A stretch of 63,411 nt of DNA from Candidatus Babeliales bacterium (lineage in GTDB: Bacteria; Patescibacteriota; Saccharimonadia; Saccharimonadales; UBA10212): positions 1 through 63,411 of the forward strand of contig DATIIZ010000012.1 of the NCBI GenBank assembly GCA_035479215.1. Reading direction: 5' to 3'. Below, in pieces: positions 1 through 63,411 of this stretch; the stretch's first letter is position 1, and every line of letters starts with the position of its first letter. A model generated the notes under the pieces. The model was not told the DNA's origin, did no database searches, and saw nothing but the letters and a program-made list of their open reading frames with translations. The position numbers and the translations under genes were made by a program.

Positions 1-204
1 CACGGCATTGTGGGCTTCATTCACCACATCTGCCGATTCGGCTTCCGTAATGCACCAGCTGCGCCCCTCTTGCAGGTTGTAAAACACTTTATGGGCTTCA
101 CAGCCGTGCTCTTTACAAGACTTGCTGTACTTTGCCCAGGCTTCATCCATTTTCTCTTGGCTCAGCGGCTCCCCAAACTCATGTACCCCTAAAAATAACG
201 CCAT
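1..204 (-). CDS. Small DUF4242-like protein, partial (runs off the window edge)
   Basis: Absent from the ORF track because no stop lies in the window. Minus-strand ATG at 204..202 follows GGAGGGTGAG (205..214). It reads MALFLGVHEFGEPLSQEKMDEAWAKYSKSCKEHGCEAHKVFYNLQEGRSWCITEAESADVVNEAHNAV..., which resembles the DUF4242 family pattern from memory. Confidence 0.45.
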   Translation of the reverse strand, partial: MALFLGVHEFGEPLSQEKMDEAWAKYSKSCKEHGCEAHKVFYNLQEGRSWCITEAESADVVNEAHNAV

Positions 205-234
205 CTCACCCTCCTTATGTTATTCCAATTTAAA

Positions 235-1038
235 TTATACGCTTCCGATACTTTGCTTCTCGGTGAATGTTTTATGAGCTAGTTTGTATCGAGCGCTTTT
301 TGTCAGCTTAATACTATTGTAATCATTTTCATCACTAAAGCTAAACTGCCAAATCTTGTAGGTGTCATCCTTTAGATCTCTCTCGAAAAACAGCGTATAG
401 ACTTTCTTTTTAGTACTTAATTGCCATTGTTTGAAAGGGTAATAAAGTTGCCGAATAATTGTGTCGTGGCTCCCAGATGATTTTGCTTCAACTAAAACCA
501 CTTTTTCTCGACCCTCGTAGCCAGCGTCCACTTCTGTTTGCACGGATGAGACGTTGACCAGCTGTTCGCCAACAGTGAAATTAAATTCTGGTGTGTATTT
601 TCTTCCGCGAATGGTAAGTACGAGCGATGGGTCGTCCATAAAAGTCCGAATGATACTTGAAGCATAAGCCATGTCTAGATGTTGCATTTCCGAGTTGCCT
701 ATTACAGCTGTATCCAGATGGAAGTCCAATTTAGAGTCGTAAATTATCGGCTCACTTATAATTTCGGGAATATCTAGATATCCTTCGCCCTTAACTAATG
801 CATAATGACCGTTTCTTACAGGTAAAATAAATAGATCATTATCGGATAAGACTTTGGGGCGATCACTTCTTTTGTCCTGCTTGCATAGGATGCGAACTTC
901 TCTCTCCGCTACGTTATTGAAAGATTGCGTAGCGAGTTTTATCTGAGATGCAGATAAGTAAAATGGCTTAGTTTTAAAATCATGATCCTGGATTTTATAC
1001 TCACTAAAAATTTTTTGCCAAGCAGCAGAGCTCGCCAT
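235..1038 (-). CDS. Putative type II restriction endonuclease, PD-(D/E)xK-like
   Basis: 267-aa ORF whose ATG overlaps the methyltransferase stop (TAATG at 1036..1040). Contains a D...ExK-like motif (EVDAGYEGREKVVLVEAKS). AT-rich relative to its neighbours. No family assignment is possible by eye. Confidence 0.55.
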   Translation of the reverse strand: MASSAAWQKIFSEYKIQDHDFKTKPFYLSASQIKLATQSFNNVAEREVRILCKQDKRSDRPKVLSDNDLFILPVRNGHYALVKGEGYLDIPEIISEPIIYDSKLDFHLDTAVIGNSEMQHLDMAYASSIIRTFMDDPSLVLTIRGRKYTPEFNFTVGEQLVNVSSVQTEVDAGYEGREKVVLVEAKSSGSHDTIIRQLYYPFKQWQLSTKKKVYTLFFERDLKDDTYKIWQFSFSDENDYNSIKLTKSARYKLAHKTFTEKQSIGSV

Positions 1039-1868
1039 TAGAGCAGTTTCTCCTGTTCGATTTGATCTTTATACCTTTTGACGGAAAGGTCAAGATAATC
1101 TTTTTCAAGATCTATACCAATAAACTTTCTTCCGTGAAGAGTGGCAACTAAACCTGTTGTAGAACTACCCGTGAAAGGGTCAAGTATTATATCTCCTGGT
1201 TTCGAGCTAGACAGCACAACTCTCTTTAGTAATGCGATTGGTTTCTGGGTCGGGTGTTTACCAAATTTCTTCTCTTCAGGTCTCGGTGTATTTATTGACC
1301 ATACACTACGCATCTGCTTACCTTCATTTTTTAGAACATCTTTGTCGTGCCAGTTACCATTCTTCATGTCTTGATAATTGTAAAGGTGTTTCGATTTTGG
1401 ATCCTTGAGAGCCCAAATTAGTGTTTCATGTGAGGCAGTAAAGTATCGGCCGCTTAGATTGGGAGAGGCATTTGGCTTAAACCAGGCGATTTCATTTAGA
1501 ATCTTATAGCCAAGGAGTTGAAGGGCAAAACCACACTGATAAATTGAATGATAGGTACCGCTGATCCAAATTGAACCTTCTTTTTTTAGCACTCGTTGAC
1601 ACTCTTTTATCCATTGTGTGTGGAACTCAAAGTCTTGGTCAGCGCCCTTACTTACATCCCATTCACCTTTGTGGACACTAACCCGTTTTCCTGCATGAAC
1701 TGTAAACCCGCCATTAGATAGGTTATAGGGTGGATCTGCGAAGATCATATCGATACTATTTTCGGGAATCTGTTTCAGAAAGTTAATGCAATCATCCTTA
1801 AAAAGGACAAATTTCTTGTCTTTAAAAAAGGCCTTACTGGCCACCCCTTTTAAAACCCTCTCTGGCAT
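1038..1868 (-). CDS. DNA methyltransferase, beta-class N6-adenine/N4-cytosine (N4/N6 MTase domain)
   Basis: Motif IV FADPPYNL lies near the N-terminus and motif I ILDPFTGSSTTG near the C-terminus, which is the beta-class order. The ORF track starts at TTG 1877. The ATG at 1868 (MPERVLKG...) is the more likely start. Confidence 0.9.
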   Translation of the reverse strand: MPERVLKGVASKAFFKDKKFVLFKDDCINFLKQIPENSIDMIFADPPYNLSNGGFTVHAGKRVSVHKGEWDVSKGADQDFEFHTQWIKECQRVLKKEGSIWISGTYHSIYQCGFALQLLGYKILNEIAWFKPNASPNLSGRYFTASHETLIWALKDPKSKHLYNYQDMKNGNWHDKDVLKNEGKQMRSVWSINTPRPEEKKFGKHPTQKPIALLKRVVLSSSKPGDIILDPFTGSSTTGLVATLHGRKFIGIDLEKDYLDLSVKRYKDQIEQEKLL

Positions 1869-1882
1869 TTGAATCAATTATA
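1869..1882 (-). promoter_or_regulatory. Candidate -10 box (TATAAT, 1877..1882) 8 nt upstream of the MTase ATG; leaderless-type promoter
   Basis: The minus strand reads TATAATTGATTCAAATG. The same 13-mer, TATAATTGATTCA, recurs in front of the gene at 37719. No SD is present. Confidence 0.35.
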
Positions 1883-1951
1883 CCCCCGTTTATCCGAGGA
1901 ATACAGTCTGCTTTGTCTCCGGCCTTGCGAAGTGAACCTGATGCCGGTGTT

Positions 1952-2041
1952 GTAAAACAGTCTGGCCGCTAGGAGCGAGGAGGTGTCTGAGCTTACCTAC
2001 TTAGGTAAGCGAGTTCTCCGAGTGTAAAGACTGCTTTTACC
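1952..2041 (-). other. Structured intergenic element upstream of the R-M operon (nested helices)
   Basis: GTAAAACAGTCT (1952..1963) pairs with AGACTGCTTTTACC (2028..2041) with a 1-nt bulge. These enclose an 8-bp hairpin, GCTTACCT/AGGTAAGC (1991..2010), flanked by GGAG/CTCC. A third CAGTCTG copy at about 1904..1910 could form an alternative pairing. Confidence 0.25.
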
Positions 2042-2136
2042 AACTATAGGCATCAAGTGAAAGAAGCGGCCGGCCGGTTTTGCTACTTTTGTCGGCCAAA
2101 AGTAGAGGCGTTTAGTACTTTTCAAAAGTACGCGAA

Positions 2137-2994
2137 CTATGAATCTTCACGATTGCTGTCAGAATCCATCATTCCTTCTAGCGAATGGTCAAATGATCTA
2201 GAACAAAAGAGTTTATGTAAATCCTCAGCCACAAATTGGCTATAGATAACTGATGCATACCTAAGTGCAGTCCTAATTTCACCTGACATTTTAATGTAAT
2301 CCCTCAGGCCTCTATAGGCCAAGACACCACTTCCCGCTAATAATGCACCCGAAGTCATCTCTGAAAATACATTGAGTCTTCCGTCGATTATATAATCATA
2401 TGAACTAATAAAGGCAGCCGACAAAAAGCCCTGAATAAGTGTTTTGCGCTCTCCTCGAACTGCTGATCGAGCAGCCTCTCCCTCCATAAATGTAGCAGCT
2501 GATCGAGGTAATTCTCGCGTAACTATACCAACCAGTGAATGGGCAATATGTTGGTGAGCATTTTGAGCGATTATATCAGGGGGGTCTTCATCAGTAATCT
2601 CATCTAATCCTTCATTTATTCCTTTAGAGAGAATATCCATAATCTGTTCTTCGTTTTTATTGACAGTCATAATCATCTCGATCCCATCATTCGAAAACCG
2701 ACAGCCGCTACGGAGACTGATTGCACCTTCAAAGCCAGGAGGCATGGACCACTCACCTAGCTCATCTGGTCCTACTATCCATATATCTATATCAGGCAAA
2801 TATTCTGCATGGTCAAGACTGCCTACTTCGTGCGCAGTCATTGATTTGGTTATTAAAGGGTGTAATTTATACGCTTCGTCTGCTTGTTCACTAACATGTA
2901 CGCTACCCCAAGAAAAAGGGACAGAATATTTTTCTGCAGGAACAACATACTCTGAGGATATGAATTCCGAACTTCTCCCATTAAACCTTCTCAT
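2137..2994 (-). CDS. Hypothetical protein (285 aa), hydrophobic C-terminal half
   Basis: Long ORF with no recognisable motif. AT-rich. The C-terminal segments LIQGFLSAAFISSYDYII and MTSGALLAGSGVLAY look membrane-associated. Confidence 0.6.
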   Translation of the reverse strand: MRRFNGRSSEFISSEYVVPAEKYSVPFSWGSVHVSEQADEAYKLHPLITKSMTAHEVGSLDHAEYLPDIDIWIVGPDELGEWSMPPGFEGAISLRSGCRFSNDGIEMIMTVNKNEEQIMDILSKGINEGLDEITDEDPPDIIAQNAHQHIAHSLVGIVTRELPRSAATFMEGEAARSAVRGERKTLIQGFLSAAFISSYDYIIDGRLNVFSEMTSGALLAGSGVLAYRGLRDYIKMSGEIRTALRYASVIYSQFVAEDLHKLFCSRSFDHSLEGMMDSDSNREDS

Positions 2995-3113
2995 ATTTAT
3001 ATATAATAACAGTTTATGTTGATATCGTCAATTTAGTTGGTTTGTTTTTAAAATATCTACACGGCCTCCTGGTATCCGCAAACCATCGTTAACTAATGCC
3101 TCTAAACTTTAAT

Positions 3114-3398
3114 CTAGGCAGCTTCGCTAGCCAGTGCTATTTCGCCCATTTCTTGCAGATAATCAAGACGCGTTTCCCGCAAAGCCTCATCCAATGGAGA
3201 TGCATCACTTTTTTTTAGCGGAACATATCTATTTGGCAGCAGCAAATTGCCGATTACCTCTGGTAGCTGACGACTTTTAGTAGGGTGAGCTTCCCTACCC
3301 GCTAATCTTGCGTTGATTCTTTTTAGTTCTTCAGTATTGACACCTTTGGTGTCGAGCTGGAAACCATTGTGTTGTCTAAACCAATAAGGTTTTGCCAT
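3114..3398 (-). CDS. Hypothetical protein (94 aa)
   Basis: ORF only, co-directional with its neighbours. No recognisable motif. Confidence 0.45.
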   Translation of the reverse strand: MAKPYWFRQHNGFQLDTKGVNTEELKRINARLAGREAHPTKSRQLPEVIGNLLLPNRYVPLKKSDASPLDEALRETRLDYLQEMGEIALASEAA

Positions 3399-3450
3399 AA
3401 CTATCGGCCATTATACTTGTGTTTCGGTGGGAATACACACTTTTTCTACC

Positions 3451-4650
3451 CTAAGGTTTCTCTGAAAAAGTCAGAGCGTGGCCCGCTTGCCCAGCCCGCC
3501 CAGCCCGACCGATACGGTGAATATAATCATCGTAGGTCTGAGGCGTATCATAATTAATCACATGGGAGATATCTTTGACATCTATCCCGCGGGCCGCTAC
3601 ATCAGTAGCCACTAAGATATTGATTTTGTTTTCTCTAAAAGCATCTAAAGCCCGACCCCGCTGGCCTTGGTTTTTGCCACCATGCAGAGCATCGACTTTA
3701 AAACCGCGGGCTTTGAGCTCTTTGGCCAGCCGCTCCACTCCATATTTGGTTTTGCCAAAGATAAGTGCTTTATCTACCCCTTCACTGAGCAACAGATCGT
3801 GCAGCAGGTCCATTTTCTGGGTCTTGCCACTGTAATAGATAACATCCTGGTGAACGTTCTGGCTCGTATCGCCGACTTTGACATTTATGACCACCGGGTC
3901 GGTGGTAAATGTATCTATCAGGCTGCGGATTTCCGTACTAAGTGTGGCGCTGAAAAAGAAGGCCTGGTGGGAGGCAGGAAGCTCGGACAGAATCTGTCGG
4001 ACATCATTAATAAAGCCCATGTCCAACATGCGGTCGACTTCGTCCAATACCACCATGTCGCAGCTACTTAGATTAAGCGTCCGTTGTTGCAGATGATCTT
4101 TAATGCGCCCAGGCGTGCCGATGATGATCCGTGGCCGTCGTTTAAGGTCTGAGATCTGCCGTCCTAAAGGGTTTCCTCCAATCAGCAAAACTCCTGATAA
4201 ACCACTGCTTTTGGCTAAAATCTTACACTGTTCTTCGATTTGGATAGCTAGCTCGCGTGTCGGTGCAATGATTAATGCCTGGCTGGTAGCCGAACGCATC
4301 AGTTTATTAAGGATCGGCAGCGCGAAAGCGGCAGTTTTACCAGTACCGGTATTAGCGATTCCTACTACGTTGCGTCCCTCTAGGCCAAGTGAGATTGTTT
4401 GGTCTTGGATCATAGAAGGAACAATATAGCCTTTGGCCGTCACATTCGCCTTAAGCAAAGGGTGCATGGCAAAATCGGCGAATTCGTTAGTTGCCTGATA
4501 GTCGCTGGACAGTTCCGGCTCGGCGGCTTTGATGAACCGGGCGGGGTCGATAGTTTGTTTGGCGTTTTTGCGCTTTGTGCGTCTGGGTGAGCTGAAAGCT
4601 CTGCCGGGGCGACGCTGGCTTGATTGATAAGCAAATCTGTTTTGAGACAT
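3451..4650 (-). CDS. DEAD-box ATP-dependent RNA helicase
   Basis: Q-motif region, motif I ANTGTGKTAAF, motif II VLDEVD (a DEAD variant), SAT, and HRIGRAGRAG. Confidence 0.92.
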   Translation of the reverse strand: MSQNRFAYQSSQRRPGRAFSSPRRTKRKNAKQTIDPARFIKAAEPELSSDYQATNEFADFAMHPLLKANVTAKGYIVPSMIQDQTISLGLEGRNVVGIANTGTGKTAAFALPILNKLMRSATSQALIIAPTRELAIQIEEQCKILAKSSGLSGVLLIGGNPLGRQISDLKRRPRIIIGTPGRIKDHLQQRTLNLSSCDMVVLDEVDRMLDMGFINDVRQILSELPASHQAFFFSATLSTEIRSLIDTFTTDPVVINVKVGDTSQNVHQDVIYYSGKTQKMDLLHDLLLSEGVDKALIFGKTKYGVERLAKELKARGFKVDALHGGKNQGQRGRALDAFRENKINILVATDVAARGIDVKDISHVINYDTPQTYDDYIHRIGRAGRAGQAGHALTFSEKP

Positions 4651-4838
4651 AAAAAAATGAATCCTTGTAGTTATTTAGTGGCGATCTTGTGCTAATGAAG
4701 CCCGATTGCTAACCAAATAGACCTGGATTCATCTCGTACAATACTCATATTTTAGCATAAGATGAATGAAATTACCACCCCTATTTGACCACAATAAATA
4801 AGTGGCGACAGAAGCACCCTCAGGGAAGTAAAATAAAA

Positions 4839-5084
4839 CTAGTGCATAACGTTTTGTGAAGGAATCTCGACTATCGCTAGTGGAGGCGTAAGTCTGTCAC
4901 CAGTTAAAGCTTTCATGCAGAGACTTAGTTCTTCGCCCATTATCGTCCCAACATACAATCTAAATTCTCCTACAGATGTTTCTGCAACCGTATACTGGTC
5001 TAGGACATCGTACCCACCTTCATGCCTGTATAGTAAACTCTCTTTTCGTGACCTTATCTGTTCAAGAGACTTATCTGTATTCAT
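4839..5084 (-). CDS. Hypothetical protein (81 aa)
   Basis: ORF only. AT-rich, no motif. Confidence 0.4.
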   Translation of the reverse strand: MNTDKSLEQIRSRKESLLYRHEGGYDVLDQYTVAETSVGEFRLYVGTIMGEELSLCMKALTGDRLTPPLAIVEIPSQNVMH

Positions 5085-5153
5085 ACCGATAGCATACAGT
5101 TAATTTGAATATATATGAATTTATTGTCCGCTAATCTGGATTAGAAATAGACT

Positions 5154-5516
5154 TTAGTCCTCAAAGTAAACTGGATGAAACCATGTAAAAAAAATATCTG
5201 GCCTATGCCTAAAAACGATTTCGCCTGGCTCCCCGCTGTCAGACGTGTATGGAAATTTTTCACTATCAAACCAGGGAAGTAAGTGAGTAGCGACATTTTT
5301 AGGTATTATCAAACTTCCAAGGTTTTCTCTAATCCACTCTTCGTCCCTATTAAGACCCTCGAAAACATATATATCTGCACCTCTTTCGTCACCTAAACAC
5401 CTGGCAAATAGAAAATCTCCATTGTGAATATTGTGCGCAAAAAGATGGGCTGGATCCTCCTGCACAGCTGGTACATCTCGAAACTGTGAATTAAACTCTG
5501 ATCTAATTTTTGCCAT
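5154..5516 (-). CDS. Hypothetical protein (120 aa)
   Basis: ORF only. AT-rich, no motif. Confidence 0.45.
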   Translation of the reverse strand: MAKIRSEFNSQFRDVPAVQEDPAHLFAHNIHNGDFLFARCLGDERGADIYVFEGLNRDEEWIRENLGSLIIPKNVATHLLPWFDSEKFPYTSDSGEPGEIVFRHRPDIFFTWFHPVYFED

Positions 5517-5558
5517 TTGATTAAATTATATGTTTGTTTTAGAAATTGAACAAATTGC

Positions 5559-7085
5559 TTACTTCTTGCGGCGGATGTTTGGTCGAGGGATAAACCGCAG
5601 CCGGCGAGCGCCTAGAGCGGCGGTGCCGTCACCTGTAGGCTCGTAAAAGTACTCTGGGGCCTCGTATTGGTCGTAGGTGATCATTAGGGCCCTGGATTCC
5701 ACCTGGCGCAGGGTTTCTAGCGATACCGAGACCAAGATAAGGATACTGGTACCACCGATAGCGATATTTTGGTTGAGTTTGACCTGGGCTAGGATTGGCA
5801 GGACAGCTAACGCGCCGAGAGCTAAGCCGCCAAATAAGGTCAGGCGATTGACGATGGTGCTTAGGTACTTTTCGGTCTGTTTGCCGGAGCGGATATTTTC
5901 GATGAATCCTCCTTGTTTTTGGAGGTTTTCGGCTATTTCTTTGGAGTTGAAGGTCACCGATGTATAGAAATAAGTAAAAATAAAGACCAGCATAAAGTAG
6001 GTAATAGGGTAAATCCAGGGCTTCCAGCCGCCGGCTGCAAATGTTTGGGCGGTGGGGTTAGCAAATAACTGACTGAGTTGGACGCCGATCTTCTGCCACT
6101 CGCTGTGGGGTACAAAAGCGGCACCCTGCCCGTGAGTTAGAAGTTGCCCCAAGAAACTGGGAACAGATAAGAATGCTACTGCGAAGATAATTGGGATAAC
6201 ACCGGCGGTAATCAGTTTGACTGGCAGAACAGTCGTGACGCCTCCGTAGGTACGATTACCCTGCACCCGCTTGGCATAATTGACGGTTAATCGTCTGGAA
6301 GCCTCGTTTAGCTTAACAACTGCCCAGGTGACGAACACTACTGCGGCAATTATCGTCCCAAATAGATATAGTCCGTGCCGGCTGAATGTCCGGTGAAAGA
6401 TGTAGGCCTTATCAGATACGCCCTTGGCGCTGGTCCAATAGACCGTATGCCAAATTTCACCTATCAAGCTGGGTAGGCGGCTGACGATACCGACAGTAAT
6501 CAGCAAAGAGATACCGTTACCGATTGACCTTTCAGTAATAAGTTCGCCAAGCCACATCAGTATCATTGAGCCGCCGGTTAAGGCCGCTATCATCACAAAC
6601 CACTGCATGAATGAGGTATGGGCGGTAATATCCCCCAGACCACCGATACTGGAAGCTTCCTGGCGGATAAGATAGATGGTTCCGATAGATTGAACGATAG
6701 CCAGGGGGAAGGTCAGCATGCGGGTGTACTGGTTGATTTTCTTGCGACCGTACTCACCCTCTTTATTCATGGCCTCCAGTTTAGGCACTGCCTTAGTAAG
6801 CAATTGCATGATGATCGAGGCGTTAATGTACGGCCCAAGACCGACCAGCATGATAGAGAAGTTGGCCAAAGCGCCGCCGGATAAGACGTTCAGAAAACCG
6901 AACAGATTATTGGAGCTGGTCTGCTGGAAAAGGTTTTCTAAAACCTGTTTTAGGGTATGAGGGTCCCCCAGGGGGACTGGAATGTGGGCAAGGATACGGA
7001 ATACCAAAAGCATGCCCAAGACCGCGCCGATGCGCTTGCGCATCTCGGAATGGCCCAATGATTTTAATATTATTCCCCAATTCAC
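5559..7085 (-). CDS. secY: Preprotein translocase subunit SecY (oversized, 508 aa)
   Basis: Multi-TM protein with typical SecY N-terminal and plug regions (LRKRIGAVLGMLLVFRILAHIPVP, GALANFSIMLVGLGPYINASIIMQLL). Located at the end of the spc-type array. Confidence 0.93.
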   Translation of the reverse strand: MNWGIILKSLGHSEMRKRIGAVLGMLLVFRILAHIPVPLGDPHTLKQVLENLFQQTSSNNLFGFLNVLSGGALANFSIMLVGLGPYINASIIMQLLTKAVPKLEAMNKEGEYGRKKINQYTRMLTFPLAIVQSIGTIYLIRQEASSIGGLGDITAHTSFMQWFVMIAALTGGSMILMWLGELITERSIGNGISLLITVGIVSRLPSLIGEIWHTVYWTSAKGVSDKAYIFHRTFSRHGLYLFGTIIAAVVFVTWAVVKLNEASRRLTVNYAKRVQGNRTYGGVTTVLPVKLITAGVIPIIFAVAFLSVPSFLGQLLTHGQGAAFVPHSEWQKIGVQLSQLFANPTAQTFAAGGWKPWIYPITYFMLVFIFTYFYTSVTFNSKEIAENLQKQGGFIENIRSGKQTEKYLSTIVNRLTLFGGLALGALAVLPILAQVKLNQNIAIGGTSILILVSVSLETLRQVESRALMITYDQYEAPEYFYEPTGDGTAALGARRLRFIPRPNIRRKK

Positions 7086-7108
7086 TTAAGAGATAGTATA
7101 CCGTAAAA

Positions 7109-7903
7109 CTAGCCTAAATTGACACGGGCTCGTGCTTCTAAAAGATTCTTCGATAGCCCATCATCAAAGGTTTCAATATCTCCAGTTTTTCCTACTTGAA
7201 TCATTTCCCGAACTTTTTCTGCTACCGACTGAGGAGTAAGGGGTATCCCGCTATTAGTTAAGGCTAAAATTTCAGCTATCCGTTCTTCTGATAATTCACC
7301 AGTTGTCATATCCGTATCAACATATCCTGGGTTAAGCAGCATCGAACGAATTTCCGGCCATTCAACCGCCAAACCTTTTGTCATACCGACTAGACCGGCC
7401 TTTGAGGTTCCGTAATTGACTTGTGTAGCTTCGCCTACATCACCAACTATTGACCCTATAGTCACTATATCGGCATCCATAATTTCTTCATTTTTAGCTG
7501 CCCTTAACATAGTCACACCTACGGCCTGCGTAACCCTAAAAGTGCCAGTTAGATTTGTCTCGATTACACGGTCCCAACTTTCTTTCATTCCGATTGCGTA
7601 ACCATCTGCAGTAATTCCAGCAACATTGCAGAGAATTGAAATTGGCAACCCTGCAGTTTTTATAATATCCTTAATTCTACCCCTGATTCGATCTGTGTCT
7701 GTGATATCAAGTTCAACGCCAAAACCTTCGAGATCTGAAGCCTGGAACATTCTATCAACTTCCTTAACACCTTCACCTCGAGCAATTCCTGCCACAATAA
7801 TATTATTCCTTGCAAGCTCTTCAGCAACCGACTTACCGATACCTCTGTTAGCACCAGTTACCACAGCTAATCTACCTTCCAGGCTTCTTAGACTTTCTGA
7901 CAT
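7109..7903 (-). CDS. Short-chain dehydrogenase/reductase, FabG-like (3-oxoacyl-ACP reductase family)
   Basis: TGANRGIGKS cofactor motif, NVAGIT, catalytic YGTSKAG (YxxxK), PGYVDTDMT. Possible own SD, GGAGGTG. Confidence 0.85.
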   Translation of the reverse strand: MSESLRSLEGRLAVVTGANRGIGKSVAEELARNNIIVAGIARGEGVKEVDRMFQASDLEGFGVELDITDTDRIRGRIKDIIKTAGLPISILCNVAGITADGYAIGMKESWDRVIETNLTGTFRVTQAVGVTMLRAAKNEEIMDADIVTIGSIVGDVGEATQVNYGTSKAGLVGMTKGLAVEWPEIRSMLLNPGYVDTDMTTGELSEERIAEILALTNSGIPLTPQSVAEKVREMIQVGKTGDIETFDDGLSKNLLEARARVNLG

Positions 7904-7963
7904 AGCACCTCCAATTCAAATATTATGCCTACAGTAACATAGTGCCCGGTTAACGGAAATTGC

Positions 7964-8428
7964 TTATTTTTCTAATTTTTTGGCGGGTCTGGGCAATTGC
8001 CCAACGGATTGGAAACTGCCGCCGGCCTTTTCTACCATTTCAATAGCTTTTTTAGAAGCTAGCTGGAGTTTTACTTCTTTTTTAGATGAAATCTCACCTT
8101 TGTATAAAAGTTTTACTTTGACGTACGGGTTGTTAATAAGGCCGGCTTCATAAACGGCATTTGTATCAATTGAGGCTTTCTTAATCTTATCTATCTGACC
8201 GGTATAAACTTGCTGGACCTGTCGGCGATGGCTTTTAAAGCCGCGCAGCTTAGGCAGCCGCATATAAAGCGGCAACTGCCCGCCTTCAAAACCGGACTTT
8301 AGGGGGCTTTTGCGGGCGCCTTGGCCTTTGGTGCCCCGCCCGGCAGTCTTGCCGCGTCCGGCACTAATACCGCGTCCGATGCGTAGCGGTTTTTTTTGGC
8401 GGCTGATTACTAGTTCATTGTATTTCAT
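7964..8428 (-). CDS. rplO: 50S ribosomal protein L15
   Basis: Gly/Arg-rich N-terminus [19 protein letters not shown]. Follows rpsE directly, with no L30 gene in between. Confidence 0.95.
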
Positions 8429-8430
8429 GG

Positions 8431-8967
8431 TTAAGCGGCCACTTTCTTAGGAGTGGTCTTTTTTTGGGGCTGGACTACCCACTTGCTGGATGGCTGCATG
8501 GCTTGCAGTGCCGCGATAGTGGCGTAGGCCATGTTTATACGGTTACTGGAACCGAGCGACTTACTGAGAGCGTTTTCTATGCCAGTTACTTCTAGGACAG
8601 TCCGGACAACTCCCCCGGCAATCAAGCCGGTACCCGGAGCGGCCGGCATAATCAGAACTTTGGCCCCGCCGATCTTGCCCTGGACATCGTGTGTCAGTGT
8701 TCCATGGTAAATTGATACGCTAACCATATTTTTCTTGGCCACATCTGTAGCTTTATTGATGGCGGCTGTCACATCGGCGCCTTTGCTGACACCGATGCCG
8801 ACTTTACCTTTATGGTCTCCGGCCACAACCAATGCCTGGAATCGAAAACGCCGTCCACCTTTAACCACCCGGGCGACCCGGTTGACGTAGATGACCCGTT
8901 CGTCGAACTGTTTTTCCTCGCGGACTTCCGGACCACGCCGGTTGTCGTTTCTTCTTGCCTGGGCCAT
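8431..8967 (-). CDS. rpsE: 30S ribosomal protein S5
   Basis: Conserved S5 sequence ([28 protein letters not shown]) and operon position. Confidence 0.96.
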
Positions 8968-9320
8968 TAAAACTCCAATCCTTCTTTACGGGCGGCTTCT
9001 GCTAGGGCCTTGATGCGGCCATGATATTTACGGCTGCCACGGTCGAATATAACCTGTTTGACTTTAGCTTTTTTAGCCTTGGCAGCTACTTCTTTACCAA
9101 CGAATTCAGCGCGCTGGGACTTGGTGCCATCGGGGGTCTTGCCGACAGTTGAAGCATAGGCCAAAGTCACACCTTTTTCATCATCGATGACCTGGGCGGT
9201 AATGTGATAGTTGCTAATATGCACGCTCAGCCTAGGCCGGCCAGCGACGCCTTTGGTGTGGCTGCGGACCCGGTAGGCCCGACGCTGCATATTCTGGTTC
9301 TTGAGTTCTAATCTATTCAT
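8967..9320 (-). CDS. rplR: 50S ribosomal protein L18
   Basis: L18-like sequence (RPRLSVH.SN.HI.AQVIDD, FDRG...YHGR.KALA.AARE.GL.F). TAATG overlap with rpsE. Confidence 0.95.
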   Translation of the reverse strand: MNRLELKNQNMQRRAYRVRSHTKGVAGRPRLSVHISNYHITAQVIDDEKGVTLAYASTVGKTPDGTKSQRAEFVGKEVAAKAKKAKVKQVIFDRGSRKYHGRIKALAEAARKEGLEF

Positions 9321-9322
9321 GT

Positions 9323-9859
9323 CTATTCCTTACCGCTCTTACCGCTCTTACGGATAATCCGCTCATCGGCGTATTTTATGCCCTTGCCCTTGTAGGGTTC
9401 GGGCTTCTTTAAAGCCCTTATCTCAGCCGCTACCTGGCCGACCTGTTGCTTATCTATTCCGCTAATAGTAATAACGTTCTGTTCGATGGAAGCTTGGATA
9501 CCGGCCGGTATTTTATACACTACATCGTGTGAAAAACCAAGGTTGAATTTCAGATTCTCGCCTTGTTGCTGGACACGGTAACCGACTCCGTTGATCTCGA
9601 GTTTTTTTTCAAAGCCCTGGGTAACTCCAGTGACCATATTATTGATAAGCGTGCGCATCAGGCCATGGCGCGAGCGGTTTTGACGCTCATCGTTGTCACG
9701 TTTGATGCTCAATTCATTATCAGACTGTGAAATCTGTACACCTGGCATAGTGAACTGCTTTAGAGAGCCTTTTGGCCCGTTAACGGTGATAAAATCATCA
9801 TCCAGTGTGATATTCACTCCGCTGGGGACACTGATTGGTTGTTTTCCGATACGACTCAT
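9323..9859 (-). CDS. rplF: 50S ribosomal protein L6
   Basis: MSRIGKQPI..P.GV start and the EPYKGKGI.Y motif. Confidence 0.96.
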   Translation of the reverse strand: MSRIGKQPISVPSGVNITLDDDFITVNGPKGSLKQFTMPGVQISQSDNELSIKRDNDERQNRSRHGLMRTLINNMVTGVTQGFEKKLEINGVGYRVQQQGENLKFNLGFSHDVVYKIPAGIQASIEQNVITISGIDKQQVGQVAAEIRALKKPEPYKGKGIKYADERIIRKSGKSGKE

Positions 9860-9870
9860 AGTTGGCCTTT

Positions 9871-10284
9871 TTAATAAACCTCGCAGATTAATTCGCCGCC
9901 GAGCTTCTGGCTAGCTGCTTGCTGTCCGGTCATTATGCCGTGTGATGTAGAGATAACAACTAGTCCCCGACCGCGCTTAACTTTAGGGATGGCCGCGGCT
10001 TTGACATATAGACGACGTCCGGGCCGGCTCAAACGGTTGATTTCGGTGATTTTTGACGGCTGGTCGTCTTCATTGATCTTTATAGTCAGGGTTTTCCTGC
10101 CGTTCTCTTCACCAGCTTCGACATCGGCCAAAAAGCCGTTATCGACCAGTATCTTCGCCACAGTTTCCTTTAGTTGGCTGTGTGGCAAACTGACTTGCTG
10201 CTTATTGACAGCCATGGCGTTGCGGACTCGGCTGAGCATGTCGGCCAGCGGATCGGTAGAAATGATTACGACTGATTTAGCCAT
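9871..10284 (-). CDS. rpsH: 30S ribosomal protein S8
   Basis: TDPLADMLSRVRNA motif. The ATG at 10284 overlaps the rpsN stop (TAATG). The ORF-track start at 10290 is a TTG two codons upstream. Confidence 0.93.
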   Translation of the reverse strand: MAKSVVIISTDPLADMLSRVRNAMAVNKQQVSLPHSQLKETVAKILVDNGFLADVEAGEENGRKTLTIKINEDDQPSKITEINRLSRPGRRLYVKAAAIPKVKRGRGLVVISTSHGIMTGQQAASQKLGGELICEVY

Positions 10285-10553
10285 TACCAACTCCCCTTTG
10301 TGACGCCTGGTATTTCACCCTTAGATGCGTGTTCTCTAAAGGCGATACGGGATAAGCCGAACTGGCGCATATAAGCCCTGGGTCGACCGGTCTCGGCACA
10401 ACGGTTAGTATGGCGGGTAGGGCTGCTGTTGCGTGGCAGCAGTGCTAAACCTTCCAGATCGCCGGCGGCTTTAAGTTCGGCCCGCTTGGCGGCATATTTT
10501 GCGATCATCTTATCGCGCTTTGCATCTCGTGCCAGAATAGATTTCTTAGCCAT
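10284..10553 (-). CDS. rpsN: 30S ribosomal protein S14 (long, non-zinc type)
   Basis: MAKKS...R..K....KYA.KR..LK and the C-terminal [20 protein letters not shown]. Confidence 0.95.
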
Positions 10554-10726
10554 CAGTTCTCCCTTCTCGCTTCTTTAACTTTTTCCCAGACATCTGCAAG
10601 CATATAGACACCTGCTATATCAGTCATAACAATTCCTACGGATTCCTGGTTCTCACTGTCAGCGGGCTGCTGTGGTTTTGGGTCAACATCTTTAGAACCT
10701 ATGTTTGATATATCTCGATTAGCCAT
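10553..10726 (-). CDS. Orphan small ORF (57 aa) filling the rplE|rpsN junction
   Basis: Below the ORF-track cutoff; I translated it by hand as [57 protein letters not shown]. Its ATG overlaps the rplE stop (TGATG) and its TGA overlaps the rpsN ATG (TGATG). The rpsN SD (AAGGGAG) lies within its last codons. Confidence 0.55.
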
Positions 10727-11301
10727 CAATTACTCCTTTCGAATGGGATGCCAAGCTTTTCTAGTAAGGCTTTAGAGTCCTCAGCATTATTGGCTTTGAT
10801 ATTGAATACTACCTGTAAACCATGAGCCGTAGACGTATCCTCAAACGATAACTCCGGAAAAACCGATTGGTCGGTCAAGCCGATACTGTAATTCCCCTGT
10901 TTATCAAACGAACTGTTGGAAACACCGTGGAAGTCCCGCAGCCTGGGCAGGACGATGTTGATAAAGCGGTCGGCGAATTCGTACATGCGTTCGCCGCGCA
11001 GTGTAACTTTGAGACCGACTTTGTTGCCCTCTCTTAGCTTGAAGGCCGCGATAGATTTTTTGGCCAGGGTTTCAACCGGTTGCTGGCCCGTAATTTTTCG
11101 TAAAGTATTAGCAGCGGCTTCGAGATAGCGTTTGTCATCTTTAGCCCGGCCCAGACCGGCGTTAATGACTATCTTTTCCAGACGCGGAACTTCGAATACA
11201 TTCTTAAGCCCGAGTTCCTTCTTGAGGTCGGAGACGAGAGTCTTGTCATACTCAGCCTTAAGTCGCGATTGGTACTTGATGGGTGCCACAGTATTTGCCA
11301 T
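10726..11301 (-). CDS. rplE: 50S ribosomal protein L5
   Basis: L5-like sequence (RLK..Y.......L..EL...N....P.L.KIV.N.G.G, RGERMYEF.DR). Confidence 0.96.
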   Translation of the reverse strand: MANTVAPIKYQSRLKAEYDKTLVSDLKKELGLKNVFEVPRLEKIVINAGLGRAKDDKRYLEAAANTLRKITGQQPVETLAKKSIAAFKLREGNKVGLKVTLRGERMYEFADRFINIVLPRLRDFHGVSNSSFDKQGNYSIGLTDQSVFPELSFEDTSTAHGLQVVFNIKANNAEDSKALLEKLGIPFERSN

Positions 11302-11633
11302 TATTTGATCTCCTTACCGCTGGTTTTGAGTACCCGCGTCTTATTACCCTTGGCATCTAGTTTATAGCCGACTCTGGAAGGTTTTTTGGCAGTATTATCT
11401 AAGAGACCAACCTTACTGGCCCAGATCGGCCTGGTAATCTCGGTGATACCGCCCTGAGGTTTCTGCTGAGTCGGTTTGTTGTGTTTCTTAGCGATATTAA
11501 CACCTTCTACTGTGACCTTATTGAGCTTAGGATGCACTTGCAGGACTTTGCCAGTTTTGCCCTTATATTTGCCGGATCGGACCATCACGGTATCACCTTT
11601 TTTGATTCGCATTTTAAAGATTGTCTGAGCCAT
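11301..11633 (-). CDS. rplX: 50S ribosomal protein L24
   Basis: KKGDTV.V.SGK.KGKTGKV..V KOW motif and operon position. Confidence 0.95.
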   Translation of the reverse strand: MAQTIFKMRIKKGDTVMVRSGKYKGKTGKVLQVHPKLNKVTVEGVNIAKKHNKPTQQKPQGGITEITRPIWASKVGLLDNTAKKPSRVGYKLDAKGNKTRVLKTSGKEIK

Positions 11634-12004
11634 TATAGTACCTCCGGTGCTAAGGAGATTATTCTCTGATAGCCCATGTCACGTAGCTCGCGCGGCACTG
11701 GCCCGAAGATCCTGGTGCCTCTTGGTGTCTTATTATCTTCGGCCAGGACTACGACAGCATTATCGTCAAATTTAATGGTTGAGCCGTCATTGCGTAAAAT
11801 CGGGCTTCTGGTCCGGACAACCACAGCTTTAACGACGGTTTTACGCTTAACACCACCGGCTGGGTTAGCCGTCTTTACCGACGCCACAACAATATCACCA
11901 ATACGTGCGTAGCGGCGGCCTGAACCACCCAGTACACGAATGCACTTGAGCGATCGCGCGCCGCTGTTATCAGCAGCTATGATTTTGGATTCCTGTTGTA
12001 TCAT
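11633..12004 (-). CDS. rplN: 50S ribosomal protein L14
   Basis: MIQQES...ADNSGAR...CIRVLGGS start and the C-terminal RIFGPV.RELR. Confidence 0.97.
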
Positions 12005-12006
12005 GA

Positions 12007-12363
12007 TTACGTTTCCTTAGCCTCCGATTTTTTGGCTGCGGCTTTCTTCGGCTTAGCCGCTTCTTCGGATTTAGGTTCTTCTGCTGGAATGTCAGCAACG
12101 GCATCGGACTCTTCAAAACGAACCCCGCCACGTTCGATAATACGTACTAAGTTAAAACGTTTTCGGGCGCTTATAGGCTTAGTCTCGCCGATTACCACTA
12201 AATCGCCGGTTTTTGCCTGGTTTTTCTCATCGTGGGCCATGAATTTGGTATTTACCGAATACTGCTTCTTATAAATCGGATGCGTCTTGCGGGCTTTTAC
12301 AGTTATCACTATCGTCTTATCGGTTTTATCGCTGGTTACCATTCCGGTTAGCTGTCTAGCCAT
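12007..12363 (-). CDS. rpsQ: 30S ribosomal protein S17 with a K/E/A-rich C-terminal tail
   Basis: The S17 core is [16 protein letters not shown]....HPIYKK. The likely start is ATG 12363, 1 nt after the rpmC stop. The ORF-track N-terminal extension to 12462 overlaps rpmC. Confidence 0.9.
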
Positions 12364-12364
12364 T

Positions 12365-12565
12365 TTATGCATCCTCCTTCTGAAGTTTTTCGCCGAGTAC
12401 GGTATAAACCCGCGCCAGATCCTTGCGCTTGCTGCGCAGAACGCGGACGTTTTGCATTTCACCGCTATATAACCGGCGCCGCATCTCGACTATCTCAGTC
12501 TGCAGGGTCGGTACCTGCTTGGTAAGATCCTCTGTGCTCATCTTGCGGACATCGGTTATTTTCAT
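12365..12565 (-). CDS. rpmC: 50S ribosomal protein L29
   Basis: 66-aa helical protein in the canonical slot between rplP and rpsQ. Has L29-like ELR..S.EEL and R.L..R.Q features. Confidence 0.9.
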   Translation of the reverse strand: MKITDVRKMSTEDLTKQVPTLQTEIVEMRRRLYSGEMQNVRVLRSKRKDLARVYTVLGEKLQKEDA

Positions 12566-12567
12566 TA

Positions 12568-12984
12568 TTATTGCTCTTCCTTGACCGAAAAACGGGTTTT
12601 TACAGGTAGTTTATGGCCGGCCAGACGCATAGCTTCACGGGCCTGGACTTCTGTCACGCCGTCCATTTCGAACATCACGGTGCCGGGTTTGACCTTGGCA
12701 ACGAAGAATTCCGGATTACCTTTACCACTGCCCATTTTGACGTCCTGGGGCTTACGGGTAACGGGAGTGTGAGGGAAAATTCTTATCCATATCTGTCCGC
12801 CGCGCTTGATGTAGCGCGTCATGGCCTGGCGGGCGGCTTCAATTTGGCGGGCACTGATCCTTTCACTCTCCAGGCTGACTAATCCATAGCGGCCATAGGC
12901 GATAGAAGATAGGCTGGTAGCGGTGCCGCCATGGATACGGCCTTTTCTGACCTTTCTGAATTTAGTTCTGGAGGGCATTAACAT
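12568..12984 (-). CDS. rplP: 50S ribosomal protein L16
   Basis: Canonical L16 start [16 protein letters not shown] at ATG 12984, 1 nt after the rpsC stop. The ORF-track extension to 13020 overlaps rpsC. Confidence 0.95.
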
Positions 12985-12985
12985 C

Positions 12986-13615
12986 TTAGACTTCTCCTTT
13001 GTAAATCCAGACTTTAACACCTATGATGCCGGCGCCAGGGTAAAGCGCCCGGGCGGCTGCGTAATCTATATCAGCTCTTAGGGTATGCAATGGGACACTG
13101 CCCAGGACTTCTTTTTCGCGGCGGCTCATTTCCATGCCGCCCAAACGCCCGGCCACTTCTATCCTGATACCTTTGGCACCGGAGCGCATAGCAGCTGCAG
13201 CCGAGGACTTGACTGCCCGGCGGAAGGCGATACGCCGCTCTAGCTGGTGGGCAATGTTTTCGGCAACTAATTTAGCTTGGAGTTCTGGACGTTTGATCTC
13301 TTCGATATTAACTCTCGTTGGTATTTTATAAATCTTCTCGATAGCGTCTTTAAGCTCAGCTGCACCGCTGCCGCCACGACCGATTACAACACCGGCTTTG
13401 GCTGTCTGGATGGTAACAGTTACCAAATTTGGTGAGCGTTCAATATCAACCTTACTGATTGCCGCTCTGGAGCCCAGTTTTACCTCAATCAGTTTTCTGG
13501 CTGTGAGGTCCTGCTTTAAGTAGCCGGCGTATTCTTTCTTGCCAGCGAACCACTTAGAGCGCCAGTCTTTATTGACCTGCAGTCGCATGCTGATGGGGTT
13601 GACTTTCTGTCCCAT
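12986..13615 (-). CDS. rpsC: 30S ribosomal protein S3
   Basis: MGQKVNP...RL start and a KH-domain-like core ([27 protein letters not shown]). Confidence 0.97.
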
Positions 13616-14001
13616 TATTTGATCTCCTTCTCAGATGTTGGTTTAGTTTGAGGTTTCTTGGTTTCGCGCTGCTGGCCGTCGACAATCACTTTGATATGGC
13701 TGGTTTTTCGCTGAAAAGTACGGGCCCGGCCGCGGGCGGCGGGAATAAAGCGCTTAAGCCGGGGGCCGGATGTCACGCTGATCTCGGTAATCTCTAGGCT
13801 ACCAGGCTTGAAGTTATGGTTGTGCTCGGCGTTGGCAGCTGCGCTTTTTATGGCGTTCTTGACTGGTAGGGCTGCCCGGCGCGGTGTGTAATCTAAGATT
13901 GTCAGAGCGTCGGTGACTGTGCGGCCGCGGACCAATGAAGCGACTACCGCGACTTTGCGCGGGCTGATCCTAACTCCTTTTTGATATGAAATAGCCGCCA
14001 T
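13615..14001 (-). CDS. rplV: 50S ribosomal protein L22
   Basis: R.SPRK...VA.LVRG..V..AL.IL...P.R.A motif. Has a Lys-rich C-terminal tail. Confidence 0.95.
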   Translation of the reverse strand: MAAISYQKGVRISPRKVAVVASLVRGRTVTDALTILDYTPRRAALPVKNAIKSAAANAEHNHNFKPGSLEITEISVTSGPRLKRFIPAARGRARTFQRKTSHIKVIVDGQQRETKKPQTKPTSEKEIK

Positions 14002-14004
14002 ATC

Positions 14005-14289
14005 TTATCCTGAACTTCCCTGTGATTTAGCGAGTTTGCCGCCGTGGCCACGGAACTTACGAGTGGGTGCGAATTCTCCAAGTTTATGGCCGACCATATT
14101 CTCTGTTATGAATACTGGTACGTGTACTTTGCCGTTATGGACAGCGATAGTTCGTCCAACAAAATCAGGCGAAATGGTTGAAGCTCTGGCCCAGGTTTTA
14201 ATCACTGAACGGTCTCCGGTGGCTAGGTCATTTACCTTCTTAGCCAGCTTGGGGTCGATATAAGGTCCTTTTTTAAGTGATCTAGACAT
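14005..14289 (-). CDS. rpsS: 30S ribosomal protein S19
   Basis: [12 protein letters not shown] start and [33 protein letters not shown]. Confidence 0.97.
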
Positions 14290-14590
14290 GAGCTACCCCG
14301 TCATTAAGCTCGACCACCTCAGCATATGCGACTTCAATACCGTGTCTCATTGAATGGTGTATCTCAGAGAATGGTTGAGTATACTCGGAGTACTGCTCTC
14401 TCGGAACAGTAGCAAAGATAGTGTGTCCAATGGCTTGGCCAAAACCGTATAGAGTGGCGTTCGCTCTAATTCTTACATCTTCCATAGGGTGGTTAGTTAA
14501 CCTCTTAGTTCTTTCAATTGCAACTGTAGCACTTTCTGCTAGCTCCACGTCTGAAGGTTCAGTTGGTGGGTAATTATTAAATTTAAGCAT
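14282..14590 (-). CDS. Orphan small ORF (102 aa) filling the rplB|rpsS junction
   Basis: The ATG at 14590 is 1 nt after the rplB stop (TAACATG). Its 3' end overlaps the rpsS start by 8 nt. No r-protein similarity is recognisable. His-rich patch [12 protein letters not shown]-richer than its flanks. Confidence 0.6.
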
Positions 14591-14591
14591 G

Positions 14592-15428
14592 TTATCTCCT
14601 CTTTCCTTGGTGGCGGGTTCTTATAATAAATTTATTGCTGGCTTTACGGCTGCGCGTCTTGTACCCTAGGGTCTTTTGGCCCCAAGGTGTTGTTGGCGGG
14701 CGGGCCATCCGGTGACGGCCGCCATCTCCACCACCGTGCGGGTGATCTACAGCATTCATAACTACTCCTCGGACCGTAGGCCTAATGCCTTTGTTGCGGG
14801 TCCGTCCGGCCTTTCCGATTTTGATATTCTGGTGTTGTTCGTTGCCGATTACTCCGATAGTAGCCATGCAGTTTGCATTAATCATTCTGACTTCCCCGCT
14901 TGGCAGTCGAACCTGGGCATAATTATCCTCTTTAGCAACTAGCTGGGCGCTGCCGCCGGCGGTGCGAACCATTTGGGCTCCGCGTCCAGGCTGGAGTTCT
15001 AGAGAATGAATCTGGGTTCCTGTAGGAATACTCTTTAGGGGCAAACGGTTACCGCTTTCGATGGCCGCCTCTTCCTCAACCACGAATTTACGGCTGGGAC
15101 GCATACCCTTGATTGCCAGAGTGTAATGATAACCGCCGTTTTGGTCTTTAATACGGGCAATCCGCGCACTGCGGTTGGGGTCGTATTCTATTTGTTCAAC
15201 AGTTGCCGAAGTTCCTACCGGCAGTTTATGGTTCACTATTCGATAATACTTGCGGGCTCCGCCACCACGGTGGCGGGTAGTTATGCGTCCCTGGTTATTG
15301 CGGCCGGAGTTTTGTTTTTTTATCCTGACTAAGCTCTTGATAGGCTTTTTGGCCGTAATCTGGTCAAAGTCCTGGCTGCTCATACCGCGCCGGGCAGGGC
15401 TTGTCGGTTTATATTCGCGGACAGGCAT
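14592..15428 (-). CDS. rplB: 50S ribosomal protein L2
   Basis: Conserved L2 motifs (GRNN.GRIT.RHRGGG, VMNAVDHPHGGG.G). Confidence 0.98.
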   Translation of the reverse strand: MPVREYKPTSPARRGMSSQDFDQITAKKPIKSLVRIKKQNSGRNNQGRITTRHRGGGARKYYRIVNHKLPVGTSATVEQIEYDPNRSARIARIKDQNGGYHYTLAIKGMRPSRKFVVEEEAAIESGNRLPLKSIPTGTQIHSLELQPGRGAQMVRTAGGSAQLVAKEDNYAQVRLPSGEVRMINANCMATIGVIGNEQHQNIKIGKAGRTRNKGIRPTVRGVVMNAVDHPHGGGDGGRHRMARPPTTPWGQKTLGYKTRSRKASNKFIIRTRHQGKRR

Positions 15429-15761
15429 CTATTTTTTCTCCTTGGGTTTTTTGGTATCTTCTTCGTCAGCTGCAAAAATTGGCAATTTATCACCATCTTT
15501 AAGAGTTACGTAAGCTTTGCGGATATCTGATCTTTGCCCGCTGATAGATTTTCGGCCGCGCTGGCGGTAGCTTTTCTGGGCTTTGCCGGGAATATTTACC
15601 AGATGAACCTTAGTGACACTGACTTCGTACTGGGAGGTGACAGCTTTAGCGACCTCAAACTTATTGATCTTGGCATCAACATCAAAGACATAAGTGTTGT
15701 GTTGCTCGCTGAGGCCATAGGCTTTCTCGCTGACCCGCGGTTTGAGCGTTATAAAATTCAT
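15429..15761 (-). CDS. rplW: 50S ribosomal protein L23
   Basis: L23-like core in the canonical slot between rplD and rplB. Has a Lys-rich tail. Confidence 0.92.
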   Translation of the reverse strand: MNFITLKPRVSEKAYGLSEQHNTYVFDVDAKINKFEVAKAVTSQYEVSVTKVHLVNIPGKAQKSYRQRGRKSISGQRSDIRKAYVTLKDGDKLPIFAADEEDTKKPKEKK

Positions 15762-16399
15762 TATTTTTTACCTCCGAGCCACTGGCTTACTGAATCAAGT
15801 GCGGCTTTTTCAAAAATCAACTTATCAGAGCTCATGACTTTATAAACATTAAGGTACTTAGCAGATGTCAGATTCACATTCGGAATATTTTGTACGGCTT
15901 TTTTAACTGTCTCATCAATCTTATCTGCTACTAAGCATGTATTACCAGTTGTGCCCATCTTCTTAAGTAAGCTGATCACTGATCTTGTTTTTCCATCTGT
16001 TACAGCCAGCAAATCAATGATAATTATCCGGTCTTCTTTTGAGGCGATGCTCAGAGCTTGCCGTAGAGCCTGGCGTTTGGTACTAGTACTAAGCTTCTTA
16101 GAATAATTTTCGCCACCGGTGGGGCCGAAAGCTATGCCACCGCCGCGCCATATCGGGTTACGAGAAGAGCCGAAACGGGCATTACCAGTGCCTTTTTGGC
16201 GCCAAGGTTTTCGTCCACCGCCGCGCACCTGGCCACGCTTTTTGGTCTGGGCATTGTTAGTCCGCCCGTCAGACAGATATGATATATAGGCTTGTTTTAG
16301 GAGATTGTGGTTTTTAACTTCAAGTCCGAAAACTGCCTTATCCAGTTTAGCCGGTGTTGTAGATTTACTGCCTGTCTTGGTGTATGTCGCCACTGTCAT
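15761..16399 (-). CDS. rplD: 50S ribosomal protein L4
   Basis: KKRGQVRGGGRKPWRQKGTGNAR.GS.R.P.W.GGG..FGP motif. Confidence 0.97.
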   Translation of the reverse strand: MTVATYTKTGSKSTTPAKLDKAVFGLEVKNHNLLKQAYISYLSDGRTNNAQTKKRGQVRGGGRKPWRQKGTGNARFGSSRNPIWRGGGIAFGPTGGENYSKKLSTSTKRQALRQALSIASKEDRIIIIDLLAVTDGKTRSVISLLKKMGTTGNTCLVADKIDETVKKAVQNIPNVNLTSAKYLNVYKVMSSDKLIFEKAALDSVSQWLGGKK

Positions 16400-17019
16400 T
16401 ACTTGGTCTCCTTCAGAAGGACTAGGCCTTTTCTGGGTCCCGGTACACTGCCGATAACACCTATGACGTTAAGCTCCTTATCTACTAAGCCGACTTTGAG
16501 TTTCTTAGTAGTTACTCTGACATTTCCCATCTGGCCGGCCATTTTCTTACCTTTGAAGATTTTCTGAGGATACATTGAACCGATAGAGCCTGGTCGACGA
16601 TAACTGCGTCCGCCGTGGGTCTTGCGGCCCCTTTGGAAGTTATGGCGCTTGATGGTCCCAGCAAATCCTTTACCCTTGCTGGTTCCGGTAACGTCTACAG
16701 TGTCGCCGACTTCAAAAAGATCGGCGCTGAGCTCAGCGCCGATCTTCATTTCCTCTGGAAGTTCATCAATAATCTTAAATTCGCGGATAATCTTGGGGGT
16801 TGAGTTAGATTCTTTAAGCTGGCCGGCTAAAGCCTTGCCAATCTTGTTTTTGCTTAACTGCTCAAAACCCAACTGGACAGCATTATATCCATCGGTCTCA
16901 GTATTCTTGAACCTAGTAATAACATTGGGAGTAGCCGAAAGCAGGGTAACAGCCGTCATAGCGCCATTGTCGCCAATCACGCTTGTCATACCAATCTTTC
17001 TTGTAATTAATGCTTTCAA
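16399..17019 (-). CDS. rplC: 50S ribosomal protein L3 (TTG start)
   Basis: (M)KALITRKIGMTSV start and FKGKKMAGQMG...VT. SD GAGGG lies 5 nt upstream of the TTG at 17019. Confidence 0.96.
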   Translation of the reverse strand: MKALITRKIGMTSVIGDNGAMTAVTLLSATPNVITRFKNTETDGYNAVQLGFEQLSKNKIGKALAGQLKESNSTPKIIREFKIIDELPEEMKIGAELSADLFEVGDTVDVTGTSKGKGFAGTIKRHNFQRGRKTHGGRSYRRPGSIGSMYPQKIFKGKKMAGQMGNVRVTTKKLKVGLVDKELNVIGVIGSVPGPRKGLVLLKETK

Positions 17020-17162
17020 CTATCCCTCTTAATATATTCATTTTGGCTTTGTTACAGCATTTAAAAATGCTTGGCCCTGATGGTTTCTACCCCTGTTAAA
17101 AGTGAATAGACCTATTCAAATCCAAGCGAACAATCAATACTGTGTTAACAGATTACCATAGA

Positions 17163-17190
17163 ATTATAACCTCTGTCAATCTGTTGATAA
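17163..17190 (-). promoter_or_regulatory. Candidate promoter for the rplC-to-rplO transcription unit
   Basis: Minus strand: TTATCA (17185..17190), 16 nt, TATAAT (17163..17168). It lies about 145 nt upstream of rplC and downstream of the bidirectional terminator. Confidence 0.35.
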
Positions 17191-17220
17191 TTTTACATTA
17201 ATGTTTCTAGGATGCGATTC

Positions 17221-17249
17221 TTGACATAGGATAGCCATAAGCGTATTTT
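17221..17249 (+). promoter_or_regulatory. Candidate sigma70-type promoter on the plus strand (orphan)
   Basis: TTGACA (17221..17226), 17 nt, TATTTT (17244..17249). It points away from all annotated genes and into a non-coding stretch. Confidence 0.4.
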
Positions 17250-17255
17250 GGGCTC

Positions 17256-17511
17256 AGGCCTCTGTCGTTTGAAAAAACAGAGAACCGAAAGATTAGCTAA
17301 AACTAATCTTGACGTACAACTTGTAAGGAATGCTCCTTGGCGCCTGGATATCCAGCGTCCGGAAGCAGGAAATCCAAAACAAAAAGCAGACCAAACAGGA
17401 AGTACACTAAAGCTCCTAACTTAGATATTCGCTTAAAAGGCAAAAACCTTTGAAGCCTAAGTCAGGTAGCCAAAAATGAACAGGCCTATAAAAGGGCCTG
17501 TTCTGGTTTTT
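17256..17511 (+). ncRNA. Candidate ~255-nt small RNA of unknown class, antisense-oriented inside the rpsJ|rplC spacer
   Basis: Bounded by the promoter at 17221..17249 and the terminator at 17478..17511. Contains several clean hairpins: CTCTGT/ACAGAG, AGATTAG/CTAATCT, GCTTAAAAGG/CCTTTGAAGC. No convincing ORF. Confidence 0.35.
17478..17503. terminator. Bidirectional rho-independent terminator
   Basis: 9-bp stem GAACAGGCC / GGCCTGTTC with an 8-nt loop. A T-run follows on the plus strand (TGGTTTTT). A T-run also follows on the minus strand (ATTTTTG). Confidence 0.6.
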
Positions 17512-17562
17512 ACACATATATTTATTTTGTTGAATTCCAATTTATATGGTGAGCGAAGGACT

Positions 17563-17643
17563 TTATCCGCCGGAACATTGGTTTGCTTAGTGCAACCGGA
17601 GACGCTTATGGCGTCCCCGCGTGTAGCGGGTTCCGCCGGATAA
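17563..17643 (-). ncRNA. 81-nt cloverleaf-like four-way-junction element in the rpsJ 3' UTR (class unknown)
   Basis: 14-position outer stem (17563..17576 with 17630..17643; 13 pairs and one central G-G mismatch). It encloses three hairpins, each with a 5-nt loop: CCGC-UACAC-GCGG, GGGGACGC-CAUAA-GCGUCUCC and GGUUGC-ACUAA-GCAAACC. The middle stem has a G-U wobble on the minus strand, which would be an A-C mismatch on the plus strand. This favours a minus-strand RNA. Confidence 0.4.
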
Positions 17644-17657
17644 ATGTTCGAGCGATA

Positions 17658-17987
17658 TTACATTTTGATTTCGGCGTCGCAGCCGGCGGGAAGAGATAGA
17701 TTCATAAGAGAATCGATAGTCTTGGGGGTTGGGTCGGATATATCAATCAGGCGCTTATGAACTCTCATTTCGAACTGTTCGCGGCCTTTTTTATAGACGT
17801 GGGGGCTTTTAACCACAGTGAACGTGCTTTTGCGAGTCGGCAAAGGGATCGGGCCGGAAATCTTGGCGCCTGTGCGCAGGGCAGTATCGACAATCTGTTT
17901 AGCCGACTGGTCAATGACCTTATGGTCATAGGCCTTAAGGCGGATACGTATGCGCTGCTTAACTTCTGGTTCTTTAGTTTCTGCCAT
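17658..17987 (-). CDS. rpsJ: 30S ribosomal protein S10
   Basis: [27 protein letters not shown]...GPIPLPT motif. Confidence 0.97.
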
Positions 17988-17992
17988 AAGTG

Positions 17993-18277
17993 TTAGCCTT
18001 CTCTTATCGATTTTGCTGCGTCTCGAATAATTTTTCTAGCGGTTTCACGGAAAACAACAGATGCTGGGTCTGCTGTATATCTTTTTGCGGTGACAACAGA
18101 AGATTCGCCAGGCTGACATTCGACATCGCTAAAACTCGCTAGAACGTTTCCAAGCCCTGTATCTTCTTCGGATTCAATCCTACCAAAACCTAAGCTATCG
18201 AGATAGAAAGTTCTTCCGTAACCACCAGGGATTTCGTATAGGTCCGATAGAAGAACTTGTTCGTTTCGTCTAGGCAT
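17993..18277 (-). CDS. Orphan small ORF (94 aa) filling the tuf|rpsJ junction
   Basis: The ATG overlaps the tuf stop (TAATG at 18275..18279) and the stop lies 5 nt before the rpsJ ATG. The rpsJ SD, AGAAGG (17997..18002), sits in its last codons. Acidic, no recognisable family. Confidence 0.6.
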
Positions 18278-19461
18278 TATTTTGTGACTTTAGTGACAAC
18301 ACCAGCGCCGACGGTACGGCCGCCTTCGCGAATAGCAAAGCGCAGGCCTTGGTCCATAGCGATGGGCTGGAGCAGTTTAACCTTAAAAGTAATTGTGTCG
18401 CCAGGCATGACCATTTCTTTGTCAGCTGGTAGTTCGACTTCCCCGGTCACATCGGTTGTCCGGAAGTAAAACTGTGGTTTGTAGCCCTTAAAGAAGGGTG
18501 TGTGACGGCCGCCTTCTTCTTTGGTAAGAATGTAAACTTCGGCGTCAAATTCGGTGTGCGGAGTGATAGAACCGGGCTTAGCCAGAACCTGACCACGCTC
18601 GATGTCATCACGCTCAATACCACGGAGCAATACGCCGACATTGTCGCCGGCTTGGCCTTGGTCGAGGTTCTTTTTGAACATTTCGACACCGGTTACAACT
18701 GTTTTCTTAGTTGGTCGTATACCGACGATTTCAACTTCTTCGTTAACCTTGACGATACCCAGCTCAACTCGACCAGTAGCCACAGTGCCGCGGCCTTTGA
18801 TTGAGAAAACATCTTCGATAGGCATTAAGAAAGGCTTTTCTAGATCACGGACTGGTTCTGGGATGTAATCATCCATAGCCTTGACCAATTCCATAACGGC
18901 ATCTTCATCTGAAGCACTACCTTCTAGGGCCTTTGTAGCAGAACCTTTGATGATCGGAGCTTCTCGGTCAAATTCATACTTAGCGAGCAGGTCTCGGACA
19001 TCTTCCTCAACCAGTTCAACTAGTTCGGCGTCTGCCAGGTCCATCTTGTTTAGAAAAACAAGAATCTTAGGAACACCTACTTGGCGGGCTAGCAAAACGT
19101 GTTCTCGGGTCTGGGGCATCGGGCCATCAGCCGCCGAAACGACCAAAATAGCACCGTCAATCTGAGCGGCACCGGTAATCATGTTCTTTACGTAGTCGGC
19201 GTGTCCGGGCATATCTACGTGGGCGTAGTGACGCTTTTCGCTTTCGTACTCCTGGTGAGATGTAGCGATAGTTATGCCGCGGGCCTTTTCCTCGGGAGCA
19301 TTATCAATCTGATCATAAGCAATAGGTTTGTTGATAGGGCTGGGAAGCTTTTTTGCTAATACAGCGGTAATAGCTGCGGTTAGGGTTGTTTTGCCGTGGT
19401 CGACGTGACCCATGGTGCCGACATTGACATGTGGCTTACTTCGGTCGAATTGTTCTGCCAT
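18277..19461 (-). CDS. tuf: Elongation factor Tu
   Basis: [22 protein letters not shown] and full-length EF-Tu similarity. SD AAGGAG. Confidence 0.99.
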
Positions 19462-19532
19462 AAGGTAACTCCTTAAGATTTAGTTTATACATCTAGCATA
19501 GTTAGCAATAGCCACCTACACGATCTGAGGTA

Positions 19533-19562
19533 ATTATAAGGGTAAAAGGACAGATTTGTAAA
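19533..19562 (-). promoter_or_regulatory. Candidate promoter for tuf
   Basis: Minus strand: TTTACA (19557..19562), 18 nt, TATAAT (19533..19538), about 70 nt upstream of the tuf ATG. Confidence 0.4.
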
Positions 19563-19566
19563 GAGG

Positions 19567-20568
19567 TCAAACCATAGTTGCATTAATCAATTCATCTACG
19601 GTTTTCATAACGACACCGTTGCTTTGCAGAATAGTCTTCATTATAGGTGCTCGTTTCTGCAATTTACTTAATTTGTTACCTGGGCCGGTCTCATAAAATT
19701 CACGGTATCCGTCCGCTACAACAGCTAGTACACTGCCGTTCCACTTAACTCTTTCTGTCATTCCGCCGATGTCGGCCCTGACATCGCCTAAGTTTCTCAA
19801 TAGATCTACAGTCCTGCTTGAGAAAACTGAAAGATTAGCAGGAGCATGAATTTTCTCGACAGGAATGTGAAAATTACCCACTCGTTTACCGTGGACAAGA
19901 GCTGACATTTTTTCAGCAGCAATGGCAACCATCGGAGTATGCGGTGCGCCTGATTTTACACCTTTAAGTTTGAAAAATATTCCGCCTTCGGCTTCTATTT
20001 CAGCTTGTGATTTGTCTACTCCTTCCTCCTCGCCACTAATGATAATCTCAGTATCGGAGTTCTCATTAGCAACCCAAATTCCATACTTTCTGCAGATTTC
20101 GGATAAACGCTCTTCCGCCAAATGAAAAACAGCCGCCATAGCTCCTGGCTTTTCTTGAGCCGCCTCATACATAAATTGCCCGCGGGCTATAACTAAATCG
20201 AGTCCGGTGGTAGTATCGAATACCTCGTCATCGTGCATGGCTGCGAACATCCCAAAACTGTGGTACATACGACGAGAAGCATCCCTTTCTAGAACATTTC
20301 TTAGAGCTGTTGAGCCAACAATGCTTGAAATGAATGTTGCCGGCTGAGCCATTTTAGTATCTACAAGCTCTTCCTTGGGACCTTCTGTCATAATTTTTTT
20401 GACACTCTTACCTAATCTCTCACTTGCATATTCAGTTGCAAATTCAAACAATTCTCTCGCTTCAGAGACATGTCTAATCGCTCTTATATGACTTCCTGGC
20501 TCAATACTCCCTTGGCCGGGATACATAAAAGCTGTTCTTGGTGATTTCTCAAAATCAGTCTTTACCAT
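19567..20568 (-). CDS. FabD-like acyltransferase (malonyl-CoA:ACP transacylase family)
   Basis: Aligns by eye to E. coli FabD along its length: FMYPGQGS, MAQPATF, the nucleophile elbow YHSFG (GHSLG in FabD), ARGQFMYEA...PGAMAAV, APHTPMV, VKWNGSV, YETGPGNKLSKLQKR. Confidence 0.8.
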   Translation of the reverse strand: MVKTDFEKSPRTAFMYPGQGSIEPGSHIRAIRHVSEARELFEFATEYASERLGKSVKKIMTEGPKEELVDTKMAQPATFISSIVGSTALRNVLERDASRRMYHSFGMFAAMHDDEVFDTTTGLDLVIARGQFMYEAAQEKPGAMAAVFHLAEERLSEICRKYGIWVANENSDTEIIISGEEEGVDKSQAEIEAEGGIFFKLKGVKSGAPHTPMVAIAAEKMSALVHGKRVGNFHIPVEKIHAPANLSVFSSRTVDLLRNLGDVRADIGGMTERVKWNGSVLAVVADGYREFYETGPGNKLSKLQKRAPIMKTILQSNGVVMKTVDELINATMV

Positions 20569-20588
20569 TTGAATTAATCCAATAAGTA

Positions 20589-21623
20589 TCAGTTAGAAGA
20601 CTTGATGACTCTTCTATACGCATGGATGTAGTCGCGGGTCATATTCTGGTAGTTGAATTTTTTGCGCGTCCATTTAGCTACGTAATTCCTGTCGAGATTG
20701 AATAATTCGTCCATGTAGTTATAACCCTCCACGAAGTCTTCGACTAGGAATCCAGTTTTCCTGTCTTCGATGAGTTCTGGCATAGAAGCCTTTTTTATGG
20801 CCATCGTAGGCGTACCGCAATAAGCTGCTTCTATGACTGTCAGTCCAAATGGCTCACGGCGGCTCAACAGAGGATGAAGATTACACTTGGCATTTGCTGC
20901 CAATTTTATGCCCTCTTCTCTGGAGACTTCACCTAAGTATTCTACCAGTGGGTTCTTTAGGTGGGGTTTTATATACTGTTTAAAGTAATCGTAGCCTTCT
21001 AGGTCGAGCTTGCCGGCCAGTTTTATCTTCATTCCCATCGCCAACGCCAGTTGAATAGCCAAGTGAGGCGATTTATCAAAATCAAAGCGGCCGATAAAGC
21101 ACATATAGTTCTTGGGTTTTTCAACGAAAGGAAAAGTTGACGGATCAAGGCCGTTATATGCTACGCCCACAAAATTCATTCCGGGGAATGTCTGCTGTTG
21201 ATTGTGAGAGATGCTGATGAAAGGCAGATCCCGCCGCTTGGAATAGTAGTCGTAATTATCGAAATCTATATGGCCGTGTAGCGTGGTGACATTAGGATAT
21301 TGCTGGAAATCTTTAAGGTCAAAATCGTGGGAGTGGATTATATCGACATGAGGAGCCAGTTTTTTGAGTTCAGCCTTAGTTTTTTGAAGAGATAGGGCGA
21401 TCCGAGTCCGGAAATAGACTGTATCCTTTTTGGGGAAAGGCATGGATTTCTTAACTATCGGTATCAATTCGCAATCGACTTTGGAGTCACCCGGTGCCAA
21501 TAGTATTGGCTCATGCCCTTTTTCGATAAGACCCTTGATGAGATATTCAATAACTCTCTCTGTGCCACCGTAGGCAGGTGGTGGAACTGGATAGTAGGGG
21601 TTGCCGACTATTGCGATTCTCAT
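20589..21623 (-). CDS. Glycosyltransferase, GT-B fold, family 4-like
   Basis: N-terminal GG(T)ERV-type motif (YGGTERVIEYL) and C-terminal E-x7-E (EPFGLTVIE). Confidence 0.8.
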   Translation of the reverse strand: MRIAIVGNPYYPVPPPAYGGTERVIEYLIKGLIEKGHEPILLAPGDSKVDCELIPIVKKSMPFPKKDTVYFRTRIALSLQKTKAELKKLAPHVDIIHSHDFDLKDFQQYPNVTTLHGHIDFDNYDYYSKRRDLPFISISHNQQQTFPGMNFVGVAYNGLDPSTFPFVEKPKNYMCFIGRFDFDKSPHLAIQLALAMGMKIKLAGKLDLEGYDYFKQYIKPHLKNPLVEYLGEVSREEGIKLAANAKCNLHPLLSRREPFGLTVIEAAYCGTPTMAIKKASMPELIEDRKTGFLVEDFVEGYNYMDELFNLDRNYVAKWTRKKFNYQNMTRDYIHAYRRVIKSSN

Positions 21624-21626
21624 GGA

Positions 21627-23150
21627 TTATTTCTCCTCATTATTAATCTCGTACGGATAAGCCGGGTACCGGGCGGAGAGCTCTCTGGAAAAGCGCATCC
21701 GATGGACTAATGGAATATGCTGAAGTACTTCTTTTTCCAGTTCGGCCTGCCAAGGCTCTTGATGTGTATGCCGGGAAGATAACCTGCGGCGATGATTCTG
21801 AATAGCCAAGATAGCCGAGACCGTCCAGGCTTGGACGCGTTCAGGACGGTTATTACTATCTACTAACACCAGCTCCCCGTGTGATTTCGATGAAGAAGGT
21901 ATACCCAGTATACGGCCTCTAGGGTCGACATAGATAAATTCCGGATAACTTCTAATTGCCCTTATGACGTTCAGGAGTCGGTTCTCCAGCTCCCGGGATA
22001 AGGCTGAAAAGCCTTGTCGCCGAAGTCCCTTGGCGATATCATATGTCTCTTTAGGCCAGGTTACATAGGAGCCGTGGTAGTCCCAAAAATGGACCAGCCT
22101 AGCTTCGCTAAGAGCCCGGCTGCGGATACCGGCATCGGTTAAAAAGTCTGTGCCCATTATCTCGCGGACTATTCCAGAGACGAACTCTTTCTTATCTTCT
22201 AGCGGTAATTCTTCAAAAAACAGGCTGTCCAGCAATTCTGCCGGGTTGGCCGTTATGGTAGTTATGACTCGTAGGTTATTTTGATCATCATAATCTGTGC
22301 CAAGTGCAAAGTAATTACGCCGAGGCTGCCATAGAAGTTCGATAGTTCTTTTTTGAATTTTTTCGGCATGGGTATCCAAAACTGTTTTTTTAGAAGGTAG
22401 GAGTTCAGCCGCATGTTTAAAGGCATCATATGTCAGGCCCTGGATCTCTATAGAAGAAATAGGGTGGCTATGGCTAGCCATTTTCCCGTCCTCGTGGATA
22501 TAGAATTCGTTTGAGTCTTTCCAAACCTGATTTTCTATGCCGTGAGGATTCTTGCGATGGTATTCCAGCAAGCCGCTGCGGGATGAACTTACGGTACTTA
22601 CCAGCCATTCAATGGCATCATCCATGACACTGAGCACCGACTTGACCTGGCCGCTCCTTAAAACGACCTCCTCAGCTAAAATTTCCATGCCGTAGGCTTG
22701 GCAGTAAGCGGCTAATACTTTTATAAAATGCGGAGTAGAATCTACGGCGCCGTAATAGGCCAAACAATTTTCGTTACCGCCCCAAATCGTAGCCAGCCGT
22801 TCATAGATATCCATCGAAATCTTATTTATAGGCTTACCATCAACTTCCGGAGTCCGGTATTCATGGATTATTTTGCCAGGTTCTTCCTCGTTGTCTTTGT
22901 TTTGTTTTTCTCCCTGCAGACTAGATAAAGTAAGCAGGATCTTCTCGACTAGTTTCGGCTTAATGTAAAGTAGATCTTCAGCGACTTCTAGAGAATCGCG
23001 GCCAAAAACAGCACCCCGAAATAACCTGTCTGAGCTAGCATATATGCCTAAGCCACTCTTAGATGTCACACTCCTGAGGGCTTGGGTGGGCGGTACTACA
23101 ACTTTAGGCAGGGGCAACGCTCTAGGCAGTTGCTTGATAATTCTCCTCAT
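21627..23150 (-). CDS. Amylo-alpha-1,6-glucosidase / glycogen-debranching-enzyme-like (GDE_C family) glycoside hydrolase
   Basis: Family-typical motifs FGRDSLEVAEDL, EPGKIIHEY, YYGAVDSTPHFI, NQVWKDS, EIQGLTYDA. Confidence 0.7.
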   Translation of the reverse strand: MRRIIKQLPRALPLPKVVVPPTQALRSVTSKSGLGIYASSDRLFRGAVFGRDSLEVAEDLLYIKPKLVEKILLTLSSLQGEKQNKDNEEEPGKIIHEYRTPEVDGKPINKISMDIYERLATIWGGNENCLAYYGAVDSTPHFIKVLAAYCQAYGMEILAEEVVLRSGQVKSVLSVMDDAIEWLVSTVSSSRSGLLEYHRKNPHGIENQVWKDSNEFYIHEDGKMASHSHPISSIEIQGLTYDAFKHAAELLPSKKTVLDTHAEKIQKRTIELLWQPRRNYFALGTDYDDQNNLRVITTITANPAELLDSLFFEELPLEDKKEFVSGIVREIMGTDFLTDAGIRSRALSEARLVHFWDYHGSYVTWPKETYDIAKGLRRQGFSALSRELENRLLNVIRAIRSYPEFIYVDPRGRILGIPSSSKSHGELVLVDSNNRPERVQAWTVSAILAIQNHRRRLSSRHTHQEPWQAELEKEVLQHIPLVHRMRFSRELSARYPAYPYEINNEEK

Positions 23151-23200
23151 ATTTGCACCACTATAATAACTCCTAAACTGCCCGGCTGTGAACTAGGTCA

Positions 23201-25288
23201 CTATTTCCCAGATTTTGAAATAATGTTTTGGGTTACGTTCGGTGGTACATCTTGATAATGGTCAAGCTCCATGCTGGAACTGGCCCGCCCCTGGGTCATA
23301 CTACGCAGATTAGTAGTGTAACCGAACATTTCACCCAGAGGTACAAAGGCCGTGACTTCTTTTATACCAGGGCTAAGGTCTTCCATCGATTCTACCCGTC
23401 CGCGCTTGGAATTCAGGTCGCCGATAACGTCGCCCATAAAGTCTTCAGGTGTTACAACGACCACTTTCATAATCGGCTCCAGCAGTACGGGTGCGGCTTT
23501 TTTCACACCTTCCTGGAGCGCCATCGAACCAGCGATTTTAAAAGCCATCTCGGATGAGTCGACATCGTGGTATGAGCCATCATAAAGCTCGGCTGTGATA
23601 TCTACTACCGGGTAGCCGGCGATGACGCCATTGGCCATGGCTTCTTCTATACCGGAACGCACAGCGGGGATATATTCACTTGGAACGGCACCGCCTTTGA
23701 TGCTGTTTTTAAATTCAAAGCCCTTGCCAGCTTCATTCTGGGATAATCTGAGCCAGACGTGCCCGTATTGGCCACGGCCGCCGGTTTGGCGGATGTATTT
23801 ACCTTCTTGCTCAACCGCATCCTTGCGGATAGTTTCCCGATAAGCAACCTGTGGCTGGCCGATGTTGGCTTCGACGGTGAATTCGCGCTTCATTCGATCG
23901 ACGATAATCTCCAGGTGCAGCTCACCCATGCCGGAGATGATTGTCTGGCCAGTCTCATGGTCGACTTTGATGCGGAATGTCGGATCTTCTTCGGCCAGTC
24001 GCTGCAGGGCGATACTCATTTTTTCCTGGTCGGCTTTTGTTTTGGGCTCGATAGCGATGCTAACAGGCGGGTCCGGGAAGGTAATACTTTCAAGCACGAT
24101 CGGGCTGTTTGGATCACACAGGGTATTTCCGGTCGTAGTGCTCTTTAGCCCGACAATAGCAGCGATGTCCCCAGCCTCCACCTCTGTTACATCTTCACGT
24201 TTATCGGCATGCAGCCGGACGATGCGGCCGACACGTTCTTTTTCGCCGTTAGAACTGTTAAGTATATAACTGCCGGCTGTGACTTTTCCAGAATAGACCC
24301 TGAAGAAGGCCAGTTTTCCGACGAAGGGGTCAGCAGAGATTTTAAAAGCCAGGGCAGCGAATGGTTCCGCTGGATTTGGTTTACGTTCGATTTCATCGCC
24401 GTTTTTTGGATTAACTCCCCAAGTTGAGCCCCGATCCAGCGGATGCGGCAGAAAGTCATTTATAGAATCAAGCAGTTTCTCAACTATCACACCTCGGCCA
24501 TCGCCTCCTGTTACAACGAAGAATTTTCCGGAAAGGATGGCCGTGCGGATCGCCTGCTTGATTTCGTCAGCGGATAAGCCTTCTTCGCCGACTTCAAAGT
24601 ATTTTTCGAGCATTTGTTCGTCTTCCGCTACCGCATTTTCTATCAACAGGCTGCGGTATTTTTTGACCTGGTCGGCCATATCTTCCGGAACTTCGCCTTC
24701 GACCAGATTCTTATCTGTAAAATCCTTGTAGGTGTAGCTTTTCATGGTAATAAGGTCGACGACGCCAGAAATGCCTTGCTCGAAACCAATCGGTAGATGA
24801 ATTGGAAAGGCCCGTTTGTTTAGACGGTGGTGGATACTATCTAAGCTCTTATAAAAATCGCCGCCGGTTTGATTGATTTTATTAATAAAACAGATGCGGG
24901 GTACGCCGTATTTATCGGCTTGGCGCCAAACTGTTTCCGACTGGCTTTCGACGCCCATTTTGCCATCAAACACGACTACCGCGCCATCGAGTACTCGTAG
25001 CGAACGCTCTACCTCGACAGTGAAGTCAATGTGGCCGGGAGTGTCGATAATATTGATTTTGTGGTCTTTCCAAAAGCAAGTAACTGCGGCGGCGGTTATG
25101 GTGATGCCTCGTTCTTTTTCTTGGGCCATCCAGTCGGTTGTAGTTTCGCCTTCATGCACCGCGCCGATTTTGTGTTTTAAACCGGTACGGTAAAGAATAC
25201 CTTCTGTAGTGGTGGTTTTGCCGGCGTCAATATGGGCAATAATACCGATGTTGCGCAACTTTTCTAATTGGTATTTTTTATCTGCCAT
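23201..25288 (-). CDS. fusA: Elongation factor G
   Basis: [24 protein letters not shown] and full-length EF-G similarity. Confidence 0.99.
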
Positions 25289-25541
25289 CTCGGGTGTTTA
25301 CCTTCAGCTCTTTCCTCATTTGATACAGTTCTCGAGTGTGTGGAGCTAAAATAGCTAGTTCATATGCCATTCGGCCTATTAATTTTATGCCAGCACCCAT
25401 GGATTGAAACGATTCGGGGTGAAAAATACCAAAACCAAAAGTTCTAATAGCTCTGTCTGTCACTCTGTTACTTAGCTCTACGTAAGAAGTATGCTCTTCG
25501 AGAACCTTTTTTATTCTCTCACCGTGAGTTTCTAGTTCCAT
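25278..25541 (-). CDS. Orphan small ORF (87 aa) filling the rpsG|fusA junction
   Basis: The ATG at 25541 is 3 nt after the rpsG stop. Its 3' end overlaps the fusA start by 11 nt. Hand-counted GC is 107/264 (about 41 percent) against about 57 percent in the first 120 nt of adjacent rpsG. No recognisable family. Confidence 0.6.
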
Positions 25542-25544
25542 GAA

Positions 25545-26024
25545 CTACGTCCTAGCAAAGTGGGCGAAGGCCCGGTTGGCTTCGGCCATACGGTGGGTGT
25601 CTTCGCGTTTTTTAACGGCGCCGCCGGTGCTGTTATAAGCATCAACTAACTCTAGGGCGATGCGGTCTTCCATACTCATGCCAGACCTAGCCCGGGCGGC
25701 CTCGACAAACCACATAACTGTTAGATGCTGCTGGCGCTGGCCTTTTACTTCGAAAGGTATCTGGTAATTAGCGCCACCGACGCGTCGGGAGCGGGTTTCG
25801 AGGTGCGGCTGGACATTCTTCATGGCCTGCTCAAAAACTTCTAGCGGATTTTGGACCTTAAGCTTATCGGCTGCTTTTTGCATACCGCCATAAACTAACC
25901 GCTCGGCTATCTGTTTTTTACCATCCTGCATAACCCGGTTGATTAGTTTCTGTACAGCAGTACTGTTGTAGATACGATCGGGCTGGACTTCGCGCACGAG
26001 GCTTTTAGTCTTATGCCGCGGCAT
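25545..26024 (-). CDS. rpsG: 30S ribosomal protein S7
   Basis: MPRHKTK...PD..Y start and the C-terminal AHRMAEANRAFAHF. ATG at 26024 with SD GGAG (26031..26034). The ORF-track start at 26027 is a GTG one codon upstream. Confidence 0.97.
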   Translation of the reverse strand: MPRHKTKSLVREVQPDRIYNSTAVQKLINRVMQDGKKQIAERLVYGGMQKAADKLKVQNPLEVFEQAMKNVQPHLETRSRRVGGANYQIPFEVKGQRQQHLTVMWFVEAARARSGMSMEDRIALELVDAYNSTGGAVKKREDTHRMAEANRAFAHFART

Positions 26025-26310
26025 CACTATCTCCAGTTCCTAAAAAATCTGCTACTGTAAAGTCTACAAATGGATCTTTTCTTATCCTGTACATTTGCAT
26101 CTGAGCCATGCCGCTTAATACACTGCCGTCATCGAATTTACGGAGTACACTTCCGGCATTACCACCGTCCCACAGTTCGCGCATTTCCCTTAAGTCTTCG
26201 ATATCTTGTCTCTGGTCTTCTTTTTGAGTCGTGGGATCTTCGATGCCATCAAGAAACCCAAGCAAATCTTCGTCCATTGGTAATGCCCCACCAGACTCAA
26301 CGGAACTCAT
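26011..26310 (-). CDS. Orphan small acidic ORF (99 aa) filling the rpsL|rpsG junction
   Basis: The ATG overlaps the rpsL stop (TAATG at 26308..26312). Its 3' end overlaps the rpsG start by 14 nt and contains the rpsG SD. Very D/E-rich, no recognisable family. Confidence 0.6.
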   Translation of the reverse strand: MSSVESGGALPMDEDLLGFLDGIEDPTTQKEDQRQDIEDLREMRELWDGGNAGSVLRKFDDGSVLSGMAQMQMYRIRKDPFVDFTVADFLGTGDSDAAA

Positions 26311-26720
26311 TATTTCGGCCTCTTGCTACCGTATTTGGAGCGGCCCTGTTTGCGGTTTTGGACACCTTGTAAATCTAAATTACCCCTGACAATGTGGTAG
26401 CGGACACCGGGAAGGTCTTTGACCCGGCCGCCGCGGACTAATACTACGGCGTGCTCCTGCAAGTTATGGCCCTCGCCGCCAATGTAGGCCCAGACTTCGT
26501 GACCGTTAGTCAGGCGGACACGAGCAACTTTTCGCAAAGCCGAGTTCGGTTTCTTGGGAGTTTTGGTAGTAACCCGAACACATACACCCCTTTTGAAAGG
26601 CGAGTGCTTTTCATAGCTCTTAGTCTTGAGATTATTTACTACACGGTCAAGAGCCGGGGACCCCGACTTTTTTGAGGTATTAGCACGTGGCTTTCTGACA
26701 AGCTGATTGATGGTTGGCAT
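26310..26720 (-). CDS. rpsL: 30S ribosomal protein S12
   Basis: [11 protein letters not shown] start, [17 protein letters not shown], and [13 protein letters not shown]. Confidence 0.99.
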
Positions 26721-26768
26721 ATTACTCTTTAAAACTCCTTGGAGATTCAGTGGTTAAGTCTAGCAAAA

Positions 26769-29700
26769 TTACTCCTTAGAGGCAACTGTTTCCAGTTCGC
26801 TTTCTAAACTCGTTTCTTCAGTTTGTTCGTCTTCGTTTCTACGCCGGGCGCCGGTACCGACTGGTATCCGTCGGCCAAGTATGACATTTTCTTTCAGACC
26901 ATACAGATGGTCGACCTTACCGCTTGTTGCTGCGGCAATCAGTACACGGGTGGTGTCTTGGAACGAGGCAGCCGATAAGAACGAATCGGTTGAAAGCGAT
27001 GCTTTGGTGATACCCAGTAGAAGTTGTGTGTATTTCACAGGGTGCTTGCCTTCGGATAACAATCGGTCATTGGTTTCTTCTACTGCCAGCTTGCTGACGA
27101 TGTCGCCTGTTATGAATTCACTGTCTCCGGCGTCTTCTATCTGGACACGGCTGAACATCTGACGGACGATTACCTCAAGGTGCTTATCAGCGATGTTCTG
27201 GCCCTGGCTGGCAAAGATGTAGAGGATTTCTGTCATGATGTAGCGCTGGGTAGCTTCTACACCCTGCAAGCGCATCAAATCGTGTAGGTTGATTGAACCA
27301 TTGGTCAAACGCTGGCCAGCAAAGACCTCATCACCATCGGCGACCATCATTTGTTTAAAACCCGGTATCTCGTAGCGAATCATCGTCTTGGCTGTCGGAG
27401 CAATCGTAATCACGCCTTCCGAAACGCTAGCTTTGCCAATCATCGGTGCGGTAATTGGTTCGCTTTGGTCTTCCTGGGCAGCAACCACATCACCGATATT
27501 GACTTCATCACCATCTTTTATCTGAGCGGTGCGACCATTGAGTTCTATCTCAATCGCTTTTTGCTTTTTAGCGGTGACCTGGACTACGTAATGATCACCC
27601 TCTTCCCAGAGGTTGATCTTGCCTGATATGTCTGTCAAATAGGCTTGTCCTTTCGGTGTGCGGACTTCTAGCAACTCTTCTACACGTGTAAGTCCCTGAG
27701 TCACATCATCTCCTGCAGTGACGGCACCGGCCCGGTGCTTAGAGTCCAAAGACAACTGAGTGCCGGGCTCGCCGATAGACTGGGCGGCAATGACTCCAAT
27801 TGGATAATCTGATGCAACTAATTCTCCGGTAGCTAGATCGATTCCGTAGGATTCTCGGGTAACACCGCGGGTGGAGGAACATGAAAGAACACTCATTATG
27901 CGGACACTATCAATAGAGGCGTCTTCCTGGATAGATTTGGCTACTTTCGGAGTAACCAGTTCACCGGCCTTGATATACCTTTTGACATTTTCCGCCACAT
28001 AACGGCCTTCTAGTCGTTTTCCGAGCTCTATTCCAATTGTTTCTGAATCGGAGCGATGGACCGGAAAGCCGTGGTCTTCAGCTTCCTGCTCAAGCGTAAA
28101 AACATCTTGGGCGACATCTACTAAGCGTCGCGTTAGATAGCCTGAATCGGCGGTTCGCAAGGCGATATCGATCAGCGATTTTCTGGTTCCCCGGGTAGCA
28201 GTAAAGTACTCCAGTGGATTAAGCCCGTACTTGTAGTTAGACCGGACAGGAAGCTCCATGGCCCGTCCGGTAGCATCAGCTCTGATGCCGATCATTCCGA
28301 CGGAGTCTTTCATCTGGCTGAGGTTACCTCTGGCTCCAGATGCGACCGCCATAGACATGGTGTTGTCCTCTGTGGCGAATTGCTCTGCCAAGGATTTTTC
28401 TACTTCTGAGTCAACGTCAGTCCAGGCATCTATTGTCAGCCTGTATCTTTCATCGTCAGTTATCAAACCGGAAGCATATTGTTTACTGACTTCTGTGGCC
28501 TTTTTTTCGCCTTCATCGACGATTTTCTGCAAGACCTTCAAGTCAGAAAAGTCGTCCATACCGATTGATATTCCAGAGGCGGTGGCGTGGCGGAAGCCCA
28601 GGTCTTTGAGTTCGTCGGCAATCTCTGAAGTCTTTTGCTGGCCGTATTTCTGGTAGGTGTAGCTCATGACGTCATCAAGTTTGCGGCTGGTCATGGTTAC
28701 ATTGCGATATTCGGCGTCTTCAGGGAATATTTCATTGAAAAGTAGGCGACCAGCAGTTGTGTTGCGAACTTCGCCACGAAAAGGTACCAGCACCCTGCTC
28801 TGCAAAGTGATTTTACCGTTATCTAAAGCTAGTACGAGTTCGTCGATACTGCTAAAGGCGCGCGGTTCCTTACTCTTTGAACCCGGTCGCTCATATGTCA
28901 GATAGTAACAACCAAGGACAATGTCTTGCTCAACATGCAGGATCGGTGAGCCATCGGCTGGCTTTAATAGGTTCTTGTTGGATGCCATGATTTCACGGGC
29001 TTCTGCTTGAGCCAAATCTGAAAGCGGGAGGTGAACAGCCATCTGATCGCCATCAAAGTCAGCGTTGAAGCCTTTGCAGACCAGCGGGTGAAGTTGGATT
29101 GCTTTACCTTCTATTAAGACCGGTTGGAAGGCTTGGATGCTAAGCCGGTGCAAACTTGGTGCCCGGTTTAAAAGAACATATTTTCCTTTAATGACCTCGT
29201 CTAGAGTGTCCCAGACGACGCTTTCGTTGGATTCAATCATCCGGGTAGCACTGCGAATGTTGTGGGCCAGTTCTTGTTCTATAAGCCGACCAATGACGAA
29301 CGGCTTAAATAGTTCTAGAGCCATGGTCTTGGGCAGTCCGCACTGGTACATCTTGAGTTCCGGGCCGGCTACTATTACTGATCGTCCCGAATAATCTACT
29401 CTTTTTCCAAGCAGATTCTGGCGGAACCGGCCCTGTTTACCTTTGAGCATATCGCTAAGGCTTTTTAGGCGTCGGCGTTGGCCGGTCGCGGCTACAGCCC
29501 GCCCTGATCTGGTTGAATTATTATCTATAAGGGCATCCACGGCTTCCTGCAACATTCGTTGTTCGTTACGGCGGATGACCTCAGGCGCGTTCAGCTCCAT
29601 CAGCTTCTTTAACCGGTTGTTTCGATTGATTACCCGACGATATAGGTCGTTCAGGTCACTGGTAGCAAACCTGCCTCCGGTAAGCTGAACCATCGGACGT

Positions 29701-30614
29701 AGATCCGGCGGAATTACTGGTAGAACACTGACAGTTAAACTGCTTGGCTTAATACCGGCACGGTGCATGCTTTCCAGCAGGCGCAGGCGCTTCATGATTT
29801 TCTTTTTACGCTGGCCCTTAGCTTCTTCGGCTTCTTTGTTTAGGTCTTCGATCAATTTTTCGAGGTCAACTTCTTCCAGAAGCTCTTTCAGAGCTGCGCC
29901 GCCCATTCCGACGGATATCAAGGCCTGCAGTTCTTCTGGCAAGCTTCGGTATTCTGTTTCACTCAATAGGCGAAACTTCTCCAGGCTGTCAACTTGAGTG
30001 TTGAAGGTTTCCATCTCTCGTGCTAGTTCTTCAAGCTCCTTAGTGCGGGCTTCGGCCAAAGCATGGATATCGACGCCATCTTTCTTAGATTCATCTTCGT
30101 AGCGGGCATTTATAGCCGCTTCGGCGGCGGTATATTCGGCGCGGCGATCGTCGCGGATCTTATTCCGAGCAACCATATCAACGCTTTTGATAATGTAGCT
30201 GGCAAAGTAGGCGACTCTTTCAAGGTTTTTAACAGTCATGCCTAGCAAAAGGCCCATCGCGCTTGGCGTACCTCTTAAGAACCAGATGTGACCCACAGGA
30301 CTAGCCAGATTGATGTGGCCCATGCGTTCACGGCGGACGATGCTGCGGGTTACTATTTCGCCATGCTTATCGACGGCAGCCTCACGCGAGCGAACTCCTT
30401 TGTACTTGGCATCATGGGGATTTATATCTTTGACAGGGCCGAAAATGCGTTCGCAGAAAAGACCGTCACGCTCAGGTTTTTGGGTCCGGTAGTTTATGGT
30501 CTCCGGCTTGGTGACCTCTCCGTAACTCCACTCCTGGATATCGTCTGGGCTAGCGATGGCCAGCCTAACAGCGTCAAAGTCTGCAATATTAGTCCCTGTT
30601 GAATATTGGCGCAT
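26769..30614 (-). CDS. rpoC: DNA-directed RNA polymerase subunit beta'
   Basis: The NADFDGDQM catalytic motif ([16 protein letters not shown]) and full-length beta' similarity. Confidence 0.99.
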
Positions 30615-30616
30615 CC

Positions 30617-33600
30617 TTAGGCCTCCTCTTCGATGGTTTTACTGGATATATCTTCAAGTTCGTCGGGTTCTGTTAGCGATAAACCGCTATCTTCGGCAAT
30701 CGCCAGGTCATCGGCCACAATCGAATCATCTACGATTACAGCGTCATCGATAATCGGGGTGTCGGCAGAAACCGGCACAGCTGCCTTGGCTTCTTCTTTT
30801 ATGTGCTGTGCCAGGACATGCTCGGCATCAATTATCTCGTTTTGGGCTAGCAGGTCGACTTTTAGACCCAGACCTTGGAGTTCCTTGACCAGAACATTGA
30901 AACTTTCGGGGACTTTAGGTCCTTGGATGGTCGTGCCTTTTATGATGGCCTCGTAGGCCTTGGCCCGCCCGTAAACATCATCTGATTTTATAGTCAGCAT
31001 TTCTTGAAGGGTATTCGCGGCGCCATAGGCTTCCAGGGCCCAGACTTCCATCTCTCCAAACCGCTGTCCACCGTTTTGAGCTTTTCCGCCCAGCGGCTGT
31101 TGAGTAACCATAGTGTATGGCCCAGTCGAGCGGGCATGAATTTTATCGCTGACCATGTGGTTAAGCTTAATGATATACATACTGCCAACAGTCGTTCTTT
31201 CCGAAAAGGCCTCTCCCGAACGCCCGTCGTAGAGCTGCTGCTTACCGTCTTCTGGCAAGCCGGCTTGTTTTAATAGGTCTTGGATTTTAGCTATTGGGAC
31301 TCCATTGAACGCCGGGCTGGCAATTTTGATACCAAGTGCCCTGGCGGCCATACCCAGGTGGGTCTCAAATAACTGGCCGATGTTCATCCTAGAGGGGACG
31401 CCCAAAGGGTTCAAGATAATGTCGATAGGTGTACCGTCTTCTGTGAATGGCATATCCTCAGCGGGCAGGATCCGGGCAATAACACCCTTGTTACCATGGC
31501 GGCCGCCGAGTTTATCGCCGACGGATATCTTGCGCATCTGGGCTACAAACACCTGGATTTGCATTATTACCCCGGCTTTCAGCTCATGACCGTTAGCCCG
31601 GCTGAACACCTTTACGCCAACAACTTTACCGTGGCGGCCAGTGCTCATACGCTGAGAAGTATCGCGCACTTCCTTAGCCTTTTCTCCGAAGATAGCCCGC
31701 AGTAGTCGTTCTTCGCTAGAAAGTTCCTGTTCACCTTTAGGGGTGATTTTACCGACTAGGATATCCCCGGGGTGGACTTCGGCACCGATGCGGACAATTC
31801 CGTCTTCATCGAGGTGCCTGAGGGCTTCCTCAGAGACATTCGGGATGTCTCGAGTAACGATTTCCGGACCCAGTTTGGTTTCCCGAACCTCGGTCATGTA
31901 ATCCACGATGTGGATTGAAGTTAAGGTGTCATCCTCGACTAATCTGCGGGAAATAATCACGGCATCCTCAAAATTATATCCGCCCCATGGCATGAAGGCT
32001 GTCAGAAGGTCTTTACCGAGCGCCAATTCACCATCAGCGATACTCATGCCTTCGATCAAGGCATCACCAGCCTTAACTTTGTCTCCGCTATTGACTACGA
32101 CTAACTGGTTGATGGAACTGCCTTCATTGCTGCGGATAAAGTGCACTGGGCTATAGGTTACTTTGCCACCTTTTTTGTAATTGACTATCAGCTCATCGGC
32201 AGTAGCTTTTTCAACTGTGCCGTCATCTTGGGCGACTATTAACTGGCCGGTATTATGCGCCACCAGGGACTCCATACCGGTTCCGACAATCGGCGATTCA
32301 GGTTTGATCAATGGTACGGCCTGTCGCTGTTGGTTAGAACCCATCAGCGAACGTAGAACATAGTTTTTCTCTACGAAGGGTATTAGTCCGGCGCTGGAAC
32401 CAATGGTCTGGCTCTGGGCGGCATCCATATAGGTTACATCGTCGGCGTCAACTTCACCGGCTTCCAAAAGAGTACGAGCACTGACACGGCCTTCTTTGAA
32501 ATAGCCTTTTTCATCAATCTCATTTCCAGCACCAGCGATCACTCCCTCAGCTTCTTGGTCAGCATCTAAGTAAATGATCTTATCTGTTACTTTTGCTTTA
32601 ACCGGCCAAGTGGCTCGGTCTTTGATAGTGGCTAGCTTTTTGGCAGCTGCATCGCTGATAACGGTTCCTGCCTTAACAATTACTTTGCCTTTTTCATCTT
32701 CCAGATCATTGCGCGCCACATGGCCGGCGGCTTCCTTGGCGGTCACTGCATTTATTACCTTGCGGTACGGTGTCTCCACAAATCCATATTCATTAATCCG
32801 GGCATAGCTGGCCAGATTCAAAACCAGGCCTATATTGGCGCCTTCCGGTGTTTCAACTGGGCAGATTCGTCCATAGTGAGTTGCGTGGGCATCACGGACT
32901 TCAAATCCAGCCCGTTCCCGTGATAAACCACCCGGACCCATCGAACTTAGGCGTCGTTTGTGGGCAAGTTCTGAAAGGGGATTAATTTGGTCCATAAACT
33001 GAGATAGTTGTGAGCTGGCGAAAAATTCACGCACAGCAGCGACTACCGGGCGGGCATTAATTAGCTGGGCTGGCGTTACTGTTTCAATCTCACTCATGCT
33101 CATCCGGTCTTTAGCGTTACGCTCCATACGCAGCAAACCGATTCGGAATTGTCGTTGGACTAACTCGCCGACCAGTTTGACGCGGCGATTAGCCAATGAG
33201 TCGATTTCATCAGCCGGGTCCTGGGTAACGTTCAAGCGGATAATTTCAGCAATTACAGCCAGAAGGTCCTCGATCCGCATCACGCGGTTATCTATGGTAT
33301 TGGCGACTTTAAGATCAAGTCTTTTATTGATCTTGTAGCGGCCGACACGGCCAAAATCAAATCGTTTAAAATTATAGAACATGTTCTCCAGCAAACTGCG
33401 GGCGTTATCAATGGTTGCCAAGTCACCTGGTCTTAACCGCCGGTATACCTCAATCAGGGCCTCGTTGGCAGTGTTGGATGGGTCTTTATTCAATGTGGCG
33501 TCAATATAATTAATTTCACCCTGGTCGACGTGCTTGAAGGCATCTTTAATCTGTTTGTCATCCAAGCCGAGTGCTTTTAGAAGTGTCGTGACGGCAATCT

Positions 33601-34156
33601 TGCGTTTTCGGTCTATCTTTACATAAATCGCCCCAGCGGCCGAGGTTTCAAACTCCAGCCATGCCCCACGGACAGGAATGATCTTGGCTCCATATAAACT
33701 GTAGGTCCCGTGCGGATCGGCAGTGAAGAAGACCCCGCTGGAGCGAATCAGCTGACTGACTACCACCCTTTCGGCACCGTTAATAACGAATGTTCCTCGG
33801 CTGGTCATCCAAGGATAATCACCAAGGTAGATTTCCTGATCTTTGACTTCACCGGTAACTTTATTTGTCAGCTCAATCGTAGCCTTCAGCGGGGCTTCAT
33901 AGCTTACATTGTTCTCCCGGGCTTCACCCTCACTCATCTTGGGGTCTTCGAAGTGGTAGTCCTTGAAGGAGATACTGAGTTTTGTACCGGTATAATCGTC
34001 TATTGGGCTGATCTCAGCCAGTAGCTCACCTAAACCCTCATCCACGAACCATTGGAAAGAGGTATTCTGGTGGCTCACCAGGTTTGGTGGAGAGATTATG
34101 TCATCTTGTTTTGTAAAGTACGTGCGTTTCGCAATATTGCCCAAAGTTTTTGCCAT
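30617..34156 (-). CDS. rpoB: DNA-directed RNA polymerase subunit beta
   Basis: Full-length beta similarity (GRHGNKGVI, RFGEMEVWALEAYGA). ATG at 34156 (MAKTLG...). The ORF-track start at 34165 is a TTG three codons upstream. Confidence 0.99.
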   Translation of the reverse strand: MAKTLGNIAKRTYFTKQDDIISPPNLVSHQNTSFQWFVDEGLGELLAEISPIDDYTGTKLSISFKDYHFEDPKMSEGEARENNVSYEAPLKATIELTNKVTGEVKDQEIYLGDYPWMTSRGTFVINGAERVVVSQLIRSSGVFFTADPHGTYSLYGAKIIPVRGAWLEFETSAAGAIYVKIDRKRKIAVTTLLKALGLDDKQIKDAFKHVDQGEINYIDATLNKDPSNTANEALIEVYRRLRPGDLATIDNARSLLENMFYNFKRFDFGRVGRYKINKRLDLKVANTIDNRVMRIEDLLAVIAEIIRLNVTQDPADEIDSLANRRVKLVGELVQRQFRIGLLRMERNAKDRMSMSEIETVTPAQLINARPVVAAVREFFASSQLSQFMDQINPLSELAHKRRLSSMGPGGLSRERAGFEVRDAHATHYGRICPVETPEGANIGLVLNLASYARINEYGFVETPYRKVINAVTAKEAAGHVARNDLEDEKGKVIVKAGTVISDAAAKKLATIKDRATWPVKAKVTDKIIYLDADQEAEGVIAGAGNEIDEKGYFKEGRVSARTLLEAGEVDADDVTYMDAAQSQTIGSSAGLIPFVEKNYVLRSLMGSNQQRQAVPLIKPESPIVGTGMESLVAHNTGQLIVAQDDGTVEKATADELIVNYKKGGKVTYSPVHFIRSNEGSSINQLVVVNSGDKVKAGDALIEGMSIADGELALGKDLLTAFMPWGGYNFEDAVIISRRLVEDDTLTSIHIVDYMTEVRETKLGPEIVTRDIPNVSEEALRHLDEDGIVRIGAEVHPGDILVGKITPKGEQELSSEERLLRAIFGEKAKEVRDTSQRMSTGRHGKVVGVKVFSRANGHELKAGVIMQIQVFVAQMRKISVGDKLGGRHGNKGVIARILPAEDMPFTEDGTPIDIILNPLGVPSRMNIGQLFETHLGMAARALGIKIASPAFNGVPIAKIQDLLKQAGLPEDGKQQLYDGRSGEAFSERTTVGSMYIIKLNHMVSDKIHARSTGPYTMVTQQPLGGKAQNGGQRFGEMEVWALEAYGAANTLQEMLTIKSDDVYGRAKAYEAIIKGTTIQGPKVPESFNVLVKELQGLGLKVDLLAQNEIIDAEHVLAQHIKEEAKAAVPVSADTPIIDDAVIVDDSIVADDLAIAEDSGLSLTEPDELEDISSKTIEEEA

Positions 34157-34333
34157 CAAAAGCAATGCTCCCTTTATAAAAATTAGTTGTCGCTTATGCG
34201 AAGCCCACTACGTTCGGCGATGCGCATCCTATTCCCACGAGCAAGCACCAAAGTACACTACTTCTTACCTACATTCTGAAGGAGTCTAGCACCTATGTCA
34301 AGAACGGAATTTTGTGATATTACTCACTCTAAC

Positions 34334-34978
34334 TTAAGCGGCTTTCTTAATTGAATCAGCCACTTTTCTAGAATCTATCACTCTATCAATAATTCCATAC
34401 TTCTTGGCATCTTCGGCGCTCATCCAAAAATCGCGGTCAGCGTCTTTTTCCAACCTGCCGATAGGCTGGTTGGTATTTTTTGCCAGGATGCCAATGAGCC
34501 TTTTCTTGATATCCTGCATCTCCCGCAGAGTAATTTCCATCTCCGTAACAGATGAACGCTCGCGGCCGCTGGTCCAGGGCTGGTGTATCATTACTTTACT
34601 GTTGGGCAGAATCAGTCGCTTCCCCTTAGTGCCGTTACTTAATAGTACGGCGCCCATGCTGGCCTGCATGCCGACTCCAACTGTCTGAATATCGCATTTG
34701 ACGTAGTTCATGGTGTCAATGATGGCCAGTCCGTCATAAACACTGCCACCGGGGCTGTTAACATAAAAAATAATATCCTTATTGGGGTCTTGGTTTTCTA
34801 AGAACAGCATCTGGGCGATTATCAGGTTAGCGGAGTGTTCATTTACATCACTGCCGAGAAATATGACCCGGTCACGAAGTAAGCGGCTATATATATCGTA
34901 GGCCCGTTCAAACCGGCCCTCCTGTTCGATGACAGTAGGAACTAATATTTGCGAAGTTGGTTTAGCTACTTTATCCAT
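34334..34978 (-). CDS. clpP: ATP-dependent Clp protease proteolytic subunit
   Basis: [15 protein letters not shown], the active-site region GMQASMGA and IHQP. I moved the start to ATG 34978 because the ORF-track start at 35017 lies inside the CIRCE operator and promoter. Confidence 0.95.
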
Positions 34979-34988
34979 ATGTAATAAG

Positions 34989-35017
34989 AGTATATTTGAT
35001 AATTTGGCACTCGTCAA
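34989..35017 (-). promoter_or_regulatory. clpP promoter with the -35 box inside the CIRCE spacer
   Basis: Minus strand: TTGACG (35012..35017), 17 nt, TATACT (34989..34994), then 10 nt to the ATG. The leader is very short or absent. Confidence 0.5.
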
Positions 35018-35030
35018 GTGAGAGTGCTAA
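35004..35030. promoter_or_regulatory. CIRCE-type inverted repeat (HrcA operator) upstream of clpP
   Basis: TTGGCACTC-N9-GAGTGCTAA. This has one mismatch to the CIRCE consensus TTAGCACTC-N9-GAGTGCTAA. Confidence 0.75.
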
Positions 35031-35045
35031 CTAAGCTTAGCGGAG

Positions 35046-36326
35046 CTACTTTCCGGCGTATTCTGTCAGTTTAGCTAGAGTTTTTTCGGTTAATAGTCTG
35101 GATTCAATATCGCGGCGGTTTTCCGGCTTATCAAGTTCCGCTTGCATCTGTTGGTCTTGGTACTGGCCCTTTAAAATCTGCAACCTGATTTCCAACTCTT
35201 CGGGCGTTACACTCAGGCCTTCCTTTGCAGCTATCTCGCTTAATACCAGACCGGATTTGACCCGCTCGACTGCTTCTGGGAGGTGCCTATGGCGATGTTC
35301 TTCTTCCGTAACTCCCTCTGCCTTTAAGTGCTCCTGCCAAGTCTCTCCTCGATAGGCTAGATTTTGCTTTTCCTGGTCCTCCAGACGCAGATTCTCTTCT
35401 TCAACTAGGCTTTTTGGCACTGCTAGTTCTGATTTTTCAACGATCTTACGAACTAACTGAGTCTGGTATTCATTATCTGCCTGCTGTTGTCTTTCGATCT
35501 GCAGCTGCTTTTTAATATCAGCTTTTAGTTCAGCTAGGGACTTGAACGGCCCGGCTTTTTTAGCGAACTCATCATCAATCTTGGGTGATTTGAGTTCCTG
35601 GACTTTGATGACGTTGACCGTAAAGTTGACTTTCTTATTCTGCATAGCAGCAACTCCGTAATCTTTTGGAAAGTTGATGTCGAACTTCTTAGTTTGGCCG
35701 GCACCAACGCCCAAAAGGTGGTCCTCAAACCCCGGTATAAATGTGTTGCTGCCAAGTACTAACGGATAATCCTTACCCTCGGCTCCACCTATTTTCTTAC
35801 CATCGCTGTCTACTCCAGAGAAATCAATTGTCAGCTCATCGCTTAATTTGGATTCCCGGTCAACTTCAGCCCGTTCGGCCATCCGTGTCCGCAGCGAATT
35901 GATTACTTCGTCCACGTCCTTAGCGGTAATCGTGACTTTTGGTTTAGCCTGTTTCATGGCCTTATAGTTCGGCAGTTTTATTTGGCCAAGTACCTCAGTT
36001 TCGGCTTCAAATTCCAGCTGGGTGTAGGGCACGAATTTCTTGAGCTGGACATTAGGTGTATTTACCGGCCGTATCTGCTCTTGGTCGATGGCTCGTCGAT
36101 ATAGGTCATTGATAGCGTGCTCCATGAATTCATCCAGCAGACGTTGTTGGTTGACGTGTTTTTCTAGCAGCTCCACCGGCGCTTTTCCGTTCCTGAAACC
36201 AGGCACTTTCACGGATTGCTTAAAATGGCTAAGTACATGGCGGTAGATCGGCTGAAGATCCGCCGCTTCACCTTCGATGACCAATGTTACATTGGTCGGG
36301 CTATTATCTTTCCTCACAACTTGCAT
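35046..36326 (-). CDS. tig: Trigger factor
   Basis: N-terminal ribosome-binding signature VPGFRNGKAP plus the overall length and architecture. Confidence 0.93.
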   Translation of the reverse strand: MQVVRKDNSPTNVTLVIEGEAADLQPIYRHVLSHFKQSVKVPGFRNGKAPVELLEKHVNQQRLLDEFMEHAINDLYRRAIDQEQIRPVNTPNVQLKKFVPYTQLEFEAETEVLGQIKLPNYKAMKQAKPKVTITAKDVDEVINSLRTRMAERAEVDRESKLSDELTIDFSGVDSDGKKIGGAEGKDYPLVLGSNTFIPGFEDHLLGVGAGQTKKFDINFPKDYGVAAMQNKKVNFTVNVIKVQELKSPKIDDEFAKKAGPFKSLAELKADIKKQLQIERQQQADNEYQTQLVRKIVEKSELAVPKSLVEEENLRLEDQEKQNLAYRGETWQEHLKAEGVTEEEHRHRHLPEAVERVKSGLVLSEIAAKEGLSVTPEELEIRLQILKGQYQDQQMQAELDKPENRRDIESRLLTEKTLAKLTEYAGK

Positions 36327-36360
36327 GAGGCTTAATTATATCTACTTCTTATCTGTTTTT

Positions 36361-37662
36361 CTAGGGCTGGTTGTCCCGGGTAGACAAAAGATTTTCGGCC
36401 AGCTGGTCGATATCAAGGCTTTTCTCTTCACCTGTAACCAGATTTCTAAGCTTCAGATGTCCGGTCGAAATCTCTTCATTACCGATAAATATGGCGTAAT
36501 TAACTCCGGATTTGGCGGAGTGTCTTATTTGAGAGTCAAGTTTACGGCCAGTGGCATCAACTGCAACATTAAGGCCTTTGGCGCGAAGGCTATCAAGGAT
36601 ACTTTGGGCTGGCCTATAGGTATCACCCACTAAAATAGCAACAGCATGGGCCTCAGGCTGAAGATGCGGTAAAAGATCGTGCGTGACAAGGAAATTCTGC
36701 AATGTCACGTCGCCCATACCGAAACCGACTGTCGGTACCGGTTCGACGCCGAAAAGCTCCACTAAGCCGTCGTAGCGGCCGCCGCCGAACATCGATCTGA
36801 CATTTTCTTGATTTGTGTCGAAGACTTCAAAAACTATGCCGTTATAGTAGTCCATGCCCCTGATGACTGAAAAATCAAAATGGGCACTACTGATACCGGA
36901 TGCCGCTAGCATGCTCATAAGTTTATGAAGTTCCTGAGCGGCATTGTCGTCCCTGACTTCTACTGGCAACGAATCCAGGCTTTTTGATTCCATCAGTTCC
37001 AATAGTTCTTTGTATTGGTTCTCGTTTTTTAAGATATCTCTGGCCTGAGCGTGGAATTCGTCCCGCTCAATCTTATGCCAGCGGTCAATAAGTTTGCTGG
37101 TTTGATAAATCTGGCTGTCATCAAGCCCCATGTACACCTTGAGGAATCTATCGACAAGCTTGCGACTGTTGATCCGGATGACAAAATCATCTCCTTGGGC
37201 ACCGAAGCTGCGCAGAATCCGATCGGCAATCACGATGATTTCGTGGTCGGCGCTAGTATCAGCAACCCCGAACAAATCGACATTCAGCTGCCAGTGTTCA
37301 CGCAGCCGGCCCGCCTGGGGCCTTTCATACCGCCAAAGGTTTGGCAGGCTGTACCAGCGCAGCGGATAGGCCAGTTCCTGGCGCTTGCCAGCTACCATCC
37401 GGTTAACTGAAGGTGTCATTTCCGGCCTGATGGCTAACTTGCGTCCGGCCTTATCTTCAAATGAATATAGCTGTTTTTCAACGATTTCTTCACCGCTCTT
37501 TGCCGAATATAACTCTAGAGGCTCCAGCAATGGGGCATTATATTCTTGGTAGCCAAAGCTCTCGGCCACTTGGCGCAGCTTGGCAAACATATACTTTTGT
37601 ATACGCTTATCTTCCGGGTAAAAATCCCGGGCTCCTTTATACGGTTGGGTAGAGAGACTCAT
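36361..37662 (-). CDS. hisS: Histidine--tRNA ligase
   Basis: Class II aaRS motifs, including the MFGGGRYDGL signature (GGGRYD). Confidence 0.95.
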   Translation of the reverse strand: MSLSTQPYKGARDFYPEDKRIQKYMFAKLRQVAESFGYQEYNAPLLEPLELYSAKSGEEIVEKQLYSFEDKAGRKLAIRPEMTPSVNRMVAGKRQELAYPLRWYSLPNLWRYERPQAGRLREHWQLNVDLFGVADTSADHEIIVIADRILRSFGAQGDDFVIRINSRKLVDRFLKVYMGLDDSQIYQTSKLIDRWHKIERDEFHAQARDILKNENQYKELLELMESKSLDSLPVEVRDDNAAQELHKLMSMLAASGISSAHFDFSVIRGMDYYNGIVFEVFDTNQENVRSMFGGGRYDGLVELFGVEPVPTVGFGMGDVTLQNFLVTHDLLPHLQPEAHAVAILVGDTYRPAQSILDSLRAKGLNVAVDATGRKLDSQIRHSAKSGVNYAIFIGNEEISTGHLKLRNLVTGEEKSLDIDQLAENLLSTRDNQP

Positions 37663-37680
37663 ATCTGAAGATTATTATAG

Positions 37681-37709
37681 CGGACATTGCCTGCCAAAGC
37701 GGATATAAT
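37681..37709 (+). promoter_or_regulatory. Candidate leaderless-type promoter for the gene at 37719
   Basis: CGGACA, 17 nt, TATAAT (37704..37709), then 9 nt to the ATG. It shares TATAATTGATTCA with the MTase upstream region. No SD is present. Confidence 0.4.
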
Positions 37710-37718
37710 TGATTCATC

Positions 37719-38459
37719 ATGGCCAAAACCAACCTTCGTGCCAGAAAAACCTCTGCTTTTTACATTCCGAGCGCTTTTGATTTATTCACTCCAAGTAAAA
37801 ACATAGTTTTAAATAATATATGGATATTTGCCCCCTTGTACGCCGTTTTTTTTATATTCTGGCTGCATAGTTGGATATGGTCGCCGACCATCAACTCAGG
37901 CCCACATTGGTATACCCGGCTAGACGGGCTTAGCCCAGGCTGGACAGCCAGCCCGCTGCCGACCTACAGCAGCTTTATTGTCGTAGGATTTTCATTATTC
38001 TGGTTCTTGATTGTATTAGTAGCTGGCTCTATCGCTCAGATGATGTCCCATACAGCTCAGTTGTACGGAGCGGAGCAGAAAAACTTGGCCTTTGATAAAT
38101 TGTGGCTGGTAGTAAAAGAAGTCGGATGGCGTTTAGTTGGCCTTTATTTAGTAGTTTTTCTGACTGTTGTATTGGGACTAATTCTATTTATTGTTCCCGG
38201 GCTGATAATGATCAGGCGCTACTTTCTAGCTCCCTACGTATTAGTCGATAAGAAATGTGGCGTCCGTGAAGCCATGGATGAGAGTGCCAGGTTATCGAAG
38301 ATGAATACCGGTTCAATCTGGGGAATAATCGGCGTTATGTTATTAATCGGACTAGTAAATATTATCCCTGTTTTCGGAGGGCTGGTTTCGTTCGCATTGG
38401 GCGGCCTTTATTCCGTAGCACCAGCTTTACGTTACACCCAACTAAGAAAGATGTCCTAA
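37719..38459 (+). CDS. Integral membrane protein (246 aa), function unknown
   Basis: Several long hydrophobic segments. No catalytic motif recognised. Confidence 0.7.
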   Translation: MAKTNLRARKTSAFYIPSAFDLFTPSKNIVLNNIWIFAPLYAVFFIFWLHSWIWSPTINSGPHWYTRLDGLSPGWTASPLPTYSSFIVVGFSLFWFLIVLVAGSIAQMMSHTAQLYGAEQKNLAFDKLWLVVKEVGWRLVGLYLVVFLTVVLGLILFIVPGLIMIRRYFLAPYVLVDKKCGVREAMDESARLSKMNTGSIWGIIGVMLLIGLVNIIPVFGGLVSFALGGLYSVAPALRYTQLRKMS

Positions 38460-38464
38460 GAAGA

Positions 38465-39091
38465 ATGGTCGAAATATACCTTTGCCGCCATGGACAAAGC
38501 GCAGCAAATGCCGAAGGGACTCTAGCTGGCCATTTAGATTCACCGCTTAATGACATCGGCCGGGAGCAAGCCAAAGAATTGGCTGAGTTAGCTAAAAAAT
38601 CAGGGCTTAAATTTGATATCGTTTACACATCACCGCTTAGCCGGGCAAAAGAAACTGCTGAAATTATAGCCAGAGTGACTAAATCACCTTTGCCTAAGAC
38701 TATGAATCAGCTGATTGAGAGAGACTTTGGGATATTAACCGGTAAAAAGTATAGCGAGATCGACGACTACGCTACAGAATTTCTAAAAACTGACGAAATA
38801 TATTACTTTACCGAGGTTAAGGATTCCGAGACTTTTCCGATGGCATTCAAACGAGCACAAGGAGTACTTGATTTAATTAGAGGCAGACATAAGTCAGGCA
38901 AGGTGTTGTTAGTAGCCCACGGCGATATTGGTATGATGCTGTTCGCCGCCTTTCACAAAACACCGTGGAAGAAGGCTCTAACTCATTTTCATTTTGGTAA
39001 TTCTGAACTTCTTTTGTTGAAGGAAGATCTGCGGCATAAGCCCCATGTCTTTGAGATCGACCAAAGAGGCATTAGTGAAACTGCTAATTAA
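38465..39091 (+). CDS. Histidine phosphatase family protein (phosphoglycerate mutase-like)
   Basis: N-terminal RHGQS motif (LCRHGQSAAN) and a later HGD (LVAHGDIG). Confidence 0.85.
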   Translation: MVEIYLCRHGQSAANAEGTLAGHLDSPLNDIGREQAKELAELAKKSGLKFDIVYTSPLSRAKETAEIIARVTKSPLPKTMNQLIERDFGILTGKKYSEIDDYATEFLKTDEIYYFTEVKDSETFPMAFKRAQGVLDLIRGRHKSGKVLLVAHGDIGMMLFAAFHKTPWKKALTHFHFGNSELLLLKEDLRHKPHVFEIDQRGISETAN

Positions 39092-40280
39092 CCAGTTTGT
39101 CTATCGCCTCACCGAAGGCGGCTTCTTTTAGCGTCAGGCTGTTATTCTTCATCCTGGCGAGAATCTTATCAGTAGCTACTACTAATATCCTTTCGAGTTC
39201 CTGGTTAACCTTTGCCTCTTCCCAATGTTCGCCCTGCCTATTCTGCAGCCATTCCAAGTAGCTGACCGCCACACCGCCAGAATTGGCTAAGATATCAGGC
39301 ACGTCTAGGATTTTATTCTTTTCCAGATATTTATAGGCCTGATAACTTACCGGCCCGTTGGCCAGTTCCAGAACAATCTTAGACTTAACATTGCTGACAT
39401 TAGCTTCATTAACCGAGTCTTCCAGTGCAGCCAAGACTAAGACGTCGACGTTTAAGCCGACCAGTTCCTCGTTGCTGATTTTCTTTCCAAGACCCCAATT
39501 AATGAGTCTGCCGTTTTCTTTCTTAAATCTGTCGGCTTTCGTAGGTGAAATACCATTTGGTTCATATACTCCACCGCTGGAATCGGTCGCAGCCACCAAC
39601 TTCCAATTTTTTATATCATGCTCAGCAACCAGCGAGAAAAACGAACCCACATTTCCCCAGCCCTGGACAGCATAGGTCACCTGTCCCTTAATACTTAACC
39701 TCTTAAGTATTTCACGTAGCACAATAACTCCGCCTCGCCCAGTTGCTGCCTCCCGTCCTAGACTGCCGCCTTTTTGGATGCTTTTGCCAGTGAAGCTGGC
39801 GTGAGACTTATCACCGGTTAAATTTTCATACTCATCGACCATCCAGTCGATTATCTGTGAATTAGTATTAACATCGGGTGCAGGCACATCCTTATCTGGT
39901 CCGATATTCTTATAAAGACTCTGTACGTACTTGCGCGATAATTCCTGGAGAGATTCAATGGAAAGTTCTTTTGGATTAACTCTTATTCCACCTTTACCGC
40001 CGCCAAGGGGTATGCCGATGGCGGCTGTTTTAAAACTCATCAGTGTGGCCAATGCCCTGACCTCGTTTAAATTCACCTGCGGGTGAAACCTTATCCCGCC
40101 TTTATAAGGGCCGAGTTTATTGCTGTGCTGGATGCGGTAAGCCTGGTGTTTCGAGCCGTCTGAAAGTCCAATTTCGAATGTATGTTCGGCATTAATAGAA
40201 ATTAGATCTTCTGTCTGCTGATCGCTGAGGCCAAGCTTTTTTGCAGTGTCCCGGATTATTTTCGTGGCTGTATCTAACAT
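39084..40280 (-). CDS. gdh: Glutamate dehydrogenase (Glu/Leu/Phe/Val dehydrogenase family)
   Basis: KGGIRFHP...LGGGKGGI catalytic-Lys motif and RocG-like similarity. Start set to ATG 40280 because the ORF-track extension to 40373 runs through the tRNA gene. Confidence 0.9.
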   Translation of the reverse strand: MLDTATKIIRDTAKKLGLSDQQTEDLISINAEHTFEIGLSDGSKHQAYRIQHSNKLGPYKGGIRFHPQVNLNEVRALATLMSFKTAAIGIPLGGGKGGIRVNPKELSIESLQELSRKYVQSLYKNIGPDKDVPAPDVNTNSQIIDWMVDEYENLTGDKSHASFTGKSIQKGGSLGREAATGRGGVIVLREILKRLSIKGQVTYAVQGWGNVGSFFSLVAEHDIKNWKLVAATDSSGGVYEPNGISPTKADRFKKENGRLINWGLGKKISNEELVGLNVDVLVLAALEDSVNEANVSNVKSKIVLELANGPVSYQAYKYLEKNKILDVPDILANSGGVAVSYLEWLQNRQGEHWEEAKVNQELERILVVATDKILARMKNNSLTLKEAAFGEAIDKLVN

Positions 40281-40294
40281 ATTGTGATTATAAG

Positions 40295-40379
40295 TGGTGG
40301 GTGAGAGAGGACTCGAACCTCCACGGGTTGCCCCACTAGCTCCTAAGGCTAGCGTGTATACCAATTTCACCACTCACCC
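40295..40379 (-). tRNA. tRNA-Leu (anticodon TAG), class II long variable arm, CCA encoded
   Basis: Minus strand: GGGTGAGTGGTGAAATTGGTATACACGCTAGCCTTAGGAGCTAGTGGGGCAACCCGTGGAGGTTCGAGTCCTCTCTCACCCACCA. It has a 7-bp acceptor stem, the anticodon arm CTAGC-CTTAGGA-GCTAG, a GGTTCGAGTCC T-arm and a long variable arm. Confidence 0.9.
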
Positions 40380-40393
40380 TTAACAGGGGTATT

Positions 40394-40930
40394 TTACTTG
40401 ATTCTGCGAAAAAAGACTAGCTTGGCATCATGGTAATCTTTCGTAGCAGCAATTTCGGTCAAGTCGAATTTAGGTATTTCTAGCCGCCCCGGCAGCGAGA
40501 GGACAGCTAGACCGCCGGCCTTGACGTGTCTTTTTATAAGACGCTGCATAAGACTAGTCTGCAAATCGTCATAAGGCGGATCAAGGAGTACTATATCGAA
40601 CTTCTTCTCCATATTATGGATACTCCAACCCCCGGTGTTGGCCTTAATAACCTTGACAGTTTTCTGCAAGCGCAAGTCTTTAACATTCCTTTCGATTACA
40701 AAGTGTGCCGAGCGGTCAATATCTATAGCAACTACACTCTTTGCACCACGACTAGCGGCTTCGAAAGCCAAAGCACCGCTACCAGCAAAAGCATCCAGAA
40801 AGCTCAGGCCTTCAATATCGCCCAAAACGTTAAAGAGTGCCCCCCGGGCTTTATCGCTCATCGGGTGAGTCTTGCGGCTGTGAGGGCTTTGGAATTGCTG
40901 ACCTTTAAGCGAACCAGAAATAATTCTCAT
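40394..40930 (-). CDS. rsmD: 16S rRNA (guanine966-N2)-methyltransferase RsmD family
   Basis: MRIISG..KG......P....RP..D..R.A.FN.L start, the LDAFAGSGALAFEA SAM motif, and LLDPPY. Confidence 0.88.
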   Translation of the reverse strand: MRIISGSLKGQQFQSPHSRKTHPMSDKARGALFNVLGDIEGLSFLDAFAGSGALAFEAASRGAKSVVAIDIDRSAHFVIERNVKDLRLQKTVKVIKANTGGWSIHNMEKKFDIVLLDPPYDDLQTSLMQRLIKRHVKAGGLAVLSLPGRLEIPKFDLTEIAATKDYHDAKLVFFRRIK

Positions 40931-40939
40931 ATATTTATT

Positions 40940-42976
40940 TTAATTCAAATTAGTAACAGCGCGCAAAACGCTCACCCGTCTCATTAGATGAGGGTAGGTA
41001 TCTAGTTCTTCGCTTTTTTCTATGAATTCTTGGGCTGTTTCACGAGCAGCTACTATTAACTTGATGTCCGATAGGTTGGCGATGCGTAAGTCCAAGGCAC
41101 CGTGCTGGATAGTTCCATATATTGCCCCCGGCCCTCGTAACTGGAGGTCTAATTCGGCCAGTTTGAACCCATCAGTCATAGTTTCTAGTGCCTTAAGCCG
41201 TTGAAGGGGGGCTTTGATATCGCCAAGCATTAAAAAACAGTAACTTTGGTGTTTACTCCGGCCAACACGACCCCTTAACTGATGTATTTGCGCCAATCCG
41301 AATCTTTCGGCGCCAATAATCATCATAACTGTGGCATTGGGAACATCGACACCAACTTCGATCACGGTAGTACTGACTAAAATTTCATATTTTCGCGCCA
41401 AGAAGTCGCCCATTACTTTTTCTTTTTCTTCTGCTTTCATACGCCCATGGAGCAAGCCGACCCTACGGTGCTTGAAACTCTTTTCGGACAGGTCTTTATA
41501 GGTTTCTTCGGCAGATAGGCCTGAGCTTTTTTCGCTCTCAGTTATTAACGGGCAAACTACGAACATCTGCCGGCCGGCGGCCAGTTCCATATCAATTTCC
41601 AGATATAGTTTTTCTTTTGATATTGGTGAACAGATTTTTGTTTTGATAGCCTGTCGTCCTGGCGGCATTTCATCTAAAATCGATACATCCAGTTCACCAT
41701 AGAGTGTCAGTGCCAGGCTCCTAGGTATCGGAGTAGCTGTCATATGTAGCACATGTGGCATATGTCCGGCTTTAGCCTGGAGTTTTTTACGCTGGTCGAC
41801 TCCGAAACGATGTTGTTCATCAACTACGATCAAGCCCAGTTTATGCATATCTACTTTCTCGGCTATCAGAGCATGGGTGCCGACAATCAGCCTGGCTTCG
41901 CCGCTAGCTATTTTCTGTTGGACGGTTTTTTTCTGCGAAGGCTTTAAGGAACCTAGCAATAATCCTAGCTGCTCGCCGTAGCCAACACTATCAAACAATC
42001 TATGGAGCGTTTCGGCGTGCTGGCGGGCTAGGATTTCGGTGGGAGCCATAAATGCTACCTGATAACCTTGTTCCATAACCATAAGTGCCGCCATAGCCGC
42101 CACGACCGTCTTTCCTGAACCCACATCTCCTTCGACTAATCGATTCATCGGCTGGAATTGCTGCATATCTTGGTAGATGCGCCAAACAACCTTCCGCTGG
42201 GAGTTAGTCAGTTTAAACGGCAGCTTATCAACAAATGTTTTAGCTAATCTCTCATTAAAGGCTATCGGGACGGCTTTTTCATAAGAGAATTCTTGTTTGT
42301 TAAGCAGTGCCGCCAGGCTGAGCTCAAAGACCTCTTCAAATCCCAGTCGTTTTTTTGCGGAGTCCAGCGCCTTATCCGATGACGGGAAATGTACCTCTGA
42401 TACTGCCATTGAATACCCTTCCAGTCTCTGGTTTTTTAGCAGCCAATTTGGCAAGTGTTCAGGCAGTTCTTTGACCACAGTCAAAGCCTCGCGTATAAGT
42501 TTTCTTATTTGGTTAGATTTTAGTCCTTTAGTTTCTTTGTAGACCGGAATGACACGGGCACTATTTATCGGAAAATCACTCAGCAACTCGACTGAGGGGT
42601 TAGCAATAGAAAACCGGTTTCTGCGCAGGGCATATTCGCCGGCAATGAAATAATCCTGACCTTGTTTAATCGCATTGGCTCTATATGGCTGGTTGAACCA
42701 GACTAAGCGGACGCTGGCTGAATCGTCGCTAGCTATTGCCTCTGTAATATGCATACCCCTCCTGACGTACCTGCCAACCACAGAGCTGATTTTGGCATTG
42801 ATTGTTACGCGGCCGGGCCTGAGAGATTTGACCTGTGAGATCTTGGAATAATCATCATAACGCCTTGGAAAATACTCGATTAGGTCGTTTACGGACTCTA
42901 TACCAACTATGGCCAATTTCTTGGCTAATTCATTACCCACACCTTTGAGGTCGGTCACTGGATCGGTCAATAACAC
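40940..42976 (-). CDS. recG: ATP-dependent DNA helicase RecG
   Basis: LEGDVGSGKT (Walker A), VVDEQHRFGV, the wedge-domain region and QLRGRVGR. Confidence 0.95.
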   Translation of the reverse strand: MLLTDPVTDLKGVGNELAKKLAIVGIESVNDLIEYFPRRYDDYSKISQVKSLRPGRVTINAKISSVVGRYVRRGMHITEAIASDDSASVRLVWFNQPYRANAIKQGQDYFIAGEYALRRNRFSIANPSVELLSDFPINSARVIPVYKETKGLKSNQIRKLIREALTVVKELPEHLPNWLLKNQRLEGYSMAVSEVHFPSSDKALDSAKKRLGFEEVFELSLAALLNKQEFSYEKAVPIAFNERLAKTFVDKLPFKLTNSQRKVVWRIYQDMQQFQPMNRLVEGDVGSGKTVVAAMAALMVMEQGYQVAFMAPTEILARQHAETLHRLFDSVGYGEQLGLLLGSLKPSQKKTVQQKIASGEARLIVGTHALIAEKVDMHKLGLIVVDEQHRFGVDQRKKLQAKAGHMPHVLHMTATPIPRSLALTLYGELDVSILDEMPPGRQAIKTKICSPISKEKLYLEIDMELAAGRQMFVVCPLITESEKSSGLSAEETYKDLSEKSFKHRRVGLLHGRMKAEEKEKVMGDFLARKYEILVSTTVIEVGVDVPNATVMMIIGAERFGLAQIHQLRGRVGRSKHQSYCFLMLGDIKAPLQRLKALETMTDGFKLAELDLQLRGPGAIYGTIQHGALDLRIANLSDIKLIVAARETAQEFIEKSEELDTYPHLMRRVSVLRAVTNLN

Positions 42977-42993
42977 TATGGTTAGTTTAGCAA

Positions 42994-43707
42994 TTAATAA
43001 CTGCGGTGTCTGGCTTGCTCTCTAGCCTTGATAGCGATAGAATCATCAATTTCGAGCAGTTTAAAATCTTCGTATCTTTTTTTAGCTGCCAGCGAGATAA
43101 GTTCATCACAAAAATGAGTGTTGTTCGGCAGGAACGGGCCATGCAGATACGTGCCAAAGACATTGTTAGTCCGGGCGCCTTCTGTCTTATCCTTGCCATT
43201 ATTGCCGCCGCCGCGCAGAACTTTACCGAGTGGGGCCTGAGCAGGACCTAAGAAGGTCTGTCCGCTGTGATTTTCAAAACCGAAAAGCTGCCCGAATTCT
43301 GACACGACCATGACGTTTCCGATCATTCGTTCCTGACCGCCGAACGTCTCGGCATCGAAAATGCCGATACCTTTGACCTCTTCTTTGGCATGTGTCACAT
43401 ACCTATGCCCAAACAACTGGTAGGTACCGCAGATGACTATCATCGGTGTTCCTTTATCGGATAGTTCGTGAATAGTATCCTTTATACGCAAGATGTCTGT
43501 TTGAACGTCCGCCTGCGCCGAGTCCTGTCCGCCACCCCCGATGATGATATCGATGCTTGATGGTAATTGTGAGCCCGGATGATGGTGATGAACTATCGGT
43601 TCTAATCCGTGCCATTGGGCTCGTTTCTTTAGAGTCAGGGCGTTGCCATGATCCCCGTAGGTATTTAGTTCGTTTGGATAAAGATGCAGTATATGGAGCT
43701 GCATCAT
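42994..43707 (-). CDS. gatD: Lipid II isoglutaminyl synthase, glutaminase subunit GatD (CobQ-like GATase)
   Basis: ICGTYQLFG (Cys nucleophile), GFENHSGQT and GTYLHGPFLP. Overlaps murT by 4 nt. Confidence 0.85.
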   Translation of the reverse strand: MMQLHILHLYPNELNTYGDHGNALTLKKRAQWHGLEPIVHHHHPGSQLPSSIDIIIGGGGQDSAQADVQTDILRIKDTIHELSDKGTPMIVICGTYQLFGHRYVTHAKEEVKGIGIFDAETFGGQERMIGNVMVVSEFGQLFGFENHSGQTFLGPAQAPLGKVLRGGGNNGKDKTEGARTNNVFGTYLHGPFLPNNTHFCDELISLAAKKRYEDFKLLEIDDSIAIKAREQARHRSY

Positions 43708-44987
43708 ACCTTCTCCCCGTTCTTAATTAGATAGTCATATAGCTGCAGCATGGCCGTATAGGTTGCCAATATGACCTTGTCCCCATTTTTCATACTTAGT
43801 TCTTTAAGAGCCTTGGGCAGACTGGGTTCGATCGTCGCGGTAGCAACATCGTCATAACTAAGCCGCAGGGCCATATCGACACCTCGCTTGCCGCTGGTGA
43901 TGCTTACTTTCCGTCCGCTTAGGCTAGAGAAGTCAACGTCCCATAGCCAGGATACATCCCTACCGTCAGCGATGTTATCATTAATTGCTATCATTAGATT
44001 CGTATCTTTAGTACTGTATGAAGAAAGGGCTTGGGTGCAACTGGCCGGGTTTTTTACTAACACAAGTTCGATTTCGGCTTCGTTTTTTAGTTTGTACCGC
44101 TCGCCCCTGCCGAAGGCCAACGTAACAACAGATAGAGTGGATACCAGATCTTCAGTCTCTATATCGGGCAATAACGCGCGGCAAAGTGCCAATGCAGCGG
44201 CGCCATTTAAATAATTATGCTGGCCGGTCAGTTTGAGACGAGCCTTGAAATCTTTGCCGCCGATCTTGTAAGTCACCTCTTGCTCGGAAAAACTTATCAA
44301 CTCTACATCGGCCGTCGGTTCCTTCAAATTCTCTTTCTTTTTATGGGTGTTGCCAACGGCTGCCAGCTCATAATCATTAGGGAAGAACTTCCGTAATTTT
44401 TCCGAGAATCCGAAATAAATCGTCTGAACCTTATTCTCAGTTGATATATTCTTAGCAATAGTAAAAAGTTTCGGGTCTTTTGAATTGGTAACAATTCCTT
44501 GTGTTGCTTTCCCCATCGCATCTTTCACATAAGAAGCGATAGTATCGACTTCACCGAAGCGGTCCAGCTGGTCGCGACTGACATTTAGCCCCAACACCCA
44601 CCTGGGTTTTATCTGTTCAACCAAAAGGCGGGCAGAGGCCTCGTCGACCTCTAATACCGCTATGTCATATGGGAGCCGGTTAAATAACGTGGCGCTCCTG
44701 GATAAAGTAGAGGCTATTCCACGCATAAGGTTGCTGCCGGTGGTATTGGTTAAGACCTTTTTATGATTTGCTTCGAGTATTTGTGTAACGATTTTGGTCG
44801 TAGTCGTTTTTCCATTGGTGCCGGTGATGATGATTACGCCCTCGGGAATTTTTCTGAGCATTGACGGCAGGTAATTTGGAAATAACCCCTCAATTACCAG
44901 CCCGGGCAGGGCGTGTCCGCCGCCTGGCCTGAATAGCAGCCCCAGGCGAATGATTTTACCAATAAAGGTTGCTGCTAGGTTCTGCAT
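43704..44987 (-). CDS. murT: Lipid II isoglutaminyl synthase, Mur-ligase-like subunit MurT
   Basis: Mur ligase P-loop ITGTNGKTTTTK, a C-terminal DUF1727-like region, and pairing with gatD. Confidence 0.85.
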   Translation of the reverse strand: MQNLAATFIGKIIRLGLLFRPGGGHALPGLVIEGLFPNYLPSMLRKIPEGVIIITGTNGKTTTTKIVTQILEANHKKVLTNTTGSNLMRGIASTLSRSATLFNRLPYDIAVLEVDEASARLLVEQIKPRWVLGLNVSRDQLDRFGEVDTIASYVKDAMGKATQGIVTNSKDPKLFTIAKNISTENKVQTIYFGFSEKLRKFFPNDYELAAVGNTHKKKENLKEPTADVELISFSEQEVTYKIGGKDFKARLKLTGQHNYLNGAAALALCRALLPDIETEDLVSTLSVVTLAFGRGERYKLKNEAEIELVLVKNPASCTQALSSYSTKDTNLMIAINDNIADGRDVSWLWDVDFSSLSGRKVSITSGKRGVDMALRLSYDDVATATIEPSLPKALKELSMKNGDKVILATYTAMLQLYDYLIKNGEKV

Positions 44988-44993
44988 AAACCG

Positions 44994-46238
44994 TTAAGCC
45001 AGTTCAACCAGTACAGAATCTTTGAATGCCTTACCTCGCCTTAACATTAGACGGCCGTGCTTAAAATCGCCAGATTCCAGATGTGCTTTTCCAATTTTTT
45101 CTCCGTCTATATATACAGCCTTGCTTTCCAAAAGCCGCCTGGCTTCGGAGTTTGATGCAGCTAGGCCAGATTCCGACAATACCTCGACAACTGATGTACC
45201 CGGTTGTACTTTTACATTAGTTAGAGCTCCTCTTATTTCTTTCATAGCTGGTTCTTCAGCCTCGGCAATAGGTTTTTTACCGGTTATATATTCTGTGACT
45301 GATTCAGCGAACTTTTCATGTTTTTCTCCGTGGACCAATTTAGTTACTTCCTGAGCTAGCTTAGTTTGGGCTAATCTGTTCTGCGGATCTGCTTTATGCT
45401 TTGATATGATTTCGTCTATATCATTCTTTGGAAGAAAGGTGAATATTTTTAGATACTCATCAACATCATCGTCCTCGACATTTATCCAAAACTGGTAGAA
45501 CTGGGTTGGCGATGTTCTAGCAGCGTCCAGCCAGACTGCACCCTCCTCACTTTTTCCAAACTTTTTACCAGTAGCCTTATTGATGACCAGGGGCATACTG
45601 AAAGCATGGGCTTCTTTTCCTTCTTTTTTGCGAATTAATGGCACGCCGGAAAGCATATTGCCCCATTGATCTGAGGCGCCGATTTGTAGTTGGACGTTCT
45701 TGTTAGTAAACAACCACCAAAAGTCATAACCTTGTAATAATGAGTAGCTGAATTCGGCGTAACTGATACCAGTTCCCGCCATCCCCATCCTGGCATTAAC
45801 AAACTCCCTCTGTATGAGTTCGGTCATTGAATAATGCTTTCCGGTATCTCGTAAAAAATCCAGGTAGTTTACACTTCCAAGCCAATCCAAATTGTTTAGT
45901 AATTCGTGAGGTTTACCGTCAAACAACATTTGTATCTGCGATTGGATGCCTTTGATATTTTTGGCGATTTCTTGCTTGTCCTTTAGATCGCGTTCTTCAT
46001 CTTTGCCGCCAGGATCCCCGATTAAGCTTGTGGCGCCGCCGACCAGCATAACCGATTGCCATCCGGCATCCATTAACCGCCTAGCGAGCAATATTACTGC
46101 TAGGTTCCCTATAGTCAAGCTGTCAGTGCTGGCGTCAATTCCCAGATAGAATTTTTTAGGTTCATCCAGCCAGCCAATATTTGTAAAAGTCTTGTCTTTT
46201 ATCAGGCCTCTCCAGACTAAGTCCTCAGATAATTTCAT
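44994..46238 (-). CDS. tyrS: Tyrosine--tRNA ligase
   Basis: Class I aaRS with a KFGKS (KMSKS-type) motif and a C-terminal S4-like domain. Confidence 0.93.
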   Translation of the reverse strand: MKLSEDLVWRGLIKDKTFTNIGWLDEPKKFYLGIDASTDSLTIGNLAVILLARRLMDAGWQSVMLVGGATSLIGDPGGKDEERDLKDKQEIAKNIKGIQSQIQMLFDGKPHELLNNLDWLGSVNYLDFLRDTGKHYSMTELIQREFVNARMGMAGTGISYAEFSYSLLQGYDFWWLFTNKNVQLQIGASDQWGNMLSGVPLIRKKEGKEAHAFSMPLVINKATGKKFGKSEEGAVWLDAARTSPTQFYQFWINVEDDDVDEYLKIFTFLPKNDIDEIISKHKADPQNRLAQTKLAQEVTKLVHGEKHEKFAESVTEYITGKKPIAEAEEPAMKEIRGALTNVKVQPGTSVVEVLSESGLAASNSEARRLLESKAVYIDGEKIGKAHLESGDFKHGRLMLRRGKAFKDSVLVELA

Positions 46239-46355
46239 AAGCTAATTTTCAGCAAAATGTCCTTTATTACTTATTAGTATAACCGAATATTATTATGCTA
46301 TTTGTAACTAAGCGTTTTGATATAATAGTTCCGAATGGGAGTATAAGAAAACTAG

Positions 46356-49300
46356 ATGAAAAAATCTCCGCGTTCCTCTAAGCACGCACCGATTACGACG
46401 AGGAGCGGCAAGGTGTTAAAAGTCAACCGCTCATTGGGGGAACGCTATGTTGCTATGAAACAAGCCAAGTCCCTTCGTAAGGTGACTCGTCTTCGTGGCC
46501 TACCTAAATCGAGGCTTAAGCGGTGGGCTTGGCGCCTGCATCCTAAACGCCTGGCCGAGTTCTGGTTCAGTCGCGATGGCGGGATTATGGCACTCAAAAT
46601 TGTTGGTATAGCCATTCTAACCCTATTCATTATTATTCTTGGGGTGTTCGCTTTTTTTAGGAAAGATCTAAAAAGCATCACTGATGTATCGGGCAGCAAC
46701 CTCGGAGGTAGCATCAGTTATTTCGACCGCAGCGGTCAAACACTGTTATGGCAGGATTATAATGCCGTAAAACGAGTGCCCGTTGAGAGCAACAATATTT
46801 CACCATACCTTAAACAGGCTACAGTCGCAGTCGAGGATAAGGATTTTTATAACCACCGTGGTTTTGATATGAAAGGAATAGTAAGGGCGGTATACGTCGA
46901 TGCTCTGCACCGGGGAGGCAAACAGGGCGGTTCGACTATTACCCAGCAATTAGTAAAGCTGACCCGGGATTTCAACCAAGACCGTAATATTGTCTTGAAG
47001 ATGAAGGAACTAATTTTAGCTGTTGAACTAGAACGTAACTATACTAAGGATAAAATTCTGACTAGTTACTTGAATGTTGCCCCTTACGGCAGCGTAGATT
47101 ACGGCGCTGAATCTGCGTCCCAGGATTACTTCCACAAAAGCGCCAAAGACCTGACTCTGGCCCAAGCTGCATTCTTGGCGGCTATACCCAAAGCCCCAGC
47201 TTATTATTCTAAGTACAGCCCCTATTTCGATCAGAAGTTATTCACCAACCGCTATGAATACGTTCTTAACCAAATGCAAAACCAAGGTAAAATCACTAAG
47301 GCGCAAGCTGAGGAAGCCAAAAAGACTGACGTGTTAGCGCAAGTACAACCGCAACAAAACCGTTATGCCGGAATCAGAGCCCCTTACTTTGTACTGGCGG
47401 CTCGAGATGAACTGAATAAGACTTTCGCCAGCCAGTCTGCTAAGGTCGGCGGCTGGAAAGTCACAACGACCGTAAACATGGATCTTCAGACTAAAGCTGA
47501 GCAAACCGTTCAGAATAACCTGCGCAATGTAACATCTCACGCAGGAGACGAAGAAGCGTTAGTCGTCGAAGATGTGAAAACCGGCCAAATGTTGGCTTTA
47601 GTTGGTGGTACTGATTTTCTTAACGCCGACCATGGTCAGCTTAACTATGCCCATAGTGTGAATATTTCTCCGGGCTCAAGCTTCAAGCCTTACGACTATG
47701 CCACGCTTATCGATAACAACACTAATGTAGGAGCTGGTTCTGTTCTTTATGACAGCCAGGGGGCTATACCGGCAGGTTATAGCTGTACAAACAAGGCGAA
47801 TCCAAGAGGTAATAATAACGCTAACTGTTTATGGGATTATGACTTCATCTATCCTGGCCCAGAGACACTACGTTATGCATTGGGCGGCTCTCGGAACGTA
47901 CCGGCTGTTAAAGCCATGATCCAGTCGGTTCCCAACGACACCAGCACCAACCGGACTAAATCTATTAACAAAACAATCGGCACAGCCAATGCCTTGATGT
48001 CATCCCCCGGGGCATATCGTTGCTTTAAACCAGGTATTGATGTCAGCCAGGCAAAAGCTTCGGACGAAAGTCAGTGTTACGGCGCCTCGGCCATCGGCGA
48101 CGGTGCTTATCTGCATCTTGATCAGCATGTTAATGGTGTGGCCAGTTTAGCCAGGCTGGGTAATGCCATCCCTGAAACTTATATATTAAATATTCAAAAT
48201 GCTTCTGGAAAAACCTTCTATAAGTATAAGCAGCCAAAAGGCACCCAAGTCATACGGCCCGAAGCCGCTTATATCGTAAATAATATGACTTCTGACCCCA
48301 ATGCCAGTTACTTAACCGGTTCTTTCAAATGGCATAGATATAACGGCTGGACCAATTCCATTAAGACCGGGACGACGAATGACAGTTATGATGGATTGAT
48401 GATGAGCTGGAATACCCAGTTCGCCGTCGGCAGCTGGGTGGGTTATCACACGCGCAACCGCGCTTTGTCCACCTTCATGGAGAACCTGACTATCCCGCTC
48501 ACCAGAACCATGATGGAGTACGCACTGGACAGCCAGCACACCACGCCTGTCAATTGGACGGAACCAGCCGGGATCCAGCACTTACCGGCCTATGTGGTCA
48601 GCCATAAACTAAGTAAAAACGGCGAAGTAGTGCCGAGTCCAAGTACTGATATTTATCCATCTTGGTACAAACAAAGAGCCGTTAGCAGCCAGAGCGTGAC
48701 ACTTGATAAAGTCTCGGGTAAAGTTGCCACGAATTGTACGCCTGATTCGGCCAAGCAACAGCTTGGTGGCAACGCCGCACCTAACGCGTTTTCAATCGAC
48801 CAGTTTTATCCGCCCGGCAATAACGCCTCCAATGTTACCAATGCTAATGCCGGAGCCCAGGATGACGTCCATAATTGTAATGACACAAAGCCGAGCGTCG
48901 CATCATTCTTCATCGACGGACAGGATGCCTCGGGTGGTGGCAGCTTTAACTGTACTGGTACCTGTAATATAACTACGACGGTGACCGCCGGCACACATCC
49001 GTTCTCGGATCCCCAGTACCCTCAATTTCCTGGCACAGTCAGCCTGATAGTCAACGGCCAGGCCGTGCAATCCCAGAATGTCTCCGACTCTCCCAGCACC
49101 GCCAGTTTCAGCTACTCAGGATCGGGTAGTGCTACCTTGGCAATTCAAGTCACAGATAGTGTGCTATATAATGATTCATCAGCCAGCGCAACTGTCAGTT
49201 TTCCTTTGGCAAAAACGATAAAACTGGACTCTGCAAAGTTCGCTGCCGGGAGTACAACGATAAAATGGTCAGGCGGTAGTGGAACTATTACTGCAACTGG

Positions 49301-49427
49301 CAGTGGAGGAGGTGTCTGCTCAGCACCAGCAAGCGCAGGTGGTTGTAGCGGTCCAAACGCACCGAAGAACTCTATTGTTACGATATCGGACTCCGCTGGT
49401 GGTTCCGACTCTGGTAAGGTAGATTAA
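46356..49427 (+). CDS. Class A penicillin-binding protein (glycosyltransferase plus transpeptidase) with a long C-terminal extension
   Basis: GT51 motifs EDKDFYNHRGFD and GGSTITQQ. Transpeptidase motifs SPGSSFKP (SxxK) and KTGTT. N-terminal TM anchor. About 300 extra C-terminal residues rich in S/G/T/N with paired Cys. Confidence 0.93.
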   Translation: MKKSPRSSKHAPITTRSGKVLKVNRSLGERYVAMKQAKSLRKVTRLRGLPKSRLKRWAWRLHPKRLAEFWFSRDGGIMALKIVGIAILTLFIIILGVFAFFRKDLKSITDVSGSNLGGSISYFDRSGQTLLWQDYNAVKRVPVESNNISPYLKQATVAVEDKDFYNHRGFDMKGIVRAVYVDALHRGGKQGGSTITQQLVKLTRDFNQDRNIVLKMKELILAVELERNYTKDKILTSYLNVAPYGSVDYGAESASQDYFHKSAKDLTLAQAAFLAAIPKAPAYYSKYSPYFDQKLFTNRYEYVLNQMQNQGKITKAQAEEAKKTDVLAQVQPQQNRYAGIRAPYFVLAARDELNKTFASQSAKVGGWKVTTTVNMDLQTKAEQTVQNNLRNVTSHAGDEEALVVEDVKTGQMLALVGGTDFLNADHGQLNYAHSVNISPGSSFKPYDYATLIDNNTNVGAGSVLYDSQGAIPAGYSCTNKANPRGNNNANCLWDYDFIYPGPETLRYALGGSRNVPAVKAMIQSVPNDTSTNRTKSINKTIGTANALMSSPGAYRCFKPGIDVSQAKASDESQCYGASAIGDGAYLHLDQHVNGVASLARLGNAIPETYILNIQNASGKTFYKYKQPKGTQVIRPEAAYIVNNMTSDPNASYLTGSFKWHRYNGWTNSIKTGTTNDSYDGLMMSWNTQFAVGSWVGYHTRNRALSTFMENLTIPLTRTMMEYALDSQHTTPVNWTEPAGIQHLPAYVVSHKLSKNGEVVPSPSTDIYPSWYKQRAVSSQSVTLDKVSGKVATNCTPDSAKQQLGGNAAPNAFSIDQFYPPGNNASNVTNANAGAQDDVHNCNDTKPSVASFFIDGQDASGGGSFNCTGTCNITTTVTAGTHPFSDPQYPQFPGTVSLIVNGQAVQSQNVSDSPSTASFSYSGSGSATLAIQVTDSVLYNDSSASATVSFPLAKTIKLDSAKFAAGSTTIKWSGGSGTITATGSGGGVCSAPASAGGCSGPNAPKNSIVTISDSAGGSDSGKVD

Positions 49428-50770
49428 TCTTGTTCTAGAAACGAATTTAACGCACTTCTGACATCCGACACTGATGTTAAGTGGGCCGATTTCTTTCCCG
49501 AACGGACAACAGGGCCGATAACGGCATCGAAACCCATTTTTTTAGCCTCGGCTATTCTCTTATCCAGAAATGGTACATGGCGGACTTCGCCCGACAAGCC
49601 GACTTCGCCAAAAACGACCGCATTTTTCTTTAGCTGCATCCCTTTTGCCGCCGATGCGATCGCCATACAGATAGCTAAATCAGCCGCCGGCTCCGTTAGC
49701 CTTATTCCACCCACGATGTTGATATATATATCCTTGTCCGCTAGCTTTAATTTTGTCCGCCGCTCCAGCATTGCGATTAAGAGATTCACCCTGTTAAGAT
49801 CAACCCCACTGGCGGTCCGTTTTGGATAACCATAGCTGGTAGGGTTCACTAATGCCTGGATCTCGACTAATAGCGGGCGACTACCTTCTATCGTGGCGTG
49901 GACTATGGAACCGTCGCTGGCTCGACGTTCAGCTAGTAAAGCGGCCGAGGGATTACCGACTGGCTTCAATCCTAAATCAGTCATCTCGAAGATTCCGGCC
50001 TCATTGGTCGAGCCAAAGCGGTTCTTGATGCTGCGAAGTATCTTAAAGCCACCATACCTATCGCCCTCAAGCTGCAGGACAACATCAACCATATGCTCGA
50101 GGATTTTCGGCCCGGCTATCGACCCTTCCTTAGTGACATGCCCGACTAATACCAAAACCGTATCTGAAGATTTAGCGGCTGCTGTCAAAAGCTGGGTGCT
50201 ATTTGTAATCTGGCTGACATTTCCGGCGGCTGAAGAGATTTCACTGACAGCCATGGTCTGGATGGAGTCAATTATAACGAGGTCATATCCCCCGGTAGAA
50301 ATCGTCGCGGCTACATCATTAGCGACTGTTGACGCTGCAAGCTGCAGCTGTTTATCGGCAATCTTCAGCCTGTCGGCGCGGAGTGCGATCTGCTGAGGCG
50401 ATTCCTCGCCGCTTACATAAAGCACCTTTTTTGTTTTGGAAGTATTATGACCCAGCTGTAGTAATAAAGTGCTTTTTCCTATGCCGGGCTGACCAGCCAC
50501 CAAAACGACACTACCGGCCACCAACCCACCACCCAATACTTCATCCAGTTCGGCAATGCCGGTCTTTAACCTTTTAGCCTTGCTATTAAGAGCTTCTTGG
50601 GGGTTGCTTGTTGGTAGTTTCTTGCCGCTGGCACCAGCCGTGGCCGTGCTAACCTCCAGCTGCTCGGCCAAGGTGTTCCATTCACCACAAGTGCTACATC
50701 GGCCCTGCCACTTTGAATAAGAAGCACCACAACTACTACAAACATATTTGACTCCCAGTGATTTGGCCAT
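49424..50770 (-). CDS. radA: DNA repair protein RadA
   Basis: N-terminal zinc ribbon CSSCG...C..CG.WN, Walker A GQPGIGKSTL, the KNRFG motif, and a Lon-like C-terminal domain. Confidence 0.95.
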   Translation of the reverse strand: MAKSLGVKYVCSSCGASYSKWQGRCSTCGEWNTLAEQLEVSTATAGASGKKLPTSNPQEALNSKAKRLKTGIAELDEVLGGGLVAGSVVLVAGQPGIGKSTLLLQLGHNTSKTKKVLYVSGEESPQQIALRADRLKIADKQLQLAASTVANDVAATISTGGYDLVIIDSIQTMAVSEISSAAGNVSQITNSTQLLTAAAKSSDTVLVLVGHVTKEGSIAGPKILEHMVDVVLQLEGDRYGGFKILRSIKNRFGSTNEAGIFEMTDLGLKPVGNPSAALLAERRASDGSIVHATIEGSRPLLVEIQALVNPTSYGYPKRTASGVDLNRVNLLIAMLERRTKLKLADKDIYINIVGGIRLTEPAADLAICMAIASAAKGMQLKKNAVVFGEVGLSGEVRHVPFLDKRIAEAKKMGFDAVIGPVVRSGKKSAHLTSVSDVRSALNSFLEQD

Positions 50771-50791
50771 AGTATCCCTAGTTTAACAAAT

Positions 50792-51766
50792 TCACTGCGT
50801 AGCTGGTGTTCTGGTATCAATAGCCTTTTCCAGGCTAGCCAGTTCATGGGCCAAGGAATTATACTGATCTACCAGCTCGTTGTAGGTTCTTATATTAGTC
50901 CTAGTGCCCTGAACCTCTACGTTGTAATCGTCGACTTCGTTGTTAAAAGATGCCACTTTGGAGTTATACTCGCCAATTCGCCCATCGGCCTTTAAGCTAT
51001 CCAGTTCCGCTCGGTCGGTTTCTATTTTTGTCTGCTGTGAATTCAAAGATTGCTCGGTATTATCAATCTGAGTCTTCAATGTTTTAAGCTGATTTTCGTA
51101 TGATTTGAGTTGATCTTCTCGCCCAGAAAATTCCCCCTGGTAGGCTGCTGCATATGATGTTACCACGCTGCGATTTATAAAATAGCGTGAGTAGTATTTT
51201 TCTAATGGCGGCGGTAGGTTAGCTATTTCGGTCCCAAAGATCGAATGCATCTCATTGACTAAATCTTTCGGTTCGCTTTGTTTGTAGGAATTAATCGTAT
51301 CGATAATTCTTTGGTCTTGAAGTCCATTGTTGTAATAGCTCTGTAACATCGAACTGACATTATCTTTCTCGCTTCTGCTAAGGCGGTCGTACATGGCGTG
51401 CAGCATTTCATGGGCTGAGGTTACTTCTTGGACACCGGCAAGTCTGGGATCGGTGACATTATATACGAATATTCCGGCTTGGTTAGAATGATAACAGCCT
51501 AGAATAATTGTTTTTTCATTCTCGTGGCAATCACTTCGGAATTGGCCAACATCTGATTCAATATCGGGGTGGTTTATATAAAAAACTCTTTGGGCACTGG
51601 CGGTCATAGTGTCGCGTTTGGCCAGTTCTTGTACATTGGCTGGAGGATTATAGCCATGCAGCTGCCACCAATCTGTCAATGCCTGGGCGTTGAAATAGAT
51701 AACAAATGGAAATGCCAGCAAAGCTAACATTAAAACACCGCTCAGCACTTTCTTTGTGGCTCTCAT
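50792..51766 (-). CDS. Membrane-anchored protein with an HExxH motif and a coiled-coil C-terminus (putative zinc metallopeptidase-like)
   Basis: N-terminal TM helix, SAHEMLHAMYD, and a heptad-like Q/E/L-rich C-terminal 120 aa. Confidence 0.6.
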   Translation of the reverse strand: MRATKKVLSGVLMLALLAFPFVIYFNAQALTDWWQLHGYNPPANVQELAKRDTMTASAQRVFYINHPDIESDVGQFRSDCHENEKTIILGCYHSNQAGIFVYNVTDPRLAGVQEVTSAHEMLHAMYDRLSRSEKDNVSSMLQSYYNNGLQDQRIIDTINSYKQSEPKDLVNEMHSIFGTEIANLPPPLEKYYSRYFINRSVVTSYAAAYQGEFSGREDQLKSYENQLKTLKTQIDNTEQSLNSQQTKIETDRAELDSLKADGRIGEYNSKVASFNNEVDDYNVEVQGTRTNIRTYNELVDQYNSLAHELASLEKAIDTRTPATQ

Positions 51767-51793
51767 TATCTAACTATGAGTATACCAAGCGAT

Positions 51794-54286
51794 TTATTCT
51801 AAAGCTGCAGCGTACGTCAATTCAGTGGAATGGTCTTTAGTTTTTTTGGCATTAACTGTCACCACATCACCAGTGTGATAATTATCCTCCAGCAGCCCGG
51901 CGGCGATAGCATCCTCCAGTGTCTCTTGGAGTAATCGCCTCATTGGCCGAGCTCCGTTGTGGGCATCATAACCGCTCTCCATCAGGAATTCCTTGGCCTT
52001 GGGACTGACTTGCAGCCCGATACCCTTCTTGAGCAGTCTGGTGCGTAAATCATCCAGCTGGATATCTAGTATCTTAAGGGCGTCTTTCTTTGTCAAAGCC
52101 CTAAAGACAATTACTTTATCGATCCTGTTAAGCAGTTCAGGACGGATCATCCGTTTAAGATCATCTAGGACCTTGTCTTTATTAGACTGATGTAGGTCGT
52201 CAAGATTATTGTAGTCTGACGATTTGACGGCACCGAATCCAAACGAGGCCTCTTTTTGCAGTTTCTCAGCACCTATATTACTGGTCATGATGATTATCGT
52301 ATTGGTGAAGTCTATTTTTCGGCCCTTGGAGTCGCTGAGTACACCATCTTCTAAGATCTGTAGTAGCATATTGAATACATCTGGATGGGCTTTTTCTATC
52401 TCATCGAACAGCACTACACTATAGGGCTGTCGGCGAATCCGATCTGTCAGCTGGCCGGGGTCATCGTAACCGACATAACCGGCTGGTGCTCCGACTAAAC
52501 GAGCCACGGTATGCCGTTCGCTGAACTCACTCATGTCAATTTTAACCAGTGCATCTTCTGAGCCGAAGAATTCGCGTGACAGTACTCGTGCTAGTTCGGT
52601 TTTACCAACGCCGGTAGGCCCCAAGAAAATAAAGGAACCAATCGGGCGCTTTTCACTAGATATTCCAGAGCGCGAGCGTCGGACTGCCTTAGCAACGGTC
52701 TCTACAGCTTCGTTCTGTCCGATGATGTGTTTACCTAAGTTCTTTTCTAGATTAACTAAATATTTGGCCTCCGAACGTATGACTTTAGTCACCGGCACCC
52801 CAGTTATCCGGGCGACTGTTTCAGCAACATCATCCGATGTCAGGGCAATCGGCTTGCCGGCCCTGGTCGTGGATTCTATCTTTTTGATATCTTCGGAAAT
52901 CTGGCTGGCTTTTTGCTTTTCACGGGCGGCTTTTTCATAATCTTCAGCATCGACAGCGTCATCAATCCTAGTGTTTACCAGTTTAAGTTCTTTCTGCAGC
53001 TGCCGGAGTTCTGGAGGGGTTTTGCCCTTATTCACCCTGAGGTATGCCGAAGTTTCGTCCAGCAAATCTATTGCTTTATCAGGCATATAGCGGTCATTTA
53101 TATAGCGCCGGGCGAACTGGACAGTATCACCCAGAACGTCATCGCTGGCTTTTACACCATGGAATTCTTCGTAGTGCTTCCTTAAGCCCTTCAAGATCGC
53201 AAGTGTCTCATTAGGGGTTGCTTCCGGCACCTGGACAGGCTGGAAACGTCGCTCCAGGGCCGCATCTTTTTCAATGTAACGAGTGTACTCATCAGTAGTC
53301 GTAGCACCGACCATCTGGATCTTACCTCTTGCCAGTGATGGTTTAAGTATGTTGCCAGCATCCATCGAGCCCTCGGCAGCACCCGCGCCGACTATAAGAT
53401 GAAGCTCATCTATAAACACGATTACGTTCTTATCTTGTTCGAGCTCAGCAATGACTTTCTTTAAGCGCTCCTCGAATTCACCGCGGTACTTAGTACCGGC
53501 GATCATGCCAGCGAGGTCTAAGGTTATGATTCTCTTTTCCACCAGACTATCGGGAACTTCTTCATTAATGATCCTCTGGGCCAGCCCCTCAACGATGGCG
53601 GTCTTACCGACACCTGGTTCGCCTATCAGAACCGGGTTGTTCTTTGTCCGGCGGTTAAGAATAGTTATGACTCGTTTGATCTGTGGCTCTCTGCCCACGA
53701 CCGGATCGAGTTTTTTCTCACGGGCCAGCTTCGTTAGGTCTGTACCGAAACTTTCCAAGGTTGTTTTTTTGCCGCCCTTACCCCGCCGCTTACCGTCAGG
53801 TGATTGGCTGTCACCTTGATACTGCTGTCTTTGCAGGAATTGCTCCACCTCGGTATTGAGCCGGTCGACATCGACACTCATGTCCCGCAGAAGTGTCGTA
53901 GCCCGAGCGTTTTTCTGGCTCAGGATACTATAAAGAATATGTTCTGTGCCGCAGTAGTCTTGGTTGAATTCCTGGGCAATTTCCCAAGCCATCTTAAGGG
54001 TCAGTTTAGCGGTTTCTGACAGTCCTTTACCGCCCATGTTAATAACTAGAGTCTTAGGAGTCAGATTAAGGGCTAGGCGGGCGCGGTCAAGCGTAATACC
54101 AGCGCCTTCTAATATTTTGGAGCCCATGGAGCCTTCCTGGGCCAACAATCCGAGCAAAAGGTGTTCTGTACCAATATATGCACTGCCGCTAGCTCTAGCT
54201 ATCGCATCAGCGTGCCGCAGACTATGCAGAGCATTATTAGTTAGGTGCGATAAGAATTCTTGGAAATCTGGTGAATTTGGAATCAT
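51794..54286 (-). CDS. clpC: AAA+ chaperone ATPase ClpC-type (Clp/Hsp100)
   Basis: Two Clp_N repeats, Walker A GEPGVGKT and GPTGVGKT, a UVR-like linker ([14 protein letters not shown]), and a ClpP-docking-like FGF loop. Confidence 0.9.
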
Positions 54287-54365
54287 ATACTTATTTTATA
54301 CCCTCACATTCTTACTTTTGGCTGTAACCTCTTTTACAGATATAAAAACGGTTAAGCGTAATTCA

Positions 54366-54394
54366 ATTGTAGATAATTAGCACTCTCATGTCAA
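54366..54394 (-). promoter_or_regulatory. clpC promoter with the -35 box inside the CIRCE spacer
   Basis: Minus strand: TTGACA (54389..54394), 17 nt, TACAAT (54366..54371). It lies about 80 nt upstream of the clpC ATG, which has a GAGGG SD. Confidence 0.55.
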
Positions 54395-54403
54395 GAGTGC
54401 TAA
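54377..54403. promoter_or_regulatory. Perfect CIRCE inverted repeat (HrcA operator) upstream of clpC
   Basis: TTAGCACTC-N9-GAGTGCTAA is an exact match to the CIRCE consensus. Confidence 0.85.
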
Positions 54404-54418
54404 TTATCCTGGTGATTC

Positions 54419-55597
54419 CTATTTGCTGTCGGTGCCGTGTTCTTCGATTGCCTCCAGAAGTGAACTCTCCAAGTCAGACTTCTTTTTGAGTTTTTGGACG
54501 ACAGGTTTAGATTCTACACCCTTCTCCTCAGGTGTTTCTTCTGTCTCTTTCACTTCTCCGGCCAACTTATCGGCTTCGACGTCCAGTTCATTACCAGTTA
54601 ATTTACCGGCCAGTCGAACGTTTTGTCCAGCTTTGCCAATCGCGATACTTAACTGGTCCTCCGGAACGATAACAGTCGCCTTGCCATCCTTGAGGTTAAC
54701 TTTGGTCACATTAGCCGGTTTCATGGCGTTGGCCACAAATTTAACAGGGTCTTCGTCCCAGACGACAATGTCTATCATCTCCTGGTTACCTATTTCGTCG
54801 CGGACTGCATTTATGCGTGTACCGTGGCCGCCGACGAAAGTACCGACCGGGTCAACGCCTTGGACGTTGGAGGCAACCGCGATTTTAGAGCGGACTCCGG
54901 CTTCGCGGGCCACTTCCTTTATCTCCACGGCGTTATTTTCCATCTCCGGCACTTCTGCCTTAAACAAAAGTTCGATGAATTCTTTGGAGCCCCGGCTAAC
55001 AATGAGTTGGGGTCCACGGAAACCTTTCTCTACATCTTTAAGAAAAAATTTGAGTCTTTGGCCTGGGTAATAACGTTCATTTTGAATCTGTTCGCCCACA
55101 GGTAGTATCCCCTGTGCGCGTCCGAGTTCGACCCGGACCATCCGGCCTTCGACACGCGAAACAGTCCCGTTCACTATCGTGCCGATCTTATCTTCATATT
55201 CAGCCAGCACAATCTCTCGTTCTGCTTCACGCAACCGCTGTAAAATAACTTGTTTGGCGGTCTGGGCGGCCACCCGTCCGAAGTCTTCGACTTTTTGGAC
55301 TATCTCAACAGTCTCCCCCACTTTGGCATTCTTTCGGATAACTTGTGCGTCGGAAAGACTGATTTGCGAATGAGGGTTTTCTACCTCATCTACGACATCC
55401 TTTGTCACAAAGGCGGTAACTTCACCAGTGTTAAGGTTCATGGTTACCCGGACTTCTTGCTCGCGGTCACCATAGTCGCGCCGCCAAGCGGCCGCCAAGG
55501 CCTGTTGGACAACGTCCTGGACCTGCTCTTCTGAAAGGTTTTTCTCCTCTGCGATTAGTTTTATCGCCTGGGCTAATTGTTTAAAATCCATTTCCAT
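54419..55597 (-). CDS. nusA: Transcription termination/antitermination factor NusA
   Basis: N-terminal domain, S1 region (GTIVNGTVSRVEGRMVRVELG) and KH regions (IGKAGQNVRLA). Start at ATG 55597, with AAGGAG 6 nt upstream. The ORF-track extension to 55681 is unlikely. Confidence 0.93.
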   Translation of the reverse strand: MEMDFKQLAQAIKLIAEEKNLSEEQVQDVVQQALAAAWRRDYGDREQEVRVTMNLNTGEVTAFVTKDVVDEVENPHSQISLSDAQVIRKNAKVGETVEIVQKVEDFGRVAAQTAKQVILQRLREAEREIVLAEYEDKIGTIVNGTVSRVEGRMVRVELGRAQGILPVGEQIQNERYYPGQRLKFFLKDVEKGFRGPQLIVSRGSKEFIELLFKAEVPEMENNAVEIKEVAREAGVRSKIAVASNVQGVDPVGTFVGGHGTRINAVRDEIGNQEMIDIVVWDEDPVKFVANAMKPANVTKVNLKDGKATVIVPEDQLSIAIGKAGQNVRLAGKLTGNELDVEADKLAGEVKETEETPEEKGVESKPVVQKLKKKSDLESSLLEAIEEHGTDSK

Positions 55598-55723
55598 TTG
55601 TATCTCCTTCTCATGAAAAAATCCGACCTTATTGGCCGGACATCTACGCACAATTATACTTAACGTGAAGAATATAATCAACAGTAAATTGACGGTTAAT
55701 TATTATTATGTTCAACTTTAGGT

Positions 55724-56398
55724 ATGAATTTCCCGATAGAGCGCTACCAAGAAGCAGATTACCCTGAGAAATACGCCAAAAGTGTCTATAGAGCTGATCG
55801 CGCTCTAAATTTTTTGTATGGCATCGAACCCCATGGTATAGATAAGATTCCGCGCAGCGGTGCTGCAATTCTTGCTTTTGTTCATAGATCCTACAAAGAT
55901 CCATGGATCTTAGGATCGCAAGTACCCAGAGCAGTCTTCGGGATGGGCAAAACCCAGCTTCGTAGATGGTATTATTTTGGATTAGGAAGGGTATATCTTG
56001 CAAACCGCGGCATAAAATATATAACCCGCGAAGATCCAACCCCAGATGAACTTAAGCCTTTTTATGGTTTGCTTCGAGAAGGAAAGGCTTTTGCTTCAGC
56101 TCCCGAAGGAACTTCTAAGAACAGAGGTGTAGAAGTAGGAGAAATGAGGTTCGGAGTTGGTAGGATTGCAGCCAAGATTGTTTCGGAAGGCGTTGAATGC
56201 AAAATTGTCCCGATTGCTATTGGCAGCGAAAAGACCGAATTAGGTAAACCAATTCCAGTTATTATCGGAGAACCTTTTACTCCAGATATAGCTGGTACCA
56301 CATTAAGGCAAGCTGGCGAAGAGGCTAATGAAAAACTAATGCATAGCTTACAGGGACTTAATAATATAGCGTATGGTATTCGAGCTAGAGATGTATAG
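55724..56398 (+). CDS. plsC: Lysophospholipid acyltransferase (PlsC/LPLAT family)
   Basis: HxxxxD motif (VHRSYKDPW) and the APEGT motif. Confidence 0.8.
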   Translation: MNFPIERYQEADYPEKYAKSVYRADRALNFLYGIEPHGIDKIPRSGAAILAFVHRSYKDPWILGSQVPRAVFGMGKTQLRRWYYFGLGRVYLANRGIKYITREDPTPDELKPFYGLLREGKAFASAPEGTSKNRGVEVGEMRFGVGRIAAKIVSEGVECKIVPIAIGSEKTELGKPIPVIIGEPFTPDIAGTTLRQAGEEANEKLMHSLQGLNNIAYGIRARDV

Positions 56399-56421
56399 CC
56401 GGGCACTGCTAGAATTAATAC

Positions 56422-58998
56422 ATGGTAAAAAAAGTTAAAAGGCTTTTTGAGGAGTTCAAACCGGAGCATTACGAGCTCTATCTAGAACTGGATAGAGAGG
56501 ATGCAAAGTTTAGCGGCAAGGTGGTTGTAGACGGACAAAAAACCGGCCGCCCCAGCCAACGGATAACTTTGCACCTATCCGGGCTCAAAACTAAAAGCGC
56601 AAAGATTACCAAAATCGATAAGAAACAGGCAAAAATCGCCGTTGATGTTGAAAGAGTTAATACTCACCGCTCATCTGATGAGCTAAGGATTCACGCTAAG
56701 GAGCAACTCTACCCTGGAAGATATTCTATTGAGATTGAGTTTTCGGGCAAAATCAGCGAAGCTATGCATGGTATTTACCCCTGTAATTTCGAACTAAATG
56801 GCAAGAAACAGCAATTAATCGCTACTCAGTTTGAGAGCCATCACGCCCGTGAAGTCTTCCCATGTATTGATGAGCCGGAGGCTAAAGCTATTTTCGGTCT
56901 GACCCTAGTTACTCCAGCCGGCGAAACTGTAATCTCTAACACACCTATCAGGAATCAGAAGAACAAATCCGGCCAAGTTATCACAGTTTTCGAACCGACA
57001 CCGATTATGAGCACGTATTTATTGGCCTTTGCATATGGAGACTTGGACTATAAAGAGACCAAATCCAGCCGCAATATCAACGTCAGAGTCTATGCTACCC
57101 CAGACAAAGCCGGGCTAACTGATTTTGCGCTGAATGTTGCCGCCCGCTGCCTGGATTTTTTTGAAGAATATTACAGTACTCCATATCCTCTACCAAAACT
57201 GGACCTAATCGGCCTGCCGGACTTCTCGGCCGGAGCCATGGAGAACTGGGGGCTGATAACCTTCCGAGAATCTGTCTTATACGTCGACCCAAAGAGCAGT
57301 TCCATAGAGACTAAACAGGTCGTAGCCATGGTTATCTGCCACGAGATCGCCCACATGTGGTTTGGCAATTTGGTTACCATGAAGTGGTGGAACGATTTAT
57401 GGCTGAATGAGAGTTTCGCCAATCTGATGGAGTATCGCGCCGTCGATGAATTATTCCCTGAATGGAAAATCTGGGAAGTATTTGTCCAAAGAGAAGTAAC
57501 TAGTGCTTTGTCCCGCGATGCCCTACCGAATGTCCAAGCTGTCCAGACCCAGGTAAATCATCCAGACGAGTTAGCGGCAGTTTTTGACCCGTCAATCGTT
57601 TATGCCAAAGGTGGCAGTTTACTGAATATGGTAAGGCACTTAGTAGGCGAGGACAGTTTTAAGCGTGGTTTAAAGAGTTATTTCCAGGAATTTAAGTATT
57701 CGAATACCCAAGCCGATGATCTATGGCAACATCTAGGCAGTGTGAGCGGCTTGCCAATTGGCGATATTATGCAGAACTGGCTCCAAAAACCCGGTTTTCC
57801 AGTGGTCGAACTTGAGTATGTGCCGAAGAGCAAAGAATTTGAGGCAAGTCAGCAGCGTTTGGTACTCGGAGAAGTGGAATCGGCTAATTCGACAGTTTGG
57901 CAGGTTCCGCTGGCAGCCTCGCTTAAGACTAACAGCTCTATGTTGAAAGTAAAAAGTCAGAAGTTCAAAATTGAGGCAGAATCTGACTATCCCTTAATCT
58001 TAAACCATGATGGACACAGCTATCTAGTAACTCAATACCTTGACGCTGGCCATTTTGAAAATATCCTACAATCCGTTGAAAATAAAAGTCTTTCTTCAAT
58101 CGACCGTCTCCTGTTAGTGCAGAATTATTTATTACTGGAACGAGCTTTAAAAGTTTCGACCAAAGATAACCTAAAACTACTGACGAGTTATTCGGCTGAA
58201 GATTATGAACCGGTTTGGGGCATGCTAGCTGGAATCATAGGTAATGTCAGGACACTCATCGATAAAGACCGGCCATTGGAAGATAAGTTGAATTCATATG
58301 TTCGGCCGCTTTTCTCTGAGTTAATTGTTAAGCTGGGCTGGCAGGCACAAACAAGTGAAACTGCCCAGACCCAAAAATTACGGGCTTTGATATTGAGCCT
58401 GGCTGCAGCCGCCGAAGAAAAGGGTGTCGTTCAAGAGGGCCTTAAGAGATTCCAGGACTTTAGTAAGCCCGCTGACTTGCCGCCTGATATCAGAAGTGTA
58501 GTCTATTACATCGGGGCTAGGTATGGCACGGTTAAAGATTTTAACAAATTGGTGAAATTGCATAATCGCCTGATGAATGCCGAGGATAAGGATGACGTAG
58601 CATCTGAATTAACCGCTACCAGGGGGACAGAGAAGATTAAAAGCTTATTATCAATGATTAAAAGCGATAATGTACGCCTGCAGGATGCTCCCACCTGGTT
58701 CGCCTGGTTGATCAGAAATCGATATTCGAATGCTCTGGCATGGCAGTGGTTGATAGATAACTGGTCTTGGGTTGAAGAAAAATATGCCGACGATAAATCT
58801 TATGATCGATTTCCACGTTATGCGGCGATGGGCTCCTCCAGTGAGCAACAGTTGCAAGCCTTCAGAGACTTTTTTGAACCAAAGCGAAGTATTGCCCTAG
58901 AGCGCCCGATTAATTTAGGAATAGAAGAAATCCAGAGCCGTATTGCTTGGCGAGAGAAGAATGAGCAAGCAGTCAAAGAATGGCTTAAGAAACTCTAA
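56422..58998 (+). CDS. pepN: Aminopeptidase N (M1 family zinc metallopeptidase)
   Basis: GAMENWG exopeptidase motif and HEIAHMWFGNLVTMKWWNDLWLNESFA (HExxH-x18-E). Confidence 0.95.
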   Translation: MVKKVKRLFEEFKPEHYELYLELDREDAKFSGKVVVDGQKTGRPSQRITLHLSGLKTKSAKITKIDKKQAKIAVDVERVNTHRSSDELRIHAKEQLYPGRYSIEIEFSGKISEAMHGIYPCNFELNGKKQQLIATQFESHHAREVFPCIDEPEAKAIFGLTLVTPAGETVISNTPIRNQKNKSGQVITVFEPTPIMSTYLLAFAYGDLDYKETKSSRNINVRVYATPDKAGLTDFALNVAARCLDFFEEYYSTPYPLPKLDLIGLPDFSAGAMENWGLITFRESVLYVDPKSSSIETKQVVAMVICHEIAHMWFGNLVTMKWWNDLWLNESFANLMEYRAVDELFPEWKIWEVFVQREVTSALSRDALPNVQAVQTQVNHPDELAAVFDPSIVYAKGGSLLNMVRHLVGEDSFKRGLKSYFQEFKYSNTQADDLWQHLGSVSGLPIGDIMQNWLQKPGFPVVELEYVPKSKEFEASQQRLVLGEVESANSTVWQVPLAASLKTNSSMLKVKSQKFKIEAESDYPLILNHDGHSYLVTQYLDAGHFENILQSVENKSLSSIDRLLLVQNYLLLERALKVSTKDNLKLLTSYSAEDYEPVWGMLAGIIGNVRTLIDKDRPLEDKLNSYVRPLFSELIVKLGWQAQTSETAQTQKLRALILSLAAAAEEKGVVQEGLKRFQDFSKPADLPPDIRSVVYYIGARYGTVKDFNKLVKLHNRLMNAEDKDDVASELTATRGTEKIKSLLSMIKSDNVRLQDAPTWFAWLIRNRYSNALAWQWLIDNWSWVEEKYADDKSYDRFPRYAAMGSSSEQQLQAFRDFFEPKRSIALERPINLGIEEIQSRIAWREKNEQAVKEWLKKL

Positions 58999-58999
58999 G

Positions 59000-59341
59000 T
59001 TAGTTAAGTTCTAATAGCTCTATCTGCTCACAGTTGAGCCCGCTAACTGCAGCCGCCATTAATAGATAATCGCCCTGCCAATCGTATTTTTGTCTCCAGA
59101 CCTCGGCCGCGAAGCTCATTCTCTTTATTTTTTGATTGGCGATATATTCAAAGCCGTCACCTTGAGCTGTACTGGATCGGTATTTCACTTCTACGAAATA
59201 AATACAGCCGGACTTTTTGGCTATAATATCGATTTCACAAACTTTTGTCTTCCAGTTTCTATCTATAACTTCAAAGTCGCGATCCTCTAACATATCGATG
59301 ACAGCAGATTCGGCCTTTAGGCCAAGTTCAGTTGTTTTCAT
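59000..59341 (-). CDS. yraN: YraN family (UPF0102) endonuclease-like protein
   Basis: GE(C)EIDIIA....I.FVEVK.R signature and the typical position next to rnhB. Confidence 0.85.
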   Translation of the reverse strand: MKTTELGLKAESAVIDMLEDRDFEVIDRNWKTKVCEIDIIAKKSGCIYFVEVKYRSSTAQGDGFEYIANQKIKRMSFAAEVWRQKYDWQGDYLLMAAAVSGLNCEQIELLELN

Positions 59342-59904
59342 AAGTTCTCCGCGATAGTAGATACCGGAGCGAACGATCTTCGATGGACAAGCCTAATAAA
59401 ACCATAGGATGTTAATGCAGCCTGGTGCCCGGGAGTCCCATAGCCAACATGCTGTTCAAAGTTGTAAATGGGGTATTTTTTAGCAAGTTTAATCATAAAA
59501 TTATCACGTGTGACCTTGGCATGAATACTAGCGGCCGAAACAATTGGCACTTGATTATCAGCGCCAATTAGAACCTGGGCTCTTTTGAATTTCTTAGGCA
59601 GATAGTTCACATTGCCATCCATAATTATCTCTTCATCAATCTGTACCCTTAAATCGAGCAGTGAACGCCGGGTGCCAAGTTTCAGGGCTCTAGCCAGGCC
59701 GAACTTATCGATTTCGGATACATTCACCCACCCCTCGCCGAATTCGCAGCAAACACTTAACTTGTTAAGTATTTGCCGACGTTGCTTCCTCGATAATAGC
59801 TTAGAGTCTTTTATTTCATCCGGTAGAGTTGTCAGGGCTCGGGCTGCCACAACTAAAAGTGGCCCAGCTAAGCAGCCACGGCCTACTTCATCTACTCCTA
59901 TCAT
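59338..59904 (-). CDS. rnhB: Ribonuclease HII
   Basis: IGVDEVGRGCLAGPL and DSK motifs. Confidence 0.92.
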   Translation of the reverse strand: MIGVDEVGRGCLAGPLLVVAARALTTLPDEIKDSKLLSRKQRRQILNKLSVCCEFGEGWVNVSEIDKFGLARALKLGTRRSLLDLRVQIDEEIIMDGNVNYLPKKFKRAQVLIGADNQVPIVSAASIHAKVTRDNFMIKLAKKYPIYNFEQHVGYGTPGHQAALTSYGFIRLVHRRSFAPVSTIAENL

Positions 59905-59940
59905 ATTTATAGGTTATATTCTTCTAAAACGGGGGGCAAG

Positions 59941-60531
59941 TTATTTTTCTTTGTTTTGCTCTTCTGCCGGTCCCTTAGCTTCGGGACGTTCAACAGGCTT
60001 CTCTTCCAGTTTCTCTGCCTCGGACTTCGGATCTTCTGAGTTTACTGCTTCGACAGCAGCTTTTTCTGATTCTTTTTCAGCTTTGGCTTCTTCTGCATCA
60101 TAGGACTCAACCTGATTATCGTGGATTCTTTCTTCCTCGGCTTCAGCTTGCTCATCCACCACCTTATTTACTGATTCCTTATCGAAATCTATGCCCGAGA
60201 GACGAGCACTTTTACCTGTCAGCTGGCGCATATAGGTAAGATAATTTCGTCGGACTTTACTGCGGCGAACGACTTCTACTTTCAGGATATTTGGTGAGTG
60301 AATCAAGAAACTTTTTTCAACACCAATGCCACTGGCAATACGCCGGACGTTAAAGGCACTCGTAAGACTGCCTTTGCGGGACACCTTAATAACTAAACCT
60401 TCAAAAATCTGGATTCGTTCTTTGCCGCCTTCGCGGATTTTTTGATGCACCCGAACTGTATCACCGGGCCTGACATCAACAACAGCCTTTTTTTTCTGCC
60501 GGTCATTAATTTTCTGGATAACACTTTCCAT
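59941..60531 (-). CDS. rplS: 50S ribosomal protein L19 with a ~80-aa acidic C-terminal extension
   Basis: L19 core (RPGDTVRVH.KI.EG.KERIQ.FEG.VI, R..VRR.YLTYMR) followed by an E/A/K-rich tail. Confidence 0.93.
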   Translation of the reverse strand: MESVIQKINDRQKKKAVVDVRPGDTVRVHQKIREGGKERIQIFEGLVIKVSRKGSLTSAFNVRRIASGIGVEKSFLIHSPNILKVEVVRRSKVRRNYLTYMRQLTGKSARLSGIDFDKESVNKVVDEQAEAEEERIHDNQVESYDAEEAKAEKESEKAAVEAVNSEDPKSEAEKLEEKPVERPEAKGPAEEQNKEK

Positions 60532-60575
60532 AAGTCTGGTAAAGTCTACACTAAAACTACTCCTTAAGCAACCGG

Positions 60576-62174
60576 CTAGCCGGCGACTCGATAGACCTCC
60601 TCTAGTGTTGTTAGTCCGGCGATTACTTTGAGTATTCCGTCCTGCAGCATAGTCCGCATACCCTCTTCGACCGCTTTTGCCTGTAAGCTATCAGTCGTGA
60701 TTTCATTGGGAGGTAGACGCAATAACTTCTGCACGCCCGGTGTCATCTTAAGCTGCTCTCTTATGGCCAGCTGGCCTTTGAACCCAAAGGGATTGGATTC
60801 AGAGACTGCAGGCTTATACAGCGTCAGATTATTTATATCAGGCTTTTGAATACCTGGCGGCAACCCATCTATTACTTCCTTGATCCGGGCCTTGAGCTCA
60901 TCTTCCGGCTGATACGGCTGCTTGCTAGTATCATCCAGCCTTCTGACTAGGCGCTGAGCCATGACTAGACGCATGGCATTAGCAAACAGTGGATTTATCC
61001 CCACCATATCGGACATGCGTGTCAAAGCTGCTGCTGCGCTTGAGCCATGAAAGGTGCTCAGTACCAGGTGGCCGGTTAAAGCTCCTTGTAGGGCAGTCCT
61101 GGCGGTGTCCTGGTCTCTTATTTCACCTACCATGACTATGTCTGGGTCCAGCCTTAGCACAGCCCGCAGTTTTTCAGCAAAGTCATGGCCCTCCAGGGCT
61201 CCTTCTACCGGAATCTGGACAACGCCTGAAATGTTATATTCCACTGGATCTTCTAAGGTTATAATCTTCCTTTCAGGTTTATTTAAAGTGTTTATCAAGG
61301 AATATAGGGTCGTTGTCTTACCAGAGCCCGTCGGCCCGACTATAAGCACCATGCCGGTCGGGTGCTGGATTATTTCGTTTACCGTAGCGGCTTCCTCTGA
61401 GCTTAATCCAAGATTCTCTAAATTCAGTAAATCAAGGCTCATATTAAATAGCCTCATGACGACGTCCATACCATAAAAAGTCTGGACTGTCTCTACCCGA
61501 AGATTGACAGTAACCGCTTCGCCGGTAGCCAACTTGTAGGAGCGGCTGATGTGGCCGGTCTGGGGTTCAGCAATATTGGTCGAAATATTGGCGGCACTGG
61601 CTACGGACGAACTAAGGTGGAGATACTTATCGTGACTTATAATGGCAACCGGGTGTAGTACGCCGTCTATTCTAAAACGGACCCTGATATTCTCTTTCTG
61701 GCACTCTAGATGAATGTCACTGGCTTTCAGTTCATAGGCCTGCTGTACTAGATAAGCTACCATGTCGTCAGGACGAACCTTTTCCAGTGTCTGGCTTACC
61801 CGATCAATTATGCTGTCGGTATGCGATTGGTCGGCTATCTGTATATCTTCATATTCGACTTTTTTGGGCGGATCATAAATCTGCATATATTCTTTAAAGC
61901 CGGTTTCTGAAATTATTGAAAAAGTAACTCTTTGGTCGGTGAAACGTTGCCGGAGTTTATTTATGGTCTGCTGAGATGTTGTGGTCATTACACCGAAATG
62001 GATATTGTGGTCATCGGCTACCAGTGGTACTACTTTGAGGCTGTAGAGTTCCTGGACCGTCAGTATATTCCTAAAGAGCTGTTTTTGCAGTTTTGAAGTA
62101 TCGACATAATTCAAGTCGAGAACTTGAGCTCTGCGGGCAGTAACCAGCTCCTCCTGCACACGGGCATTTTGCAT
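60576..62174 (-). CDS. pilB: Type IV pilus assembly / type II secretion ATPase (PilB/GspE family)
   Basis: Walker A GPTGSGKTTT, Asp box, Walker B and His box (LVLSTFHG). Confidence 0.9.
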   Translation of the reverse strand: MQNARVQEELVTARRAQVLDLNYVDTSKLQKQLFRNILTVQELYSLKVVPLVADDHNIHFGVMTTTSQQTINKLRQRFTDQRVTFSIISETGFKEYMQIYDPPKKVEYEDIQIADQSHTDSIIDRVSQTLEKVRPDDMVAYLVQQAYELKASDIHLECQKENIRVRFRIDGVLHPVAIISHDKYLHLSSSVASAANISTNIAEPQTGHISRSYKLATGEAVTVNLRVETVQTFYGMDVVMRLFNMSLDLLNLENLGLSSEEAATVNEIIQHPTGMVLIVGPTGSGKTTTLYSLINTLNKPERKIITLEDPVEYNISGVVQIPVEGALEGHDFAEKLRAVLRLDPDIVMVGEIRDQDTARTALQGALTGHLVLSTFHGSSAAAALTRMSDMVGINPLFANAMRLVMAQRLVRRLDDTSKQPYQPEDELKARIKEVIDGLPPGIQKPDINNLTLYKPAVSESNPFGFKGQLAIREQLKMTPGVQKLLRLPPNEITTDSLQAKAVEEGMRTMLQDGILKVIAGLTTLEEVYRVAG

Positions 62175-62253
62175 ATTCTTAATTAAACCATAAGAAGTAA
62201 GTAGCTTAAAGGCGTTGCTTTTAGTTTTACGGCTTTGGCATTAATCTTAAGGC

Positions 62254-62754
62254 ATGTGTAAAATCGTTCTGGTTGTCCATAATGTCCGATCGGCCCTAAA
62301 CGTCGGCAGTATATTGCGTACCGCAGAAGGTCTCGGTGTTAAAAAAGTTTACTTAAGCGGTTACACACCTTATCCCGTGGCAGCTGATGACAGTCGGCTG
62401 GCGCACCACAGCCTAAGGACTTCAAGGCAAATCCATAAAACAGCTCTTGGAGCAGAGTCATTAATTAGCTGGCAACAGGTGACAGATATTATGCCGATTA
62501 TCGATAAGCTTAGGTCCGACGGATATATGATTGCCGCATTAGAGCAGACTGCTAATTCCCGGCAACTGGACTCATTCCATGACGATAAAGACATAGCCTT
62601 GATTGTCGGCAATGAGGTTCAGGGCCTCGAGCGCAAGGTATTGGAAAAATCAGATGTTTATCTTCAGATCCCAATGTTTGGCCAAAAGGAATCATTCAAT
62701 GTGGCGGTCGCGACAGGAATCGCCCTTTATCACCTGAGGTGTTTCAAACGGTAG
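62254..62754 (+). CDS. SpoU/TrmH family RNA 2'-O-methyltransferase
   Basis: SPOUT motifs: N.GSILRTAEGLG, LIVGNEVQGL, IPM.G...S.NVAVATGIALY. Confidence 0.85.
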   Translation: MCKIVLVVHNVRSALNVGSILRTAEGLGVKKVYLSGYTPYPVAADDSRLAHHSLRTSRQIHKTALGAESLISWQQVTDIMPIIDKLRSDGYMIAALEQTANSRQLDSFHDDKDIALIVGNEVQGLERKVLEKSDVYLQIPMFGQKESFNVAVATGIALYHLRCFKR

Positions 62755-62791
62755 ACAGCATAAGCGCTTGAGGTTAAAATATACATAACAA

Positions 62792-63411
62792 ATGGCCAAA
62801 ATAAAAAATAGGAATCCTAGCAGCCACCATACTAAGCCCCGGCATTTAAACCGGCGGGCGTTTGAAAAAGTTTACTGGCCCTATATTCCAGTTGTTATTG
62901 CAATCAGCGTTTTACTGGCAATCGGGACTGGTAGCGGCAACCTGCGGTCTTATATCCGGCATCCGGGCGGCAGCGTTCTAAGCTATGCCACCAGCATGAG
63001 CCTCGGAGGCCTACTGGCCGACACAAATTCGGCTCGCGCGGGCAATGGTGTTTCGTCTCTGTCATTAAATAACCAGCTTAACTTAGCCGCTCAGTCGAAA
63101 GCCGACGATATGGCCACCCGCAATTATTGGAGTCACAACACCCCAGAAGGTAACCCTCCTTGGACATTTGTCAAAGCCCAAAATTATTCTTATCAGAAGT
63201 TGGGCGAAAACTTAGCCACCGGTTTCAATGACGAGCAATCCACCATAGATGGTTGGATGGCTAGCCCACCACATAGAGAGAATCTTTTAGATTCTGGTTT
63301 TAAGGAAGTCGGATTTGGTTTTGCTAACATCCCAGACTACACTGCCGCTGGCGGTGGGCCGATGCCAATTGTCGTAGCTTTTTATGGCAACCCCAAAGTT
63401 TTAGACTCTTC
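62792..63411 (+). CDS. CAP/SCP (PR-1-like) domain protein with an N-terminal TM anchor, partial (3' end off window)
   Basis: Absent from the ORF track because no stop lies in the window. ATG at 62792. Translation MAKIKNRNPSSHHTKPRHLNRRAFEKVYWPYIPVVIAISVLLAIG...NYWSHNTPEGNPPW...GENLA.GF......IDGWMASPPHRENLL...FKEVGFG, which is typical of the CAP domain. Confidence 0.75.
   Translation, partial: MAKIKNRNPSSHHTKPRHLNRRAFEKVYWPYIPVVIAISVLLAIGTGSGNLRSYIRHPGGSVLSYATSMSLGGLLADTNSARAGNGVSSLSLNNQLNLAAQSKADDMATRNYWSHNTPEGNPPWTFVKAQNYSYQKLGENLATGFNDEQSTIDGWMASPPHRENLLDSGFKEVGFGFANIPDYTAAGGGPMPIVVAFYGNPKVLDS

Follow-up and report, generated by a model that had tools for sequence, protein, structure and literature searches.

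Few gene arrangements in bacteria are as rigid as the order rpsL-rpsG-fusA. The closest described system is that of Escherichia coli, where the rpsL-rpsG spacer is a structured RNA which is not translated; binding of ribosomal protein S7 to this RNA represses the coupled translation of S7 (Saito, Mattheakis and Nomura 1994, summarised in PMC3616713). RNA of this E. coli type is narrowly distributed, although the distance between rpsL and rpsG is extended in about one third of bacteria (PMC3616713). A second point of reference is termination-reinitiation coupling at overlapping stop and start codons (-1 in TAATG, -4 in ATGA), as described by Huber et al. 2019/2023 and reviewed in PMC12548453; the range in which coupling and reinitiation are most efficient extends from -4 to +3 (PMC12548453).

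The locus described here belongs to the str region of an uncultured Saccharibacteria bacterium and lies on the minus strand of the stretch of 63,411 nucleotides that was analysed as a whole (hereafter ‘the window’). It resembles the S12-S7 region of E. coli in its position between rpsL and rpsG, in a probable tying of S7 synthesis to upstream translation, and in a structured rpsG start. However, the E. coli element is an S7-binding structured RNA of about 96 nt which is not translated, whereas the spacer of the window is a 99-codon gene (‘ORF99’) devoid of excess RNA structure, in a lineage for which a direct TAATG fusion is the default. When compared with known cases of termination-reinitiation, rpsL and ORF99 show the classical -1 overlap, and ORF99 and rpsG overlap by a short stretch, with the Shine-Dalgarno (SD) motif located in the upstream coding sequence, but a whole extra cistron is interposed and the second junction, at -14, would be expected to support weaker reinitiation. 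Like the orphan small genes of Patescibacteria/CPR, ORF99 is short and belongs to no family, with one homologue among 1.84 billion representative proteins; unlike those, it is fixed edge to edge within a rigid essential operon, and its strong acidity recurs in unrelated genes that fill this slot in other species. Genomic-island hot spots, the content of which is exchanged by homologous recombination, likewise combine conserved flanks with variable, often non-homologous content and a scattered distribution, but the present site holds a single mini-gene of 35-100 codons which has no promoter of its own and would be expressed by coupling within a ribosomal operon. We consider it fairly probable that ORF99 is a selected, orphan, acidic mini-gene residing in an ancestrally fused and coupled rpsL/rpsG junction, where it would relay ribosomes from one gene to the other.

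An acidic gene between rpsL and rpsG

A preliminary description of this DNA had placed a D/E-rich ORF on the rpsL stop codon, with the ribosome-binding site and start codon of rpsG inside it and its own stop 14 nt into rpsG in another frame. Each of these placements was verified in the sequence (Table 1). The rpsL stop TAA (26312-26310) and the ORF99 ATG (26310-26308) share one base in TAATG, and an SD-like GAGG lies 8 nt ahead of this ATG. The frame then stays open for 99 codons up to a TAA at 26013-26011, and the SD motif of rpsG (GGAG, 26034-26031) precedes the rpsG ATG (26024-26022) by 6 nt, both within ORF99. The overlapping ends are read in different frames, that is, as …GAT GCC GCG GCA TAA in ORF99 and as ATG CCG CGG CAT AAG in rpsG. 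The product is indeed acidic (D+E = 22, K+R = 9, pI 4.05), and the peptide quoted in the preliminary description is correct, beginning at Met12. In relatives, the equivalent overlap is mostly 10 nt and ends in DAA or DAS followed by the stop. As an aside, the S7 protein of the window starts with MPRHK, and that of most relatives with MPRK; the additional His codon (CAT AAG) provides the TAA of ORF99, and the overlap comprises 14 nt instead of the usual 10 nt.

Table 1. Positions in the window of the str-region genes, of the elements at the rpsL-rpsG junction, and of small ORFs at other junctions.
Feature	Position	Strand	Basis
rpoC	26769-30614	-	str region
rpsL, ribosomal protein S12, 136 aa	26310..26720	-	Pfam PF00164, E = 4.9e-37; sequence
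SD-like GAGG in final rpsL codons (AAG AGG CCG AAA TAA)	26319..26322	-	sequence
ORF99, 99-aa acidic protein gene, middle cistron between rpsL and rpsG	26011..26310	-	frame, coding score, homologue P0002
rpsG Shine-Dalgarno GGAG, within the C-terminal codons of ORF99	26031..26034	-	sequence
Overlap of ORF99 3' end and rpsG, 14 nt	26011..26024	-	sequence
rpsG, ribosomal protein S7, 159 aa (start ATG at 26024)	25545..26024	-	Pfam PF00177, E = 1.1e-55
ORF87, mini-gene at the rpsG/fusA junction	25278..25541	-	coding score 0.196 bit/codon; homologues in the same slot in G020 and G424
fusA	23201-25288	-	str region
tuf/rpsJ edge-to-edge ORF, 94 aa, pI 4.9, TAATG with tuf	17993-18277	-	
rplB/rpsS edge-to-edge ORF, 102 aa, pI 5.4	14282-14590	-	
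rplE/rpsN edge-to-edge ORF, 58 aa, pI 4.5	10553-10729	-	

When the spacer interior was shuffled 500 times, no open frame connecting the rpsL stop with the rpsG start arose. With a codon-usage model trained on 303 long ORFs of the 0.69-Mb genome, ORF99 scores 0.315 bit/codon in frame, which corresponds to the 78th percentile of 99-codon windows from true genes and exceeds the scores of all open wrong-frame ORFs of at least 80 codons in its own genome (546/546), while the five remaining frames of the region score between -0.3 and -1.15. The locus recurs in an independent assembly, GCA_964400765.1, in which 2 of 3300 nt differ, both outside ORF99, and ORF99 is annotated as a called gene. Neither an internal promoter nor a terminator was found within ORF99. 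Searches of the whole genome with blastn, tblastn and tblastx detected no paralogue, and an origin by duplication of another gene was rejected. A 100-aa ORF on the opposite strand (26070-26372, plus) has a negative coding score and was dismissed as a shadow of ORF99.

The relatives of ORF99 are exceedingly few. A word-indexed search of 5.8 billion proteins returned ORF99 itself as the sole match, and the genomes of 60 relatives gave no match. The exhaustive HMMER scan of the 1.84 billion representatives yielded one true homologue, P0002 (99 aa, E = 5.5e-20); P0003, a D/G-rich repeat protein of 2116 aa, was discarded as a compositional match. P0002 is located on a 705-bp contig which exhibits the same context as the window, that is, the rpsL 3' end, TAATG, the ORF and rpsG. 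A profile built from ORF99 and P0002 recruited no further members, and a scan of JGI metagenomes gave no match. The two proteins align without gaps over 99/99 residues with 53% identity, and the identities at the first, second and third codon positions are 0.71, 0.67 and 0.45. The corresponding pN of 0.30 and pS of 0.72 yield a dN/dS of about 0.16, a value derived from one pair with dS near saturation. Comparison of the adjoining rpsG genes gives a pS of 0.83, i.e. saturation, along with 82% amino-acid identity. Conservation between ORF99 and P0002 is concentrated in three blocks (residues 11-25, 41-70 and 81-90), and hydrophobic and aromatic positions are preferentially kept, the aromatic residues at 6 of 7 positions. 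Hence, since dN/dS is low, the alignment is gapless, and blocks and aromatic residues are conserved while synonymous sites in rpsG are saturated, the ORF99 peptide is, as judged from this one sequence pair, under purifying selection. Because frame, codon usage and purifying selection are all gene-like, ORF99 is, on the evidence of its sequence, a genuine protein-coding gene of a narrow lineage and not a chance frame.

It would conversely have to be assumed, if ORF99 were not a gene, that the 285-nt spacer is a non-coding, S7-binding leader of rpsG which is open by accident. Such a reading can appeal to the regulation of S7 through rpsL-rpsG RNA in E. coli and to the roughly one third of bacteria with an extended distance (PMC3616713). 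However, the complete lack of open frames among the shuffles, the gene-like codon score and the protein-like substitutions relative to P0002 stand against it. Moreover, the folding energy of the ORF99 region equals that of shuffled sequences (z = -0.35), thus revealing no excess of RNA structure, a search of Rfam at E-values up to 1 over positions 23000-31000 gave no match, and close relatives have no spacer at all. A structured RNA or ribosomal protein leader was rejected on account of the Rfam and folding results, and we regard the non-coding reading as hardly credible. The region is a coding frame and not an untranslated, conserved, structured RNA as in S7 autoregulation of the E. coli type.

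Searches of Pfam, NCBIfam, PHROGs and PADLOC assigned ORF99 to no family, with at most noise far below the cut-offs, and no match was found among PDB sequences. Neither a signal peptide nor a membrane segment was detected in the hydrophilic protein (GRAVY -0.5). AlphaFold2 predicts four to five helices, comprising residues 14-22, 30-48, 52-61, 63-78 and 86-90, at low confidence (pLDDT 56 for the sequence alone and 49 with the two-sequence alignment), and the best Foldseek match of these low-confidence models in the PDB has E = 7.4. The ORF99 product is a small, acidic and probably helical protein. An acidic DNA/RNA-mimic or anti-sigma-like fold, for which the preliminary description proposed to search, is at this low confidence no more than a candidate.

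The junction across Saccharimonadales and the start of rpsG

We compared the rpsL-rpsG junction at 75 loci. These come from the family of the window (48 of its 49 genomes, that of the window included), from 6 genomes belonging to other families of the order, and from 21 additional Saccharimonadales. The distance between the two genes is below 90 nt at 43/75 loci, mostly in the form of TAATG: at 39/75 the genes overlap or are 0-5 nt apart, and at 4 more they are separated by 26-72 nt. Among the 6 other species of the genus, 5 likewise have a compact junction. In the insert-free genomes the rpsL 3' end (…AAG AGG CCn AAA TAATG) is at the same time the initiation region of rpsG; there, the homologous rpsL 3' end, as in ...AAGAGGCCnAAATAATGCC..., directly precedes the rpsG ATG. 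In the window, this very TAATG site initiates ORF99 instead of rpsG. Because 43 of 75 loci, including those of 5/6 same-genus species, fall below 90 nt, the ancestral or default junction is, by this comparison, a fused and coupled rpsL/rpsG pair (TAATG) without any spacer. ORF99 is then an insertion into a fused junction and, as far as these alignments tell, has taken over the ancestral coupled start of rpsG, while its final codons supply a new SD motif for rpsG. Since half of the relatives do without an insert, ORF99 is dispensable for ribosome function. The preliminary description had also suggested that an ORF at this place would replace or modify S7 control of the E. coli type. This suggestion finds no support: given that the lineage default is no spacer, there is no such element for ORF99 to replace, and the folding and Rfam results as well as the narrow distribution of the E. 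coli RNA point the same way.

An insert of at least 90 nt separates rpsL and rpsG at the remaining 32/75 loci. In 29 of these 32 inserts an ORF extends from end to end, where 1.64 would be expected from shuffled sequences; a spanning ORF was defined as one in the sense direction which starts no more than 8 nt from the rpsL stop and reaches the rpsG start. An SD-like motif at positions -20 to -4 of rpsG is present in 25/32 of the related inserts. The start and stop of ORF99 are placed for coupling to rpsL and rpsG, in the same edge-to-edge layout as in these 29/32 inserts.

In the window, the rpsL/ORF99 junction is at -1 (TAATG) and the ORF99/rpsG junction at -14, with the SD motif in the 3' end of ORF99. 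The calculated opening energies of the start regions are 12.3 kcal/mol for ORF99 and 11.8 kcal/mol for rpsG, which occupy ranks 2-3 among 25 starts in the window, and 5.2 kcal/mol for the operon-proximal rpsL start. Ribosomes ending rpsL would reinitiate on ORF99 at TAATG, and ribosomes translating and finishing ORF99 would in turn make the occluded start of rpsG accessible or reinitiate at it. In this manner the coupling chain from S12 to S7 would stay intact despite the insert, and the ORF99 protein would be produced at roughly the level of ribosomal proteins. The overlap of 14 nt between ORF99 and rpsG lies outside the -4 to +3 range and is therefore less favourable for reinitiation, and rpsG, having its own canonical SD motif, could initiate independently. 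On balance, we lean slightly towards a relay of coupling from rpsL via ORF99 to rpsG which keeps the chain and yields such amounts of protein.

Occupants of the rpsL-rpsG slot

When the ORFs occupying the slot were grouped by clustering and HMMs, one family of six (L004, L006, L010, L015, L036 and L018; the core acidic slot family), three pairs, and many singletons including ORF99 were obtained. The core family had no new hits in a search of 401 genomes of the order, 378 of them counted as further genomes. Comparisons of ORF99 with other slot ORFs by HMM, jackhmmer and hhalign were negative or borderline: hmmsearch gave E of about 1-1.7 against the core family (in a set of 30 sequences) and hhalign a probability of 0.3%, the hhalign probability was 0.7% for the group of L008, L040 and L019, and the best single match was L040 with E = 0.018 in a set of 31. 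Slot families other than that of ORF99 retain 30-40% amino-acid identity across genera, with third codon positions near saturation. What the occupants do share is acidity. Among the 26 slot ORFs with 55 aa or more, 23 have a pI below 5, against a background of 8% for the long ORFs of the genome and 7% for open wrong-frame ORFs. We infer that selection favours acidity in whichever gene fills the rpsL-rpsG slot. Our search of the literature found no published description of acidic genes in this position.

The presence of an insert is phylogenetically scattered. A tree with 54 tips calls for at least 20 changes, of which at least 7 are forced by supported branches, and the number of changes is no lower than with shuffled labels; this tree derives from the flanking genes and has weak resolution, so that the number of events is only indicative. 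Same-genus sister genomes were also observed to differ in their slots. L035 (G029) and L036 (G420), which are well-supported sisters, harbour non-homologous occupants, and L006 (G023) compared with L041/L043, as well as L057 compared with L058, display different ORFs, or an ORF in one and none in the other. Such contrasts suggest cassette-like replacement. The S7 protein of the organism encoding P0002 is 82% identical to that of the window, and relatives without ORF99 reach 87-91%. Scattered presence, sister contrasts and this S7 distance fit repeated loss and/or exchange mediated by the flanks. From these patterns, the slot would be a site of high turnover at which unrelated small genes are gained and lost, and its genes were probably exchanged via recombination in the conserved flanks. 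Saccharibacteria have been shown to undergo natural transformation with homologous recombination (PMC10633639).

Several further types of insert were seen. The spacers of L038 (G025), L058 (G027), L029 (G016) and L059 comprise 99-106 nt and consist of short tandem and inverted repeats which form long hairpins (z between -2.4 and -4.4). L038 and L058, which belong to different genera, are 81% identical at the nucleotide level, with the third codon position being most conserved, while synonymous sites in the flanks are about 45-50% identical. These inserts look like a conserved or recently spread RNA or DNA element, and not like a protein gene. Two Cys-rich slot ORFs of 78-80 aa, L031 (G047) and L050 (G033), have a ‘...N(N/G)GAC(I/L)L...’ motif and several Cys residues in common, although they belong to different families of the order; L062 and L066 also contain Cys. 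The Cys-containing ORFs may constitute a second, metal-binding class of slot proteins. In genus g7, the spacers of L047, L049 and L053 (203-328 nt) open with a conserved ‘ATG nCC CAT AC’ (M-[TAS]-H-T) just past the rpsL stop; the frame breaks in two of the three inserts, and a second ORF spans the other 71-74% of the spacer. This represents either a two-ORF arrangement or a decaying insert.

The hairpin inserts of 99-106 nt are all open from rpsL to rpsG, without protein-like conservation. That even these inserts of about 100 nt remain open is the best comparative support for the view that translation of the insert matters for rpsG. It also raises the question of whether the peptide itself matters. 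The frame could be open merely to let ribosomes pass from the end of rpsL to the beginning of rpsG, with a functionless peptide selected to be harmless, i.e. acidic and soluble. The occupation of the slot by unrelated sequences, always edge to edge, would then be readily understood, as would the open frames in hairpin and repeat inserts whose third codon positions are the most conserved and the lack of an insert in half of the relatives; even the common acidity could reflect selection for harmlessness. However, such a reading does not account for the dN/dS of ORF99 and P0002, for the equal, gapless length of the two proteins, or for hydrophobic and aromatic residues kept although neutral sites are saturated. 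The codon usage of ORF99, which resembles that of well-adapted genes, and the amino-acid identity which other slot families maintain across genera likewise speak for a selected peptide. We thus consider a functionless peptide very doubtful, and return to the reading of ORF99 as a selected gene.

Candidate roles and other junctions

Which role a selected product might have is a matter of speculation. In eukaryotes, dedicated acidic chaperones exist for basic ribosomal proteins, e.g. Yar1, Tsr2 and Acl4. By analogy, ORF99 is a small acidic protein encoded next to genes of very basic ribosomal proteins (S12 with pI 11.4 and S7 with pI 10.2), although it exhibits neither sequence similarity nor, in the low-confidence models, fold similarity to these chaperones, and we know of no bacterial precedent for acidic chaperones of ribosomal proteins. 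Our preferred guess, although of low probability, is that the ORF99 protein serves S12 and S7, or the ribosome, as a dispensable acidic partner or as a charge buffer.

The main alternative, equally speculative, is that ORF99 is an accessory passenger which exploits strong expression: a real small protein unrelated to S12, S7 and the ribosome, serving, for example, in host-epibiont interaction or counter-defence. Its siting would be explained by coupled junctions that offer high expression without a promoter, and by conserved flanks that permit exchange through natural transformation, as shown for Saccharibacteria (PMC10633639). The patchy, non-phylogenetic distribution and the different cassettes of sister genomes are in accord with this idea, and so is the finding that the S7 protein of the P0002 organism is no closer to that of the window than are those of relatives lacking ORF99. 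Similar orphan mini-genes occur, moreover, in four other junctions of the window. Yet PADLOC, PHROG, Pfam and NCBIfam offer no match, the hydrophilic protein is devoid of signal peptide and membrane segment, and acidity throughout the slot suggests a constraint imposed by the location or by basic neighbours rather than a diversity of functions. A passenger with an unrelated function thus appears rather unlikely.

Among the other junctions, that of rpsG and fusA contains ORF87, which starts 3 nt past the rpsG stop, overlaps the fusA start by 11 nt, and encodes a basic protein (pI 9.2); homologues in the same slot were detected in two other genera (G020, E = 9e-6; G424, E = 1e-4). In relatives, this junction is almost never compact, spanning 209-1077 nt within the family of the window and being compact in some other Saccharimonadales, and the small ORFs which relatives have there are very diverse, many of them Cys-rich with CxxC pairs and some belonging to an ‘MPPLK...’ family. 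In L010 and L068, the gene at this place looks like a four-helix-bundle protein of the 23S-IVS type. The ORFs at the tuf/rpsJ and rplB/rpsS junctions have no match in the 48 other genomes of the family. Larger, non-ribosomal ORFs are present in the window as well, namely three (333, 344 and 507 aa) between fusA and tuf (19567-23150, minus strand) and one of 264 aa between rplO and secY (7109-7903, minus strand).

A broader reading would regard the coupled junctions of the ribosomal and str operons in Saccharimonadales (rpsL/rpsG, rpsG/fusA, tuf/rpsJ, rplB/rpsS and rplE/rpsN) as promoterless expression slots which serve as nurseries and exchange points for new small genes, with the occupants of rpsL/rpsG, unrelated in sequence, converging on acidity and acting on S12, S7 or the 30S subunit. 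Inserts would have to stay translated in order to preserve coupling, and the acidic occupants, made in equimolar amounts, would act, for example, as charge-shielding escorts or as ribosome modulators. We rate this reading, as a whole, as quite unlikely. If true, it would reveal a kind of bacterial partner of ribosomal proteins which has so far not been described.

Taken singly, ORF99 is an orphan gene with one known relative, and thus a modest gain. What reaches further is that the rigid rpsL-rpsG-fusA order tolerates, at about 40% of the loci examined, a fast-turnover extra cistron which is nearly always acidic. If the relay proposed here exists, constraints of translational coupling can force inserted DNA into translation and thereby seed new, highly expressed genes. 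Finally, should S12, S7 or the 30S subunit be the target of the acidic proteins, these would represent lineage-specific accessories of the ribosome, in hosts whose ribosomes are already unusual.
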